Virus record (IMG/VR): IMGVR_UViG_3300045596_000061
Location: 1-64,000 of that record
Direction: 5' to 3' (one strand)
Source of the DNA: a virus
Taxonomy: Duplodnaviria > Caudoviricetes
DNA length: 64,000 bases
Positions 1 through 64,000 of this stretch are shown piece after piece. Positions within the stretch are counted from its first letter, which is position 1, and every line of letters begins with the position of its first letter. The translations under genes and the position numbers were made by a program. The notes under the pieces were generated by a model. That model was given only the letters and a program-made list of their open reading frames with translations, was not told where the DNA came from and did no database searches.

Positions 1-24
1 TAAATAAATAAAAATAAAATAGTT

Positions 25-339
25 ATGATATACAATAGTATTATACCTCCTAAAGGGTTTAAATGTATTAATTTATTTGGTATTGTATTTGCCAGAAAGG
101 ATGTAAAAGTATTACAAAGAGATATACATCATGAGAAGATACATACAGCACAAATGAAAGAATTGCTGTTTATCTTTTTCTATATTATCTATCTTACTGA
201 ATACTTTATAGGACTTATAAAATATAAAAATAAGCATGATGCTTATAGAGGAATATCCTTTGAAGTAGAAGCTTATGAGTATCAAAATAAGCCTACATAT
301 CTTAGAAGTAGAAAACATTTTGCACAATGGAAAAAGTAG
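25..339 (+). CDS. small zincin-like protein (HExxH)
   Basis: HHEKIHTAQ motif, a hydrophobic segment, then ISFEVEAY supplying a candidate third Glu ligand. Confidence 0.55.
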   Translation: MIYNSIIPPKGFKCINLFGIVFARKDVKVLQRDIHHEKIHTAQMKELLFIFFYIIYLTEYFIGLIKYKNKHDAYRGISFEVEAYEYQNKPTYLRSRKHFAQWKK

Positions 340-347
340 TATAAAAT

Positions 348-572
348 ATGCTTAATATAAAGAGATTTTTAAAAATAGACAGTAATAGTATAGAGCAAAG
401 AGCCAAAGAAGCTGCTGTTGATATTTTCAACATTAATACAGACAATTTAGATGATGCCTATCTTACATGTCTGAATATAAGAATAACTATTCCTAAAGAT
501 GATAATCTATTAGACAGGTTAGCATCTTTAAGGAAAGAATACATTAACAATATAATAAATATTAAAAAATGA
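348..572 (+). CDS. hypothetical protein
   Basis: ORF packed co-directionally; stop lies in the 4-nt overlap with the next ATG (ATGA). Confidence 0.6.
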   Translation: MLNIKRFLKIDSNSIEQRAKEAAVDIFNINTDNLDDAYLTCLNIRITIPKDDNLLDRLASLRKEYINNIINIKK

Positions 573-1126
573 AATTAGCATCACATAATAGTTGGTCATT
601 TAATAAACCTGCAAAGTGGTATATGAAACCTTTTCAGTTTATAGCAAAATGCCAGTCTAAAAATATAAAAGAGCAGTATAATGCAGGAGTAAGACTGTTT
701 GACCTTAGAGTAAGATTTGTAAAAAAGCATCCTTATTTATATCATGGAACAATGTGCTTTGGTAGATTAAACTATGATGATTTAGAATATCTTGATAAGC
801 TAAAAGATGTTACTGTAAGAGTAATGCTTGAATTTAATTCAGAGCCAAAGGATATAAAGGATCAGATTTCTATGTTTAGAGACTTTGTTATTAATCTTAC
901 TGCAACATTTTGCAGTACTAAATTTGTTGGTGGAAGAGTTAAATATTCATGGGAAACAGTAGTATCTAACTTATATGATATAGAGCCTGATATTGACAAT
1001 CAGTATAGTTCTGCTAAAGGTAATAAGATTGATAACTTATATCCTAAAGCATGGGCTGATAAGAATAATACTAAAGTATTAGCAGCAGGTACTACTAAAC
1101 CTTGGTTAATGATGGATTTCATTTAA
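569..1126 (+). CDS. PI-PLC X-domain-like phosphodiesterase
   Basis: ASHNS...CQ...I.EQY.AGVRLFDLRV...YHG matches the bacterial PI-PLC signature, with both catalytic His. Confidence 0.75.
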   Translation: MKLASHNSWSFNKPAKWYMKPFQFIAKCQSKNIKEQYNAGVRLFDLRVRFVKKHPYLYHGTMCFGRLNYDDLEYLDKLKDVTVRVMLEFNSEPKDIKDQISMFRDFVINLTATFCSTKFVGGRVKYSWETVVSNLYDIEPDIDNQYSSAKGNKIDNLYPKAWADKNNTKVLAAGTTKPWLMMDFI

Positions 1127-1137
1127 ATATTCAATAG

Positions 1138-1190
1138 AATTACATATAATAATATTGATAAATATTTTATTAATATTATTATATGTAATT
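1138..1190. repeat. long AT-rich inverted repeat (19-bp perfect arms, extendable to about 25 bp)
   Basis: AATTACATATAATAATATT ... AATATTATTATATGTAATT, intergenic. Confidence 0.9.
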
Positions 1191-1206
1191 TAAACTAAAA
1201 TAAATT

Positions 1207-1422
1207 ATGAAAGTAAAATATATAAAACCAGTAATTACAATAGTGAAAATTGATAAAAGCACTTTATTATGTGTATCATCAGATACAACTATTCCTGACC
1301 AAAAGCAGCATTGCTCTAATTGTAAATGGAATCCTGATGGCACAGAGGCATGGCACTGTGACCATAGTAAAAATCCATGGACAGGGAAGCCCTTTTATCC
1401 AGACTGTGACTTCTATAATTAG
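1207..1422 (+). CDS. small Cys-rich peptide with Bacteroidota-type MKxxYIKP leader
   Basis: MKVKYIKPVITIVKIDKSTLLCVS N-terminus; CxxC...C...C C-terminus. Confidence 0.6.
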   Translation: MKVKYIKPVITIVKIDKSTLLCVSSDTTIPDQKQHCSNCKWNPDGTEAWHCDHSKNPWTGKPFYPDCDFYN

Positions 1423-1442
1423 TATTATAAAAATATAAAACT

Positions 1443-1637
1443 ATGATGTTAACAATTTATATATTAATAGCCTTAGTTACTGCCATTTTATCATATATAG
1501 CTATGATGATTCTATGTGTAGATAAATCAGAAAGCATATTAGACTGTCTGACAATATATCTCTTCCTTGCTTTAGGATTAGGAATACTCTGGTTTATAAC
1601 TATTCCAATAGCAATAGTAGGGTTTATAGTAGAATAA
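1443..1637 (+). CDS. small membrane protein
   Basis: two long hydrophobic segments. Confidence 0.6.
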   Translation: MMLTIYILIALVTAILSYIAMMILCVDKSESILDCLTIYLFLALGLGILWFITIPIAIVGFIVE

Positions 1638-1655
1638 TTATTAATAAATTAAAAT

Positions 1656-2018
1656 ATGACAAGAGAAGAAGAAATACAGCAAGCAGCTAGTAAGATATGT
1701 AAGGATGAAAGATTTGAAGAATCTTATAATCCTGTTGAATGCTTTATTGCAGGTGCATCTTTTGCAGATACACATCCTATAAATCAGTGGCATGACCTTA
1801 GAAAGAATCCTGATGATTTACCTACTAAAAATGGCTATGATTGGGTTCTTACTATGTTTAAAGATTCTAGAGATGGATTTATAGGTTTGCCTCATATAGC
1901 AGAAATTAGAAAAGATGGGTTATGGCATACAACAGATGATGATGATTGGGTTTCTACTAAAGAAGTGTTAGGAGATGCTATTGCATGGATGCCAATACCT
2001 AAATTTAAAGGGAAATGA
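1656..2018 (+). CDS. DUF551-like phage protein
   Basis: WHDLRKNPDDLP...VL...DGLW...IAWMPIP pattern. Confidence 0.6.
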   Translation: MTREEEIQQAASKICKDERFEESYNPVECFIAGASFADTHPINQWHDLRKNPDDLPTKNGYDWVLTMFKDSRDGFIGLPHIAEIRKDGLWHTTDDDDWVSTKEVLGDAIAWMPIPKFKGK

Positions 2019-2311
2019 TTATGAATATTTCTATTGCAATTATAATTATACTGTTAGTTGCCACTAATTATTTTCTTATATATAGAAATTATAAAGTGTA
2101 TATACTCAGAAATAAAATTATAGACTTATGCAGTGAGTATAATAGCAGACATATTGATAAGCATTATCCTTATAAGTTCTTTAAAAGTAGAAGTGATGCT
2201 TATGCTTGGTTCTTAAATAAGTATTCTTACATAGATATGACATTCAGCTTTAAGAAATTAGAGTTGGAATGCTGGTACACTAAAGAAGAAATTAGTAAAC
2301 TTAAAAATTAA
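2015..2311 (+). CDS. hypothetical protein with N-terminal TM helix
   Basis: ATGA overlap with upstream gene; hydrophobic N-terminus. Confidence 0.6.
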   Translation: MIMNISIAIIIILLVATNYFLIYRNYKVYILRNKIIDLCSEYNSRHIDKHYPYKFFKSRSDAYAWFLNKYSYIDMTFSFKKLELECWYTKEEISKLKN

Positions 2312-2315
2312 AGTC

Positions 2316-2585
2316 ATGATAAAAGAAGAATTGAAGCTATTCTTCAATAATTATGAGTTCATTAGTAACAGATGTGTATATATCATTCATGAGCTGAAGG
2401 ATGTCTTAGAGTGTAATAGACCTTATTATGAAGACTTTGACACTGACCCAAAACACGAGAATCTGCACATCTGCTATTCTGATTACTATACAAATGACCT
2501 TTACTATATAAGCATTTCATTTGATGATTTTTTAGGCGATATTGATTTATTCATTAAAAACTTTAAAGCAAATGTTCACAAATAG
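2316..2585 (+). CDS. hypothetical protein
   Basis: co-directional packed ORF. Confidence 0.55.
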   Translation: MIKEELKLFFNNYEFISNRCVYIIHELKDVLECNRPYYEDFDTDPKHENLHICYSDYYTNDLYYISISFDDFLGDIDLFIKNFKANVHK

Positions 2586-2621
2586 AACTGCTGACGTTAC
2601 ATCTACTGATGTCAAAGAAAT

Positions 2622-2663
2622 TCAGATGTATTTGCAGAAGACTGGGAAATAATAAACGAATAG
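2622..2663 (+). pseudogene. possible C-terminal remnant of a DUF2829/Tad2-like gene
   Basis: orphan frame reads SDVFAEDWEIINE*, like the D.(L/F)A.DW end of DUF2829; in-frame TGA at 2607-2609 and no start. Confidence 0.35.
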
Positions 2664-2690
2664 AAAAATAAATAAATAAATAAAAAATAT

Positions 2691-3485
2691 ATGAGTAAAG
2701 TATTTTTAGGAGGAACTTGTAATAATTCATTATGGCGTGAACGTCTAATAACAATGTTAAATGTTGATTATTTCAATCCAGTTGTAGAAAATTGGACGGA
2801 GGAATCTAAAAAGAATGAAGAAAATGAGAAGATTCTTTGTGATATTCATTTATATGTAATCACTCCTCTTATTCAAGGAACTTTTTCAATAGCTGAGGCT
2901 GTAAATGATTCAGTAAGGATACCCAAGCAAACAATTCTTTGTGTTTTACAAAGTGATGATTCTATAACTCCAGAACTTCCTGCAACTTTTAATGAGTCTT
3001 TAAAGAGGTCCATGTTCGCGGTAGAAAAGCTTGTTGAGTCTAATGGCGCATTTGTAGTGCATTCTTTAAAAGAGGTTGCAGATTTGATTAATGAGACTAC
3101 TACTAAAGGTGTAGCTTTATATTCAATTCTTTCCAATGGAATAGTTAAGATTCAAACAGAAAAAACTGTTGATTCTATTTCCGATGGATTTCATACTTTC
3201 AAGGAATTGTATGAATACAGGAAATTGTATAATGCCGCTTTCTTTAATGAGTACGCCAAGTATGGTAGTGTAATTAAATCTAAAAGACATAACACAGGTG
3301 AAGAATGTTTTGGAGGCGGATGGTTTATAGTAATGGCAAAACTGCCAACTGGACAAATATCCAATCATTATGAATTAAAAGATTGGGATTTATTTAAATG
3401 CAAAGAAGTTGAGAAAGCTTGGAAGTGGGATGGGCATACCCCTCAGGATGTAGCTAAAAGACTTGAAAACTATCTAAAAAACTAA
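2691..3485 (+). CDS. fusion of nucleoside 2-deoxyribosyltransferase-like domain and WDGH domain
   Basis: N-half VFLGGTC..S.WR..L...YFNPVV..W...LYVITP...G.FSIAE; C-half ISDGFHTFKELY...GGWFIV...LPTGQISNHY...WDGHT. Confidence 0.7.
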   Translation: MSKVFLGGTCNNSLWRERLITMLNVDYFNPVVENWTEESKKNEENEKILCDIHLYVITPLIQGTFSIAEAVNDSVRIPKQTILCVLQSDDSITPELPATFNESLKRSMFAVEKLVESNGAFVVHSLKEVADLINETTTKGVALYSILSNGIVKIQTEKTVDSISDGFHTFKELYEYRKLYNAAFFNEYAKYGSVIKSKRHNTGEECFGGGWFIVMAKLPTGQISNHYELKDWDLFKCKEVEKAWKWDGHTPQDVAKRLENYLKN

Positions 3486-3516
3486 AGATACATTCGCAGA
3501 AAACTAAAAAAATAGT

Positions 3517-3693
3517 ATGTGGAAAGTAACTTACACATATTGGTTTTCCTCCTTTATGGGTGGAGAAACAAGAGAAGAGTGGCATTTATACAATGTCACT
3601 AACGCAGATGATTTAGAAACAGCTATTAAAGGTAAGGTTTCTGAATTACAGCGTAATTATACTCATGTGGGTTTTAATATAGAAAAAGTATGA
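3517..3693 (+). CDS. small hypothetical protein (58 aa, not in ORF track)
   Basis: MWKVTYTYWFSSFMGG...IEKV*; stop overlaps next ATG. Confidence 0.5.
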   Translation: MWKVTYTYWFSSFMGGETREEWHLYNVTNADDLETAIKGKVSELQRNYTHVGFNIEKV

Positions 3694-3839
3694 GTAAAAC
3701 TTACAAAGAACAGGCTGTTTGGGATTATATACATAGTTCCAGACAGCTATCTCAAAAACTCCTCAAAGGAGTGAAGAATTACTTTGAAAGATGTAATTAT
3801 AACAGACTTGACCAGTCATGCAAAATGCAGGAACTTTAG
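3690..3839 (+). CDS. small hypothetical protein (49 aa, not in ORF track)
   Basis: MSKTYKEQAVWDY...QEL*; ATGA overlap. Confidence 0.4.
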   Translation: MSKTYKEQAVWDYIHSSRQLSQKLLKGVKNYFERCNYNRLDQSCKMQEL

Positions 3840-3898
3840 ACAAAATAACAAATGGCACAGAATAAGAAGTATGTGCTAAATTAATTAAATAATAAAAA

Positions 3899-4312
3899 AT
3901 GAGAGATGATAAATTAAATGTATGGCTTAATGGCTCAGTTACTAATCCAAAGGGAGTTATTAAAGCATTAACTAATCTTGGAGGACTAAATAAAAATGGA
4001 TTTAGTGGGCTTGCTTACTGTAGTATATATTTTATTAATGAAAATTTAGTTATTAACATGCTTCCACAGGAGTTTTCCTTTGCTAAACTTATTAAAAAAG
4101 TATTTCATGAAATACAACCAGCAGTAGCATTGCAACCATTTGATAAAGTATTAGTAAGAGATACTAGAATGGGTTATACTGAGTGGAGAGCTGATGTTTT
4201 TTCACACATGAAAGATACTGAATATCAGTGTGTTGGTAGTATATGGCAAGAGTGTATTCCTTTTAAAGGTAATGAATATTTATTGGGTACAACACTTTCA
4301 CCAAAGAATTAA
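3899..4312 (+). CDS. conserved Bacteroidota-phage hypothetical protein
   Basis: LQPFDKVLVRD...W...FSH...CIPF.GNE.LLGT pattern. Confidence 0.6.
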   Translation: MRDDKLNVWLNGSVTNPKGVIKALTNLGGLNKNGFSGLAYCSIYFINENLVINMLPQEFSFAKLIKKVFHEIQPAVALQPFDKVLVRDTRMGYTEWRADVFSHMKDTEYQCVGSIWQECIPFKGNEYLLGTTLSPKN

Positions 4313-4323
4313 TACTCTGTCCC

Positions 4324-4524
4324 ATGAAGAGAATTAAAAAAGTAGCAAGAAAGTATGCAGGTCTTAGTAGCTGTAAAAACTGCCCATTCTTTAATAAGTG
4401 TAATCTTGATAGAATAACTGTCTGTATTAATGAAAAAGTAAAAGCCTTTATTAGAGGTGCTAATTGGGCTAATAAACAAAATTCTTTAAAAAATAAATAT
4501 GAAACTGATAAATCAGAGTCTTGA
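4324..4524 (+). CDS. small Cys-rich hypothetical protein
   Basis: CKNCPFFNKC...C and AFIRGANWA motif. Confidence 0.55.
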   Translation: MKRIKKVARKYAGLSSCKNCPFFNKCNLDRITVCINEKVKAFIRGANWANKQNSLKNKYETDKSES

Positions 4525-5356
4525 AATTATACCTCAGGAAGAAGGTTTTGAAGGTATATATAAGAATATAGAGATAGCAGGTAGAACTTGTTATAAAAGT
4601 GAGAATAAGATTACTAAAGATAGTGCTAAAGATTTTACTCAAAGAATGATTAATAGCGGACATTTAGCCATGCTTGAGTTTGGTACTGTATATCTTAAAT
4701 TTCCTATATCAGGAATAATGAATCAGATACAAGACCATACTTATATGGATTATGTACATAATAAATACTCTAAAACTAAAGATATATTGTCTTTTAGTAA
4801 TCCAAATAATACTATCCCTATGAGATATTGTTATATTACTACAAACTATCGTGTTTTAATAGAAAACCATTGGGAAGATGATTTAAAGTATATGTGTGAG
4901 CCTACTAAGTATCATTATAAAAGAGTGCATGTTAAGTTTACTACTAACAGGCAAATAGCTAATGAGTTTGTAAGACACAGAGTATTCAGTTTTGCTCAAG
5001 AAAGCACAAGATACTGTAATTATAGTAAAGATAAATTTGGAAGCATGATTACCTTTATTAAACCATGGTGGTATGATACAGGCAAGGATACATTATCTGA
5101 TAGGTTCTTTATAGAGGAATTAAAAGCTATTGAATCTGAATATGGTAATCTTACTGTAGGTAAATTAGGGTCTGCACAAGCAGCTGCTCAAATATTACCT
5201 TTATGTACTAAAACTGAACTTAATATGTGTGGATTTATTAGTGATTGGAAACATTTCTTTGAACTTAGAGATAGTAGTAATGCACACCCCCAAGCTCAAG
5301 AATTAGCACATAAACTTAAAGAAAAATTTATACAAATGAAATTAATAGAGGAGTAA
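4499..5356 (+). CDS. thyX: FAD-dependent thymidylate synthase ThyX
   Basis: AGRTCYKS, GHLAMLEF, RHRVFSFAQESTRY (RHRx7S), HFFELR...AHPQ. Confidence 0.95.
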   Translation: MKLINQSLEIIPQEEGFEGIYKNIEIAGRTCYKSENKITKDSAKDFTQRMINSGHLAMLEFGTVYLKFPISGIMNQIQDHTYMDYVHNKYSKTKDILSFSNPNNTIPMRYCYITTNYRVLIENHWEDDLKYMCEPTKYHYKRVHVKFTTNRQIANEFVRHRVFSFAQESTRYCNYSKDKFGSMITFIKPWWYDTGKDTLSDRFFIEELKAIESEYGNLTVGKLGSAQAAAQILPLCTKTELNMCGFISDWKHFFELRDSSNAHPQAQELAHKLKEKFIQMKLIEE

Positions 5357-5398
5357 CTATAATAGTTACTACTTTATAATAGTTGTAATTACATTGAG

Positions 5399-5440
5399 AG
5401 GAGAGGATAAGTAAATTACTTATACTCTCCTTATTTTTTT
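5399..5440 (+). terminator. intrinsic terminator after thyX
   Basis: GGAGAG-G-ATAAGTAA / TTACTTAT-A-CTCTCC stem followed by a T tract. Confidence 0.8.
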
Positions 5441-5448
5441 CTATCTTA

Positions 5449-5482
5449 ATTGTATATAATAATAAAATTATTTATCTTTGCA
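5449..5482 (+). promoter_or_regulatory. Bacteroidota housekeeping-type promoter for the RNAP operon
   Basis: ATTG(TA) about 20 nt upstream of TATCTTTG(CA) at 5473-5480 (TAnnTTTG -7 box). Confidence 0.75.
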
Positions 5483-5504
5483 TCAAATTATAAATTATTT
5501 AAAA

Positions 5505-8500
5505 ATGGGACAATCTTGCACAATTATACCAGATAGTACTCTTAAAGAGTATGCTCAAAGTATTGGTATTCCTAAGGAGACAGCTAATATGCTCTATGGG
5601 AAGATAATAGATAAGCATATAAAGGGAAACAGGACTGATAATAAAGTAACTGAGAAAGAACTTAGAGATGAATATATAGCATCTGATGACTTTCATAAGT
5701 TGCCTGATAATTATAATATAGAAGAGTCTAATAAAACAGTGGTATCTGAAGATAGTAATAAAATGATAGAAGCAAATCATTCATTAATCAGTTATGCTGA
5801 TAATGATATGTCTTCTATGACCTTAAATAAGGTAGAGAGTCTTGATTTCTACCTGAATAAAGTATTACCAAAGGAATATCAGACACAGTTTTTTAAGGAT
5901 AGTTTAAATGAAATTTCTAAAAAAGGAGCCTTTATAAAATATTATGAGATATTTAGAGAGGAAGCAACTAGTAATATATTACAAAATAATGGTAAAGAAG
6001 TAGCATCAACTATATCTGATATAGCTGCTTACAGAGCTTCTCAGTATATAAAAGCATTAAGTGCTAATAAGCAATCACATACTAAATTCTTCGATATACA
6101 AGGCTATTTTAATATAACTCCTATACAAAGTGTAGATAAAAAAGCTTCTATCAAATCAAGTATTGCTACTCAATTTATAGGATTTGGAGAAGGTATTGCT
6201 AATTCTTCTACTGAGTCTTATAGAAAACAAGCAGGAGAGTATGCTAATACAGGACACTATAGTAGTAATGATGTAATATTTATATCTATTGTAGGAAAAA
6301 GAGGAGATGCTATTACTAGAAAAGAACAGCAGGATAAAACCATTAAGGAGGCATTAAAAGCTATTGCAGCTGGGGCTACTTTAATTACTGATAATAAAGC
6401 TTATACAGATTCTTCAGATTATAATGAAGGAGAAAAAAGACTTGCAAAAAATCTAGAAGCTGAGGGATATACATATTCAGAAACTATAGTTAGTGGTCAA
6501 ACACTAGGAGTGTGGACTAATAATGGTGATAAAAGAGATATTTTAGAATTAGCTAATAAGAAGTTTAAAGAAAGAAGCACTTCTGCAATAAAAGAACAAA
6601 GTAGTAATATATATTCTCAGTTAGGAAGTAAAACTAAATCAGAGAATATAGAATTAGTATCTTGGGGTTCTTTAAAAAATTTAACTTCACCCCTTACATC
6701 AAATGGGGAAATTGTAGCAACACGTCTTAAAGGAGATACTTCAGCAAATTTTGGCAATACTTTTACTCCTGATAGTAAGATTAAAAGAAACAATAAACTA
6801 CTAACCTTGGTAAACAATACAAAAGAGGCAGTAACAAAGTATATTGAAGCAGTATTATATTCTAATGACAGTCATTATAAATGGATTAGAGAGCAGATAC
6901 AATCTGGAAACTTAAAAGGTAAAAAGATTCTATACTACACAGAATTAAATGAACCCTCACATGCAACAGCATTGGATTGGTTAATTAATAGTAAGGATAG
7001 TCCACTAAATATAAATAATCAAAATAGTAGTAAATTAGAAGAACAATCTTCTCTGCCAGATATAAAGACTCCTAAAGAAGCAAGTGCTTATGTAAGTCCT
7101 GATAAAGATACACCAAGAGCTAAGTTAGGTAGGGATATGTCTCCTATAGAGATATATAATAGAAAGCTCAAACTTGCAAGAGACTTCAGCGGTAAAATTA
7201 ATATAGCATTAAGAAAGCAAATTAGAGAAGCACAGGACAGACTTAATGCACTTGATGTGAATGACCCTGATTATGCAAAGAAATCTGAGGATATAAATAA
7301 TGAGATTAAAGCTCTTAGAGATAGTGAGCAGGGAAGAAGGCAGTTACTAACTACTACTCTTAAGCCTGAAGACATCTTTAATATGATGAGAGAGGACTAT
7401 AAAGAGATAGTAAATTACTCAGATGAAGACTTGGAAGATGCTTATGGTAAAGATTGGAGGCATGTAAAAGAAGGTTATATAAAGATTCTTAATAATTTTG
7501 ATGCTCTTGTAGAAGAATCTATGCCATTAGTAGAACATGCAGAAAAGTTTAAAGTAATTACAAAAAGAATAGATAATAAAAAAGGTAGAGATACCTTATC
7601 CGGAGAAACTAAAGACTCACAGGATTTAACAGATACTGAAGAAGCTGAAAATGGGGATGATGAAAATGGTAAAAGAGTTAATGGCAGTGAGGGATGGTCA
7701 GAGAATATAAGATTTCAGGATTCCTATGATACTCAAAGAGCAGAAACAAGGCAAGTTTTGAGTAATATAATGGAGGTGAAAATTGATTCTGATGGTAGAG
7801 AAGTAACACAGACTGATGACTTACAAGAGCCTAAATATCTAAGAGAGGATTATGCTCATGCAGTAATGTTGTCTGAGTTAGCTCCAATGCTTATAAATCC
7901 TGATGATTTCTCTACAAAGACTAAAAAAGAGGATGGTACTTATGAATATACTCTTCCTGCATTAGACAAGCTTGTAAAAAAGTATCCTTGGATGGGGCAA
8001 GTAGAAGTTAGATTACTTCATGACCCAAGACTTATAAGTATATTTTATAATGATATGAGGAAAGACTTTGTACCAAGATGGATGCAAAGGGATAATAAGA
8101 CTTTTCCCCTTAATATGGAATTACCTGTAAAGAGTATGCTTAAAGGAGTAAGTACAGCATATACTCTTAGCACTTACTTCACAAAAACTCCTATTTATGG
8201 CTCTAACTTTACTGTAAATAGTACCAATGCAAAGAAAGTAAATGATAATCTTACCTTACTTGCAAAAGAAGTAGCTAAAGCAAAGAAGCAAAATATTTTA
8301 TTGTCTAATGAAGTATATGATGGAATAGCTTATACACTTGCTTCTGTAGGATTTGATATTTCAGTAGACTCCTTAAAGGCATTATCATTAAATGGACTTA
8401 GAGATGTATGTAATGATTTAGGTAGTATTCTTGATATAGCAGAAAAAGGAAATATAGACTTAAATGGTCTTATGCAGAATACTCTTAACATGAAAAAACA

Positions 8501-11500
8501 AAATGCCTATAATGATATAGCAAAGTTAATAGGTGAAGTATCTCCTCTTGATAATACTATGTCCTTTAGACAGAATGGTAATAACTATCAGTCTTATGCA
8601 GTACCTAACTATGAAGGAACTATGATTAAGCAGCTCTCATTAGGCTATGAAGATAATGAAAGAAGGAATGCTTATATAGAAAAAGAGTTCAGGGCATTTG
8701 ATTGGTTCTATACTAAAGATGATAATGGTGGTGGAGTATGGCATAATAAGTGGCTAGAATTACTTACAGACAATGATAGAAGTGATGAAGTAAGAAGAAT
8801 GTTTGCTTCTAAAGACATGGATAATATTGATGATACTCTATATGAGAATTGGACAGGTAAGCAAATTAAGAAAGCCTTTCTTAAAGAGTACTTTGCAATA
8901 CCTCATAATAGTAACAGACACTTTGACTATGCTTGGTATAGTTTTCCTATATATGCAGATAGCAAGATGAGTACCTTTGTAAGAATGCCGAAGTTTACAG
9001 GAAGTGCTTATAAGGAAACTCTTAAGCCTATGTTTACAGAGGTAGTCATGCAGGAGTTAAAGAGAATGGGATTAGTACAAAGGAGAGCAGAAAAGGGAGC
9101 TTCTCCTATGCAGAATTTTGATAAGGCAGGAAATAAGTTCTGCTTTTTCCCAGAATTGAATGATATTATAATAGATAACAAGTCCTTCTTAGAAATCTGT
9201 ACTGAGTTTAAGAGAACAAATGATATAGATGGTCTTAAAGCATTCATAGGAAATCAAATAGAGAAAGTACTTAATGATAGATTTACTGATTATATTAAGC
9301 AGGAAGAGTTTGATACTTTAGATATTGGTGAAATTGGAGGTGTTATTGGTTCTAATAAAGAAGAGGATGTACTTAATGCCATGGAAGAATACTTTTGGAA
9401 TCAGACTTTTGCTACTTCTCAGATAATAGAAATGACAGTTACTGACCTTGCATTCTATAAGGATGATGCAGGTATTGACTTCCAAAAGAGATTCAAAGAA
9501 GTATATGCAGCAGGTACTAAGCTCAATACTAATTCAAGATATGGCAGAAAGACTGAAAAGACAATATATCTGAAAGACCTTATAATGACCTCTGCAACTT
9601 ATGCACAGAAGAAATCTTTTCTTGATACAGCAGTAAAAGAAGGTAGAATTACAAGCATGGACAGGGATAATATCCTTAATAAGTTCCAGAATATCAATGC
9701 TACTGATGCACAGGCATTCAGGAGTTTAGCTTCTTATAGAGCTATTCTTGATATGCAGGGAATGTGGAAAGATGAAATGCAGGAAACCTTTGACAGACTT
9801 GAGAATAATACATGGACTATGGCAGACTTTAATACTATCTGGCAGACTATAAAGCCATTCATGTACACTCAGGTGAGTACAGATGATGGGTTAGGAGGTA
9901 AGATAAAAGTAGGGCATCAGAATAAAAACTCTGAGTTCTTACTGTTAGCTACCTATCAGATGTTTAATAGTCTTGCAGGTAAGTCAGACTTAATGAGAGC
10001 TGTAAGTACCTTTATGAAGGAGTATGATATTGATGTAGTGCAATATGAATCTGCTGTTAAAGTAGGAGGTCAGGGTATCATAGACCTTAATTATAGTGGT
10101 GAAAAAGCAGGTAATGCTATTGAAAAGAAAGAATTTAGCACTAAAGATGGTCATAAATATACTCTACCAGATAGCATTAAATCATTTGATGATATTAAGG
10201 CATACTTTGACAAGGAGCTTAATGATGGTAATATAGAACAGAAGGATTATAATAATATAATAGACTATTTTACTCCTGACTTTAATGAAGTATATTCTAC
10301 TCTTAAAGAAGAAGTTACTACTAATAAGCATTATGAAACTGATGTACTTAAAGTAGATGGGGATAATAAAAAGACCTATAATACTTCTGTAGTACATGAA
10401 CTTCCTTATGATGATTATATGGTAGCACAGGCTAATCCTGAACATCTTTTAGATGCTAAAGCTGTATTTGGTTCTCAGTTCAGGAATATCATTCTTTCAA
10501 ATATTACAGATGAAACAGAGGTAGAATTACCAAGTGGGGAAAAGCTTAAAGGCAAGGCTATATTAGAGGCTTATCAGTCATGTATAGTATCTAATTTACT
10601 TGATGATGCAGAGAAACTTACAGGTGAAATAAATAGCATTGAAGACTTACAGGATAGAATGCTCAGTATAGTAAAAGGTAATGATAAATATGGTAAAGAT
10701 ATACTTGATGCTCTTCAGATAGTTACAGTTACTGATAAGGATGGTAATAAGGAGAAAGTATTTAATATGCCTTTACATAGTCTTAGTACTACTATAAAGA
10801 TACAGGAGATTATAAACTCTATGTTTAAGAATGCTGTAACTAAGCAGAGTATTAAAGGTGGTACTTGTGTACTTGTATCTGATGTAGGATATACTAAAGA
10901 GCTTCATTTACTACAGGATAAAGATGGTAGAGTACAATATGCTCAATGCTATTTACCTGCATTCAGTAAGAAGTTCTATGAACCTTTCCTAAAAGATGTG
11001 TATAAGAAAGACAGCAGAGGCAATGATACTGATGAAGTAATAGGTAAAGAGATAGACATAGAAAAACTTAGAAATGCTGACCCAGCAATGCTCAAATTAA
11101 TAGGTTATAGAATACCTACAGAGTCTAAGTACTCTATGATTCCTCTGCTTATTAAGGGCTTCTTACCTCAGGAGAATGGCTCTTCAATAATGCTTCCTTC
11201 AGATATGACTACTATAGCAGGATGGGACTTTGATGTTGATAAACTATTCTTAATGATACCTGAATTTCAACTTGAGAAAAGCTATGATATTAAGAAGGCA
11301 TGGCATGATTTCTATAAAGCTAATCCTGATACAGGTAAAGAGGACTCAAACTTAGTACGTGAATTTAATGAGAATGTAGAAAGTACTAAAGAAAGTCATA
11401 AAGGAGAAATTCTTGATATTGAAAATGAGGAAACATTTAATAATTTCTTCAATCTCTATCTTAAGAAGATGAAAGAACAAGGCCTTAAGAGAAATAGCCT

Positions 11501-14006
11501 TGATGGTGTCAAGAAAGAATTTAGTGACTGGTTTAAAAAGAATAAAAAGAATTATATTACTTCTGAAACTTATAAGAAAGTTCAATATGACAATAATAAG
11601 CCAGCATTAAATAATAGTAGACAGCAAAGAAATAATAGAATAATAGATTTAGCTACTGCTATACTTCAGAGTAAAACAGGTGCTGAGGAAATAATGAGAC
11701 CTGGAAATTTTGATAACATAGAATTAGAGTCGAGAATAGCTGATATTATAACAGATAAAGATTTACTTGAATCATTCCTAAGTTCACTAGGTATAAATAG
11801 TAATGAATTAAATAAGGACTCTTATGATAAAATTATAAAAGAACTTATTAAAGAGGGAGCAAATAAAAGACTTAAGGATTTTATTAAGAAACATAAACAG
11901 AAGAAGTCTCCTCTTACTCCTCAGACCTTCATTTATAATCATAAGCAGAATATGGTAAGTAAGGCTCTTATAGGTATATATGCTAATAATACAACAGGAC
12001 AGGCAAAATATCAAGGAACTGATTTAGCTATAGATAATAAGTATGTATTTGAGATTAATGGTAGAAAAATACAAAGTCTACATGATATATACACTATTAT
12101 TAATGATAAGAGAATAAAGATTTCTGATAATAATGCAGAATTTTCAGCAGCTTCTGTTGATGGTGTAAAGAATCCTGTGCTTGCTAAACTTATGCAGAAT
12201 AAAAATACAGCAAGCATAACCTGTTTTATGCTTAGAAGTGGAATGAGTATAAGGGAAATATCTCTGTTATTTAATAGCCCTATAGTGAAGAAAGTAATAG
12301 ATATTGATGGAGACCTTTCAAATTTAGAGAAGTATATAAAGGCAAGTATTGATGCATACAATGGTGTTAGGGATAATCCAAAAGTTACTTTTAAAGATAT
12401 TAAAATAACTAATAGAGGACTTTTAACAACTATTATTAATGATACTTTACCTAAGTATAAATATACACCACAGACACTATCTTATAATATAGCTGCTGCA
12501 ATGAAAATGTTACATATATATAATATGAGTCAGGATTTATCTGACCTTACTAGAATAACAAGAGCAGATTCACCTAATGGAGCTATAGGAAGAAGTCTTG
12601 CAATAGCAAAGAAGCAGACAATGGATGTAGAGCTATTTAATGAAAAATCAAGAGCTGGATTATTATATCTTACAGGAACAGAAGGCATTATAGCAAATAA
12701 TGTAGTTTCCCAAAAGATGGGTAAAATAGAAAAACTACAAAGATTCATGTCATCTAAAATACCTATGCTACAAGCTATGTATTCATTAGGAATAGAGCTA
12801 GGACTTGAGATAGATAAAAAGTATTTTGTACAGCTTTCTGATTATGCAGACTCTATGCTTAATGCATTATTTATTAATAGCCCACATGATACTGTAGATG
12901 TAGGTATAATTGAGAAATTCTACTCAGAGCTTATTACTTTTGGTCTTAGTGATACTACCTTACTTGGAGATGATCCTGATAATGGAGAAACCTATGAAGG
13001 AAAAAGAGATTACTACCTTTATAAGTTCCCACAGGATTTATTTAAAAAGCTTAGTAAAGAAGAAAATAAGGATATAGCTTCTTTAAGTGCTATAAGACTT
13101 CTTGAGATAAAGGATGGTAAGCTGATTATAAATGAATCTGCAAGAGTAAATGACCTTATGAAGCAAATGCTTATGAGTGATTTTGACAATCTTCTTTATA
13201 TGAGTGGGGAAAAAGCTAAAGATGCTCAAGAAATAGCAGTAGACTTACTAAGATATGTTTATTATAGTGAGGGAACTCAGTTTGGTCCTAATAGTATAGG
13301 TAATCTATTAAGTACTACATTCTATACAAGTTTCCCAGAGTATGTAAAATGTCTTAGAGATATGGAAGGCAGTATAATTGAAAATAAAAAATGGAGTAAA
13401 TTTCTACCCTTATTTTATTTAAATAACTATATAGGCATAACTTCTAAAGGAGTATTAAGGCAGTTTGTTCCTAGATTCAAACTTAACACAGATGATATAA
13501 ATGGTGATGGAATAATTACTGTTGATACTGAGAAAGCCACCTCTGATTTAGGAGTACAATATGAATATATTAAATTAGATTCTGACTCAGGTGAATTGCT
13601 GCTTAAAAACACTCATAATTCTGATAATTCAGATTTAGTAGAGTATTCAAGAGTAAAAACCCCTGATACAAATGGTATTCCTTATTATAATATTAATGGT
13701 AGTATAAGTGATATGCAAAAGTATAAAAGAAAGACATATGAAAGTAGTAAGGTAGAGCAAATGCAGAATACTGCTAAGTCACTTGATGAAAATAATGATA
13801 ATGCTACTATAGGTAATAACAGTATTAATGCAGATAGCTTTACTATGAGTGTAGACTCATCAGAAATGGTAAGTACACTGCAAAATGGAGGTATAGATAA
13901 TCTGGAAAGTTTTAATAAAAAACTTGCAAGTGCTACAGGGGATGAGACTATTGAAGGTTCTGCTACTAATTATCAAAATCATAGAAATGCTGCAAACTTT
14001 TGTTAA
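5505..14006 (+). CDS. virion-packaged single-chain RNA polymerase (crAss-type), with accessory N-terminal domains
   Basis: about 2830 aa; YRIPTE...AGWDFDVDKL catalytic DxDxD motif, TDAQ, IGIYAN, SVDGVKNP; ATG 5505 preferred because the called TTG start at 5478 lies inside the promoter box. Confidence 0.9.
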   Translation: MGQSCTIIPDSTLKEYAQSIGIPKETANMLYGKIIDKHIKGNRTDNKVTEKELRDEYIASDDFHKLPDNYNIEESNKTVVSEDSNKMIEANHSLISYADNDMSSMTLNKVESLDFYLNKVLPKEYQTQFFKDSLNEISKKGAFIKYYEIFREEATSNILQNNGKEVASTISDIAAYRASQYIKALSANKQSHTKFFDIQGYFNITPIQSVDKKASIKSSIATQFIGFGEGIANSSTESYRKQAGEYANTGHYSSNDVIFISIVGKRGDAITRKEQQDKTIKEALKAIAAGATLITDNKAYTDSSDYNEGEKRLAKNLEAEGYTYSETIVSGQTLGVWTNNGDKRDILELANKKFKERSTSAIKEQSSNIYSQLGSKTKSENIELVSWGSLKNLTSPLTSNGEIVATRLKGDTSANFGNTFTPDSKIKRNNKLLTLVNNTKEAVTKYIEAVLYSNDSHYKWIREQIQSGNLKGKKILYYTELNEPSHATALDWLINSKDSPLNINNQNSSKLEEQSSLPDIKTPKEASAYVSPDKDTPRAKLGRDMSPIEIYNRKLKLARDFSGKINIALRKQIREAQDRLNALDVNDPDYAKKSEDINNEIKALRDSEQGRRQLLTTTLKPEDIFNMMREDYKEIVNYSDEDLEDAYGKDWRHVKEGYIKILNNFDALVEESMPLVEHAEKFKVITKRIDNKKGRDTLSGETKDSQDLTDTEEAENGDDENGKRVNGSEGWSENIRFQDSYDTQRAETRQVLSNIMEVKIDSDGREVTQTDDLQEPKYLREDYAHAVMLSELAPMLINPDDFSTKTKKEDGTYEYTLPALDKLVKKYPWMGQVEVRLLHDPRLISIFYNDMRKDFVPRWMQRDNKTFPLNMELPVKSMLKGVSTAYTLSTYFTKTPIYGSNFTVNSTNAKKVNDNLTLLAKEVAKAKKQNILLSNEVYDGIAYTLASVGFDISVDSLKALSLNGLRDVCNDLGSILDIAEKGNIDLNGLMQNTLNMKKQNAYNDIAKLIGEVSPLDNTMSFRQNGNNYQSYAVPNYEGTMIKQLSLGYEDNERRNAYIEKEFRAFDWFYTKDDNGGGVWHNKWLELLTDNDRSDEVRRMFASKDMDNIDDTLYENWTGKQIKKAFLKEYFAIPHNSNRHFDYAWYSFPIYADSKMSTFVRMPKFTGSAYKETLKPMFTEVVMQELKRMGLVQRRAEKGASPMQNFDKAGNKFCFFPELNDIIIDNKSFLEICTEFKRTNDIDGLKAFIGNQIEKVLNDRFTDYIKQEEFDTLDIGEIGGVIGSNKEEDVLNAMEEYFWNQTFATSQIIEMTVTDLAFYKDDAGIDFQKRFKEVYAAGTKLNTNSRYGRKTEKTIYLKDLIMTSATYAQKKSFLDTAVKEGRITSMDRDNILNKFQNINATDAQAFRSLASYRAILDMQGMWKDEMQETFDRLENNTWTMADFNTIWQTIKPFMYTQVSTDDGLGGKIKVGHQNKNSEFLLLATYQMFNSLAGKSDLMRAVSTFMKEYDIDVVQYESAVKVGGQGIIDLNYSGEKAGNAIEKKEFSTKDGHKYTLPDSIKSFDDIKAYFDKELNDGNIEQKDYNNIIDYFTPDFNEVYSTLKEEVTTNKHYETDVLKVDGDNKKTYNTSVVHELPYDDYMVAQANPEHLLDAKAVFGSQFRNIILSNITDETEVELPSGEKLKGKAILEAYQSCIVSNLLDDAEKLTGEINSIEDLQDRMLSIVKGNDKYGKDILDALQIVTVTDKDGNKEKVFNMPLHSLSTTIKIQEIINSMFKNAVTKQSIKGGTCVLVSDVGYTKELHLLQDKDGRVQYAQCYLPAFSKKFYEPFLKDVYKKDSRGNDTDEVIGKEIDIEKLRNADPAMLKLIGYRIPTESKYSMIPLLIKGFLPQENGSSIMLPSDMTTIAGWDFDVDKLFLMIPEFQLEKSYDIKKAWHDFYKANPDTGKEDSNLVREFNENVESTKESHKGEILDIENEETFNNFFNLYLKKMKEQGLKRNSLDGVKKEFSDWFKKNKKNYITSETYKKVQYDNNKPALNNSRQQRNNRIIDLATAILQSKTGAEEIMRPGNFDNIELESRIADIITDKDLLESFLSSLGINSNELNKDSYDKIIKELIKEGANKRLKDFIKKHKQKKSPLTPQTFIYNHKQNMVSKALIGIYANNTTGQAKYQGTDLAIDNKYVFEINGRKIQSLHDIYTIINDKRIKISDNNAEFSAASVDGVKNPVLAKLMQNKNTASITCFMLRSGMSIREISLLFNSPIVKKVIDIDGDLSNLEKYIKASIDAYNGVRDNPKVTFKDIKITNRGLLTTIINDTLPKYKYTPQTLSYNIAAAMKMLHIYNMSQDLSDLTRITRADSPNGAIGRSLAIAKKQTMDVELFNEKSRAGLLYLTGTEGIIANNVVSQKMGKIEKLQRFMSSKIPMLQAMYSLGIELGLEIDKKYFVQLSDYADSMLNALFINSPHDTVDVGIIEKFYSELITFGLSDTTLLGDDPDNGETYEGKRDYYLYKFPQDLFKKLSKEENKDIASLSAIRLLEIKDGKLIINESARVNDLMKQMLMSDFDNLLYMSGEKAKDAQEIAVDLLRYVYYSEGTQFGPNSIGNLLSTTFYTSFPEYVKCLRDMEGSIIENKKWSKFLPLFYLNNYIGITSKGVLRQFVPRFKLNTDDINGDGIITVDTEKATSDLGVQYEYIKLDSDSGELLLKNTHNSDNSDLVEYSRVKTPDTNGIPYYNINGSISDMQKYKRKTYESSKVEQMQNTAKSLDENNDNATIGNNSINADSFTMSVDSSEMVSTLQNGGIDNLESFNKKLASATGDETIEGSATNYQNHRNAANFC

Positions 14007-14030
14007 ATGAATAATTATAATTAATAAAAT

Positions 14031-17000
14031 ATGGCTTCATGTGTATATGCTCCTAAAAAGGGAGTAAAAACTTTTTATAAATTGAAGAGTAACTTTGGCT
14101 ATAGCAGTGCTTGTAAAATATATAATATAAGTACTAACCCAAAGTTTATTCAGGACTTTAAGGACACTCTCAGCTTAGATGCTGAGGGTGTTCCTACATA
14201 TGCTTCTCTTATGAAAAACTCTGTAATAAAAAATTTTCTTGGTAAGGATACAGTAATAAGAGAATTAAATAAGCATTTCCCTAAAAGGGATGACACTATT
14301 GATAATTATAAATTAGCTTTAGTTGATGCTCTTAATTTCAATAGGACTGATGAGAACAGTGATAAATATGTTGCTACTGTTGAAACTAATGATGATGGTA
14401 AAATAGCAGTCTCTGTTAAAGAGAAGACTGCTGAAACTGCTAAAGAAGCTGCTGGGCAACAGGCTACAAGAGTACTTAATGATAAGATAGTATCTATACT
14501 TGAACCTTTAGGAGTAAACATAGGTATGCTTACTGATGAGGAAGTGGGTGCAGGTAGAGTTGGTGTAACTGACTTTTCTACAGCAAAAAGAATTGCAGAA
14601 GATATAGTATCTATGATAAAACTTGCTAATAATACTGAGGGATATAAAGCCCTTAGTGAGGAGTTTTCACATCTTATTATAGGAGCTATGAGAACAGAGC
14701 CTCTTATAAGTAGGTCAATAAAAAGTCTTGCTGATAATCCTGATGTCCTTATGAATATATTAGGAGAAGATGATTATTATGATACTCTTAATTACTATGA
14801 GGGTTATGATAATGCTATGCAGTTAGTAGCAGAGGAAGCTTTAGGAAGGCTTCTTCAAACTAGTTTAAAAGAGCAGTTAAGTGAGAAAACACAACCAAGT
14901 AATTTACTTAGAAGAGCATTTAATTATATTGTAAATAAGTTCAAGAAAATGAACTTCAATGATGTAGAAAGGTCTATAAGTGATGCACAGATAGTTATGA
15001 ATACCATGGCTGAGAAGATAATGTCAGGTACCTTTATGCTTTCTAAAGAAAATATAGCAAAGAGTCAGAGAGAAGCTAGCTTTAATGCTCTCAGTAAAAA
15101 AATACAAAGAAATATAGACATACTTAATAATGCTATTAATACTGAAGTTAAGAGATATAAGATAACTAATCCTACATCTGAAAGAAAAGAAGCTATTAAA
15201 AAGGATATAGATGCATTAAAGAAACAAGCAGCAGATAAAGAGCATACAGTATTAGGACTTTTAAATTATGCTAAACAAGCAGTAGATTCATTCAAGTCAT
15301 CTTCTTTAGTACTTGATAATATAGGTACAGAAACTGATATTCCTAAAAAATTTAAGACCCTTAGAGGTATAAGAGTAACTATTGATTCATATAGTAAGTT
15401 TATAAAAGAACTTAATGATGCTTATAATGAGGAAACTGATGAAGATAGTGATTTTAAGAAAGAATTTACTGTAGAAACTCCTTTAGGAAAAGAAGTACTT
15501 AATATGAGTGAACTTATAAAAGACTTAAATACACAGTCACAACTCTTGACAAGTAAATATCTTAAAACCGTCTTACCTGCATTTGCACAATACCTTGAGC
15601 CTATATTAGGGAAGAAAATAGCTACATCAATGAAAGATAGTGCAGGTAATGAAATTACAGTAGAAGAACTTCTTACAAAGGCAAGCAGTGATATATCATT
15701 TTTAGATAGATGGCTTGATTCTATGGCTGATAGTTCAGATGTATTATTACAGGCATTTGATGAAGTATATAAGAGAGCTGTTGATAAATCAAGACTTGAA
15801 AGTATTAAGGAATTTAAGGAAATACAGGCACTTAGACAAGAAGCAGAATCCTATGGAATAACCTCATATGAATGGATGTTTGAAAGGGATAAAGAAGGAA
15901 ATAAAACAGGTAATTATATAAGTGAAATAAATTCAACACAGTACTATAAAGACTTAAAAGATGAATCTGATAAGCTTGATAAAAAATATGGCAAGAATCC
16001 TACAGATAAGGATAAAGTAAGTGCTAAAGCAGAAGAGAGAAAAGCATGGTTAAGAGAACATGCAGTCAGAGGTATTGATGGAAGATATTATGCAAATCCA
16101 AGAGTATATCATAATAGAGATTTTAATAAATTAACTGCACACCAGAAGATTATATGGAAAAAATTTCTTGAGTTTAAAGCTAAACATGATATTAAGTACT
16201 CAGAGGACACTAATAATCTTAAGGCTATACAGATAAGAAAAGATGGTATTCAAAGATTTATAGACTCAGCTTCTTCACCAAGTTCTATATGGACTAATAT
16301 AAAAGATAATATAGCAAGTACCTTCTTAGAAAGAGCTGATGATGACTCTATCTATGGTGATAAGTCAAGAAGAGGTCTTACTGACTTTAATGGTAAAGAG
16401 TTTATGGTGTTACCTAAATTATATACTAATTCATTAGAAAATTCCAATGAACTTTCTACTGATATATTTGGTACTTTAATAGCATATACTGCTTCTACAA
16501 ATAACTATGAGGAACTTGATAAGATAGTAGACCCTCTTGAAACAGGAAGAACACTAGTTCAAGAAGCAAGACAGGTACAGAGTACAAGAGGAAATAAGAT
16601 AGTTAATGAAACCTTTAAAGCAGCAGGAGTTGAAGTTAAAAATACTGTGTTTGACCCTAAGGGAACTAATATAGAAAAGAAGCTGAATGACTTTATGGAA
16701 TCTCAGATTTATCATAAATACTTAAAGGATTCAGGTACATTTGATGTATTTAAGAAAGCAGTTAATAAAAATAAACTTACTAGTTGGTTCTTAGGATTAT
16801 CCTCAACAGCACAACTTGGATTTAACTTCTTAGCTAATGAAGCTAATGTTGCTACTGGTGTGAGTATGCAGAATATAGAAGCAGCAGCAGGAGAATACTT
16901 TACTGCAAAAGAATTACTTATTGCTGACAAAGAATATACAAAGTATATAGGAGCTTTTGTAAGTGAGCTTGGAAGTAGAAATAAAAAAAGTAAATTAGCT

Positions 17001-18041
17001 CTATTTGATGAGCTTTTTGATATAAGACAGAACTTTAGTAAGAGTGGTTCTCATAAGAACATGAGAAGTAATTGGGTAGCAAGATTATTTGGTGAAGATA
17101 TACAGTTCATAGGGCAGGATGGTGGAGATCATTGGTTATATAATAGAACTGCAATAGCTATGGCTAAACATGAAAAAGTTAAAGTTCCAGGCAAAGGAAC
17201 TATATCCTTGTGGGATGCTCTAACTATAAGTAATGTATTTAAAGATAATAATAGCATTAAACAGATGACCATTCCTGAAGGAACTACTACTGCTAATGGT
17301 GAACTCTTTGATATACATAAATTTACAAGGAAAGTAGCTCATGTAAATCAGACTCTGTTTGGTATTTATAATGATGAAGATAGAATGGCTGCCAATAGAG
17401 TTATTATGGGCAGACTTATAATGCAGTATAGAAAATGGATGAAACCTCAATTTAATAAGAGATTTCAAAAAGCACAGTATTCAATATCTACTGAACAATG
17501 GGAAGAAGGATATTATGTTACATTTGCAAAAATGATAAATAATCTTGTTAGAGGTAAAGTTCAATTAGGAGAGCAATGGCATAATATGTCAAACCATGAG
17601 AAAGCTAATATAAAAAGAGTTCTTGCAGAAGTAGCACAATTCTTTGCTGTCTGGCTTCTTGCTAATATTATTGAATGGCCTGATGATAAAAAGAGACCAT
17701 GGGCTATGAAATTTGCAGAATACTCAAGTAAGAGACTAGTGCATGAGTTAGGTAATCTTACTCCAAGTACTACAATGGCTAATGAAATATTAAAAACAGT
17801 GCAATCTCCTGCTGCCTCTATAAGTATGGTTAATAATATAGTTAATCTTATAGGTAGTGCAATAGACCCAAGAGACTGGACTAATGAGATTTCTACAGGA
17901 CCATATAAAGGTTATAGTACATTTGAGAAGAATTTATACAGGGCACCAATTCCAGGAGTTATGCAATATAAGCAGGTTGATAAATTTGTTAATGAGATTG
18001 ATAATAGTATTCAATTTTATGCAAGACCTTCAGGGTATTAA
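14031..18041 (+). CDS. large virion cargo protein co-transcribed with RNAP; degenerate zincin-like motif
   Basis: 1336 aa, helical; SEEFSH...AEEALG; position next to the crAss RNAP. Confidence 0.65.
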   Translation: MASCVYAPKKGVKTFYKLKSNFGYSSACKIYNISTNPKFIQDFKDTLSLDAEGVPTYASLMKNSVIKNFLGKDTVIRELNKHFPKRDDTIDNYKLALVDALNFNRTDENSDKYVATVETNDDGKIAVSVKEKTAETAKEAAGQQATRVLNDKIVSILEPLGVNIGMLTDEEVGAGRVGVTDFSTAKRIAEDIVSMIKLANNTEGYKALSEEFSHLIIGAMRTEPLISRSIKSLADNPDVLMNILGEDDYYDTLNYYEGYDNAMQLVAEEALGRLLQTSLKEQLSEKTQPSNLLRRAFNYIVNKFKKMNFNDVERSISDAQIVMNTMAEKIMSGTFMLSKENIAKSQREASFNALSKKIQRNIDILNNAINTEVKRYKITNPTSERKEAIKKDIDALKKQAADKEHTVLGLLNYAKQAVDSFKSSSLVLDNIGTETDIPKKFKTLRGIRVTIDSYSKFIKELNDAYNEETDEDSDFKKEFTVETPLGKEVLNMSELIKDLNTQSQLLTSKYLKTVLPAFAQYLEPILGKKIATSMKDSAGNEITVEELLTKASSDISFLDRWLDSMADSSDVLLQAFDEVYKRAVDKSRLESIKEFKEIQALRQEAESYGITSYEWMFERDKEGNKTGNYISEINSTQYYKDLKDESDKLDKKYGKNPTDKDKVSAKAEERKAWLREHAVRGIDGRYYANPRVYHNRDFNKLTAHQKIIWKKFLEFKAKHDIKYSEDTNNLKAIQIRKDGIQRFIDSASSPSSIWTNIKDNIASTFLERADDDSIYGDKSRRGLTDFNGKEFMVLPKLYTNSLENSNELSTDIFGTLIAYTASTNNYEELDKIVDPLETGRTLVQEARQVQSTRGNKIVNETFKAAGVEVKNTVFDPKGTNIEKKLNDFMESQIYHKYLKDSGTFDVFKKAVNKNKLTSWFLGLSSTAQLGFNFLANEANVATGVSMQNIEAAAGEYFTAKELLIADKEYTKYIGAFVSELGSRNKKSKLALFDELFDIRQNFSKSGSHKNMRSNWVARLFGEDIQFIGQDGGDHWLYNRTAIAMAKHEKVKVPGKGTISLWDALTISNVFKDNNSIKQMTIPEGTTTANGELFDIHKFTRKVAHVNQTLFGIYNDEDRMAANRVIMGRLIMQYRKWMKPQFNKRFQKAQYSISTEQWEEGYYVTFAKMINNLVRGKVQLGEQWHNMSNHEKANIKRVLAEVAQFFAVWLLANIIEWPDDKKRPWAMKFAEYSSKRLVHELGNLTPSTTMANEILKTVQSPAASISMVNNIVNLIGSAIDPRDWTNEISTGPYKGYSTFEKNLYRAPIPGVMQYKQVDKFVNEIDNSIQFYARPSGY

Positions 18042-18066
18042 TTATTAAGTCTTTATAAGACTATAC

Positions 18067-18110
18067 AAAATAGGGGATATACTTTAATTAGTATATCCCC
18101 TTATTTTTTT
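18067..18110. terminator. bidirectional intrinsic terminator between convergent giant genes
   Basis: GGGGATATACT-TTAATT-AGTATATCCCC flanked by A and T tracts. Confidence 0.9.
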
Positions 18111-18126
18111 TATTCTCTTATTATAT

Positions 18127-21100
18127 TTATAACTTACATCTAAGAGTATATTCCCTTGTATCAACAGACATATTATCCCATTCTACTTTGGCTTTTATTT
18201 CACTTGCATAATCCTCTTTAATCCTATTCTTTGACTCAGGGTCTAAAGAATCCCAATTAAATAAAGCCTTCTCATGGTAATCAAGTTCCTCATCATCAAT
18301 ATCTGATAACTTTTCAGCATCTGTTACTGCCTGTGTAAAGTTTTCAATATAAGAGTATCTGCCTAATGACCTCATATAATCTTCTTTTGATATTATAATA
18401 GGTATCCAAGAACCTTTACCTGTTTCAGTTAAGTATGGCTGAACTACCTTTAATACATTATTATATCCGTTACCTAACTTCATTATTATCCAAGTAGCAA
18501 CTCCACCTTCTGTAGACTCTCCATCTCTAATCATCCTATTTTTTGCTTTTTCAACAAAACTTCTTATAGATGGTTTATCTATAGCATCATACTCTCTTTT
18601 TAAATCATAGGCTTCCTGCTCACTTTGTACTACTTTTATCTCTCTGAATCTTATATCATCATTGGTAGTGCTATAAGTTCCTATATTATCAGTTGCTGAT
18701 TTAACTTGATTAGAATTACCTATAATATACATCCAATCAGTATCTCCATTAGAAGATTTCATTGGTTCAAAAATAGCTCCATCATATTCAGAAGCACTTA
18801 CCTCACCTTTTATTGCTTTATGTGTAGGATTTTTAATATTTAAAAACACTTCATACACAGAAGCTGTATTTCCAGTTTTTAACTTATATAAATCAGACCA
18901 TTTATCTATACTGTTTTTACCACCAAAGTAAAAACCGTTTCCCCAAAATTGTCTTCCTATGCCTTTTTTATCAAATTCTCTATTAAAAATATTAATACCT
19001 TTATTTCCACTATGATAAACAACTAATGGTTCACCATTTTCATCTACTACTTTACTTGCTTCTTTAGGATTACTCTCCCAATCACCAAACCACTCCTTAA
19101 ATGCTTTAGTTCTTACGTGAACATATTGCCTTTCAGTTAAATTTGACTTTTTACCATTAGGAGCTAATAAATTACCTTCAGCATCTCTTGGAGCTTTAGT
19201 AAGAATATCCTTCATCTCTTGAGTATATTCTTCTCCCTTATTCCTATTAGTATTATTAGCTCTTGAAGTATGCACTTCTCTATTAAAATATTTACTATTA
19301 TTAATATCAAAGAATACTTTATTAAGCTCTAAGTCTTTACCTCTTAGTTTATTGACAAAATTCTTAAGACTTCTCCATAGTCTTGTAAAGAAGCCTATAT
19401 AACCTTCTTCATCCTGTGTATATTGTCTATAGTCTTCTGCCAGTCTTTCCTCAAGCTGAAGTAGAGATAGATTATTACCATACTTCTGTCTTGCAGCTTT
19501 CATAGTATAATTAATCTCATTGTCTGTCATAAGACAATTAAATACAAAGTGAAAAGCTTCATGATAAGTAGTACCTCTTGCAGCTAACTTACTTACTTCT
19601 ATAAGACCATCTTTAAATCTACCATAGGCATATCTATTCCTACTACCTTTAATCTTAATAAAACCTTCTATTAATCTTACTCTTTCATCTCTACTTAGCT
19701 GGGGTAATATTTTAGCAAGTTTTCTTTCTTCTCTTCTTATAGCTTCAAGCCTCTTAAGTTTCTCAGACTCTGTTACATTAGAATTATTTTCTTTTATCTC
19801 TGAGTATCTTGTATTAGTTAGCTGTGCTATGACTTCTGATATACTCTCTGTTTTTTCACTTTGTTTAGCACTGATTTCCCTAAGTATTTTATTTCTCTTA
19901 GGAGTTCTTAAGTTGCTTAAAGTCTGTAAGTCTTCATCAGATATATGCTCTCTTATATTACTTATTATTATATCATCAGATACAGTATTAGTTAAATTAA
20001 GACTGTCTAACTTTGCTTCTCTACTATCAGCATTTTGAGGTACTGAAGTTAAATCCTGATTATTATTATTATTATTACTGCTGTTATTAGTACTCTCAGG
20101 TAGCAGCTTCCATTTATTATTCTCAAACTGCAAATTAGTAGGATATTCACTGCCTTTATCATCAATCAGCATAAAATTTCCATACATATTAGGACTACTA
20201 TCTACAGTAAGAGTTATCCACTCATTTGTAAGAGGGTTTACATTATAACTAATTTTTGTACCTATAGTTATCTTAGAAGACTGTGCATTATTCTGACTAC
20301 TTACTTGCACTCCATTCTCTTTTACTTTCTTTAAGTTATTTTCAGCATCTAATAATTTCTGTTTTAGAGATTGCTCTTTAGAATTATTGTCATCCACATC
20401 CTTTTGATACTCTTTAATTGTTGACTCAACAATCTCTTTATTATCATAAGCAGGGTCAGAATTACCATTATTAAGAGCAGTTAATTTTTCATTCAGCATT
20501 TTTATTTGAGTTTCTCTAAACTCTATAATTGCTTTACTGTCATTCAGTGCTTTCTTAGCATCTCTTACTGTTTTCTCTGCATTAGTAAGGTCTTTATTAT
20601 ATTGTTCTTTAGCAAGCTCCTCAGCAGTTTTCTGTTTTTGAGCAGTAGGATTACTTTCTGTAGATGCAATAGTTCCTGCTTTAGTATTAGTTCCTGCTTT
20701 AGTTATAGGATTGATAGTAAAGAAATCATTAACTGTATGAGAAGCATTGGCTTCTATGTTAGTCATACCTATCTCACCTATAAGATTATTATAGGCTACT
20801 GTTACTCCTCCAGAATCTTTAATTTCTCCTCCTATATTATTGAGTTCCACTTGATAAGGAATACTATGATTATTCAAATATGTCTTTATATCTTGAATAT
20901 TAAAACCATCTTTAGTCTTAATGAATACCTCACCATTAATTCTTAATTTACCATTTTCTATATCAAGAAAAGTATCTGAATTATCTTCTATAGCTAATAA
21001 TGATAATAAAGTATCTTTCCACTGCATAGCATCATCTTTTCCTATGGAGTTAAGACTTTCAAGATGCTTATTAATTATCCTTGTAAGTTCAAAGTTACTA

Positions 21101-24100
21101 TCACTATTATATGCTTGCATAGTAAATGTTACAGGATAGTATCTTCTATTAGGGTCAGAAGTTCTTATAAGCAAAAATGGCTTACCAAGTTTTGCATTTA
21201 ATGGAGACATTATTATATTACTTCCATTAGCATCTTCATTCCAAGAATTATTATATATTATCTTTGCACTACCATCTTTATTTTCTCCAACAAGTATTCC
21301 TATCTTTACTCCTGTAGGACTTATAGTATTAAGGGTATTCCTTTTATCATTCTGTATATATTTAGGAGTACCAACATATAATCCTGATATTTTAGACTCA
21401 TATCCTTCAATAGTAAACATAGCACCATCAGCTATCTTACCCTTGTTACTTGCTTCATTATATCTACTTATAGCTATATTATAGAAATCTCTAAGTCCAG
21501 GATATTTATCAAAGGAGTTTCCATCCATATTACTTGGTAAGTCTCCTATAATATTATTCTTCTTATCAAGTATAAATATTACTACAGGAACTTCACTCTC
21601 CCCATTAAACTTTTCTTCAAATTCTTTAGATATAGCAAAGTGTACTTTAGTATCATTCTTTATAGAACTTTCTTTATCTCCTCCTTGATTAGCTCTTGTA
21701 AATACTCCTTGAGTATTCAGGAAATCCCATAATTTAGCATAGAAACTTCTTTTCTTTTCACTTATGTCTGTTCTACCTTCTATAGATTTAGCATAAGACT
21801 GACCACTTTTAACACCTGCAATACCTCTACTATATTGTGAAGTACCTATTTTCCAATAATTATATTTATCACTTTCAGGATTAGTAGTTAATGACTTTTC
21901 TTTATCCTTATTAGTACTAGAATTAGTTAATTCTATACTATTACTACTGTCATCTATCTCACTAATATTAGGAGTTACAACTCTATGGTCAACAGCTTTC
22001 TTCTCTGGTTCCCCTTTAACTGTTCCATTAGGATTATTCACAGGAGGAGCAGCATTAGGGTCTTTACCCTGATTGTCTCTCTCTGATTCTGCTTTAGCTG
22101 CTTCAACTTCCTTATTAAGAGCTTCAGCATTTGGCAAATCCTCTAATTCTTTCTCATCTAAATCAACAGCATTCTTTGCTCTCTCTAATGCCTCCTTGGT
22201 CTTATCAATTTTTTTCTGTGCCTCTGCTTCTGTCTCTTCTTCTATTCTATCTAATAAAGTATTCTTCTGCTCTTCTGTAAGTACAGGATTATTAGGGTCA
22301 ATACCCTCTTTAGCATAGTAGTCTGCTGTAACTTTATTAGCTATAGCACTATATTGTTCATCACCTAATGTTTCTCTACTATCTATAGGATTAAAAGCCT
22401 GACTGTTTAAATTGAGAGACTGCACTACATCATCACTAATAGCTACACTATTATCCATAGCTTGAGAAGCTCTTGCAGCAGTCTCAGCATCCTCATGTTG
22501 CTTTAGCTTTTCTTTAATATTTACTGCCTTTTTCCTAATCTTAAGAGCAGTTGTTATACTATTTATAATCTCATTTTCTTCAGAAGTCCTATTACTTTTT
22601 TTATTTAAAGCATCAAGAGCAGTTTGCAGAGTATTCTCATCATACTTACTATTTAAATCTGAAGGTAACATACCTGACATATTATCATTAACTTCATCTT
22701 GAGTATTTTTATCCTGTGCATCTTTAGCTGCTTTTGCCTTAGCTTCATCTACTAATTCAGGATTATTCATATACTCAACATAAGTGCCCCAGAAAGTATG
22801 AGAATCTGCTCTTAAAGCCCCTGCATCATTAAGATTACCAATAGTATTATTAATCTGTAATTCAGATTTGCCAGCTTTTCTCATACCATCTATAAGTTTT
22901 TTACTAAAAGAGTCTGCTCCTTCCTTAGTTGCTGTAGCACTAAAGTATATACCTGTAATATCTTTTGTATTAAGCCCCTTTGTATCTATAGCTGCAAATC
23001 CTTTAGGAGTACTTTTATCATCTATAGTAACTCTACCTTCATCTATACCATATGACTTAGCTATTTTATCAGCTGTATCACCCTCTTCAGCCTTAACAAA
23101 TAGAGAACTAGGAAAATTACTCTTCTCTGCCTCCATTATACTATCTATTCTCTTATTATCAGCATTAGACATGTGATATAAATATGTAAGATTATCCTCT
23201 TGGTCAGTAGTAAGCTTTCCATGAGTCATAGCATTAACATCTTTCATAGCATTTAAATAAGAATCTACTTTCTCATTAAGAACTTTTGAATTTCTTGAAA
23301 GCTCCTGCCTTATATCATCATTAGTATATTGACTTCCTGTTTTCTCATTTATCTTTCTTACATTATCCTCATTTACATAAGTACCTATATAAGTATCTCT
23401 GTTCAAATCTACCTCACTATAAGTAGGTTCTTGAGTTTTTAATTCTTTAAGAGCTTTCTTTGCTATATCAAGATTTCTTCTTATCTGTTTTCTTTCTTTC
23501 CTTGAAAGACTACTGCCTTCATTAGTCTCTCTATACCTATTATCATCTTCCCCAGTATTATCATCAGCATTACTTTCAGGGTTTTCTCCTCTAAGCATTG
23601 CCTCCATTCTTGCTATCTTCTTTTCAAGGTTATCTCTTCTTGAATTATATGCTGTCACATTTGCCTTCTTTTCAGCAGAGGTAACTTTTCTAGTACTCTT
23701 ATCTATAAGATTCTGTATATCTTCATCAGACATATTCTCTGAATAAGCACTATACATAGCTTTAAGGTCATCAATCTTACCTGCTCTTGCAAATGCCTGT
23801 ATAGTTGCTGCTACTTTCTTCTCATCTTCATCCTTATATGTCTTTTTATCATTATTGTCAACAGCATTATTCTGCCTTGCTTGATGATAAGCCTGTACTC
23901 CTAAGTCAAGTAATGTTTTATTAAAGAAGTCTTCTTCAGAAGTTATGCTGTTTAATGCCTCTGCATTAGTTTTAGCATTCTTCATTCTTCTATTATAATC
24001 CATTACTTTTTGAATAGAACTTCCCTCCCAAGATATATATCTTCTTGGGTCTAACTTTGATTTAGTTTTATCCTGATTAAACACCTTAGTAGGCATACCC

Positions 24101-25650
24101 ATACCTATAGCACCTGTTAAAGCACCTACTGCAAATTGCTCCCATTGATTAAAATCCCCCCAAGACTCATTAAAGCCTTTACTAAAAGCACCTACAGCAG
24201 ATGCTGCTGTCTTTACACTCTCAGGGTCTAGTCTTGCTCTCCAATAGTCATTAGGGTCTTCTCTATGATAATAATCACCAACACCACTTTGAATCCATTG
24301 CTGATTCATTTCTTCAGCACCTTCTTTAACAGGATTAACTAAAGCTGCTCTTACTCTTGGTAATGGTAATACTGCCTTTGCACTATAATTAAATGGATTT
24401 TCAACAGCAGTTCCTGCTCCTGCTTTAGCAGTAGCTTCTTTTGTAGTTCCACTTATATCTTTAACTCCTGCTTTTATAAATCCAGCTCCTTCTGCTTTAT
24501 TAGTAGCTGCCGTTATTTTAGCTGCACTTTCATAAGATTTTGAGAAAGCCTTACCAAACTGAAGCAAGTTACCAAATGTTAATAGTGGTATATTAAGTGC
24601 CATAATTCTATTACCCATTTTCCTACCATCTTCAGCTATCTGTGCTTTACCTGCCTGTAGTTCTTGCTGTAATTGGTTTTGTGTATTCTTGAATTTCTCA
24701 TATGCAGGGTCATAATACCTACCATCTCTTCCTCTTACAAGATTACCTTTAGTAGCATTATACTCTGCCTGTGCTGCATTATATTTAGAATATATAATGT
24801 CTTCAAGCTGTGCATTGTTAAGTTTGACTTCACTGTCTACACCTTGTTTAGCTTCAATAGCACCTTCACCAGCAGCTGAAAATACTGAACTTAATAAAGT
24901 AGAAGTAGTCTTAGCTATCTTACCTGCTTTAGAAGCTGCATTAAGAAGTCCTGTAGCCTTTGAAATAAGACCAAGACCTCCTGCAAAAGTACTTCCTGAA
25001 GCTGCTGCACCTAACATAAAGCCAGCATTTTTTATAACATCATCTGCCCAGAAACTTGTAGACAGTAAATTATCTGTACTCAGCCATGAAGCATTTTTCT
25101 GTTTTTGTGTTCTATAATTAGTAAAATTATTTTCAAAATAATTATCTACATCTGTTAAAGCCTTGGAAGCTTCATTATCCCATAGTCCTGACCATCTTCC
25201 TTCACCTATAGCTGTAGGAATACCTACAACTATATTAGAAAGACCACTTAAGAAAGTAGTAAGAGCTGTACCTCCCATCTTAGCTATACCATTAGCTATT
25301 TGATTTATACCTGATTGATTATTAGCTCTTATATCACCTAAGCCTTCCTCTGTAAAGTCAGTGTCTGTAGCTGATGGATTATCAAACTTACTTTGACCCC
25401 AAGACCTATTAGTTCCAGTAAGTGGTGAACTTATTCTAGTATCTCCTACAAGACTAGGGTCACTTGTAGTTATATAATTATTTGGGTGATTTTTAATTAT
25501 CCAATCATTAATAGAATTTATTGTGCTGTCATCAGGAACTGCCTTCTGATAAGCTTCATTATTAAGAGCCTGAAGTTGTCTATATCCTTCAGGTCCTTGC
25601 TTAGTTATATCAAAATTAACACTTGCTTTCTGTTTACTCTTTCTAGGCAT
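18127..25650 (-). CDS. giant virion cargo (polyvalent) protein with zincin HEAFH and ART-PolyVal-like ADP-ribosyltransferase domains
   Basis: 2507 aa; Gly/Ala-rich hydrophobic N-region; TYHEAFH...EERLAE; RTKAFKEWFGDW...SKVVDENGEPLVVYH...GFYF...FLNIKNP...YDG...NQVKSATDN. Confidence 0.75.
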   Translation of the reverse strand: MPRKSKQKASVNFDITKQGPEGYRQLQALNNEAYQKAVPDDSTINSINDWIIKNHPNNYITTSDPSLVGDTRISSPLTGTNRSWGQSKFDNPSATDTDFTEEGLGDIRANNQSGINQIANGIAKMGGTALTTFLSGLSNIVVGIPTAIGEGRWSGLWDNEASKALTDVDNYFENNFTNYRTQKQKNASWLSTDNLLSTSFWADDVIKNAGFMLGAAASGSTFAGGLGLISKATGLLNAASKAGKIAKTTSTLLSSVFSAAGEGAIEAKQGVDSEVKLNNAQLEDIIYSKYNAAQAEYNATKGNLVRGRDGRYYDPAYEKFKNTQNQLQQELQAGKAQIAEDGRKMGNRIMALNIPLLTFGNLLQFGKAFSKSYESAAKITAATNKAEGAGFIKAGVKDISGTTKEATAKAGAGTAVENPFNYSAKAVLPLPRVRAALVNPVKEGAEEMNQQWIQSGVGDYYHREDPNDYWRARLDPESVKTAASAVGAFSKGFNESWGDFNQWEQFAVGALTGAIGMGMPTKVFNQDKTKSKLDPRRYISWEGSSIQKVMDYNRRMKNAKTNAEALNSITSEEDFFNKTLLDLGVQAYHQARQNNAVDNNDKKTYKDEDEKKVAATIQAFARAGKIDDLKAMYSAYSENMSDEDIQNLIDKSTRKVTSAEKKANVTAYNSRRDNLEKKIARMEAMLRGENPESNADDNTGEDDNRYRETNEGSSLSRKERKQIRRNLDIAKKALKELKTQEPTYSEVDLNRDTYIGTYVNEDNVRKINEKTGSQYTNDDIRQELSRNSKVLNEKVDSYLNAMKDVNAMTHGKLTTDQEDNLTYLYHMSNADNKRIDSIMEAEKSNFPSSLFVKAEEGDTADKIAKSYGIDEGRVTIDDKSTPKGFAAIDTKGLNTKDITGIYFSATATKEGADSFSKKLIDGMRKAGKSELQINNTIGNLNDAGALRADSHTFWGTYVEYMNNPELVDEAKAKAAKDAQDKNTQDEVNDNMSGMLPSDLNSKYDENTLQTALDALNKKSNRTSEENEIINSITTALKIRKKAVNIKEKLKQHEDAETAARASQAMDNSVAISDDVVQSLNLNSQAFNPIDSRETLGDEQYSAIANKVTADYYAKEGIDPNNPVLTEEQKNTLLDRIEEETEAEAQKKIDKTKEALERAKNAVDLDEKELEDLPNAEALNKEVEAAKAESERDNQGKDPNAAPPVNNPNGTVKGEPEKKAVDHRVVTPNISEIDDSSNSIELTNSSTNKDKEKSLTTNPESDKYNYWKIGTSQYSRGIAGVKSGQSYAKSIEGRTDISEKKRSFYAKLWDFLNTQGVFTRANQGGDKESSIKNDTKVHFAISKEFEEKFNGESEVPVVIFILDKKNNIIGDLPSNMDGNSFDKYPGLRDFYNIAISRYNEASNKGKIADGAMFTIEGYESKISGLYVGTPKYIQNDKRNTLNTISPTGVKIGILVGENKDGSAKIIYNNSWNEDANGSNIIMSPLNAKLGKPFLLIRTSDPNRRYYPVTFTMQAYNSDSNFELTRIINKHLESLNSIGKDDAMQWKDTLLSLLAIEDNSDTFLDIENGKLRINGEVFIKTKDGFNIQDIKTYLNNHSIPYQVELNNIGGEIKDSGGVTVAYNNLIGEIGMTNIEANASHTVNDFFTINPITKAGTNTKAGTIASTESNPTAQKQKTAEELAKEQYNKDLTNAEKTVRDAKKALNDSKAIIEFRETQIKMLNEKLTALNNGNSDPAYDNKEIVESTIKEYQKDVDDNNSKEQSLKQKLLDAENNLKKVKENGVQVSSQNNAQSSKITIGTKISYNVNPLTNEWITLTVDSSPNMYGNFMLIDDKGSEYPTNLQFENNKWKLLPESTNNSSNNNNNNQDLTSVPQNADSREAKLDSLNLTNTVSDDIIISNIREHISDEDLQTLSNLRTPKRNKILREISAKQSEKTESISEVIAQLTNTRYSEIKENNSNVTESEKLKRLEAIRREERKLAKILPQLSRDERVRLIEGFIKIKGSRNRYAYGRFKDGLIEVSKLAARGTTYHEAFHFVFNCLMTDNEINYTMKAARQKYGNNLSLLQLEERLAEDYRQYTQDEEGYIGFFTRLWRSLKNFVNKLRGKDLELNKVFFDINNSKYFNREVHTSRANNTNRNKGEEYTQEMKDILTKAPRDAEGNLLAPNGKKSNLTERQYVHVRTKAFKEWFGDWESNPKEASKVVDENGEPLVVYHSGNKGINIFNREFDKKGIGRQFWGNGFYFGGKNSIDKWSDLYKLKTGNTASVYEVFLNIKNPTHKAIKGEVSASEYDGAIFEPMKSSNGDTDWMYIIGNSNQVKSATDNIGTYSTTNDDIRFREIKVVQSEQEAYDLKREYDAIDKPSIRSFVEKAKNRMIRDGESTEGGVATWIIMKLGNGYNNVLKVVQPYLTETGKGSWIPIIISKEDYMRSLGRYSYIENFTQAVTDAEKLSDIDDEELDYHEKALFNWDSLDPESKNRIKEDYASEIKAKVEWDNMSVDTREYTLRCKL

Positions 25651-25692
25651 AATTATAAATTATTACTATTATTAATATATTGTTCCATGCAG

Positions 25693-27492
25693 TTAATTAT
25701 TCTGACTGCTATCTTCATTATTCAAATCAGAATCATCACTATAGTCAAGATTTCCTGAAACAGTATTATCATAATTGATAGTCTTCATACCTGACTCAGG
25801 ATTTACAGTAGCTGCTTGCTGATTAATATACATTTGATTTATCTTAATTGCATTATACAGGTATTCTTTCTGCTTAGGAGTTAAGTTTTTATTTTTAAAT
25901 TTACTAAGTAAATCATTAGCTGTATCAGCATAACTATCAGCTCTGTTATAATTAAATATATTCATAGCTCTATTAACAGGCAGATAAATAGAAGTATTAT
26001 CTTTTAGTTTAACTTCTATAGCATCACCATGTTTCTTACCACCTATAATATGTGTAGTAAATGTAGCTCCATCTAATTTATCTCTGCTTATAGTACCTGT
26101 CTGCTTAAAGTATCTCTTACCATTTTCATTGACATACTCCATAGTAGGAATATCCCCACTACCATGATAAGCTCCTATATAAGTATCTGCAAAATCTTTT
26201 CTATTAGCTATTCCTACTCTATAGGCAATGTCTCTATTAGCATTTAGTCTGCCTCTATTAATAGATTGTTCAAACAGTAATCCTACTCTTCCTGGACCTG
26301 CAATTCTACCATTTTTATTAGCTTTCATAAATTTACCTGCACCTATACTATCTATATATTGCTTAAATAGATTGGGCTGTTTAACTGGAACTACATTACC
26401 ACCATATAAAACCCCATTATATTGGGTTTGCTTAGCATTATATAATTTTATTCCTGCATTATTTATATAATAATGACCATTAGCTCCTTTAGTAAAGTAT
26501 TGTTTATATTTATTAGCAGCTGCATCTAATTCTTTAACCTCTGCTGGAGTATATAAATTCATAGGGTTTGCATCCTTACCTGAGAAAGTATTTTGATTAC
26601 TCAATTGTGCTGCCTGTTTTTGTTCATCAAGTCTATACTGATGCTGCTGTGCTGCTAATGCAGACTGCATATTATATCTATCCTCATAATCCTTATACTG
26701 TGTAGTACCTATTCCTTGAAATAAACCTGCATTAGCCATACTGTTTACAAATGGCATAAGTTCCTGCTGCCTTGCCTCACTGAAATTACTTATACCTGAA
26801 GACTTAACAGTTATATCCCTCATACCCTGAAGAGCTTTAACTATACTTGGATTACCAGATGCCATACCATCATTAATAGCTGCAAGTACATCCTGATAAG
26901 AAGCACCATTTTTAAATTTACCCTCATATTGAAATGGGAATATCTCTTTAAGTTTATCTGGATGCTCTGTAAGGTCTTTAGCAAATGCAGCTGCCATAGA
27001 TGCTGTCTGTGACATAATCTGCTTACCGTCAATAGAAGTATAACTAAGAGAAGGATTATCTATATAATCATCAAGACTTGTTGTAGAGGCATCCCTACTT
27101 GGTCTTATATAAGGATTAACAGCATTAGCTTTCCTTTGTTCCTCAGCTTCTTTAGCTCTCTTAGTAAATGCTTGCTCTATAGGAATAATATACTTTGAAT
27201 AATCTGATTTCATATTCATAAGAGAAGCCCTACTTAAAGGAGTAAGACCATTTTTAGCCAAATCATCTGCCTGTGCCTTTAATGAGTTTGAATAGTTCTT
27301 ATACATAGTATAAGCATTGTGGTCTGTCTGCTCATTAGCCATATTCTCCCATATATTAGCTTTAGTGGCAAGTTCACTATATTGATTTTCAATATCCTGA
27401 TGTGCTTGTGTAGCTCTTAATACTGGGTCTAACATTTCTTGATAAGAGAAGGGCTGAAATTGAGAATTAATTACTAAATTATAATTACTCAT
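25693..27492 (-). CDS. virion cargo protein
   Basis: SQFQPFSYQEML.P N-terminus; lies between cargo 1 and the giant cargo gene as in crAss-like phages. Confidence 0.6.
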   Translation of the reverse strand: MSNYNLVINSQFQPFSYQEMLDPVLRATQAHQDIENQYSELATKANIWENMANEQTDHNAYTMYKNYSNSLKAQADDLAKNGLTPLSRASLMNMKSDYSKYIIPIEQAFTKRAKEAEEQRKANAVNPYIRPSRDASTTSLDDYIDNPSLSYTSIDGKQIMSQTASMAAAFAKDLTEHPDKLKEIFPFQYEGKFKNGASYQDVLAAINDGMASGNPSIVKALQGMRDITVKSSGISNFSEARQQELMPFVNSMANAGLFQGIGTTQYKDYEDRYNMQSALAAQQHQYRLDEQKQAAQLSNQNTFSGKDANPMNLYTPAEVKELDAAANKYKQYFTKGANGHYYINNAGIKLYNAKQTQYNGVLYGGNVVPVKQPNLFKQYIDSIGAGKFMKANKNGRIAGPGRVGLLFEQSINRGRLNANRDIAYRVGIANRKDFADTYIGAYHGSGDIPTMEYVNENGKRYFKQTGTISRDKLDGATFTTHIIGGKKHGDAIEVKLKDNTSIYLPVNRAMNIFNYNRADSYADTANDLLSKFKNKNLTPKQKEYLYNAIKINQMYINQQAATVNPESGMKTINYDNTVSGNLDYSDDSDLNNEDSSQNN

Positions 27493-30400
27493 GCTTGTTT
27501 CCTCCCTCTTTTATTATTAATAGTAAGGTATCCTCCATTACTCTTTTTACTTTTATTTTTAGCTTTAAGATAAGCATTAGCTTGCTTTTTAAGAGCTTCT
27601 GCTTTAGCTTTATAAGTTTGTCCTCCATTAGCAGTAGGTGCATACATTAATGCACGGTTTGCTGTAATCATATTCCTTGCATAGTTTTCTCTGCCTATAT
27701 TACCCATATTATTAAATAAATTAGTAAGATTAGCACTTCTTCCTGCTGAGGCTCTATTAAATATATCATCTCTTAATTTAGCAGACTGCAAAGCAGCATT
27801 AACTCTAAGCTCATCATTCTGTTTATTAGCCATCTGTGCTTTAAGACTGCTCTCAGAGTTAAACTCATTAGTACCTCTATTGAAAGTTCCTACATCCTCT
27901 CTCTGTTTAAGATTATATTCTTCTGCCTGTCTTGCAAGGTCTCCTAATTGATTCTGTGCATTATAATCAGCAGCAAGAATACCTGCTGTAGCTGTAGCCC
28001 TGTTACCATTAGAAGCATTAACTACTCCTCTTCTTGTAGCTCCTGCCTGTGCATTAAGTTTATTAATATAATAATCTCTGTCAAATGGATTATATTGTAA
28101 GTAATTTCCTACAGGAGTTGCTGATACATTTGATAAATGATTTACTGAATTTGCTATTATGTCTGCATTAGTATAATCAGGTTTATTAGTCCATCCCATA
28201 GCATCAGAGAATACACCTAATGCAGAGCCTACTACTGGTGCATATCTCATCCATGTAGGCTCTAAGTCTTGAGTATAAGGTTCATCTTCTTCCTTACTAT
28301 TATTATTATTATACTTAATATTATCCTCTATAATACCTGCTCTGCCTTCAGGATTACTAAGATTAGTAATATTACCCATAATAAGTTTTGTTTCATTTGC
28401 CTTATCTGTAGTATTTGCTATATCCTTAGATATATCATACCCTGCTTGTGCAGCAGAATTTTTATCCCAATATATATTTCCAGCATCATCCTTAAATACA
28501 TTTATCTTAGGGAAAGCAGACTTTTCAGAAAAACTTGGTGTTAAATGGGCATATCCTTGCTTATGGTCATTTCTAAGGTTATTATATAAAGTATTAAAGT
28601 TTGAAACTCTATTACCTTTAGAATCAAGAAGCATGTTGTTCCCTAATTTATTATTAAGATTATTTATATATGCTCTTGTATAGTCATTATCATTATTTAG
28701 TATATAGTTTGTAAATGCTTGATAGTTACTACTATTCTCCATATTCTGCACATCATTAACAGATTTATTGCTATAATAAGGAACATAACCAACATTAATA
28801 CTATTATCAAAAGCAGGATTCACATTATTCCAGTCTACAACATTATAATTGTTACCATTATAATAAGCAGCTTTTTCTTCAGGTGTCATAAACATGTTTC
28901 TGTCAGTATTTCTCATAAAGTCTGAAGATGTAAAGTGTAGTTTTTTCTTATTACCACCACCTAAAAATAAATTACCACCAAAGCCAAACTGAGGTTCCCT
29001 ATTATCAGACTGCATATACTCTTGAGGTACTTGCAAACCTTGCTGCTCTTGAGGATTACCTTGTTGAGCCTGTTGAGCTTGCTGCATCTGTTGTCCTTGC
29101 TGCATTATAGCTAACTGCTGTTCTTTAGGTAATCTCCTGAACTGATTAAGCTGTTTAGTCTGCTTTAAGTCTTCCTGTGAAGTTTGCAGTCTGTCCATAT
29201 TATCTTTAAGACCTGCCTGACTAATAGGGTCATTAGGTCTTTCTTCAGATTCTCTACCTAATAATTCAGCTATATCTGAGAAAGATTTTCCTATATACTT
29301 ATCAGGAAGCTGCCCTGCTTTAAGGGAGTCTTTAGTAGCTTTAAGTCTATTGCTGTAAACATAATCATTATATACAACCTCATCCTGCTCTACTAAATTA
29401 GGTACTCCTTGATTATCTACGCCCATCTGAACTCCCTCATTAGGGTTCTGTTCATGAGTTCCTCCAGTACCTATATTAAGTAATCCTGTAGGAAAATCAC
29501 CACCATTAACAGATAAATCACCACCAAAAGCCTTTTTATGATTCCATTTAGCTGCATTCTGTGCAAATATTGCTCTCCTCCTTGTTAGAGCATTCTTACT
29601 ATGAGTAAGTTCTTCAGTTGATTTTCCTGTAGCTTTTTTAGTAGCATTAAACTTACCTCTATTAGCAGGATTAATATAAATGGAACCTCCATTAGAGAGA
29701 GTATTTGAAGTATTTGTAGCACCAAATGAATTAGGCATAGAAGTTAATTTACTCTGGTTGAGAGTATTAAGTCTTTGATTAGCTAATTGCTGCATTGATA
29801 AATCATATCCTACAGCACTATTATTATATCCATATCCTCCTAAAGGACCTCCATATGCTGAATAATTTGCCATCATATTTAAATCATTATTATAGTCTGA
29901 ATTATTTACTGCATTATTAAATAATAAAGAGGCATTTGATCTGGCTACATTCTGTTGATTTCTAAGTCTTTTATATGTATTACTTGCCTTATTACTGAAT
30001 ATACCATCTCTACCTATATTCTTTTTAGAGAAGTCTGAGCCAAAATTAATACTATTCCAACTATTAGCTAAGTAATTTGTATCACCTTCTCCTATGTTTA
30101 GTGTATTAAGTGAATTATTATTACTTTTAATACTATCTATCTTTTCAGTATTAAGGTTAGCTCCAAATAACTTATTAGTAAGTCCACCAACAACCCCTGA
30201 ACCTGCTTTAATAGCAGCTCCTATAACTTGACCACCAGGAATCATACTTACTATATTCCCTGCTGTACTTCCTATACTATTAATAGTAGACCCAGCTTTT
30301 GAATCAAGTCCATCACTTAAAATACTATACCCTGCTGTACCTACTGCCCCAGATAATGCACCTAAATTATCAGAACTTAAACCAAATATGCTACTCCCAT

Positions 30401-30680
30401 CAGAAGTAGTATTACTGGTATTATTAGTATTAATATTGCTACTACTACTTCCACTACTACTACTACTACTATTCCCTGCTGTACTTCCTGATGATACATG
30501 AGGTACATGTGCTGCTGCTCCACCTAATTTAGTACTTAGATTAGGTGACTTTAAGAGAGTATCAGCAAGACTTTGCTTTGAAGAACCTGTTAAGCTACTG
30601 GAACCATGATTAAGGGTTCCTGCATCATCATATCTATTAATAAGTCTATTAGACTTCCTTGAGTATTTTCTTTTAGCCAT
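27489..30680 (-). CDS. cargo protein 1 (crAss001 gp45-like), membrane-spanning ejection protein
   Basis: Gly-rich hydrophobic helices, GGTHEQNP..GV...VEQDEV motif, Q-rich linker, RYAPV..S; follows muzzle gene. Confidence 0.75.
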   Translation of the reverse strand: MAKRKYSRKSNRLINRYDDAGTLNHGSSSLTGSSKQSLADTLLKSPNLSTKLGGAAAHVPHVSSGSTAGNSSSSSSGSSSSNINTNNTSNTTSDGSSIFGLSSDNLGALSGAVGTAGYSILSDGLDSKAGSTINSIGSTAGNIVSMIPGGQVIGAAIKAGSGVVGGLTNKLFGANLNTEKIDSIKSNNNSLNTLNIGEGDTNYLANSWNSINFGSDFSKKNIGRDGIFSNKASNTYKRLRNQQNVARSNASLLFNNAVNNSDYNNDLNMMANYSAYGGPLGGYGYNNSAVGYDLSMQQLANQRLNTLNQSKLTSMPNSFGATNTSNTLSNGGSIYINPANRGKFNATKKATGKSTEELTHSKNALTRRRAIFAQNAAKWNHKKAFGGDLSVNGGDFPTGLLNIGTGGTHEQNPNEGVQMGVDNQGVPNLVEQDEVVYNDYVYSNRLKATKDSLKAGQLPDKYIGKSFSDIAELLGRESEERPNDPISQAGLKDNMDRLQTSQEDLKQTKQLNQFRRLPKEQQLAIMQQGQQMQQAQQAQQGNPQEQQGLQVPQEYMQSDNREPQFGFGGNLFLGGGNKKKLHFTSSDFMRNTDRNMFMTPEEKAAYYNGNNYNVVDWNNVNPAFDNSINVGYVPYYSNKSVNDVQNMENSSNYQAFTNYILNNDNDYTRAYINNLNNKLGNNMLLDSKGNRVSNFNTLYNNLRNDHKQGYAHLTPSFSEKSAFPKINVFKDDAGNIYWDKNSAAQAGYDISKDIANTTDKANETKLIMGNITNLSNPEGRAGIIEDNIKYNNNNSKEEDEPYTQDLEPTWMRYAPVVGSALGVFSDAMGWTNKPDYTNADIIANSVNHLSNVSATPVGNYLQYNPFDRDYYINKLNAQAGATRRGVVNASNGNRATATAGILAADYNAQNQLGDLARQAEEYNLKQREDVGTFNRGTNEFNSESSLKAQMANKQNDELRVNAALQSAKLRDDIFNRASAGRSANLTNLFNNMGNIGRENYARNMITANRALMYAPTANGGQTYKAKAEALKKQANAYLKAKNKSKKSNGGYLTINNKRGRKQA

Positions 30681-30696
30681 AAACTAATATTTTATT

Positions 30697-30706
30697 TGCA
30701 AAGATA
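30697..30706 (-). promoter_or_regulatory. TAnnTTTG promoter box upstream of cargo protein 1
   Basis: minus strand TATCTTTGCA ending about 17 nt before the ATG. Confidence 0.7.
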
Positions 30707-30738
30707 AGTAAATGTATTGATTAAATAAAGTATCTATT

Positions 30739-30781
30739 AAAAAAACTAATAGCAGATAAATGATTTATTTATCTGCTATTA
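30739..30781 (-). terminator. intrinsic terminator after muzzle gene
   Basis: 15-bp stem TAATAGCAGATAAAT / ATTTATCTGCTATTA plus T tract on the minus strand. Confidence 0.85.
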
Positions 30782-30787
30782 ACTAAG

Positions 30788-33700
30788 TTATTCAAAATAA
30801 TGTACCATCATATCATACAAAATAGTTTTATCTCTATTTTCTCTATCCATGATAAGAGAAAGATATATCCAAGGATTTCTTATTCTATCTTGTATTCTTC
30901 CTGTCTCTGTAGTAGAGCTTCTTGGAATCTTAGCTCTCCACACTCTGAATTTTCTCTTAAGTGATGAAGGTATATATATTGAGGAAAAAGCCCCTCTTAC
31001 ACCTATAGTAGTAAGGTCAGAGACACCATCCTGATATTCATTTTTAACATGTAATTTATTAAAAGTAGTATCTAATAATTTATTATTACTATCCCAACTG
31101 TCTGCTCTAAAATCAACAGTGTCAAATATTTTATCATATTGCATATCAGGGTTAACGACTACTGTAGTATAGAAAGAATTAAACTTATTAAAGAATATAT
31201 TATAATCTCCTTCATTATGTAACCAAGCATGATATGCACTATCAGAAGATGTATCCTTATAAGTATTAAAAGAAACACCCCTATCATGAATATTAGCAAA
31301 GTATGGAGTATGTTCATAGCTGTAAAATGAAGTAAACTGCCCAAAAGTTTCTGAAAAGGCAAGGCATTCATCAGCAGAAACAAAGAATACATCACCATTA
31401 ACTTTATCATAATAAGTTATGATGTTTGTAAAATCTATAGGATTCCATATATCTACATTATCAGACCTTGAATTAATCCATGAGTGGAAACCATATTTAT
31501 CTGAAATACTTTCAAGTTTACCATTAAACAGACAAATATCCTTTGTTATATCATCTATAAAGAATATTCCTGTAGGAGTTTCACATATTGACCACTTATT
31601 ATGGCATCCTGCTTTCTCCTCTAGGTATCTCTTACCTTGCACTTTACCACTGTTAGCAATCTCTATAGGAACACCATTATTAGAACTTACCTGTATATTT
31701 TCATTATATAGAATCTGACTTATACCAGTATCTTGAAAAGAAATAATTTCATTACCAAATCTTCTTAAGGCATTAACACTTCCTTTATCACCATCTAAAT
31801 CAAGTGTTGAAGCTAAAGTTAGATTTGTCCAAGTATCTATTAAATCTCCTGATATTTTTGTTTTAGTCCATGTTATAGAGTTATGAAAGTTATTAAGATT
31901 AAGCTTATTTGCATCTAAAGCTCTATATACAAAGAAGTCATCTTTTTGTGAATAAACATCATTAACTTGATTAAAGTTTTCAGGAGTAACTACTAAATTA
32001 CTTGTCTGACCTCTATTTCTATCATATCTACCATCTATATTAACTCTTGTTTCACACATAAAGGAACCTATATCAACTATACTATTTTGATCTTCAAGAG
32101 TAAATGGATAAGTTTTTATATTATCATATCTCTGATAATAAGTATCTCCTTCAGTATATAGTAAATGATATTCACCATTATTAACTATACTATTTATACA
32201 GTCAGTTAACAATACTGGTTTACCACATGGGAGCCATTTATTATTTGCTATAGCTTCTTCAGTAGTTCCACCAAATATAGTGTCAGTATTAACATCCCTA
32301 TATAATTCACCTAACCACAGCCATCCACTATTAAGTCCCTTGTAAGATGAATTACTAGTACTTGTATTTCCTTGATAATATGGATATTTAGTAAGGTCTG
32401 AGATATTAATAATATCTTGCTTAGTACCATACCATATATTATTTTTATCCCAAAATGGATGTAAGGAAGCTCTGCTTACTCCTGTAAAAGGATCCACACT
32501 TAATCTGCTATAATTATTACTGTTTATTACAGCTATCTGAGAAGCTCCTGTATTATCAACAAATGATTCTGTAAGACCAGGAAGAACTTTTTGCTTGTAA
32601 TTAACTTCTTTATCAGTATCCTGTGATACACTATAGTTAAGAGCCATTACTGCATGTATATTGGATTTATATTTTATTGATACTGGGTCTACTCCAACAT
32701 ATGTTTTATTATCAACTCTCTTATCTGTTAGTCTTGAGAAGTTTGCAGTAAAAATATCATGAGAATTATTATATTCAGAATCAGTTCCTGCTACTACTAT
32801 AGGATAGCCATCAGCTTTCTCTCCTACTCTTGTAACATTAAGAATCTTATCTATATTACCATAATAATTAATATCAGGTAATCCTGAGTTTTTTGGTGAA
32901 GGAATCCTAACTAATGAAACTTCATCAGAATTAAATATAGATACCCCTGAGATACCAGGAAAATTATCTTCATCATCTGTTTTCTCTGCTGTCCATATCT
33001 TATCAGAATCAAGAAATATAGTCTTATAGGAGTATCTTAATGTAGACTCTTTTTTCTTAGATAGTTTAGCTGTCTTATAACTATTATCTATGTCAGCATC
33101 CTTGTTAGTTTTAAAGCTGCCATATTTAGTATTATTAAGAGAACCATCTCTATGCCAAGGATACACTGCAAAACCTGTAGATAAATGGTCTGTATTTGAA
33201 TTTTTATTATCTGTTAATTCATCAAACCAGAAAGCCTCTGTAAGTAAACTCTTATATCCAAATAGAGAATCAGGTGCAGTTACTGAAAAATTATTATTTG
33301 CCCCTATACTTTCTTTATAAAATCCTAGTGGATGTTCAGTACTACTATTACTATCATCATTAAATTTATTAGTAATAGAAGAAGTCTGAATATCCACATC
33401 TGAAATAAAGGAAGTAAGAGGTATAATTCCTGTGATTCTTAATTTTAACTTAGTAGTATTGATATTCTGAATCTGACTGTCAAACTCTATATCAGGAGAA
33501 TGAAGAGTTACTATAGACTGGTCAACATAATAATTTTCTGCATTATTAGTAACGAAAGTTCTTCTGTTCTCTGTGTCTGTAGATATACTGTCATTATGGC
33601 TTATATATGGTGTAGGAGGTGGATTGAATATACATTGTATTTCTGCATTCCTATATACATTACTAGGTATAGGACTATTGTGTCTAAACTCTGCAACAGA

Positions 33701-36124
33701 CCCCATATCTATAGTATCTAAGTCTATTTCTGTTCCATCATTTAATATTATATGTCTATCATTAGTAAGTACTTCACCTGCTGAATATTCAGAATATAAA
33801 CCAGCAGCATTATTACTGTTTGTTATTGGCTGATAATCACTGTTTACTGACTGTGGCTCAAATTCTTCTATAGGAGCTACAGCAGTAACAGTTATATCAC
33901 TTGTGTTAGCACCAACACCCTTTATTACAGTTCCTGTACTTGAGCCATTAGGTGCATAGGGAGGAGGAGGATATAAACTATTATCTAGATTATTCTTTTC
34001 ATAAATAAACCAGTAGCTTTCACTAGAATAACATAACATAATTAATGTAACTTCCAATGAAGAGTTAACTGTTTTAGTAGTTACAGAAAGAGGACATCCA
34101 TATACTGTGTGCCCATCATCACTCCATGAATATAAAGAAGCTTTTTTAAGCACAGTATCAGAAGTACTTCCAGCAACACTTCCTGTAATCTGTAATAACC
34201 ATAAGTTACTTGAATCATTATTTAAATCTCCTGCTTTTATCTTTCTTGCATTAGTATTATAATCAAAAGGTGCATTAGGTCTTATAAACCAAGAAGATTG
34301 AGCAAATGGAGTATTACTATATCTATCTGAAACATTATATACTGTAGGACATAACATGCCTTGACATACACACTCTCTTTCACTGTAAGAAGGATAAACC
34401 ATTACTGGTCTTACTCTTCTATAACCAAGATTATAAATAGATTGAAGAATGTCCTCATTATCAAGTTTAACTATACCTACGGGAAAATATACTGGTTGTG
34501 TATTATAATAGTTACCTGTATAAATATGTGCAGTATTTTCTTTATCTCCTATATATATAGCTTCTGACCATTTTCCTGTTTTATATTGAAACTGAACACC
34601 AAATCTATACCACTCAAGATATTTAAAAGTAGTAATTTCTTGTGAATTACCACTAAGTTGATTCTTATAGGGATAATATCCTGTAGCATCCGGTAAATCA
34701 ACAGATTTATAAAAAGAGCCTTCTACACCATTAAGATTAGCGGTTGTAAATAATATTCTACGTCCTCTAAAAGAAGATTTATAATCATTAAGACTTCTCT
34801 CATTTATAGTATAATCTCCTAAAAATAAGGTATTATCTTTTTGTGTAAGAGTTCCTGCTGTTATATCTTCTCCTCCTACATACAATAACTCTGTAGGATC
34901 TATAGTATCACCTGAAGTTCCTGTATCAGTATAATTTATTATATTATATGTAGCACTTTTAAGTTTCATTTGACCACTGTTAACAGATACATTATAACCA
35001 GAGTAAATTCCTGAATGCCCTGGTGAAGGAAGTGTTACTCTAAAGGTAATTCCCTGCTTATCAAATAAAATAATTCTTCCATCATCAAGTTTTACTCCCT
35101 TATAGTCAGTGGTGCTTCCCTCAAAGTACTTCTCATAAGTTTCTGTAGAAGTTGATGTATTATACCACTGTACAAGTTCTTCTGCACTGTTTCTTTTAAT
35201 AAGATATACATTACTCATATAGGCAGGAACAACATTATATGTAACATCCTTAAAAATATATAAAGGAGAAGAAATACTCTTGGGTACTTCTATCTCTAAA
35301 TCAACAACTCTTTTAGTTGTAGCAGCAGCATCAATACTTGTTCTTACTATTGAATAAACCCTTACATAGTCAAAGCTATGGTCAGGATTATTTATTGTAA
35401 TATCAAAACTGTTACTTATTTTTTCCTCAGGGGAACCTCCTCTTGCATTATAAGATATATAATATAGAGGAGAAGTGTAGAATATGTTAGTTTCCTGAGC
35501 ATACTTATTGAAATAAGTAAAGCAGTACTGTATTACACCAGAAGGAAAAGTACCTCCTGTAATAGTATTCTTAGTAATAGCTATATCATCTGTAAAATCT
35601 ATTGTTCTTACAAAGTCAAAGGCAGTGCTGTTCCACTTACTTTTATAGCTGTCAGATGCTTCTATATTTATTACTCTTGGCTGATTTATACCATCAACCC
35701 AATAGATTTTCTGAAGTTCCTTATTCTCAAAAAAGGAAATAGTTTCTATAGGATTCCTTGCATTAAAGTTGAGATTTCCTGAAAAAAGTTCAGTACCTGT
35801 TAAATTATCAGGATTAGTTGATGGATTGTCAAACCATAATTTATAAATATGGTCACTACCATTAGAGTCTGATGTAAATAAGCAAATCTTATTATTTAAA
35901 GTTCCTAATCCTATAGGAGTACCTTTAATATTTATAATATTTCCTGCATCATTCTTAATTGCAGCAATCTTATTTCCCTTCTCATTTATAATACTAAGAG
36001 AGGTGTTTTCATTAGTAGCCATCACTCTTATATTCTTATTTTCATAAGAATATTCACTATTGAATACAGAAGCACTTAAATCTCTCTGCATTCCCTTTGT
36101 TATAAACTGTACTTGTTTCTGCAT
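30788..36124 (-). CDS. tail muzzle / stabilization protein (crAss001 gp44-like, P22 gp10-like)
   Basis: KGMQRDLS...YEN.NIR start, YWVDG.NQPR.IN, EGDTY.QRY, F.SFYSY, KRKFR.WR...RIRNPW end. Confidence 0.85.
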   Translation of the reverse strand: MQKQVQFITKGMQRDLSASVFNSEYSYENKNIRVMATNENTSLSIINEKGNKIAAIKNDAGNIINIKGTPIGLGTLNNKICLFTSDSNGSDHIYKLWFDNPSTNPDNLTGTELFSGNLNFNARNPIETISFFENKELQKIYWVDGINQPRVINIEASDSYKSKWNSTAFDFVRTIDFTDDIAITKNTITGGTFPSGVIQYCFTYFNKYAQETNIFYTSPLYYISYNARGGSPEEKISNSFDITINNPDHSFDYVRVYSIVRTSIDAAATTKRVVDLEIEVPKSISSPLYIFKDVTYNVVPAYMSNVYLIKRNSAEELVQWYNTSTSTETYEKYFEGSTTDYKGVKLDDGRIILFDKQGITFRVTLPSPGHSGIYSGYNVSVNSGQMKLKSATYNIINYTDTGTSGDTIDPTELLYVGGEDITAGTLTQKDNTLFLGDYTINERSLNDYKSSFRGRRILFTTANLNGVEGSFYKSVDLPDATGYYPYKNQLSGNSQEITTFKYLEWYRFGVQFQYKTGKWSEAIYIGDKENTAHIYTGNYYNTQPVYFPVGIVKLDNEDILQSIYNLGYRRVRPVMVYPSYSERECVCQGMLCPTVYNVSDRYSNTPFAQSSWFIRPNAPFDYNTNARKIKAGDLNNDSSNLWLLQITGSVAGSTSDTVLKKASLYSWSDDGHTVYGCPLSVTTKTVNSSLEVTLIMLCYSSESYWFIYEKNNLDNSLYPPPPYAPNGSSTGTVIKGVGANTSDITVTAVAPIEEFEPQSVNSDYQPITNSNNAAGLYSEYSAGEVLTNDRHIILNDGTEIDLDTIDMGSVAEFRHNSPIPSNVYRNAEIQCIFNPPPTPYISHNDSISTDTENRRTFVTNNAENYYVDQSIVTLHSPDIEFDSQIQNINTTKLKLRITGIIPLTSFISDVDIQTSSITNKFNDDSNSSTEHPLGFYKESIGANNNFSVTAPDSLFGYKSLLTEAFWFDELTDNKNSNTDHLSTGFAVYPWHRDGSLNNTKYGSFKTNKDADIDNSYKTAKLSKKKESTLRYSYKTIFLDSDKIWTAEKTDDEDNFPGISGVSIFNSDEVSLVRIPSPKNSGLPDINYYGNIDKILNVTRVGEKADGYPIVVAGTDSEYNNSHDIFTANFSRLTDKRVDNKTYVGVDPVSIKYKSNIHAVMALNYSVSQDTDKEVNYKQKVLPGLTESFVDNTGASQIAVINSNNYSRLSVDPFTGVSRASLHPFWDKNNIWYGTKQDIINISDLTKYPYYQGNTSTSNSSYKGLNSGWLWLGELYRDVNTDTIFGGTTEEAIANNKWLPCGKPVLLTDCINSIVNNGEYHLLYTEGDTYYQRYDNIKTYPFTLEDQNSIVDIGSFMCETRVNIDGRYDRNRGQTSNLVVTPENFNQVNDVYSQKDDFFVYRALDANKLNLNNFHNSITWTKTKISGDLIDTWTNLTLASTLDLDGDKGSVNALRRFGNEIISFQDTGISQILYNENIQVSSNNGVPIEIANSGKVQGKRYLEEKAGCHNKWSICETPTGIFFIDDITKDICLFNGKLESISDKYGFHSWINSRSDNVDIWNPIDFTNIITYYDKVNGDVFFVSADECLAFSETFGQFTSFYSYEHTPYFANIHDRGVSFNTYKDTSSDSAYHAWLHNEGDYNIFFNKFNSFYTTVVVNPDMQYDKIFDTVDFRADSWDSNNKLLDTTFNKLHVKNEYQDGVSDLTTIGVRGAFSSIYIPSSLKRKFRVWRAKIPRSSTTETGRIQDRIRNPWIYLSLIMDRENRDKTILYDMMVHYFE

Positions 36125-36125
36125 A

Positions 36126-36827
36126 CTATTGAACCCTTATATATTCTCTGTCTCCTAGTCTTTTAAATCCCTTATCAAAGTCAGTATTTCTCTGAATAAG
36201 AGTAGTCCACATCCTTGAAATGCTCTCCATTTCTGAAGTACTTGGTATAGAAAATTCTTCCTGACATTGACCTGCTGCCCATGAATATTGCTGTAATGTA
36301 TTCTGTAATACATTAGCACTTATTTTACCCATATCAAATAATATAGTAAATACCTCTTTCTTTATATAAAGCTCAAGAGCTTTAAGAAACACAGGATTAT
36401 CTATCAGCATAGGAAAACCATCATTATCAACAGGAGTAGCTTTATAGGCAACATTTACTTTTCCTTCTTTAAAGGAAGTAAATATAATTCTATTCTGAGT
36501 TTTAAAAGTTAATTCATCAGGAACTCTGCCTCTATGATTTTTTACTTCTTCAGGATTAAATGAATCTGTCATAGACCTAAGGCATATTCCTGTCTTACAG
36601 TCTTTAACTTGAATTATAGATACTATATCACATGGAAGTATCCCTCTGAAGTCATAAATATCTACCATTTCCTGTTTATCAGTAAACATTTTAGGCATAC
36701 CGAATATATGAATAAAGTCTATAATATATTGTACTGCCTGTTCTATGTTTACATCCTGTAAAAGAGGATGCCTTAATACCCTACTAAGTATCTCCTTTAT
36801 ATTTATATAATTATATTCTTCTACCAT
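36126..36827 (-). CDS. tail ring protein 1 (P22 gp4-like)
   Basis: immediately upstream of muzzle; LP.D...I.QV...I.TSF..G.V...Y...P.D..G.P pattern. Confidence 0.75.
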   Translation of the reverse strand: MVEEYNYINIKEILSRVLRHPLLQDVNIEQAVQYIIDFIHIFGMPKMFTDKQEMVDIYDFRGILPCDIVSIIQVKDCKTGICLRSMTDSFNPEEVKNHRGRVPDELTFKTQNRIIFTSFKEGKVNVAYKATPVDNDGFPMLIDNPVFLKALELYIKKEVFTILFDMGKISANVLQNTLQQYSWAAGQCQEEFSIPSTSEMESISRMWTTLIQRNTDFDKGFKRLGDREYIRVQ

Positions 36828-36833
36828 ATTAAT

Positions 36834-37724
36834 TTAAGTTTTAGATTTTATTCTTTTGTTATATGCTCTTCTTACAGAACTCATGTTATTAAGACTATTA
36901 CCATAGAATCCTGCATTTGCTTCCATATATCCATGTCTTTTAAGTGCATTAGCAAATGAAAGACTGTCTTTAGCACTCAAAGCCCCTGGATATCTTCTAC
37001 TTAAAAGGCTAAGTTGATTAGAGGCATATTCTTCAGGAGAGTTAAATCTTCTATAACCACTATAGCCTTTTCCTTTAACTCCACCAAAGTTATTGTTCAT
37101 AAGAGCCACTTTAGAATTACCATAATTACCCTCAAATGCTGCCTGAGCTACTAAATTATACAGGGTGGCATTACTTAATGTGATACCCTTTGCTTTAGCT
37201 GCATTATCAAAGACATTCATCATATATGAACTCCATGTATCATTGTTATAATTTCTTCTATTGTACTTTCCTGTAGTAGTATGTTCAGGCTTTACTTGTA
37301 CACTTTTATTAACATATGGTATTTGCTCATATTGCTGATTATAATTATACTGTGGAGCATTAGCTTCATATATAGGTTGGTGTACTTCAGAAGCAGCCTT
37401 CATGGATTCTATGAATGCATCTTCAATACTGTCAGAGCTTAATGGTGAAGAAGAAAAATCATCATTAGGTGCAACAATATAGTTATCAGGATTTAAAAGA
37501 TTCTCTGCACTAAGATAGCTATTATCAGATATATATGAGGGTAATTCTGTATTAGGGTTTACAGAGGTAGGTTCAATAGGATTTTCTCCTATAACAATAT
37601 TACCTCCGAAAGAATGCTTATTATAAGCATCCCTTACATCCTTAAGAGAGTTAATATTATTCCTTACACTCTTTTTGATGAAGTCATATTTTTCTTTAAT
37701 TGATAAACTATTCCACATACCCAT
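36834..37724 (-). CDS. GH73/FlgJ-like glucosaminidase (peptidoglycan hydrolase) with N-terminal leader
   Basis: LVAQAAFEGNYG...NNNFGGVK...YRRFNSPEE...GY; start probably ATG 37724 or 37718. Confidence 0.75.
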   Translation of the reverse strand: MGMWNSLSIKEKYDFIKKSVRNNINSLKDVRDAYNKHSFGGNIVIGENPIEPTSVNPNTELPSYISDNSYLSAENLLNPDNYIVAPNDDFSSSPLSSDSIEDAFIESMKAASEVHQPIYEANAPQYNYNQQYEQIPYVNKSVQVKPEHTTTGKYNRRNYNNDTWSSYMMNVFDNAAKAKGITLSNATLYNLVAQAAFEGNYGNSKVALMNNNFGGVKGKGYSGYRRFNSPEEYASNQLSLLSRRYPGALSAKDSLSFANALKRHGYMEANAGFYGNSLNNMSSVRRAYNKRIKSKT

Positions 37725-38262
37725 ATCTATTAAAAGCATCTACTATAACACCACCTCTAATATTCTTCTTTAACTCATTCTTTAATTCTCTATTGAATAA
37801 CAAAATAAAGAAAGATTTATTAGTATAATCAGCTCTATTCTTATTATAGTATAATTTATATATATTTTTATCTTCAACTCTTATAAGAGTTTTCTTATTT
37901 TTTGCCTCTTTATCCTCATACCATAGCTTAAGAGTTCTATCCCAATCTATAGGAATTGGATAGACAATTTTATTATCTACTATAGAAATTCGTGGATTAT
38001 ATTTCCTAAGTTCTATTCTTCCTAATCTACATGGTAATGTAAAATCCTCTCCTTTAGCTATATTAGAAGCTATAATTGTATTAACTGCTCTTATAATTGA
38101 ATAAAATTCATGTTCTTTTAAAGGTCTCCCTATATCAAACCATTTATTCTTTCTTATCCACTTATAGGAATCATACACACCAAAACTTCTACTACTGGAA
38201 GTTTCCCTAGTACTGCTAACTCTTTTTACATCCTTTATAAATTTTTTAAAAGACTCTTCCAT
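37708..38262 (-). CDS. IHF/HU-like DNA-binding protein of crAss-like phages
   Basis: I..G..F.LP.RLG.IE.RK...IDW..T..LW pattern, at the conserved ring-gene position. Confidence 0.7.
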   Translation of the reverse strand: MEESFKKFIKDVKRVSSTRETSSSRSFGVYDSYKWIRKNKWFDIGRPLKEHEFYSIIRAVNTIIASNIAKGEDFTLPCRLGRIELRKYNPRISIVDNKIVYPIPIDWDRTLKLWYEDKEAKNKKTLIRVEDKNIYKLYYNKNRADYTNKSFFILLFNRELKNELKKNIRGGVIVDAFNRYGYVE

Positions 38263-38272
38263 AATAATTATA

Positions 38273-38998
38273 TTAACTCCCTATCTGTTTCTGAAATTCA
38301 CTCTTTGTATTTCTTGCTATAAAAGAAGAAAGATTTGATAAATCATCAGAGGCATTATTATCTTCATCTTTAGGTCTCCATGCAGGTCCTAGTAACTCTT
38401 TGACAATCAGCTCTATTACTATAGGAACAAGAGCATTCTCAAGAGGGAACTCTTTATCTAATATATTACATATAGAATCATCAGAGCAGCACAGGTTTAA
38501 TGCTTCTTCAGCATCTTCAAATATTCCTGTGACTTTTACATTTTCAAGACATAAAAATTGTGGATTTGCTGAATTAAAATATAAGTGATTATCTACACCT
38601 AAAGATGAATATATTATATTCTGTAAATACTTATTATATCCTACATATCTCATTCTATCTTTTGTAATATATGCTATATTTCCCTGATAATAATCAATAG
38701 GGTATATCATTATATTACCTATATTAATAAGTGAGGGTATCTTTTTTGTGGTTCTTAAATAAGGTCCTCCCTCACAAGGTTCCCCTGATATAGCATCAAC
38801 CTTTTCAAGACTAAGACATATAGTCTGATAATTACTTGTAGGTATTTCCTTTTTAATATCACTGTATTTCTGCTTAAGTAAGAAAGCTCTATACTTATTT
38901 AAGAGAAATATTATATGTTCTTCTGTAAAATCAGCATCATCAGAGTACTCTTTTAACTCATCCAATACCATATATACAAGTTCTCTATACTTACTCAT
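38273..38998 (-). CDS. tail ring protein 2
   Basis: SDD..F...HI...L..YRA.L.KQ; gene order. Confidence 0.7.
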   Translation of the reverse strand: MSKYRELVYMVLDELKEYSDDADFTEEHIIFLLNKYRAFLLKQKYSDIKKEIPTSNYQTICLSLEKVDAISGEPCEGGPYLRTTKKIPSLINIGNIMIYPIDYYQGNIAYITKDRMRYVGYNKYLQNIIYSSLGVDNHLYFNSANPQFLCLENVKVTGIFEDAEEALNLCCSDDSICNILDKEFPLENALVPIVIELIVKELLGPAWRPKDEDNNASDDLSNLSSFIARNTKSEFQKQIGS

Positions 38999-39021
38999 AC
39001 TTTTCTATTTATATTGTATAT

Positions 39022-39071
39022 AAAAAATCCTTTGTGCAAAAATAGAAAAAAAATTCTAATGCACAAAGGAT
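39022..39071 (-). terminator. terminator-like hairpin that encloses a TAnnTTTG promoter box
   Basis: 12-bp inverted repeat ATCCTTTGTGCA (39027-38) / TGCACAAAGGAT (39060-71), T tract on minus strand; TATTTTTG at 39044-39037. Confidence 0.7.
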
Positions 39072-39107
39072 ATTAGTAACTTTATATAAAATAGCTAAAG
39101 CTATTAT

Positions 39108-39515
39108 TTATAAATTTGGTATATTATCAACTGTTATAGTAGAAGCAACCCCTGGTTTAACCACTACAGTATTCTGTATCTCTGTTATTTCTTTATTAAC
39201 AGATTCTTCTTCAAGATTACAAATCTGATATGCTAAATCAGTAATATCTCCCAAATGTAAATTATTCATATCATCTTGTTTTTTATTACAATACTCAGGG
39301 TATGGTAGTAGACATGTAGTACCAAAGATACAGTATAATGCTTTCTCTATATCTCTGTAATCATCTTCAGTTATTGCTGCATCTACATCTGAATATACAA
39401 AGTCAGTAACTGCTATAAAGAAAAGTAGTTTATATACATCATCATAACTTTTATATCCAAATTGTGATAGTGTAGTAAAGTATCTCTCTATTGCTTTGTA
39501 TAGAATATTAATCAT
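39108..39515 (-). CDS. tail hub protein B-like
   Basis: YF..LS.FGY.SY.DV.KLL...; gene order after hub A. Confidence 0.6.
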   Translation of the reverse strand: MINILYKAIERYFTTLSQFGYKSYDDVYKLLFFIAVTDFVYSDVDAAITEDDYRDIEKALYCIFGTTCLLPYPEYCNKKQDDMNNLHLGDITDLAYQICNLEEESVNKEITEIQNTVVVKPGVASTITVDNIPNL

Positions 39516-40083
39516 AGCATTTGCAACTATTAGAAGATAAACTATTTCCTATATCCTTAAAAAACTTATTGTAATACTTAATACCTTGAGCATAATGTTC
39601 TGTATTTATACTAAGCTGCATTGCCTTAAACTTAAGAAACATATCTATAAATTCTTTAGGAATCTGGCAATTATTTTCAACTTCCCTTATATACTGCATC
39701 ATAATATTACTAACATTACATGTGCAGAAAGTAACTCCTAAAGTATATATATTATCCATACCACAAGGTGTACAGGCAGTAGTATTTCCCTTAACTTTAA
39801 TATAGACCATAAACATAGTATTACTTATATCTATATTACTGAAATCTGCTTTAGTAAGCTCTACTCTGAAATCTTTAAGTAATTTAGTAGAATCTTCAGA
39901 ATCAGTAATGGTCTGTGTATATATAGGAGTACTGCTTGGACCATTATCCTTATAAGTATCCTGTGTATCTATAGTAATAGAATCAAGATATATATCTTTA
40001 TAGAATGTAAGATTCTTTACAGAAATATCAATTATAAGCTTTTTACCATCAGAAGTGACTCTAAGTTCATTAAAGTGTACCAT
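39508..40083 (-). CDS. tail hub protein A-like
   Basis: MVHFNELRVT.DGK.LIID...TPCGMD...C.C end; ATG 40083 preferred over 40119, which lies in a terminator loop. Confidence 0.65.
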   Translation of the reverse strand: MVHFNELRVTSDGKKLIIDISVKNLTFYKDIYLDSITIDTQDTYKDNGPSSTPIYTQTITDSEDSTKLLKDFRVELTKADFSNIDISNTMFMVYIKVKGNTTACTPCGMDNIYTLGVTFCTCNVSNIMMQYIREVENNCQIPKEFIDMFLKFKAMQLSINTEHYAQGIKYYNKFFKDIGNSLSSNSCKCYD

Positions 40084-40096
40084 ATTTACTGCATTT

Positions 40097-40136
40097 ATAA
40101 AATATAATATGAGGAACATCAGTCCCTCATATTATA
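40097..40136 (-). terminator. intrinsic terminator after auxiliary capsid gene
   Basis: TATAATATGAGG / CCTCATATTATA stem plus T-rich tail. Confidence 0.75.
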
Positions 40137-40143
40137 AAATTAT

Positions 40144-41187
40144 TTAATCAGCCCAATTAATAGTTATATCTGATGAAACAGCCTTAATCTTTTCTATAAG
40201 AGTGTCCATTGCACTTGTGCTAGTAGTTAAGGTATTAGCTTCTGTTACCAAAGTAATAGTCTTTTCAGACTTCTGCACTCCCTCATTACTTCCACTAGTA
40301 TAATAATGGATATCCATTATATCATACTCCTTAGTAGGGTCTACAAGATACTTTGTAGGTATTGTGTGAGGCCATCCTACATTTCTATAGATATCTCCTC
40401 TTTCACCCATGCAGAAGTATTCAAGGTCTGCAATCTTATGACCATTCTTTATAACTTCTGTAGAAGTTACATCTGTAGCCTTACCCCAAATTACCTCATC
40501 ACTATTATAAAGAACACTTGTAGGTACAAGAGTAAAGTAAACAGGAACTTGTTCCTTAATACCTAATACCCATTCCTGTGCTACTTCTGATATAGTGACA
40601 TCAGTTGCTGTAGAAGCATCTATAGTAGCTCCAGTACTATCTATAAGAACATTCTTACTGTTAGCACTATCATATTTAACTCCTGCTACAACCTTACCTG
40701 CAATTTCAAACTGAAGAAGAGTTACAAGTTCTCTACTGAAGTTCTTCCACAAGGAAATTGCAAGCTGCTCATAGAACTGTGCAGCTGTCATGCCTGTATA
40801 AGCATGAACAATACCATACTTGAAGTACTGATCCTCATCAGACATTCCTATATACTGTCTGAAAACTATTCTAAGAATATAATCCTGTCCTGCTATAGGA
40901 AGACCACCATTGACACTAGCATCAAGTCCTACTTTCTGCTTCTTTAGTTTATACTGTTGCTTAGAACCTCTTTTGCAGGTTATTGTAGAGAAATTATCTA
41001 TACTAGGTATATTAATAAGATCACTCCTCATTAAATTTTCTACACCCTTATATTTAAAATATAAGTTTAAATTAGAAGAATCTGCTTTTGCAGCAATAGT
41101 TCCTGCTACATCAGTAGTTTTTACATCATCAGCTACTGCTGTAAATACATAGAGCTGTCTTACTTGATTTGTACTAAATGTTGCCAT
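40144..41187 (-). CDS. auxiliary capsid protein (crAss001 gp36-like)
   Basis: MATFSTNQVRQLYV start; G.KIADLEYFCMGERGD.YR..GWP. Confidence 0.75.
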   Translation of the reverse strand: MATFSTNQVRQLYVFTAVADDVKTTDVAGTIAAKADSSNLNLYFKYKGVENLMRSDLINIPSIDNFSTITCKRGSKQQYKLKKQKVGLDASVNGGLPIAGQDYILRIVFRQYIGMSDEDQYFKYGIVHAYTGMTAAQFYEQLAISLWKNFSRELVTLLQFEIAGKVVAGVKYDSANSKNVLIDSTGATIDASTATDVTISEVAQEWVLGIKEQVPVYFTLVPTSVLYNSDEVIWGKATDVTSTEVIKNGHKIADLEYFCMGERGDIYRNVGWPHTIPTKYLVDPTKEYDIMDIHYYTSGSNEGVQKSEKTITLVTEANTLTTSTSAMDTLIEKIKAVSSDITINWAD

Positions 41188-41211
41188 TTTAATTTAATAT
41201 TAAATTACACA

Positions 41212-41913
41212 TTATCCTGCACTTGTATGAGTTCTGCTTAGTACAGCAAGTTTTACTGCTTTTTCTAATATCCCTCTGTGTAATGCAGAATTTAATTTAC
41301 ACTCTGTTTCTTTGCTCACATTATTAATAGAAAGACCATCATTAAGAGTCTGTAATATTATAGGCTCTGGTCTTTCTATATATCTTACAAGATATGAGCT
41401 TATATTATATTTTGAAATTAACTCTACTATATTATCACTTATGTCAAGTCTTAATACTTTATTCTTATTAGCCTCTCTAAAAGGATTTCTGCTTATTCTC
41501 CAATAATCATCCTGTGTTACAGGTATCACTATTACTCTTTCACCATTAAGACATCCTAAAGAAGTATCATTAAGAACAACAGACTCATAAGTTATAAACC
41601 ATAGCTTATCTGGTAATTTATAAAATACAGAAGAATCTGATAAACCATTATATCCAGACTCCTTATCAGTTATAATATCCGTAATAACTAACTTCTCAAG
41701 GTATCTTCTAAGCTCTTCTGTCTTTTCAAATGAATCATTGTAAGGATTCTTTCCATTATATAGTTCTACTACTATAGACTCCTGTGCCTTTGTAAGAAAT
41801 ACAGATTTTTCATATTCATCAAATGCTGTACTATCCTGTATTCCCAAGTTCTGCTGTTGTAAGTAGGAACTTAAGAGTGTATCAAACTCATTTGAAAATT
41901 CTAAATTAGTCAT
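41212..41913 (-). CDS. tail ring protein (R3-like)
   Basis: MTNLEFSNEFD...DEYEKSVFLTKAQ; paralog of the neighbouring gene. Confidence 0.75.
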   Translation of the reverse strand: MTNLEFSNEFDTLLSSYLQQQNLGIQDSTAFDEYEKSVFLTKAQESIVVELYNGKNPYNDSFEKTEELRRYLEKLVITDIITDKESGYNGLSDSSVFYKLPDKLWFITYESVVLNDTSLGCLNGERVIVIPVTQDDYWRISRNPFREANKNKVLRLDISDNIVELISKYNISSYLVRYIERPEPIILQTLNDGLSINNVSKETECKLNSALHRGILEKAVKLAVLSRTHTSAG

Positions 41914-41924
41914 ATTAATAAGTA

Positions 41925-42737
41925 TTATCTAGAAGATAGCATTCCTTTATCTGTTTCACTATTTACACCTAAGGCAATCTGAGAATTTAAGTCTCCTACA
42001 TAAGCTGCCTTAGCTAGTTCCACTGCTCTTTGAAGAATCTCATGATGAAGAATAGTATCAAGTTCACAACTTTGCTCATCAGTTTCTCCATCATCCATAG
42101 TGACATCATTACCTAAGTTTTGTAATATAATAGCCCTTGGCTTTCTTATATATCTTATAGTATATTGATGAATAATATCTATATTGTTTGCAAGAATTTC
42201 TATATGTGTAGAATCCTCTGCATTATTTGCCTTAATTCTCCATGCCTGATTATGAAGAGGATAGGTAAAAGGTTTTGCCATTAACCTTGCATATTCTCTA
42301 TATTCTATAGGAATAACAGGAATCATTTTATCACTTATAGATGTACTACCTGAAGAACGTGATATTCTCACAAACTCATTAATAATCATCATAATCTTAA
42401 GAGGTACTCTTGTAGAGTCTGTACTACTCTTTACTTCTGTTAAATTAAAAACAGTTGCTCTTGAATCCAATTCAGGTCTTACAGAAGCATGACCATCCAT
42501 TGCAGGAGTAAAATTAGCTGTTCTTATTATTGATGAAAAGTCTATTTGTCTTATTTCACTACCATCAAAGCCTTCTTGTGACTTATTCAGTTTTGGATTA
42601 AAATATGACTTCACTATTTCATCTTGAGCTTTAGTCAAGAATACAGATTTTTCATATTCATTAATACCAGGAGCTTGATTACTTGTTATATTATTATATA
42701 GAACATCAAACTCATTTGAAAATTCAGAGTTTGTCAT
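41925..42737 (-). CDS. tail ring protein (R4/5-like)
   Basis: MTNSEFSNEFD...NEYEKSVFLTKAQ...LH.EILQRAVELA. Confidence 0.75.
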   Translation of the reverse strand: MTNSEFSNEFDVLYNNITSNQAPGINEYEKSVFLTKAQDEIVKSYFNPKLNKSQEGFDGSEIRQIDFSSIIRTANFTPAMDGHASVRPELDSRATVFNLTEVKSSTDSTRVPLKIMMIINEFVRISRSSGSTSISDKMIPVIPIEYREYARLMAKPFTYPLHNQAWRIKANNAEDSTHIEILANNIDIIHQYTIRYIRKPRAIILQNLGNDVTMDDGETDEQSCELDTILHHEILQRAVELAKAAYVGDLNSQIALGVNSETDKGMLSSR

Positions 42738-42751
42738 ATTTTATTTTTTAA

Positions 42752-43798
42752 TTATTCTTTTGTTTTAGCCTCAAGCATAAACTTAAGTTCCTGATGCTTA
42801 GGAAGATTAAGATACCTTGCAGCTATATTTAATGTAGGCTCTTCATTATTTTCACATAGAGGAGTATTATCCTCTCTAAGATATAAGAAGTTTCCTCTAT
42901 TGGAAATAAGTCCAGCTTCTATTGATTTCTTTATAAGAACCTTAGTATCAAGTAATGGGTCAGTAATTACTCTTAAGAAGTTCTTACTATTACTCTGTAT
43001 AAGGTCATTTATTTTTGTTTTAAGGAACTCAATCTTAATTGTCTTTGATGTAGGTCTGCCATCTAAGGTTTCCACTATATGCCTAAGTACACTAATATTA
43101 TCTTCAACTTTACCATACTCCTTATAGCACATCATAGTAGTACTCATATTTGAGTTAGCCATCTTTGTATCTTCTCCTTCTGCTATAATAACAAACTGAT
43201 ATGTAGCTTTAGGAAAATCCTCCAAAGTCTTTAAAGACGGTGCTATAAAGTTTTTATTTGCAAGAAGAATCTTATATCTTATATAATCTTCAGGGTCTGC
43301 TAAATTAAGATAATTATCTCCTTTAGTAAGTCTTACAGAGTTTATGCCCTCTTCATTACTGTCATCCCAAAAGTTGTCTTTCTTCTTATAAATACTTAAA
43401 GCATTATATTCAAGTCCCATTTTCTCTTCAAGGAAAGATTTTTCACTGTCTGTAAGTACATTAACAAGCATACCTGATGAGAGTCTTGGCACTACAAAAG
43501 TCTTTGAAGCTCCCTCTGCCATACCTCCAGAAAGTACATGCTTTGGGTTATTACCCCAGATTCCAGATAATTTAGGAATAAATCTTACTATTACTCTCTC
43601 ATTCCTTAGACAGTTTATTGTAGTTTCTACAGTACTATCTTCCTGTTTATTTTTAAGATTAGAAGAACTATGCTTGTCTGTGCTATTCTTCCTATTTCCC
43701 TTTTTTACTTCAATCATAGGAGTAGTGTTAACAGACTCCATGTCAAGTTCTGTGTGAGTATTCTTCTCTTGCTCACTAATATTTCTTTTATCTTCCAT
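42752..43798 (-). CDS. conserved crAss protein downstream of MCP
   Basis: 348 aa at the conserved position; function unknown. Confidence 0.6.
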   Translation of the reverse strand: MEDKRNISEQEKNTHTELDMESVNTTPMIEVKKGNRKNSTDKHSSSNLKNKQEDSTVETTINCLRNERVIVRFIPKLSGIWGNNPKHVLSGGMAEGASKTFVVPRLSSGMLVNVLTDSEKSFLEEKMGLEYNALSIYKKKDNFWDDSNEEGINSVRLTKGDNYLNLADPEDYIRYKILLANKNFIAPSLKTLEDFPKATYQFVIIAEGEDTKMANSNMSTTMMCYKEYGKVEDNISVLRHIVETLDGRPTSKTIKIEFLKTKINDLIQSNSKNFLRVITDPLLDTKVLIKKSIEAGLISNRGNFLYLREDNTPLCENNEEPTLNIAARYLNLPKHQELKFMLEAKTKE

Positions 43799-43823
43799 TT
43801 TTATTTTCTCCTTTTAAAATTAA

Positions 43824-43851
43824 GGGAGAGAAAGAGTTAACCTCCTCTCCC
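43824..43851 (-). terminator. hairpin after MCP
   Basis: GGGAGAG...CTCTCCC stem followed by TTAATTTT on the minus strand. Confidence 0.6.
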
Positions 43852-43876
43852 ATAATTGTTTATATATTAATCTGCC

Positions 43877-45388
43877 TTATCCCTGCAATATTGCCGGAAT
43901 TATTGACATAGTTCTAGTAGGATCAAGTACACATATGCCCAAAGTAGCCATTCTATGGATAGTAGCACTATCTTCATCATATGACATATAAGGATTACCT
44001 ATCTGACCTGTGAATGGGTTTCTGATACCCCACTGATAGCCTCTATATTCATTCTGACCTTTAATCTTACATTTGAAGATGTTAGGCTGATCCATAGTAC
44101 CCATATACATAATATCATATCTATAAGACATAGCCACACCACCAAATGGTGAGAGTATCTTATTTCTTACAGGATCATCATAGAATGGGTCTACATCAAT
44201 CTTAACTTTAACACCATTAGGTGCAATAAACTCTGTGAACTGGAATCCTGCACTAAGAGCATGATCATTAAGCTTAGATTGTGTTTTCTGGACTATATTC
44301 AGAGAACTATTATCAAGAACAAACTGAGTCCATCCACTCACAGTCTCAAGTACTTTCTTATGGAACTGAATAGCACCTCTTTCACCTGTCTTTACAATGA
44401 ATACTCTATCACCAAAGTCAAGTTTAGCAGCACTGATTTCATATAGTGCATCTTCAAGCAACTTAAGAGAGAAGTTATTATAGTAAATAGTATTAGCTAC
44501 CTCCATTTGCTCAAATAAACCAGCACCAGTCTTAATAGCACTTCCTGATTTACCAAAGTTCATGTATTCACCATTCTGATTTCTGTTACTTCTACCCCAT
44601 GCAAGTGCATTATTCTTGTAGTCTGAGAACTGAGATTCAACCTCAAAATCTACATTGTGCATCCACATCTTAGCAACATCCTTAACATATCTTCCATTAG
44701 TTTCCTTAGTAATAGGGATACCAACTGCAAGTTTCTTATTAAGCATATTTCCTGGAACTTTATGCTGTATTCTAACTACAGACCATTCATTTCTCATAGA
44801 TACAGGAGAAGTAAATCTTACATCACCTACTTTTCTTGAGAGTTCCTTTTCAACAAATGCAGCCTCAATAGAGAATCTTTCACCTGCAAGTAATCTTTCA
44901 GCAGGACATCCAGTAGTATTACCTCCTGCAAGCTCTACCTTATATACTGCATTAGTTCCTTCCATTCTAGGTTCTCCAAGGACTCTAAACTGATAAAGTT
45001 CATTAAGATTACCTACAATATATTCACCATCAGCAAACCAATCCTCACCAAATACCAAATAGAATGGTGCAGTACCTGCACCTACATTTGCACCAGTAGA
45101 AACAACTACTGCGCCATTTTCATCTCTTGCTTCAATAAGAGGAATGTTTCTTCTTGAACTTCCAATAACATCCCAATAATATTCATTATCATCATCAAAT
45201 TCTCTAGTAGGGAACTGATTCAAGAATGTATCAAGAGTCTTTCCTCTATAGTAAGCTAGCAACTGAACCATAAGGTCAGTAGCTTTTTGTGGTGCCTGCT
45301 GAAATATTGAACCTAAGTGGTTCTCTTTAGTCAAGCCTTTCCAATGCTGGAAACCCACCATTTGAAATCTACCTAATTTTCCTGCCAT
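43877..45388 (-). CDS. major capsid protein (HK97 fold, crAss type)
   Basis: 503 aa; GLTKENHLG, G.GLFEQ, TGERG...F, GFQF.E....NG. Confidence 0.9.
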   Translation of the reverse strand: MAGKLGRFQMVGFQHWKGLTKENHLGSIFQQAPQKATDLMVQLLAYYRGKTLDTFLNQFPTREFDDDNEYYWDVIGSSRRNIPLIEARDENGAVVVSTGANVGAGTAPFYLVFGEDWFADGEYIVGNLNELYQFRVLGEPRMEGTNAVYKVELAGGNTTGCPAERLLAGERFSIEAAFVEKELSRKVGDVRFTSPVSMRNEWSVVRIQHKVPGNMLNKKLAVGIPITKETNGRYVKDVAKMWMHNVDFEVESQFSDYKNNALAWGRSNRNQNGEYMNFGKSGSAIKTGAGLFEQMEVANTIYYNNFSLKLLEDALYEISAAKLDFGDRVFIVKTGERGAIQFHKKVLETVSGWTQFVLDNSSLNIVQKTQSKLNDHALSAGFQFTEFIAPNGVKVKIDVDPFYDDPVRNKILSPFGGVAMSYRYDIMYMGTMDQPNIFKCKIKGQNEYRGYQWGIRNPFTGQIGNPYMSYDEDSATIHRMATLGICVLDPTRTMSIIPAILQG

Positions 45389-45420
45389 AAAATAAAACTA
45401 TTAAAAATTATTTTTATATT

Positions 45421-46605
45421 TTAAACATCTAATGTCCAACCTTTATTTATAATAGACTCTGAATCATCCCCTACACCACTTACAAATTTCAAATTTCCAT
45501 CTGAGTCTCTTGAAGTATTATTAAGTGTGCTTTCTAATTCCTGTAGTCCTTTTCTAACTTCTTTCTTAACCTTACCATTAACAAGCTTATCTATGTTCTT
45601 AAAGCCATCTGTAAGAGTATAAACAAGACCTATATTTTTTATAAAATCAATTCTGTTATCCATTTCATACTTCTGAATAGCAGTATATAACTGACCTGTT
45701 TCAGGGTCTTTATATATAGGTTTAGAAATATTATCAAAAACTTTAGCTCTTGTTGGTTTATCTACTTCAATATCACCAAATACTTTATTATCTTCAAGGA
45801 TTGATTTCTTAAGAGTTTCTGCTTGTTTATTTCTATCACTTATTTCTTCATCTTCTATCTCTTTGGCTTTATCTATAATGCTCTGATACTGTGTATTAAA
45901 GAACTCTTTATTACTTGAAAGTGCCTCTCTTGCATCATCTATATCAGTTCCTGCATTTAATGATTTAGTTACTTCTCTTGAAGCCCTGTCTTTACTATAT
46001 CCTCTATTAATAAAATCTTGAAATATCAGCTGCTTCCTAAGATTTTCACCATTAACTTCATCTGATATTTTATCATCTCCAATAGAATCTAAGTAAGAGA
46101 TAGTGGATTCATATTTTTTAATATCATCAGATTCTACTCCTGCATTAAGAGCATTGTCAATTCTCTTTTGCTTTTCTGTAAGTCCTGCCTGTATTTGCTT
46201 ATCTACAAGTTCTCTAAATTCAGATGGCTTATTAATTTTTGAATATTCTTCTTCATTAAGGTCTGGGAAGATTCCTTCTTCTTTTAGAGCTTTAGCAATG
46301 GAAGAGTAGAAATTTTTAGGAGAAGTACTATCACCTTTATCAGGAGAAGTATCTTCCTTTCCCTCAATGTCTTCTTTTTCACTACCTACGCTCTCTGGTT
46401 TATCAGTAAATAAATTGTCTACATCAATAACCTCAGTAGTTTTATCTTTATCTTTATCACCTGTATCATCAGGCTCTTTGTTATCTTCCTTATCTTCTTT
46501 ATCAGAAGTAGAAGACTCTTTAACATCATTATTACTTGGCTCTTCAAAGAGATTTTCAATCTCATTAGAGTCCAGTATGTTGTCAATACTTAATTCACCC
46601 TTCAT
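45421..46605 (-). CDS. putative scaffolding / capsid assembly protein
   Basis: very acidic N-half and helical C-half, directly upstream of MCP. Confidence 0.6.
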   Translation of the reverse strand: MKGELSIDNILDSNEIENLFEEPSNNDVKESSTSDKEDKEDNKEPDDTGDKDKDKTTEVIDVDNLFTDKPESVGSEKEDIEGKEDTSPDKGDSTSPKNFYSSIAKALKEEGIFPDLNEEEYSKINKPSEFRELVDKQIQAGLTEKQKRIDNALNAGVESDDIKKYESTISYLDSIGDDKISDEVNGENLRKQLIFQDFINRGYSKDRASREVTKSLNAGTDIDDAREALSSNKEFFNTQYQSIIDKAKEIEDEEISDRNKQAETLKKSILEDNKVFGDIEVDKPTRAKVFDNISKPIYKDPETGQLYTAIQKYEMDNRIDFIKNIGLVYTLTDGFKNIDKLVNGKVKKEVRKGLQELESTLNNTSRDSDGNLKFVSGVGDDSESIINKGWTLDV

Positions 46606-46634
46606 ATTAATTTCTCCTAAATTAAATTATTTAG

Positions 46635-46668
46635 TGCAAAGTTAAATGAAAGTAAGTCTATTTACAAT
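46635..46668 (-). promoter_or_regulatory. Bacteroidota-type promoter for scaffold/MCP operon
   Basis: ATTGTAAA...TAACTTTGCA on the minus strand (box 46644-46637). Confidence 0.75.
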
Positions 46669-46715
46669 ATTTTAATTAAATTACTAAGATAAGTATTATA
46701 AAAGTATTTATACTT

Positions 46716-46820
46716 TTACTTCTTTTTGCTATTAGACTTTCCTTTAAGTTTCCCACCACAAGCAAACACTCTCTTCTTTACTGTAGTGGTACTCTTTTTA
46801 CAGCATCCTTTGCCTTTCAT
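46716..46820 (-). CDS. 34-aa Lys-rich peptide (not in ORF track)
   Basis: MKGKGCCKKSTTTVKKRVFACGGKLKGKSNSKKK*; fills the gap after the DUF5675 gene. Confidence 0.6.
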   Translation of the reverse strand: MKGKGCCKKSTTTVKKRVFACGGKLKGKSNSKKK

Positions 46821-46837
46821 ACTCTATATAATTAGAA

Positions 46838-47287
46838 TTAAATAATTTCTATTGTCAGACTACTGGCTTCTAAAAGTCTTTGGTATAATCTTTTAAATGT
46901 GCTTTGACTATTAATTACCATACCCTTAACTTTATTTTCACCAACTAAAATACATCCATAGGTATCATCTGAAGTATTTCCAGGATGAATTAAAACACCA
47001 TCAAATCCTATCACATTAAGAAGTCTTGGTATCTTACCATTGTATTGTGCTGCCCACTTTCTATTCTTAAACTTAGAGCTGACAATATTCATAGATACAT
47101 TATATACTCCAGTAGGTATAGCAGTCTTACCATAAACCTTTTTATCAGTAATCTCATTATATGACATTGTAGATGAAAGACCTCTATCAGTATCTTCAAG
47201 AGTGTCACAAAAGTATTCACCATCTATACTTAAACTTCCTATAGTATATTCACTTCCTTTATATCTTCTATTAAGTAGTAATTTCAT
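46838..47287 (-). CDS. DUF5675-family protein, putative endolysin
   Basis: YTIG.L.IDG..FCDTLED...TAIPTG.Y...GVLIHPGN...DT.GCILVG (His/Cys pair). Confidence 0.75.
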   Translation of the reverse strand: MKLLLNRRYKGSEYTIGSLSIDGEYFCDTLEDTDRGLSSTMSYNEITDKKVYGKTAIPTGVYNVSMNIVSSKFKNRKWAAQYNGKIPRLLNVIGFDGVLIHPGNTSDDTYGCILVGENKVKGMVINSQSTFKRLYQRLLEASSLTIEII

Positions 47288-47642
47288 TTAAATTCTCCTT
47301 ATTGTTGTTATTGCTAATGATAATATCCTCTGTAGCATTTATTAGATTATTGTCTTTCTTTCTTATCTGGCAAGTAAAGTCAACACAAATAGAACTCATT
47401 AATTTAAACATCTGCTTTCTGATATTACTCACTTCTGCTTCAAGTAAAAGATTTCTTTTGAGCATATCATCAAGTCTTGTTTTATTATCATCAGAAAGCT
47501 TTTTATAAAACTCCAAAGAGTTCTGCATATTAGCTATTAATGAATCATCTACTTCACTATCATATTTTCTTCTTGTAAATAACCATGTTATAATGCTACT
47601 TATAGCTGAGACTATAATACTTATTATTCCTGTACTAAGCAT
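47271..47642 (-). CDS. holin-like membrane protein (TM plus coiled coil)
   Basis: N-terminal TM, TRRKY, coiled coil; adjacent to the lysin. Confidence 0.55.
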   Translation of the reverse strand: MLSTGIISIIVSAISSIITWLFTRRKYDSEVDDSLIANMQNSLEFYKKLSDDNKTRLDDMLKRNLLLEAEVSNIRKQMFKLMSSICVDFTCQIRKKDNNLINATEDIIISNNNNKENLNEITT

Positions 47643-47682
47643 ACTTGATTGACTAATATTTTAAAGCTGTTCATACTATATA

Positions 47683-48288
47683 TTATTTTACTATTTCTAT
47701 AAACTTATTCTTATTACTCTGTATATATGGATTTTCTTCTACTACAGTAATCTCGGTAATAGTCTGCTTCTTCTGAAACCATCTTAAAAGAAAGAACTTT
47801 TTTGGTGGGTTCACTGTTTCTCTTCTATTATAGAATATTATATGCTTTTTACTTATAAAAGAAGGGCAAACTCTTATTGTATTAGGATAGGATATTCCTA
47901 TTTTAATAGAATACCAATTATCACCTATTACAGTATCCTTATCTATTATATTACTTTTAAAGATAGTGTCCTTATATATAATAGTATCATTTTTTACTAT
48001 AGTAGAGTTTAATGATTGAATACTTTTTATACTTTTATACTTTATATTATTCTTTTTTATAATACTTCTAAGGTTACTTACTATAGTGTCTTTTGAGTAT
48101 TTTAAGTCACTTATTGTCATTTTAAATTCTCTATTAACATTATTAACAGAGTCTGCTTCAGCAATATATGCTTTATTATTAGCTATAGCTGTTTTCCAAT
48201 TATTAGTTGCAATAAGTCCTGTTCTATAGGATATACCTAGTAGTATTAAAAGAACTAAAATTATAATAATGAGTACATAATTTTTCAT
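47683..48288 (-). CDS. membrane-anchored spanin-like protein (DUF6549-like)
   Basis: N-terminal TM, coiled coil, DT-rich strands, KKFFLLRWF. Confidence 0.55.
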   Translation of the reverse strand: MKNYVLIIIILVLLILLGISYRTGLIATNNWKTAIANNKAYIAEADSVNNVNREFKMTISDLKYSKDTIVSNLRSIIKKNNIKYKSIKSIQSLNSTIVKNDTIIYKDTIFKSNIIDKDTVIGDNWYSIKIGISYPNTIRVCPSFISKKHIIFYNRRETVNPPKKFFLLRWFQKKQTITEITVVEENPYIQSNKNKFIEIVK

Positions 48289-48305
48289 TCTGCTATAATT
48301 TTGGT

Positions 48306-48354
48306 TACAAAACTATAAAAAGTAAATCACCTATACAATAGTATAAGTGATTTA
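48306..48354 (-). promoter_or_regulatory. TAnnTTTG promoter for lysis genes; upstream element inside an inverted repeat
   Basis: TAGTTTTG at 48315-48308; TAAATCAC-C-TATAC / GTATA-A-GTGATTTA at 48323-48354. Confidence 0.6.
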
Positions 48355-48378
48355 TTAATGTTTTAATTTATATATTTA

Positions 48379-49905
48379 TTATGCCTCTATCCAACTTTGC
48401 TCAATAGCATATAAAGTACTTTTATAAATAGTTATATATTTATATGTTGTTCCATCATCAATGTCATATTCAGAATAGAAAGAAACAATAACTAATTGAT
48501 CCCTCTTAAAATCTGCTATGTAGAAAGAAGTTGCTCCTTGTGTACTATTAGAATTATGACCTAAATTGTAGTATCTACTAACAATAGAACTTTTATCCTT
48601 AGTTACTATATTATTAAACACACAATCATCTTTTAAGAATAAGCTCTTAAGAGAAGCAAAAGTGTACTTAGTTCCTGAGTCAGCATTAGGGTCATCCTCA
48701 GTATTTATAATAGATTCAGATATTGATGTACCACTTGCTGCATCTAATATAAATGATGGCATCTTATACACAAGCTTTATATCAATATTTTTATTACTGT
48801 CAATATTTAACTGTGTACTATCAAGACTTATAGTTTTAATAGGAATATCTGGAATAAAAAGATTTTTTCTACTTACATTTACTGTAATAGAAGAAACAGT
48901 TTCTCCACTTGTAATATTAAAAGTAAGAGTCAAAAGAATATTATTTTTAAAGTCTGCTAAACAAATAGTAGAAATTTTACTAAATTTACTAGTATAGCTA
49001 ATAGTAGTAAAATACTCTATACTAGAGCCAGTAGAAGAGCCAATAATATATTTATAAATGCAATCAGGTATTTCAAATAATTGTAAGAATGTCTCTAATG
49101 TATAATTAGCACCTGTACTTGAATTTGGATCTAAAGCTCCTGTAATAGTTGTAGAATCAAAAGAAGAACCATCTGCTGCATCTACTATAAAAGAAGGCAA
49201 TTTATATACAGACTTAATATTAACATTTTTATTACTATCTATTTCTAATGCTTCATTATTAAAGCTTATAGTTTTAATAGGTGTATCAGTTATAGAAAGG
49301 GACTTCTTTGTTATAGAAACTACAATGGAAGAAACTATTCCTCCAGAACTTGTAATATTAAAAGTAAGAGTTAAGTATGTATTACTTTTAAAATCAGCTA
49401 ATTCAAAAGTAGATACATTACCAGATTGTGTAGTCTTACCTATAGCATTAAAGTAACTTATTTCAGAGTTTGCCGAAGAGTTAAGAACATACTTATATAG
49501 GCAATTAGGAATATCAAATAATTGTAAAAATGTCTTTAGAGTATATTTACTACCAGTATCAGAATTTGGATCATATGCTGCTAAAATATCATCACTGCTA
49601 AAAGATGATCCATCAGTAGCTGTTGCTATAAATGATGGTAAAAAGTATATAGACTTTATATCAACTAAACCAGCAGAAGAAATTGCTTGACTATTTCCAT
49701 CCAAAGCAATAGATTTTATAGTAGAATCTCCTCCTGCTCCTGAATAAATGTCATCTAATATAGAGTATAAAGACTTATCAGCAGTTATACTATGTGCTGA
49801 ATTTACATATCCATATACTGCTTTAGCATGAGTTACCGGATATATCTCTTCCTGACCTAAAGTTCCTATAAGTTCAGAACCTATTATTTTTCTTATTGTA
49901 CCCAT
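48379..49905 (-). CDS. fiber protein with three tandem repeats of about 147 aa
   Basis: IYPVTHAKAV fiber-anchor-like N-terminus; repeats begin at 49719, 49278 and 48840. Confidence 0.7.
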   Translation of the reverse strand: MGTIRKIIGSELIGTLGQEEIYPVTHAKAVYGYVNSAHSITADKSLYSILDDIYSGAGGDSTIKSIALDGNSQAISSAGLVDIKSIYFLPSFIATATDGSSFSSDDILAAYDPNSDTGSKYTLKTFLQLFDIPNCLYKYVLNSSANSEISYFNAIGKTTQSGNVSTFELADFKSNTYLTLTFNITSSGGIVSSIVVSITKKSLSITDTPIKTISFNNEALEIDSNKNVNIKSVYKLPSFIVDAADGSSFDSTTITGALDPNSSTGANYTLETFLQLFEIPDCIYKYIIGSSTGSSIEYFTTISYTSKFSKISTICLADFKNNILLTLTFNITSGETVSSITVNVSRKNLFIPDIPIKTISLDSTQLNIDSNKNIDIKLVYKMPSFILDAASGTSISESIINTEDDPNADSGTKYTFASLKSLFLKDDCVFNNIVTKDKSSIVSRYYNLGHNSNSTQGATSFYIADFKRDQLVIVSFYSEYDIDDGTTYKYITIYKSTLYAIEQSWIEA

Positions 49906-49907
49906 AA

Positions 49908-50738
49908 TTATAATCCTAATTTATTTTCAATAATCTTTAATCTGTCATTCAAACTGTGAACAGCACTGAGAGCTATCATTGATAACTTACCATAGTCTAC
50001 TGCAAGATAACCATTCTTATCTTCTTTTACTATTTCAGGACAAATTTTCTGTATTTCCTGTGCCGAAGTTCCTAGTTGAGTTTCTCCTGGCTTATCCTTA
50101 TACTCAAAGAATTTAATAGGAATTTCAAGAATATCATCTATATCGAATTTAGCATCAGATATAAAGTTCTTAAGTCTTTCATCTGAAGATTGTACAAATG
50201 CAACAGCAGTAATACTTCCTGTGGAAGTATCACTTTTATCTTTTCTTAAGTACATAGTATCCAGTACTGCATCAACTGTCATATCTGGAGGTAAAACAGT
50301 AGACCAATCAAGCTTTAAAGTACCATCAGCTCCTACCATAATACCATTACCATCTCCACTTGCAGTAGCAGCTTTAACTCCACCAAGTGCTGAAGCTGTA
50401 GCTATAGGAAGAGTGTACTTACTTAATCCATTAAGCTTTAATTTATCTGCACCTGACATTAAGCCAGGGTTTCCAGAAGATGCTACTGCTATATTAATTG
50501 TAAAGTTTCCATTTGTAGTCTTTAAAGCAATTATACCACTATCATCTGCAACAGAGGGAATAAAATGTGCTTCTGTAATTGCACCATTATTAACTAAATT
50601 AGTAAGGGTATCACTAATTCCATAGGCAATACCATTTACTAATATTTCCTTAGTATCTGTTACAAAATATACATCATCTCTGTAAGTAGCTGCATCATAC
50701 TTAGCTTTTGCTCCTCTTGCAAATTTTACTTCTGCCAT
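49908..50738 (-). CDS. short fiber/spike protein with C-terminal peptidase S74 intramolecular chaperone
   Basis: GLMS..DK.KL, ATASALGGVK fiber motifs; SDERLK...G.SAQE...PE.V...VDY. Confidence 0.8.
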   Translation of the reverse strand: MAEVKFARGAKAKYDAATYRDDVYFVTDTKEILVNGIAYGISDTLTNLVNNGAITEAHFIPSVADDSGIIALKTTNGNFTINIAVASSGNPGLMSGADKLKLNGLSKYTLPIATASALGGVKAATASGDGNGIMVGADGTLKLDWSTVLPPDMTVDAVLDTMYLRKDKSDTSTGSITAVAFVQSSDERLKNFISDAKFDIDDILEIPIKFFEYKDKPGETQLGTSAQEIQKICPEIVKEDKNGYLAVDYGKLSMIALSAVHSLNDRLKIIENKLGL

Positions 50739-50861
50739 ATATTTATTTATTAATTAATTATTAAATTATTATATATTAAGGTGACTAACAGTCACTTATG
50801 ATTTAATTATAGAAGAGATTTTAATGTTAAAACCTCTCCTATAAATATTAATAGAATTGTA

Positions 50862-51146
50862 TTATAGTACTCCCATTATAGCACCAATAGTAGCACCAAA
50901 AACATCTGCCTTTATATCCATCCAATCAAACTTTTCACCATTCTTCTTATCCCAGAGTTCCTTTATAATCCCAACAGCAGTACCAAAAGCAAATCCTGCT
51001 ATCAGTGAATATGCACATCCTAAATTACATACTTTTAGTATTTCTGTAATGATAAAGGATATAAGCATTACAAGATTAAAGTGCATCCATTTATCCACCT
51101 CTATCTTAGATAAGTAATTTGAAATTTTCTCAAATACCTTTCTCAT
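50862..51146 (-). CDS. membrane protein, DK..H / KE..D family (VanZ/YfiM-like)
   Basis: DKWMHF...GIIKELWDK...FDW.DI.AD..G. Confidence 0.65.
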   Translation of the reverse strand: MRKVFEKISNYLSKIEVDKWMHFNLVMLISFIITEILKVCNLGCAYSLIAGFAFGTAVGIIKELWDKKNGEKFDWMDIKADVFGATIGAIMGVL

Positions 51147-51149
51147 TAT

Positions 51150-51404
51150 TTACCATATTATAATTGATACTAATATAGATATAACACTTCCTATAACCCA
51201 TGAAATAGGATTCCACAGATTAAACTTTTTATTATACATTAAAACATTCATTACTTCAGTAAATGCACCACATACAGCAGCTATACCAAGTGCTAATATC
51301 CATGCATTCTGCCCATCTAATGTATGCTCCTGCAATAATGCTAAAAATCCAAGTACTGCACCAACAATACCAAATAACCATTTGCAACTTAATACTTTTT
51401 CCAT
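51150..51404 (-). CDS. small three-TM membrane protein
   Basis: three hydrophobic segments. Confidence 0.6.
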   Translation of the reverse strand: MEKVLSCKWLFGIVGAVLGFLALLQEHTLDGQNAWILALGIAAVCGAFTEVMNVLMYNKKFNLWNPISWVIGSVISILVSIIIW

Positions 51405-51436
51405 AATTTTATAATTTTATTAATTAACTAAAATAT

Positions 51437-51739
51437 TTATAACTTATTATTACTACTGCTTTTATAATTAAAATAGTCTTTACCAAACATCCTTACACTG
51501 ATATAATAAAGTAGTGCAAAGCAATGAAGCCATATTGTTTTAAAAGGACTTACTTCTTCTTGAAATATAATCTTTTCAATATTATGAAATAGTGTATTAT
51601 CAGCTATAAGTCTACTTGCTTCATCTCCACCTATATCATAATCATCATCATGGCAACAACATGCAGCATAGAATTTATCAGCATAAGGTGGCTTAAACCA
51701 CTTTAATATCCCAGTCTGGCATCCACATCCTCTGCTCAT
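51437..51739 (-). CDS. phospholipase A2-like small protein
   Basis: GCG...F.AAC..HD..Y..GG....R..AD..L...Y..VR.FG. Confidence 0.6.
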   Translation of the reverse strand: MSRGCGCQTGILKWFKPPYADKFYAACCCHDDDYDIGGDEASRLIADNTLFHNIEKIIFQEEVSPFKTIWLHCFALLYYISVRMFGKDYFNYKSSSNNKL

Positions 51740-52254
51740 TGTAATAAATTCTCATATACACTCCAGTCAATTGCATTTTTTGTAGTCCAGCCAACAGAAA
51801 GTGTATCCTGTACATATTTTAATCCTTTCAGATAAAAATCTGCCAACGTAGTAATGTCTGTGAATGTATAATAATCATTATTATAATTATCTCCAAATTT
51901 TACAATAAATCCATTTGTAGGCATTCCATTTGCTACATAGGCATCATAAGCAGCTTTATAATTAAACTGATTCTCAGAACTCAGCCAGACATTATGCTCT
52001 TTTTTTGCTGAGTCAATCCACACAAAACCTGATAATATAGCTTTATCTGTTTGCTTATTGTAAAAGTCAGTTATACTTTCTTTTATTTTCTCTATCAATA
52101 ATTCTTTTGAACTACCAATTAAATCAAAAACTTGACATAAACATGTCACTCCATCATCATTATCTTTTTTATCAAAATATACACGCCATTTATCTTTACT
52201 TATCTTAATCATAGGCGTATAATCTGTAATCTTAACTAATGTCTTTACTATCAT
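51736..52254 (-). CDS. DUF4376-like tail-fiber-associated protein
   Basis: I..GFVW...VWLSSENQFNYKAAYD...GW..K..IDW. Confidence 0.65.
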   Translation of the reverse strand: MIVKTLVKITDYTPMIKISKDKWRVYFDKKDNDDGVTCLCQVFDLIGSSKELLIEKIKESITDFYNKQTDKAILSGFVWIDSAKKEHNVWLSSENQFNYKAAYDAYVANGMPTNGFIVKFGDNYNNDYYTFTDITTLADFYLKGLKYVQDTLSVGWTTKNAIDWSVYENLLQ

Positions 52255-53374
52255 ATCTCTTTAATTTAAAATATTTATAATGTCCCTGTATATATAATTT
52301 ATTAAATACCTTATGTGGTAATATCTTTATAAGTTTTGTTCTTATATTATAGGAGCAGAAATGTTGCATTATACCAAAATAAGAATTTAATGTCATCATT
52401 GTACTCTCTGCACTAATCTTTCTTCTATATAGTGAGATAATAAATCTGTATGTATTATTTACTACTCTATTAGCTATATAACTTCTGTCTTTATATACCA
52501 CTGCACCACATGTTTTTATTCCATGGTAGGCTGGTTGAAAATATATTTTATCCATTTTTAGGCAAAGTTCTTTTTTTAGAAGAAGATTTCTTGAATATTC
52601 TACTGCCTTTAGTAATTCAGAATGCTTTCCAATAATATAAAAATCATCCATGTAGATTCCAATATATTTATATCTAGCTTTTAAACAGTTTCCAAAATCT
52701 TTAAGAATTAATAAGGCTGACCATTGTGATACTAAATCTCCTATAGGTAAACCTTTATTTTTTCCATTTGTATATAAAGACTTATAACTAGGAATTAGAT
52801 TCCACATAGATATAGGACTCTTTCTTATTGAATGATTTTCAGGTTCATAATATATAAGTAATTTAATTATATAATTAAGTTCTTCTTTATAATCTCCACT
52901 ATATATATCAATTACTTTTTTCCATTCATTCCAAACTATATCTTTATTAAGTGACATGAAAAAAGATTTAATATCTCCTCCAAAAATCCAACTATCATTA
53001 CCATATTCTTTATAAGAATCTATCATATCCTGCTTTAATACAGAATGATATTGATTTAGTCCCTTACCTTTTCTACAGTTATACATCCTATTAGGCAATA
53101 TACTTTCAATAGTAGGTCTTAAAAACATAACTACTAAAGTATCAAGTATTCTTTTATTTATACTTCCTGCAAAAACTTCTCTTGGTTTAGGCTTAGTAAC
53201 TATGAATGAGTTACTTTCACCTAAATCAACAGTTTGGTTTATAACAGACTCTCGGAGCAAATGAAGGTTATATCTGAAATCACTTTCAAATATAATTTGT
53301 GAACTAGATTTTCTACAATGTTTTCTAAAAATAAAGTAGGCATTGTAATATTGATTTATATCTATATGTTTCAT
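52232..53374 (-). CDS. DGR reverse transcriptase
   Basis: KPKPREVFA, CRKGKG, GDIKSFFMS, GLPIGDLVSQ (SQ typical of DGR RTs), YMDDF, LNSYFG; ATG 53374 gives 380 aa (the called 418-aa ORF reads through TR). Confidence 0.95.
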   Translation of the reverse strand: MKHIDINQYYNAYFIFRKHCRKSSSQIIFESDFRYNLHLLRESVINQTVDLGESNSFIVTKPKPREVFAGSINKRILDTLVVMFLRPTIESILPNRMYNCRKGKGLNQYHSVLKQDMIDSYKEYGNDSWIFGGDIKSFFMSLNKDIVWNEWKKVIDIYSGDYKEELNYIIKLLIYYEPENHSIRKSPISMWNLIPSYKSLYTNGKNKGLPIGDLVSQWSALLILKDFGNCLKARYKYIGIYMDDFYIIGKHSELLKAVEYSRNLLLKKELCLKMDKIYFQPAYHGIKTCGAVVYKDRSYIANRVVNNTYRFIISLYRRKISAESTMMTLNSYFGIMQHFCSYNIRTKLIKILPHKVFNKLYIQGHYKYFKLKRYDSKDIS

Positions 53375-53387
53375 ATATTTTTGTAAA

Positions 53388-53486
53388 GATTCACATACTG
53401 CGAACACAGAGTTGTTGTTGTTCTTGTCATTGTTGTTCACTGTCAAAGAAGAAAAGTTACAATTCCATGTGTTGTTGGCATTATTC
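53388..53486 (-). repeat. DGR template repeat (TR), 99 bp
   Basis: 13 AAY codons and 37 adenines; matches VR except at adenines and one extra VR codon. Confidence 0.95.
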
Positions 53487-53585
53487 AATAACTAATATAT
53501 CTTAACTGTTTATAAAACAGTGTATTGTCCATCTTTATTTAAAATATTTTCTCTATATGAGTTCATAAAAATTTTATGCTTGTCA

Positions 53586-53978
53586 TTAGATTCTATTTAT
53601 TACCTTCATTTTCTCTTCAAGTTTTACTCTAGCACTTATTATCAGTTCTCCAATATGACTTTCAGATAAATCGGAAATTAATCTTTCAGTCTTACTTTTT
53701 TGATTAACTTTATTTACTACAAAAATATATTCTCCCTCACATATATTAAGATTTGCTTCTAATAATGTAAGATTATCATAACATTCTTCTAGCTTTTTAA
53801 GTTTTTCTGTATCATCTTTAGCTCTTTCTTCAAAAATAATACATTTTAAACAATTAGAAGCACAAACTCTAATATCTGCACCATAAGTATATTTAATATC
53901 TTTAGGTAAATGTTTTGTGATAGTATATAATAGTTTTGCAAGTTCTAATAATACACTATATAAATTAAGCTTTCTCAT
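53586..53978 (-). CDS. avd: DGR accessory variability determinant (four-helix bundle)
   Basis: LY....EL.......T.HLPKD.KY.YG..IR; 130 aa from ATG 53978; lies between VR and TR. Confidence 0.85.
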   Translation of the reverse strand: MRKLNLYSVLLELAKLLYTITKHLPKDIKYTYGADIRVCASNCLKCIIFEERAKDDTEKLKKLEECYDNLTLLEANLNICEGEYIFVVNKVNQKSKTERLISDLSESHIGELIISARVKLEEKMKVINRI

Positions 53979-53979
53979 A

Positions 53980-55185
53980 TCAGGATGCACATACTGCGAA
54001 CACAGAGATGAAGTTGAGGCTCTTGACATTGCTGCCCACTGTCAAAGAAGAAAAGTTACAAACCCATGCGCTGATGGCATTAAGCTGAGTAGAAGACCAG
54101 AATGGCGTAGAAGTAGGAAGAGCTGCTAATCCTACAGTAGTTCTACATGTATTAATGTCAGCAATATTAAGTGCAATCTCATAAAGTTCACCTAACGCTG
54201 GTAAGTAACCATTTTTATTAGCTAATTTCCAAGTATAAGAATTACACCATTCAGCTGCATAAGTTAATGCAGTTCCTATGATTGCATCAGTATTAGCTTT
54301 TCCTGCATAATCAAATATTGCAGCATAAGAATCTGTAATAGTAGTACATCCGTCTATTAAGACAGAAGGACCCCATACTTTATTAGTATAATCAGGAGAA
54401 AGAATAATATCTACATTGCTTGTAGTTAGTTTAAATCCTGCTACATTGGCATTATTTGCTGTATCCCATTCTGATGGTGAATAAGTATTTCCATCTTTAT
54501 CTACTATTGCTACTTGTAGTTTTGTTTCTCCATATACAAAATTAGCAGTGAAAGTATCAGCAGATGCTGTTCTTTCTATCAACATAGGAGTACTATAACC
54601 ATTCTTTTTATCACAATATAATACTATAGACTGACCAAAAGGCACATATATAACTATATTAGTTCCTGCCCAAGTATATGTAGTTTTAACATTATTTATA
54701 ACTGCTGTTACTATTTGTCCTGACATATCAGCACTATCATACGCTGAAACATTAATAGTTACCTTTTCAGATTCATATTTTAAAGAAACACTTCTACTAT
54801 TTCCAGAAACTGCTGTAAATGAATCACTTTTAGGAGTGGTATATCCTGTAATAGGCTCTACTTCAACATAATATGATTCATCAGATTTAATATTCTGTGT
54901 TAAAGTAGTACCAGTCCATGTAAGTGTATATAAAATTGTATTATCAGATACTTTTTTAATATATACTTTCTTACCTATAATATTAATTCCTTGATTTGAG
55001 GAAAGTGTAATATTAATTTTTTCCACTGCAATATCACTGCCACTTCCACCTAATGAAGACCACTCACCATTTATAAAAGCCAGAAGGGAATAATTATTTA
55101 AATTACTATTATATTTAAGCCAAAAACTGTTTATATCAGTAGGCTCTGTCTGACTAAAAACTATATTTCTTTTTATTTCTGCCAT
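53980..55185 (-). CDS. DGR target: fiber / receptor-binding protein with two Ig-like repeats and C-terminal C-type-lectin-fold domain
   Basis: IVFSQTEP...W fiber-anchor-like N-terminus; two ...YTW.GT...GY.TP repeats; GYLPALGEL...FWSSTQ...AW...VFAVC end. Confidence 0.85.
   Translation of the reverse strand: MAEIKRNIVFSQTEPTDINSFWLKYNSNLNNYSLLAFINGEWSSLGGSGSDIAVEKINITLSSNQGINIIGKKVYIKKVSDNTILYTLTWTGTTLTQNIKSDESYYVEVEPITGYTTPKSDSFTAVSGNSRSVSLKYESEKVTINVSAYDSADMSGQIVTAVINNVKTTYTWAGTNIVIYVPFGQSIVLYCDKKNGYSTPMLIERTASADTFTANFVYGETKLQVAIVDKDGNTYSPSEWDTANNANVAGFKLTTSNVDIILSPDYTNKVWGPSVLIDGCTTITDSYAAIFDYAGKANTDAIIGTALTYAAEWCNSYTWKLANKNGYLPALGELYEIALNIADINTCRTTVGLAALPTSTPFWSSTQLNAISAWVCNFSSLTVGSNVKSLNFISVFAVCAS
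53984..54085 (-). repeat. DGR variable repeat (VR), 102 bp
   Basis: 3' end of target gene; 16 substitutions versus TR, all at TR adenines, plus one extra codon. Confidence 0.95.
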
Positions 55186-55190
55186 AATAT

Positions 55191-57611
55191 TTAATTACTT
55201 TTAGTTGTTACTTGTTTATTTAAAGCTGCCCTTTTAATAGCAATCTCTTTATCATGTTTCTCTTTGTCCTGTACAAGTTTATCTCTTTCAAGTTTTATTT
55301 TAGTATCAAATTCTCTCATTTGCTCTATAAGTTTATCCTTATTTTCTTGAGTATTATCAGGTTCCTGAATACCATCATTCATATTTGCATAGCCTTCTGC
55401 CTGTATATTAGCTATTAAAACTTTAGTTTCATTATCTCTTATGTTAGCTTCTTCTTTTTGCTTAAGCTCAGATTCCTTTTGTAACATCTGAGATTCAAGG
55501 GCTTGCTGTTGCTGTTTAAGTTGTTCCTGCTGTTGCTGCTGCTGTCTTTCTTGTATCTGCTTTTCATTATTTTCAACCATTCTCTGTTTCTCAATAAGAG
55601 AAGAAGAGTTATAAAGCTGCATAATAGTAGAAAAAGAAAGAGTCTGATTCTGTAAAGCAGCCTGTGCAAGAGTATCAAGTTTCTGTGAAAGAAGCTGTGT
55701 GCTGTTACTATTATCTACTACTAAGCCATAATCACATTCAGCAAACTCATCACCATCTATATTCATGACTTGCATAGACCCATCATTAAGAATATATTGG
55801 AACTTCTTACTTCTTCCTTTAAGTGCTGCCTTTGCAGTTTCTATAAAGCATTCAAGTACTCTTTTCTTTACATCATCATGTATAGTAAATAGCCACTCAG
55901 TTATATATGAGGATTGTAGAGTAGCTCTTTCAACTCCACCAACAGTTTCTCTATTACTTATCTGTCCCTCTCTCTGCTTAGAAATACCTGCAACATCACT
56001 CATCTCCATTTTAATAAATTCAAGAAGGTTCATATATTGCTGTATCTGATTTCCATCAGAAGCTGCTATTACTCCATTAGAAGCATTATTCATAGCTCCT
56101 GCAAGTTTACCTGTAGCTGCTCCTATATTACCTTCATTGAAACTATCCTCAACTGCTATACCCATAGTCTTTGCATAGTATAACCATTTTTCTACATCCC
56201 ATCCTTTAGGATGATTCTTAGCAAAATCATATCTTATAAGAGTGCCCCAATTTCTTGCTATAAGTTTATTAAGCCTGTCATGTATAATATCATAAAGATA
56301 ACTATAAGGTTTCATCATATCAACAAGTGAGAAAGGTCTACTATCATTAAGATTATATATAGAGCCTATAATACCAAAGTGGCATCTTGATGGATTGCTA
56401 AGTCTATTATACTGTACTACTCTAGGTCTCATATTTACATAAATATCAGTACCTATTTTAGTACCTTCCCATGCTTCATTAATATAAAATATCTGCTCTT
56501 CTTCTCCTTCATCTGTTTTAAGTATATAAGTTTCAGGATAAAAATGAAATTCCTCCTCACCTGTTTCTTTATTATAAGACCTTACTTTCTTAATCTTTCT
56601 TCTTGATTTCCAATATACTCTAAGAACTCTAAGATTACCAGCTATATCATAAGGAAGTAATGTATTACCTATTCCTTCAGAAGTCATAAGAGGATCCCAA
56701 AAGAAACCTTCCTGTGAAGTAATCTCATCACCTATCATGTAATTATTTACAAAGCCCATTCTTTCATCTATATTACTCATAGAGTCAGTAGCTGCCTGTC
56801 CTACATGGTCTGGTAATTTATTTATATATTCAAGGTCTTTTGTAGTAAGTAAGTCATAATAAGTATCTATTACCCTACCTGGACTCCAATAATCCTCAAG
56901 GACTATCATATCAGCATCTTCAATTTTATTTGAATAACCTGACTTAAATATTCTAACCTTAAGAGGATTAAGTTTTTCAAGTGTTGGCTCACCTCCTATT
57001 ATACTACATTGATATATTTCCTCTCCTACAGTCATAGCATCCATAAATCCTTGATTAAATATAAGAGGAATATTAAGTTCTTTTACATAATGATTAAGTA
57101 AAAGATTAGATCTGATTTCTCTCATATCCTGCCACTCATAAGTGAAGTAATCACTCATTTTTTCAAGTTCCTGATTAGCATCCTCATCAGACTGACTGTT
57201 ATTTGATACCCATTGCTGTAATCTCTGATAAATCTCTTCTTTCTTATTATTTTCTATATCTGATACTGCATTAGGATTAGTGACTATAACCTTAAAATCA
57301 AATACCCTTTTAGACTCTTCTCCTTTAAGGACATTAAGTTTACTATTCATTATAGGATAGTGCTGTATTCTATCTGGTATAAATCCTGCTCTAATATGTT
57401 CAGGATTTAGTATGAGTTCCATATCATTCATATGAAGTTTACCATTAAGTAAATCATAATTAATCTTCTTATGAATCACACTCTTCCTACATAAAGAATA
57501 ATTAAAGAAAGTTTTAGAGTCAGCCCAATCTAAGTGTGCCTTACGCCATGCTTTAGTTTTCTTATTAAAAGAAAGCTGCTCAGGAGGAAGACTTTGTGAA
57601 CTATATTCCAT
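55191..57611 (-). CDS. portal protein
   Basis: 806 aa directly downstream of TerL; LP.EQL....KT..WR, YP.....LN.L.GEE..R, GIS.QREGQI...ETVGGVER. Confidence 0.9.
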   Translation of the reverse strand: MEYSSQSLPPEQLSFNKKTKAWRKAHLDWADSKTFFNYSLCRKSVIHKKINYDLLNGKLHMNDMELILNPEHIRAGFIPDRIQHYPIMNSKLNVLKGEESKRVFDFKVIVTNPNAVSDIENNKKEEIYQRLQQWVSNNSQSDEDANQELEKMSDYFTYEWQDMREIRSNLLLNHYVKELNIPLIFNQGFMDAMTVGEEIYQCSIIGGEPTLEKLNPLKVRIFKSGYSNKIEDADMIVLEDYWSPGRVIDTYYDLLTTKDLEYINKLPDHVGQAATDSMSNIDERMGFVNNYMIGDEITSQEGFFWDPLMTSEGIGNTLLPYDIAGNLRVLRVYWKSRRKIKKVRSYNKETGEEEFHFYPETYILKTDEGEEEQIFYINEAWEGTKIGTDIYVNMRPRVVQYNRLSNPSRCHFGIIGSIYNLNDSRPFSLVDMMKPYSYLYDIIHDRLNKLIARNWGTLIRYDFAKNHPKGWDVEKWLYYAKTMGIAVEDSFNEGNIGAATGKLAGAMNNASNGVIAASDGNQIQQYMNLLEFIKMEMSDVAGISKQREGQISNRETVGGVERATLQSSYITEWLFTIHDDVKKRVLECFIETAKAALKGRSKKFQYILNDGSMQVMNIDGDEFAECDYGLVVDNSNSTQLLSQKLDTLAQAALQNQTLSFSTIMQLYNSSSLIEKQRMVENNEKQIQERQQQQQQEQLKQQQQALESQMLQKESELKQKEEANIRDNETKVLIANIQAEGYANMNDGIQEPDNTQENKDKLIEQMREFDTKIKLERDKLVQDKEKHDKEIAIKRAALNKQVTTKSN

Positions 57612-57631
57612 ATTCTTTTATTTAATTTTGC

Positions 57632-57665
57632 TACAAAAATAAGTAATCTCTGCATACTTTACAAT
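57632..57665 (-). promoter_or_regulatory. Bacteroidota-type promoter for portal operon (would include the DGR)
   Basis: ATTGTAAA...TATTTTTG (57641-57634). Confidence 0.7.
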
Positions 57666-57709
57666 AATATAAGTAAAATACTAATTAATTATAGCTATTT
57701 TTACTAAAT

Positions 57710-59962
57710 TTACTGTTTAAAATCACTTATAATATTAAATTTATTATCATAGTTATCAGTAAAGAATTTATCATTACCTGCATAATTAGGAGGTATTTCA
57801 GTTCTCTCCTTAACATCTCCATTGTACATAATAATTTTTTCCTCTCTATATAACATTAATTGTAAAAGAGACATTATTCTATCTACATTAATTTCAGGAT
57901 TATAAAGAATAAGTTCCTTAATTAATGCCCTGTTCTTTAAGAAGTGAAGATTAGGTAATGTGTACTGTACTGATTCACCATTTTCTTCTTTTTCTACAGT
58001 GACTGGTTTAAGTAACCAATCTCTTATAAGAGTCATACCAAAATTCTTTATAGGTGTAGTTGCAGCTACTCCTTTAGAGCTATTACCAAAAGATGTAGTT
58101 TTAATAAGCTCTCTTTGCCTAAGATATTCAGGAGTATCAGCTAATAGATGTAATGAGTTAAATCTGCTGAAATAAGCAAAAGTATTCTTTTTATTATTTT
58201 CATAAAGAAGTCTTCCATTATAGAATAAACATAGCTTTCTTGCTAATTCATTAAGGTCATCAGCAAACATAGGTCTTCCTGTATATTCAGCTACTATTCT
58301 ATCTGTCCATAAATCAAGTACAAATATAGAACCTAAAGACATAGTTTCTGCACTATCATTTTCATAGTTATCAAGTGATAGTATATATCTCTCATAAGGT
58401 ATTTTATTATTAACCTTTACAGGAAGTTCATATATTTCTAATGCTCCTGTTGATTTATTATCCTTAAGAGGAAAATCTCTTATAGGTTTTTCTGCTGTAG
58501 GTTTAAACTCTACAGTATTATCTTTAGCAAAGAATAACTCACCAACATAAGTATCACTATAAAAATTAGGGTTGTTATCTATCTCTGCAAGTCTTGAATT
58601 AAGCTCGGTAACAGGAAATATGTTTTTCGTATATCTCTGTATAGCTTCCTGTGGAGTAATAGGTATTTCAGCTATTCTCTTAGTAATAGTATTAATATCA
58701 GTACTTCCATATTTAACTTTGTATCTATCCTTAAGAATGTATATTAAAGCTCCTATAACATCACTATTACCATCTTTATCATAATATCCTGCCATATTTA
58801 TATATCCAGGAAAGAAGTAAGTAAAGACACTTCTACTCTGTCCTTCCTTATCATATACATTATTAATGCCTTTAATTCTATATCCATTAGGATTATACAT
58901 AAGTTCCTGTAGAGAACTAAAGTCAGAATCCTTATCACCTGCTGTACCATAAGCATATATAAGACCAAAAGTCTTTTCACCATCTTCCACAGAAGGTCTA
59001 AGTACAGAGAAAAGGTCTCTTAGTCTAGGGAAAGTACCTGCTTCTTCAAGTAGAAAAAGAACACCTCTTGAACCTCTAAGTTTAGACTCATCATCTTTTG
59101 ATGTAATTCCGACTACACTATTCTGTGTTCCTCTTCTTGCACCTGTATCTGAGTCAATATAACCCATAGTCCATTGAAGATTCTGCATTGATGATGTAAT
59201 TCTCTTTGAAGGAAATTGAGTATTAATTGCACAGAAATCTATATAATACTGAAACATATCAAGAATCTGATTAGCCCCATGAATATACTTTTTCTCTGAT
59301 GCAGTAGCAACACACTGTACTTTTACATTTACTTCAGCACTTTCTCCTAATATAAATCTTTTAGCAAGCATAGCTGCTGCATAGTAAGACTTACCTTTAC
59401 CTCTACTTGCAAGTTCAACAGCATGTTTACCTTCATTTCTACATTGCTCAAGATAATGTGATTTAAGATAATGACCTTCCCATACTTTAGGAAATCCTAT
59501 AGCTCTGTTACTTCTATTATTACTTCCCTCTTTAATAAGCTGTATAGGGCAATAATTAAGAAAGAAATAAAAATCACCAGTAATCCATTCACCATCTGAT
59601 GGTCTTATATATCCATCATAGCACCTTCTTATTTCTTCTCTTATCCATTTACCAAACTCACTATTAGGATTACTATTAGGCTTAAGTTTAGTATAGCAGC
59701 CATTTTTCTCAAAGTATATAGCAGATGGTCTAAAGTAATCCATATTCTCTAAAATATGAGGCTTTGTTATATCTATTTTAATTCTTCCTAGTTCATCTCT
59801 GTCAAGGTCTTTTGCATATAATCTATGAGGAGATATAAGACTCTTTATGTAAGGAATATTATTAATACACTCAAAAAACTGTTCCTTTTCTTCACTATTA
59901 AGAGTGTTTATAAGTTCTTCAGTAATTGGTGTCTGACAACTATTTACTTTAATTTCATTCAT
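57710..59962 (-). CDS. terL: terminase large subunit
   Basis: Walker A-like ASRGKGKSY, Walker B LFLLEEAG, RNase H-like LSLD...YENN...DR. Confidence 0.92.
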   Translation of the reverse strand: MNEIKVNSCQTPITEELINTLNSEEKEQFFECINNIPYIKSLISPHRLYAKDLDRDELGRIKIDITKPHILENMDYFRPSAIYFEKNGCYTKLKPNSNPNSEFGKWIREEIRRCYDGYIRPSDGEWITGDFYFFLNYCPIQLIKEGSNNRSNRAIGFPKVWEGHYLKSHYLEQCRNEGKHAVELASRGKGKSYYAAAMLAKRFILGESAEVNVKVQCVATASEKKYIHGANQILDMFQYYIDFCAINTQFPSKRITSSMQNLQWTMGYIDSDTGARRGTQNSVVGITSKDDESKLRGSRGVLFLLEEAGTFPRLRDLFSVLRPSVEDGEKTFGLIYAYGTAGDKDSDFSSLQELMYNPNGYRIKGINNVYDKEGQSRSVFTYFFPGYINMAGYYDKDGNSDVIGALIYILKDRYKVKYGSTDINTITKRIAEIPITPQEAIQRYTKNIFPVTELNSRLAEIDNNPNFYSDTYVGELFFAKDNTVEFKPTAEKPIRDFPLKDNKSTGALEIYELPVKVNNKIPYERYILSLDNYENDSAETMSLGSIFVLDLWTDRIVAEYTGRPMFADDLNELARKLCLFYNGRLLYENNKKNTFAYFSRFNSLHLLADTPEYLRQRELIKTTSFGNSSKGVAATTPIKNFGMTLIRDWLLKPVTVEKEENGESVQYTLPNLHFLKNRALIKELILYNPEINVDRIMSLLQLMLYREEKIIMYNGDVKERTEIPPNYAGNDKFFTDNYDNKFNIISDFKQ

Positions 59963-59973
59963 GTTATAATCAA

Positions 59974-60333
59974 TTATAATGCAGAAGAGTTGTAGTCACT
60001 ATAATCATAATTAACTATTTTTATAATCTCCTTAGAGCTTATAAGATTAAACAGCTCTTTAAGTACAATTCTATCAACTTCTTTCTCTACTTTATCCTTA
60101 TTATCTTCTATACTTCTTGCTACTGCCTGAACTACAAGTACAGGAATTCTTTTCTTATTTACTATAATCCATAGAGTTGTTTTATACCTCTTATAAGCTT
60201 TAAAACTATTATCAGGAATTACTTCTCTCTGAAATACAATATGTTCAACAACTTCAGTGCTGTCTATTCCAAGGTTCTTTCTTGTATTATAAAGAAAATC
60301 TTTAAATGCTTCTGCTAATATACTTAAATCCAT
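59974..60333 (-). CDS. hypothetical protein
   Basis: packed co-directional ORF. Confidence 0.6.
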   Translation of the reverse strand: MDLSILAEAFKDFLYNTRKNLGIDSTEVVEHIVFQREVIPDNSFKAYKRYKTTLWIIVNKKRIPVLVVQAVARSIEDNKDKVEKEVDRIVLKELFNLISSKEIIKIVNYDYSDYNSSAL

Positions 60334-60335
60334 AA

Positions 60336-60887
60336 TTATAATTTTATACCATCATCAAATAATGTTTTCTCCCCTGAACCTCTCATTCTACTACCTGATT
60401 TCATTTCTGTTGTTATTGCTCTTTCTGCATTGTCAAGTTCTTTTATAAGATCAGGTATCTGTTTAATAGTAGAAGTAATTGTATTAAGAGTATAGATAGG
60501 CTTCTCATGGTCATCAGTCTTACTTAAATCTATATCTCTTAATAACTTTCTAAGTTTATCTACTGCAAATCTTGTATCCTCAAGTAGTAATGCTCCTGTA
60601 GACTTAAATGTTTCATAGAATTTCATAGCCTCCTTAATGAGTTTGTCAGGCTTCCATTTATCTGAAAGTCCTTCTCCCTCCATAATAGCTTTCTGTCTTT
60701 CATTTATATCTACAATATACTGATAATCACTTCTTGGGTCTTCCATAAAGTAGATAAATCCAAGTTCTTGAAGAGCAGTACTTTTATTTTTAGATTTATC
60801 TCTATTCCATATATCTTTAAATGGCTTTAATAACAGAGCCTCTTCAGATATTATTACCTTATAACCTTCATATTTAAATAGCTTCAT
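60336..60887 (-). CDS. conserved crAss protein, candidate terminase small subunit
   Basis: size, helical content and position two genes upstream of TerL. Confidence 0.45.
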   Translation of the reverse strand: MKLFKYEGYKVIISEEALLLKPFKDIWNRDKSKNKSTALQELGFIYFMEDPRSDYQYIVDINERQKAIMEGEGLSDKWKPDKLIKEAMKFYETFKSTGALLLEDTRFAVDKLRKLLRDIDLSKTDDHEKPIYTLNTITSTIKQIPDLIKELDNAERAITTEMKSGSRMRGSGEKTLFDDGIKL

Positions 60888-60950
60888 ATATAGGATATTA
60901 AAAATAAAAGCTCAGTAAGAGTAAATCAAACTAAGCTTTTATAATATTAA

Positions 60951-61382
60951 TTAAAGTATTATCTCCTTTTTCCTTGGCTGTATAAGAGTACTCTTGGGCT
61001 TATCTTTTACTTCTTCATAATCTTCTATAACGAAGTTTATGTCTCTGTCTTCAAGTAGTAAATCTTGTTTACCATCTAATTCAATTACATTAAAGCAGTA
61101 CTCTATAATTGGATTATCAGATACTATTCCATCTTTAAGAGTACCATCTTTATGCTTAGTTCTACCATATCTTATAGGGTTAATGCATACAAGGTCTCCT
61201 ACTTTTATACCTCTTACAGAATCCCCAACAGCTATTACTGTCTGATACTCTTTTACATCACCTTTTTGTTTGTTTGCAATTATAAGATTGTTATCAATTA
61301 CATCCTCATCATATCTATCCATTGTAGTTACTAAGGATGTAAACATTGGTTTTATCTTTTTAATTTTTATCATTTTTATCAT
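60951..61382 (-). CDS. GroES/Cpn10-like co-chaperonin
   Basis: IKPMF...VIAVGD.V..IKVGDLV...IELDG...LLLEDRDI. Confidence 0.75.
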   Translation of the reverse strand: MIKMIKIKKIKPMFTSLVTTMDRYDEDVIDNNLIIANKQKGDVKEYQTVIAVGDSVRGIKVGDLVCINPIRYGRTKHKDGTLKDGIVSDNPIIEYCFNVIELDGKQDLLLEDRDINFVIEDYEEVKDKPKSTLIQPRKKEIIL

Positions 61383-61626
61383 ATTTTTTAATTAGAAGTT
61401 CAAGTCTTTTTGTCAATATTGCAAAGTAATTAGTCATAGCTCCTAACTGCATTAGTATTAAATTATATTGCACAAGCCCTACTTTTGATATAAACTTAGA
61501 ATCTTTAATACTTTCATTAATTGCATTTATTTTCTCTTTAAGACTTCTATGTTCCCCTAGCATTCTAATAACAAAATCAGGTACTTCAGGAACTTCTTTA
61601 TTATCTTTATCTCTATTGGGTTTCAT
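61360..61626 (-). CDS. crAss001_48 / T4 Y16Q-like helical protein
   Basis: RM..E...LKEKI.A.......F......Q..L...QL.AM..Y..IL.KR. Confidence 0.6.
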   Translation of the reverse strand: MKPNRDKDNKEVPEVPDFVIRMLGEHRSLKEKINAINESIKDSKFISKVGLVQYNLILMQLGAMTNYFAILTKRLELLIKKYDKNDKN

Positions 61627-61891
61627 TGTTCTTTATCTTTTTAATATATAAAAATCTATTCTTTATTCTTTTATATCTATCATAATTACACATCAACTTA
61701 CCTATTACTGGGATATTAAAGTTAGTTTTGAACTTACTATAATCTTTTTCTGCTATAGTTTCCTTTAAAGGAAGTAACTGTATATTACACTTTATGGATT
61801 TCCAATAATACATATAAGTTTTATATACTATATCCTCAGGTATATTAAGCTCATTAGATACCTTATGTATAATACTTTTTATATCTATCAC
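61613..61891 (-). CDS. HU/IHF-like small DNA-binding protein
   Basis: II.KVS.EL.IP...V...Y...NFNIP.IGKL. Confidence 0.5.
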   Translation of the reverse strand: MIDIKSIIHKVSNELNIPEDIVYKTYMYYWKSIKCNIQLLPLKETIAEKDYSKFKTNFNIPVIGKLMCNYDRYKRIKNRFLYIKKIKNNETQ

Positions 61892-62277
61892 TGCTTTTCA
61901 TTTAAATCAAACAATAATAGTAACTTGAAATTCTTATCTTCAGGGACTATATTAGGTATAAATCTTGGATTAATCTTTCCATCCACTATAACCTTATTCT
62001 TTCTAAGTTTACCCATGATTACTTGAAAGTGAGGAAGAGTTATATTACACTCTTCCCTTACTTTCTTCTTAGTATCTTCACTCATTGTAACTTTATCAAG
62101 AATATTCTGGTCTTGTATTACTTTGCTTAATTTAAACCTATTCTTAACAAAGCTGGTTATTACCTCCATTTCTCTTTCAGTAAGATTATGAAATGGTTCT
62201 AGAAACATAAACCAATATCTGAAGAAGCTATTAGATAAAGAACAAGGTATCCTTACTACATTATTAGCCTTATTCAT
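61888..62277 (-). CDS. putative winged-HTH DNA-binding protein
   Basis: LT.RE..V...K.V.E...I....F......LRK..VI....INP. Confidence 0.5.
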   Translation of the reverse strand: MNKANNVVRIPCSLSNSFFRYWFMFLEPFHNLTEREMEVITSFVKNRFKLSKVIQDQNILDKVTMSEDTKKKVREECNITLPHFQVIMGKLRKNKVIVDGKINPRFIPNIVPEDKNFKLLLLFDLNEKQ

Positions 62278-62288
62278 AGTATATATTT

Positions 62289-62633
62289 CTACTTTTCAGA
62301 ATCTTCCTTGAGGCTGTCTTTATTATCTGCTGCTTCTTCTTTCTTTTCAGGTAAAGTAATTGTCTCTTCAACTTCATTTACACACTTATCAACAAAGTCA
62401 GGATTAAACATACCACTGTACTCAAGTACTTTAAATAAATAGTCAAGTCTTTTAAACATATTACTAAGATTAGCCTCCTGTAACTTTGTATAAAGCTGTC
62501 TTGACTGTTCACTGAGCTGATGAGCTATATTTTCAAGCTGCTCATATGATAATTTCTCCTGCTTCTGATCTGCACTTGGTTTAGCTGTCAGGTTATTCTT
62601 TACTACCTTTAATTTGTTTACTTTCTCTTCCAT
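62289..62633 (-). CDS. conserved coiled-coil protein
   Basis: KLSYEQLE..A.QLS.Q...RLDYLFKV. Confidence 0.6.
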   Translation of the reverse strand: MEEKVNKLKVVKNNLTAKPSADQKQEKLSYEQLENIAHQLSEQSRQLYTKLQEANLSNMFKRLDYLFKVLEYSGMFNPDFVDKCVNEVEETITLPEKKEEAADNKDSLKEDSEK

Positions 62634-62661
62634 TGCTTTATAAATTAAATTATTATTATTA

Positions 62662-62895
62662 TTAAAAACTATCTAAATAATCATGACCATATTTTTCTTT
62701 ATATAGTACTTTCCATTTTTCAATGCTGCATTCACTGATGTCTGTAGAACCACATGAGTCACAGTATATTGAGTCTTCTAATCCTGGTATATCCCTTATC
62801 CTTAATGAAAGACACTTCTTACAATAAAGAACTGGTTCTTTACTAAATTTGCTATCTTTCAATGCCTTAATATCTAAGTTATCTATACTACTCAT
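62662..62895 (-). CDS. zinc-ribbon protein
   Basis: YCKKCLSL...YCDSCGSTD. Confidence 0.7.
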   Translation of the reverse strand: MSSIDNLDIKALKDSKFSKEPVLYCKKCLSLRIRDIPGLEDSIYCDSCGSTDISECSIEKWKVLYKEKYGHDYLDSF

Positions 62896-62920
62896 AAATG
62901 TTTATATATTAAGTGTGTAT

Positions 62921-63103
62921 TTATTGCTTATAATATATAAGTAAAAACCAGTCAGTTTCTTTTAATATAGTTACTACATCCTCATGTTGAATACATTTAT
63001 CATTAGCTTTCTTGAGAAGATCACGTATAGTACTAGCTGTTATAGCACATAAATACTTATGTGTATCCCTCTCCTCATTATATAATTCTTCTTTTTCTTC
63101 CAT
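62921..63103 (-). CDS. hypothetical protein
   Basis: packed co-directional ORF. Confidence 0.55.
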   Translation of the reverse strand: MEEKEELYNEERDTHKYLCAITASTIRDLLKKANDKCIQHEDVVTILKETDWFLLIYYKQ

Positions 63104-63110
63104 AATATAA

Positions 63111-63545
63111 TTAATATAATCTTACATCACAAAGATGAAATAGATAGTCATACTTATTAATATTCTGAATAAATGTTTCACATTCTGATGTAATACCTTT
63201 ATATATAACATCTTCAGGAATCTTACTATAAAAGTCTATAGTAGTTGCTTTAACAGTAGCTATAAAGTCAAAAGCATTAAGGCAGTCACAAGGTATTCCT
63301 TTAACTGCATTAGGTTGCATTTTACCAAGTATTCCCATATAACCTTCAGCAAGACCATCCTGATAATCTGAGATAACCCCTAAGAAATCATCAAGATATA
63401 CATGTATGTTTTTTCTTGGTGCTGCCCAATGAAGATTTTTACATCTGGTTTTAAATCCTTCAAGTCTGTTTATGAATGAAAGAAATAGTTGTGAGCTTCC
63501 TTCTTCTTGTACTCTATCTCCTATAGGAGTAAGTAATGTTTCCAT
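63111..63545 (-). CDS. ferritin/Dps-like protein
   Basis: KNLHW...IH..LDDF......QD.LAE ferroxidase-like motif. Confidence 0.75.
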   Translation of the reverse strand: METLLTPIGDRVQEEGSSQLFLSFINRLEGFKTRCKNLHWAAPRKNIHVYLDDFLGVISDYQDGLAEGYMGILGKMQPNAVKGIPCDCLNAFDFIATVKATTIDFYSKIPEDVIYKGITSECETFIQNINKYDYLFHLCDVRLY

Positions 63546-63593
63546 ATTATTTTAGAGTTTAAAATTAAAATTTATTAGTAACTAAATTAGTAT

Positions 63594-63628
63594 TGCAAAT
63601 ATAAGGGATTATTTTCATACATACAAAT
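63594..63628 (-). promoter_or_regulatory. Bacteroidota-type promoter
   Basis: TTTGTA...TATATTTGCA (box 63603-63596). Confidence 0.75.
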
Positions 63629-63651
63629 AATATGAGTTTATTTAAATTAAA

Positions 63652-63993
63652 TTAACAGTGTTCATGCATATTATCATCAGGCATAGGCTCTTCTGGTTCA
63701 GGCTCTCTATGTATATCATGATTTTCTCTATTCTCATATTTCTCTGACCATGCCTTAGTAATACCTGCTGATGCAAATACTCCTGCAACAGAAGCTATAT
63801 AAGCAGCAAGTCCATGTAAGTCAGTCCTTATAGTATGATTATATACTACTTCAATGATAAGTATTGCAGCTGGTATTAATAATAATATTAATCCTATAAT
63901 AGTTACAGCTATAAGAAAGAAGTTCTTTGAGGAAACTCCTGTATTATTCATTACTAGCTTTTTAATAAAAGAAGCATTACTTGTTTTTGTCAT
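63652..63993 (-). CDS. two-TM holin-like membrane protein
   Basis: SSK.F, two TM helices, charged C-tail. Confidence 0.5.
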   Translation of the reverse strand: MTKTSNASFIKKLVMNNTGVSSKNFFLIAVTIIGLILLLIPAAILIIEVVYNHTIRTDLHGLAAYIASVAGVFASAGITKAWSEKYENRENHDIHREPEPEEPMPDDNMHEHC

Positions 63994-64000
63994 AGTTTCT

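Follow-up and report, generated by a model that had tools for sequence, protein, structure and literature searches.

The diversity-generating retroelement (DGR) of the Bordetella phage BPP-1 is organised as mtd-avd-TR-brt and thus comprises a target gene with a variable repeat (VR), the accessory gene avd, a template repeat (TR) and a reverse transcriptase (RT). Its changes are adenine-specific, the TR is rich in AAY codons, and the VR is located at the C-terminus of a C-type-lectin fold of the Mtd/FGE class at the tail-fibre tip. In crAss-like phages, DGRs have been described for the Alpha genus I crAssphage LMMB (PMC7290462), for Epsilon (PMC11054128) and for Zeta (PMC12386605). In each case the C-terminal lectin of a virion fibre is targeted, and the targets are described as tail-collar, tail fibre or receptor-binding proteins (PMC7290462, PMC11054128, PMC12386605). 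The element of LMMB is without avd and lies at the far end of the structural block. Up to now, the crAss-like DGRs have been read as tools changing tail-fibre specificity. For the Faecalibacterium phages Mushu and Brigit it has been proposed that a DGR acts on a protein displayed on the capsid, perhaps to adhere to mucus, the targets being designated Hoc-like capsid decoration proteins (PMC5883640, PMC11792537); this assignment is based on the Ig-repeat architecture only. A further DGR is present in the Bacteroides uniformis siphophages F1, F2 and F4 (PMC8143477).

The head fibres of crassviruses are represented by gp21 of PhiCrAss001, the trimeric head fibre (HFT; PDB 7QOF; Bayfield et al. 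2023, PMC10172136). This protein of 97 aa is encoded by the gene following the portal gene, carries a phi29 gp8.5-like distal domain and has no DGR. By cryo-EM its residues 1-38 occupy the planar hexon pocket (PMC10172136; PDB 7QOF). The literature searched contains no report of Steigviridae with a DGR, nor of a crassvirus head fibre as the target of one. The locus presented here is likely to combine both, namely a canonical Avd-dependent DGR in a Steigviridae phage with a trimeric head fibre of the gp21 type as its target.

Organisation of the cassette

The window, i.e. the whole stretch of 64,000 nt that was analysed, belongs to a genome of 96,564 nt. The phage, described as gut crAss-like, was assigned to the Steigviridae (beta) crassviruses, with a portal protein 70 % and a major capsid protein (MCP) 80 % identical to those of PhiCrAss001; the portal identity refers to gp20 and rises to 78 % in comparison to bajarodcaudo virus 1. 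The genes of the large terminase (57710-59962; phrog_6681 terminase large subunit, E 4e-103) and the portal protein (55191-57611; phrog_6547, E 6e-133) are located on the minus strand, and so is the complete cassette, which has the order target(VR)-avd-TR-RT. The target gene (53980-55185), defined by its ORF, homologues and VR variation, codes for 401 aa. Its final 34 codons are the VR (53984-54085, 102 nt), and the ORF stops 3 nt beyond it. The ATG of avd (53586-53978, 130 aa) follows 1 nt past the target stop codon (TGAtATG), so that this gene sits between VR and the non-coding TR (53388-53486, 99 nt). Another 13 nt past the TR the ATG of the RT gene (52232-53374, 380 aa) is found. All three ORFs are open and intact, as an earlier note on this DNA had claimed for RT and Avd. 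The complete BPP-1-type DGR in a crAss-like phage which that note had proposed was recovered with all its parts, and the cassette is thus supported as complete, canonical and Avd-dependent.

The likeness to BPP-1 includes the gene order, the adenine-specific changes, the AAY-rich TR, the VR at the C-terminus of a C-type-lectin fold, and the RT, whose best solved relative is the BPP-1 bRT. However, the target is predicted to be anchored like a capsid head fibre and not as a tail-fibre tip, its lectin belongs to the Lcl_C/DUF1566 class, a GC-rich IMH or hairpin was not found, the gap between TR and RT measures 13 nt, and the VR exceeds the TR by one codon. In comparison to the DGRs of Alpha genus I, Epsilon and Zeta, the present element resides in Steigviridae, possesses avd and has its target in the head-fibre slot.

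The target protein and its place on the virion

The target protein can be divided into three parts, all encoded on the minus strand. The N-terminal ~50 residues (55036-55185; BLASTP, leave-out HMM) represent a putative hexon-pocket anchor of the gp21 type. Two tandem beta-sandwich domains resembling pilin or adhesin stalks follow at about residues 53-220 (54526-55029; AF2, Foldseek), and residues 221-401 (53983-54525; AF2, Foldseek, BFVD, Pfam) form a C-terminal domain with a C-type-lectin fold of the Lcl_C/DUF1566 type. In the AF2 model of the whole target, calculated as a monomer from a 6-sequence alignment, residues 1-52 are of low confidence, and the beta-sandwich domains, which Foldseek matched to Ig-like stalks of pilins and adhesins, reach a pLDDT of about 85-95. 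The lectin domain was refolded from a 49-sequence alignment (pLDDT 96, pTM 0.91). Its Foldseek matches are 4eps (E 1.6e-6, TMq 0.73), the C-terminal domain of Lcl (8q4e) and then C-type lectin-like domains; structural matches in BFVD are DUF1566 phage proteins (TM up to 0.89). Pfam Lcl_C was detected in 12 of 49 homologues. The target itself has no Pfam match, and a phmmer search of the full protein against PDB sequences gave none either. The VR, situated at the target ORF's 3' end, lies within this fold, which agrees with the earlier assumption of a C-type-lectin display domain. A related lectin domain with about 29-31 % identity is the DGR target of the siphophages F1, F2 and F4; the relationship is distant, and virus group and target context are different.

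The N-terminus of the target aligns with residues 5-40 of PhiCrAss001 gp21 (BLASTP, E 2e-5), the hexon-pocket part, and with cr116_1 gp010 (E 4e-7). An HMM of six post-portal genes, with the target left out, matched just this ORF (E 2.8e-8) among the 657 ORFs of the genome, the next best one giving an E-value of 0.98. This anchor homology spans only about 40 residues, and its database-wide signal is weak: the sole tblastn match of the N-terminal 55 aa in the phage collection was in cr116_1 with E 5, and a word-based search with residues 1-56 found only the target's own cluster. The match in cr116_1 is the post-portal gene of that phage. In addition, the target gene lies directly downstream of the portal gene, which is the slot of gp21, and the same post-portal slot exists in six Steigviridae genomes (PhiCrAss001, DAC15, cr116_1, cr85_1, cr128_1 and bajarodcaudo virus 1). 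The proteins forming the hexon pocket are also kept, with whole-protein identities of 80 % to gp32 for the MCP (43880-45388, minus strand; tblastn) and 44 % to gp36 for the auxiliary protein (AUX; 40174-41178, minus strand; E 1e-76).

The phi29 gp8.5-like distal domain (PF11133) of gp21, which is also present in DAC15 gp103 and the bajarodcaudo head fibre, is absent from the target. It is missing in cr116_1, cr85_1 and cr128_1 too, and therefore the distal part appears to be variable within the head-fibre family. In contrast to the short gp21, the target carries two beta-sandwich domains and a lectin diversified by a DGR. The element had been regarded as inserted directly after the portal gene; the target is instead most likely the resident head-fibre gene with this different distal part and with avd-TR-RT behind it. 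It was considered whether a 276-aa ORF containing a PF11133 segment (49908-50738) is a displaced C-terminus left from a former head fibre; this was rejected, since its sole similarity to gp21 is a common short fibre motif (YxLPxATxSxxGGVK).

Because of the gp21 anchor and the slot directly after the portal gene, the target is, judged from sequence, most likely a head fibre of the gp21 type, and the DGR would diversify a lectin displayed on the capsid. The reading of the mutated fibre tip of the earlier note as a tail-fibre or receptor-binding tip was not sustained by these data. It seems rather unlikely that such a protein is the target and that the DGR drives tropism switching as with Mtd of BPP-1, even though tail fibre is the usual designation of phage DGR lectin targets (PMC7290462, PMC12386605) and the distal module is not head-specific. 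The latter follows from its occurrence in P0002, where it is 77 % identical and joined to a tail-fibre-like N-terminus, and in cr116_1 gp012 (31 % identity), which is located two genes past the head-fibre gene of cr116_1, in a downstream block of fibre genes. However, the anchor has its matches among gp21-type head fibres alone, and no other ORF of the genome carries it. The gene sits in the head-fibre slot, and the conserved tail-fibre N-terminus is situated on a separate ORF (48379-49905). In cr128_1 and bajarodcaudo virus 1, the genes after the head fibre share this tail-fibre N-terminus. Compared with Mushu and Brigit, the anchor of the proposed head fibre is homologous to a segment which cryo-EM puts on the capsid, and the variable domain has a lectin fold.

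Repeats, enzymes and probable recent activity

A recount confirmed the positions of TR and VR, their minus-strand orientation and the 16 adenine-only substitutions reported before. With CTC taken as the extra codon of the VR, these are 7 A>G, 7 A>T and 2 A>C, all of them at TR adenines and none at other bases. The number lies between 16 and 18 according to the placement of the extra NNC codon within the (AAC)4 run, and the restriction to adenines holds for every placement. The TR contains 37 A in 99 nt, and the chance of 16 out of 16 random substitutions hitting A is 1.1e-8. In the VR frame 13 AAY codons are found in the TR, AAY being the classic stop-free codon of DGRs. A search with the adenine-masked TR pattern revealed no second VR in the whole genome, and the adenine-masked TR/VR DNA pattern had no match in the viral contigs or metagenome contigs searched.

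Activity of the DGR was probably recent, as had been claimed earlier. A near-identical relative from another assembly (P0001/P0164), with P0001 being 95 % identical, differs at 11 of the 34 VR residues (32 %), compared with 8/367 in the rest of the target (Fisher p 1.5e-8) and 3/380 in the RT (99.2 % identity), and it is this concentration of differences in the VR next to a near-identical RT which argues for recent activity. One of the VR differences, T382V, needs a non-adenine change from the TR of the present phage. In the searches for related loci, nothing with target or RT was found in viral contigs; a profile scan of metagenome contigs gave a single locus (L008) encoding a 1223-aa fibre with a lectin end of 33 % identity, whose direct repeats include no TR/VR pair.

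We regard it as improbable that the cassette is a frozen relic in which the genes look intact, retrohoming has ceased and the VR differences are old. Such a state would fit the length of the VR, since the VR in its present form, with 102 versus 99 nt, does not simply reproduce the TR as it now is; as a side possibility, slippage within the (AAC)n run may make the VR variable in length as well. It would also fit the flanking regions. In their conserved 3' block the repeats agree over 19 nt, differ at one position (A/C) and match at 3 more nt, and no GC-rich IMH of the BPP-1 kind was found at the 3' ends. A BPP-1-type hairpin after the VR was not found, only AT palindromes being located within 100 nt downstream. 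Furthermore, the short distance between TR and RT start means that a spacer RNA, if any, must overlap the RT ORF. Candidate RNA elements on the minus strand are a perfect 7-bp hairpin at 53505-53521, 18 nt upstream of the TR, and, for a spacer RNA, a 12-bp hairpin at 53268-53295, which lies within the RT ORF about 95 nt past the TR. The predicted RNA structure flanking the TR does not stand out (z -0.84), and scans for promoters and terminators stayed at background level. Against a relic stand the zero non-adenine mismatches over 99 nt, the three intact ORFs with catalytic motifs and the divergence of the VR between phages with almost the same RT.

The RT contains GDLVSQ at residue 212 and YMDD at residue 241, corresponding to the [I/L/V]GxxxSQ motif and the YxDD site of DGR-clade RTs, and was classed as a DGR enzyme by these motifs and its best matches. 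It matches RVT_1 (9e-9) and phrog_1423 (8e-42), and its best match in the PDB is the BPP-1 bRT (8ub7, E 7.6e-8), in which PIGSLTSQ is aligned to PIGDLVSQ. Among the matches listed, the closest phage RTs are those of Bacteroides siphophages, with 34-36 % identity (95 % coverage) to the DGR phages Bacteroides F2/F4/Bacuni_F1, and no Crassvirales record occurs among the 30 records listed out of 33 that matched. Avd (pI 8.2) matches phrog_3206 'Avd protein of DGR' (1e-9) as well as NF033474 DivGenRetAVD (8e-6) and Pfam bAvd PF22296 (3.5e-4), the latter two with scores under the curated cut-offs. An ordinary duplication next to an unrelated retron, group II intron or defence RT, to which a weak generic TIGR04416 match (32.6 bits, cut-off 300) and PADLOC generic RT and DRT models (<=57 bits) could point, can be dismissed as contradicted by the adenine-only mismatches (P 1e-8), the GxxxSQ motif and the best PDB match to bRT, the Avd gene between VR and TR and the AAY-rich TR.

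Proposed mechanism and meaning for the crassviruses

For a head fibre with a diversified lectin we infer retrohoming, capsid attachment, the trimer state and the ligand. If the process follows BPP-1, an RT-Avd complex would reverse-transcribe an RNA which covers the TR together with its flanks, with misincorporation opposite template adenines during cDNA synthesis. The cDNA would replace the VR, i.e. the last 34 codons of the target, and recoding could affect as many as about 18 positions in the C-terminal strands of the lectin domain, corresponding to about 8e18 possible peptides. The first ~50 residues of the target may plug into the hexon pocket of MCP and auxiliary protein, the two beta-sandwich domains would keep the lectin clear of the capsid shell, and the head of the virion would show many copies of a hypervariable lectin.

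A likely use of such a lectin would be a reversible first contact with variable glycans and not the irreversible step at the tail receptor; candidates are glycans of the host capsule or surface, or else mucins of the gut. Tentatively, the DGR may hypermutate a many-copy capsid lectin so that the virion adheres to non-receptor glycans which vary, for instance gut mucins or phase-variable Bacteroides capsules. The switching of host receptors, assumed in the earlier note, is a weaker inference for a head fibre.

To our knowledge, no ligand has been identified for crassvirus head fibres. Programmed hypermutation of a head fibre would imply that its ligand is variable and relevant for fitness, and the VR variants would offer a handle on this ligand, for example with glycan arrays, host capsule types or mucins. 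The variable lectin is here joined to a predicted head-fibre anchor whose attachment site is known from cryo-EM. The finding extends DGRs to the Steigviridae, the family with most of the cultured crassviruses, in which genetic and structural work is feasible. If the proposed reading is true, the target would be a natural, structurally anchored hypervariable capsid binder of the kind invoked by the idea of phage adherence to mucus.

Architecture of the retroelement

The diversity-generating retroelement (DGR) is genuine and canonical. On the minus strand, the genes of the large terminase (57710–59962) and the portal (55191–57611) are followed by the target gene (53980–55185, 401 aa), which ends 3 nt past the variable repeat (VR), the gene of the accessory protein Avd (53586–53978), whose ATG lies 1 nt past the target stop codon, a gap of 99 nt, the template repeat (TR) and, after 13 nt, the reverse transcriptase (RT) gene (52232–53374). 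The RT matches RVT_1 (9e-9) and phrog_1423 (8e-42) and carries YMDD at residue 241 and GDLVSQ at residue 212, the GxxxSQ motif being characteristic of DGR RTs (PMC12386605). Among all PDB sequences, the RT of the BPP-1 DGR (8ub7, 7.6e-8) matches it best, with PIGDLVSQ opposite PIGSLTSQ; models of group II intron, retron and defence RTs gave weak, generic matches. Among the matches listed, the closest phage RTs belong to the published DGR phages Bacteroides F2, F4 and Bacuni_F1 (34–36 % identity, 95 % of the length), and none of the 30 listed out of 33 RT matches stems from Crassvirales. Avd matches phrog_3206 (1e-9), NF033474 'DGR protein Avd' (8e-6) and Pfam bAvd (3.5e-4); since the last two scores are under the curated cut-offs, the protein is divergent. 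The earlier note had recognised a complete DGR, and the order of target with VR, Avd, TR and RT, the RT motifs and the 8ub7 match bear this out.

The BPP-1 DGR possesses a GC-rich IMH and a post-VR hairpin, whereas both were looked for at this locus and not found. With just 13 nt between TR and RT start, a spacer-like RNA element, if there is one, must extend into the RT ORF. Candidate RNA elements are two hairpins, one of 12 bp at 53268–53295 and one of 7 bp shortly upstream of the TR (53505–53521); the overall RNA fold did not outscore shuffled sequence (z −0.84). Directly after the DGR, a 172-aa ORF (51736–52254, minus strand; phrog_19239 1e-31, weak DUF4376 and DUF6353) overlaps the RT stop by 23 nt.

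The repeat pair and probable recent activity

Inspection of the minus strand over 51800–55600, repeat search, local alignment and codon-wise comparison place the TR at 53388–53486 (99 nt) and the VR at 53984–54085 (102 nt), both on the minus strand and both where they had been proposed before. The VR deviates from the TR at 16 positions (7 A>G, 7 A>T, 2 A>C), each of them a TR adenine, and is longer by one NNC codon, exactly as the earlier note had counted. For 16 random substitutions all to fall on A, P is 1.1e-8 (37 A in the 99 nt of the TR). If the extra codon is placed elsewhere in the (AAC)4 run, 17–18 substitutions result, still adenine-only. The TR contains 13 AAY codons; the theoretical VR repertoire is about 8e18 peptides, and a stop is possible at a single AAG codon only. 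A search with the adenine-masked TR pattern found no second VR in the 96,564-nt genome.

The exact target sequence occurs on four contigs. The second member of the target cluster, P0001, comes from another assembly, where it is found together with the RT P0164. The RTs differ at 3 of 380 residues and the targets outside the VR at 8 of 367, versus 11 of 34 within the VR (Fisher p 1.5e-8). Of these 11 differences, ten fall on template codons AAY or GAC or on the extra codon; the remaining one, T382V, requires a change at a position other than an adenine of this TR and may stem from a TR difference in the relative. The concentration of divergence in the VR, the lack of TR/VR mismatches outside adenines and the intactness of the DGR genes argue that homing has taken place after the two lineages separated. 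The DGR, as had been suggested, was thus probably active recently, a statement about the time since that split and not about the sampled population.

Three of the eight differences outside the VR (N268D, V270T, S274Y) cluster at 54364–54384, residues 268–274. This segment may be a loop adjoining the VR face and changing without help of the DGR; it is variable among more distant homologues too.

The extra codon lies in a run of five NNC codons in the VR (54008–54022) versus four AAC codons in the TR (53409–53420). The VR of P0001, whose target is 95 % identical, has the same length although three of the five NNC codons differ, so the length mismatch is common to two lineages with different VR content. 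The mismatch stems either from loss of one AAC codon by the TR since homing last took place or from slippage of the RT along the AAC run.

Fold and virion location of the target

Scanning 1.84 billion representatives with HMMER yielded 714 relatives of residues 220–401 of the target. The C-terminal domain, folded with 48 short relatives, was modelled with a pLDDT of 96 and a pTM of 0.91, and the VR spans its last three strands. In a Foldseek search against the PDB, a Bacteroides ovatus fimbrial protein ranked first with its C-terminal domain (4eps, E 1.6e-6, TMq 0.73), followed by the Legionella Lcl C-terminal domain (8q4e) and many C-type lectin-like domains. The best BFVD matches are phage DUF1566 proteins (TM ≤0.89), and Pfam Lcl_C was found in 12 of 49 aligned proteins. 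The predicted structure thereby upholds the C-type-lectin-fold display domain claimed earlier. A whole-protein model built from six sequences contains two further confident beta-sandwich domains (residues ~53–220) with likeness to pilin and adhesin stalk domains.

The 96.5-kb IMG/VR virus record from which the window stems is estimated to be 95 % complete. Its portal is 70 % identical to PhiCrAss001 gp20, 78 % to that of bajarodcaudo virus 1 and 68–73 % to those of other Steigviridae/Asinivirinae; the major capsid protein (MCP) shares 80 % with gp32 and the auxiliary capsid protein 44 % with gp36. By these sequence comparisons the phage is assigned to the Steigviridae (beta) crAss-like phages. 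In PhiCrAss001, DAC15, cr116_1, cr85_1, cr128_1 and bajarodcaudo virus 1 the head fibre gene directly follows the portal gene, and three of the six genomes carry this annotation; the DGR target occupies the same slot. The PhiCrAss001 gene product, gp21, was identified by cryo-EM as the trimeric head fibre, with residues 1–38 inserted at the three-fold axes into a planar hexon pocket made of MCP and auxiliary protein (PMC10172136; PDB 7QOF). Residues 6–48 of the target align with gp21 residues 5–40 (E 2e-5), and its N-terminus aligns with cr116_1 gp010 (E 4e-7). Furthermore, an HMM was built from the N-terminal 50 residues encoded by the post-portal genes of the six relatives, with the protein under study left out, and was searched against all 657 six-frame ORFs of at least 40 aa in the whole genome. 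The target was the sole match (E 2.8e-8; next best 0.98), so the head-fibre anchor is present in the target, and no other of these ORFs matches it. The homologous segment is short and reached an E-value of only 5 in a database-wide tblastn search; the single match in 2.3 Gb was another post-portal gene. The distal part of gp21 is phi29 gp8.5-like, as in DAC15 and bajarodcaudo virus 1, whereas the target carries stalk and lectin instead; since cr85_1, cr128_1 and cr116_1 have different distal parts as well, this swap fits the modularity of the family.

The earlier note's fibre tip, if read as that of a tail fibre, is at odds with the gp21-type anchor and the head-fibre slot, and a tail-fibre N-terminus resides on another ORF. 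The first 31 residues of that ORF (48379–49905, minus strand, 508 aa) share 52 % identity with the N-termini of the post-head-fibre genes of cr128_1 and bajarodcaudo virus 1 and are probably, on this similarity, the conserved segment for tail-fibre attachment; the distal part differs. Homologues of the PhiCrAss001 dimeric head fibre gp29 and tail fibres gp22–gp24 were not found by tblastn in the whole genome, in which MCP, auxiliary protein and portal are well conserved. Five more ORFs lie between the RT and ORF 48379–49905. A 276-aa fibre-like protein (49908–50738, minus strand) combines a segment of the phi29 head-fibre type (PF11133, 3e-6) with the common 'YTLPxATxSxLGGVK' motif and bears an S74 intramolecular chaperone domain at its C-terminus; the gp21 anchor HMM did not match it. 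We consider it likely that the target is a capsid head fibre and not the tip of a tail fibre.

The distal module itself, judged by its homologues, is not head-specific. P0002, a 656-aa protein from a 56-kb Logan contig, carries the two-domain stalk and lectin module (77 % identity) on an N-terminus of ~300 aa with tail-fibre repeat motifs, and would thus exemplify movement of the module between different virion anchors. Its VR-equivalent end is one residue shorter. Another version (31 % identity), cr116_1 gp012, lies two genes past that phage's own head-fibre gene.

DGRs of crAss-like phages and the role of the target

The occurrence of DGRs in some crAss-like phages, mentioned in the earlier note, is documented for three groups: Alpha genus I with a tail-collar fibre as target and no avd (PMC7290462), Epsilon with a receptor-binding protein (PMC11054128) and Zeta with tail fibres, avd being present in Lera and ct1yV3 only (PMC12386605). 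The literature searched, which covered few subscription journals, yielded no account of a DGR in Steigviridae or of one acting on a crassvirus head fibre; large DGR surveys may include this IMG/VR record. A capsid-displayed DGR target is not a new idea, since Hoc-like capsid decoration proteins were proposed, from domain architecture, as targets in the Faecalibacterium phages Mushu and Brigit (PMC5883640, PMC11792537). What is new here is that the DGR most likely diversifies the head fibre of a crassvirus from the Steigviridae. Such a diversified fibre may serve first-contact binding to capsule or surface glycans of the host, or to gut mucins.
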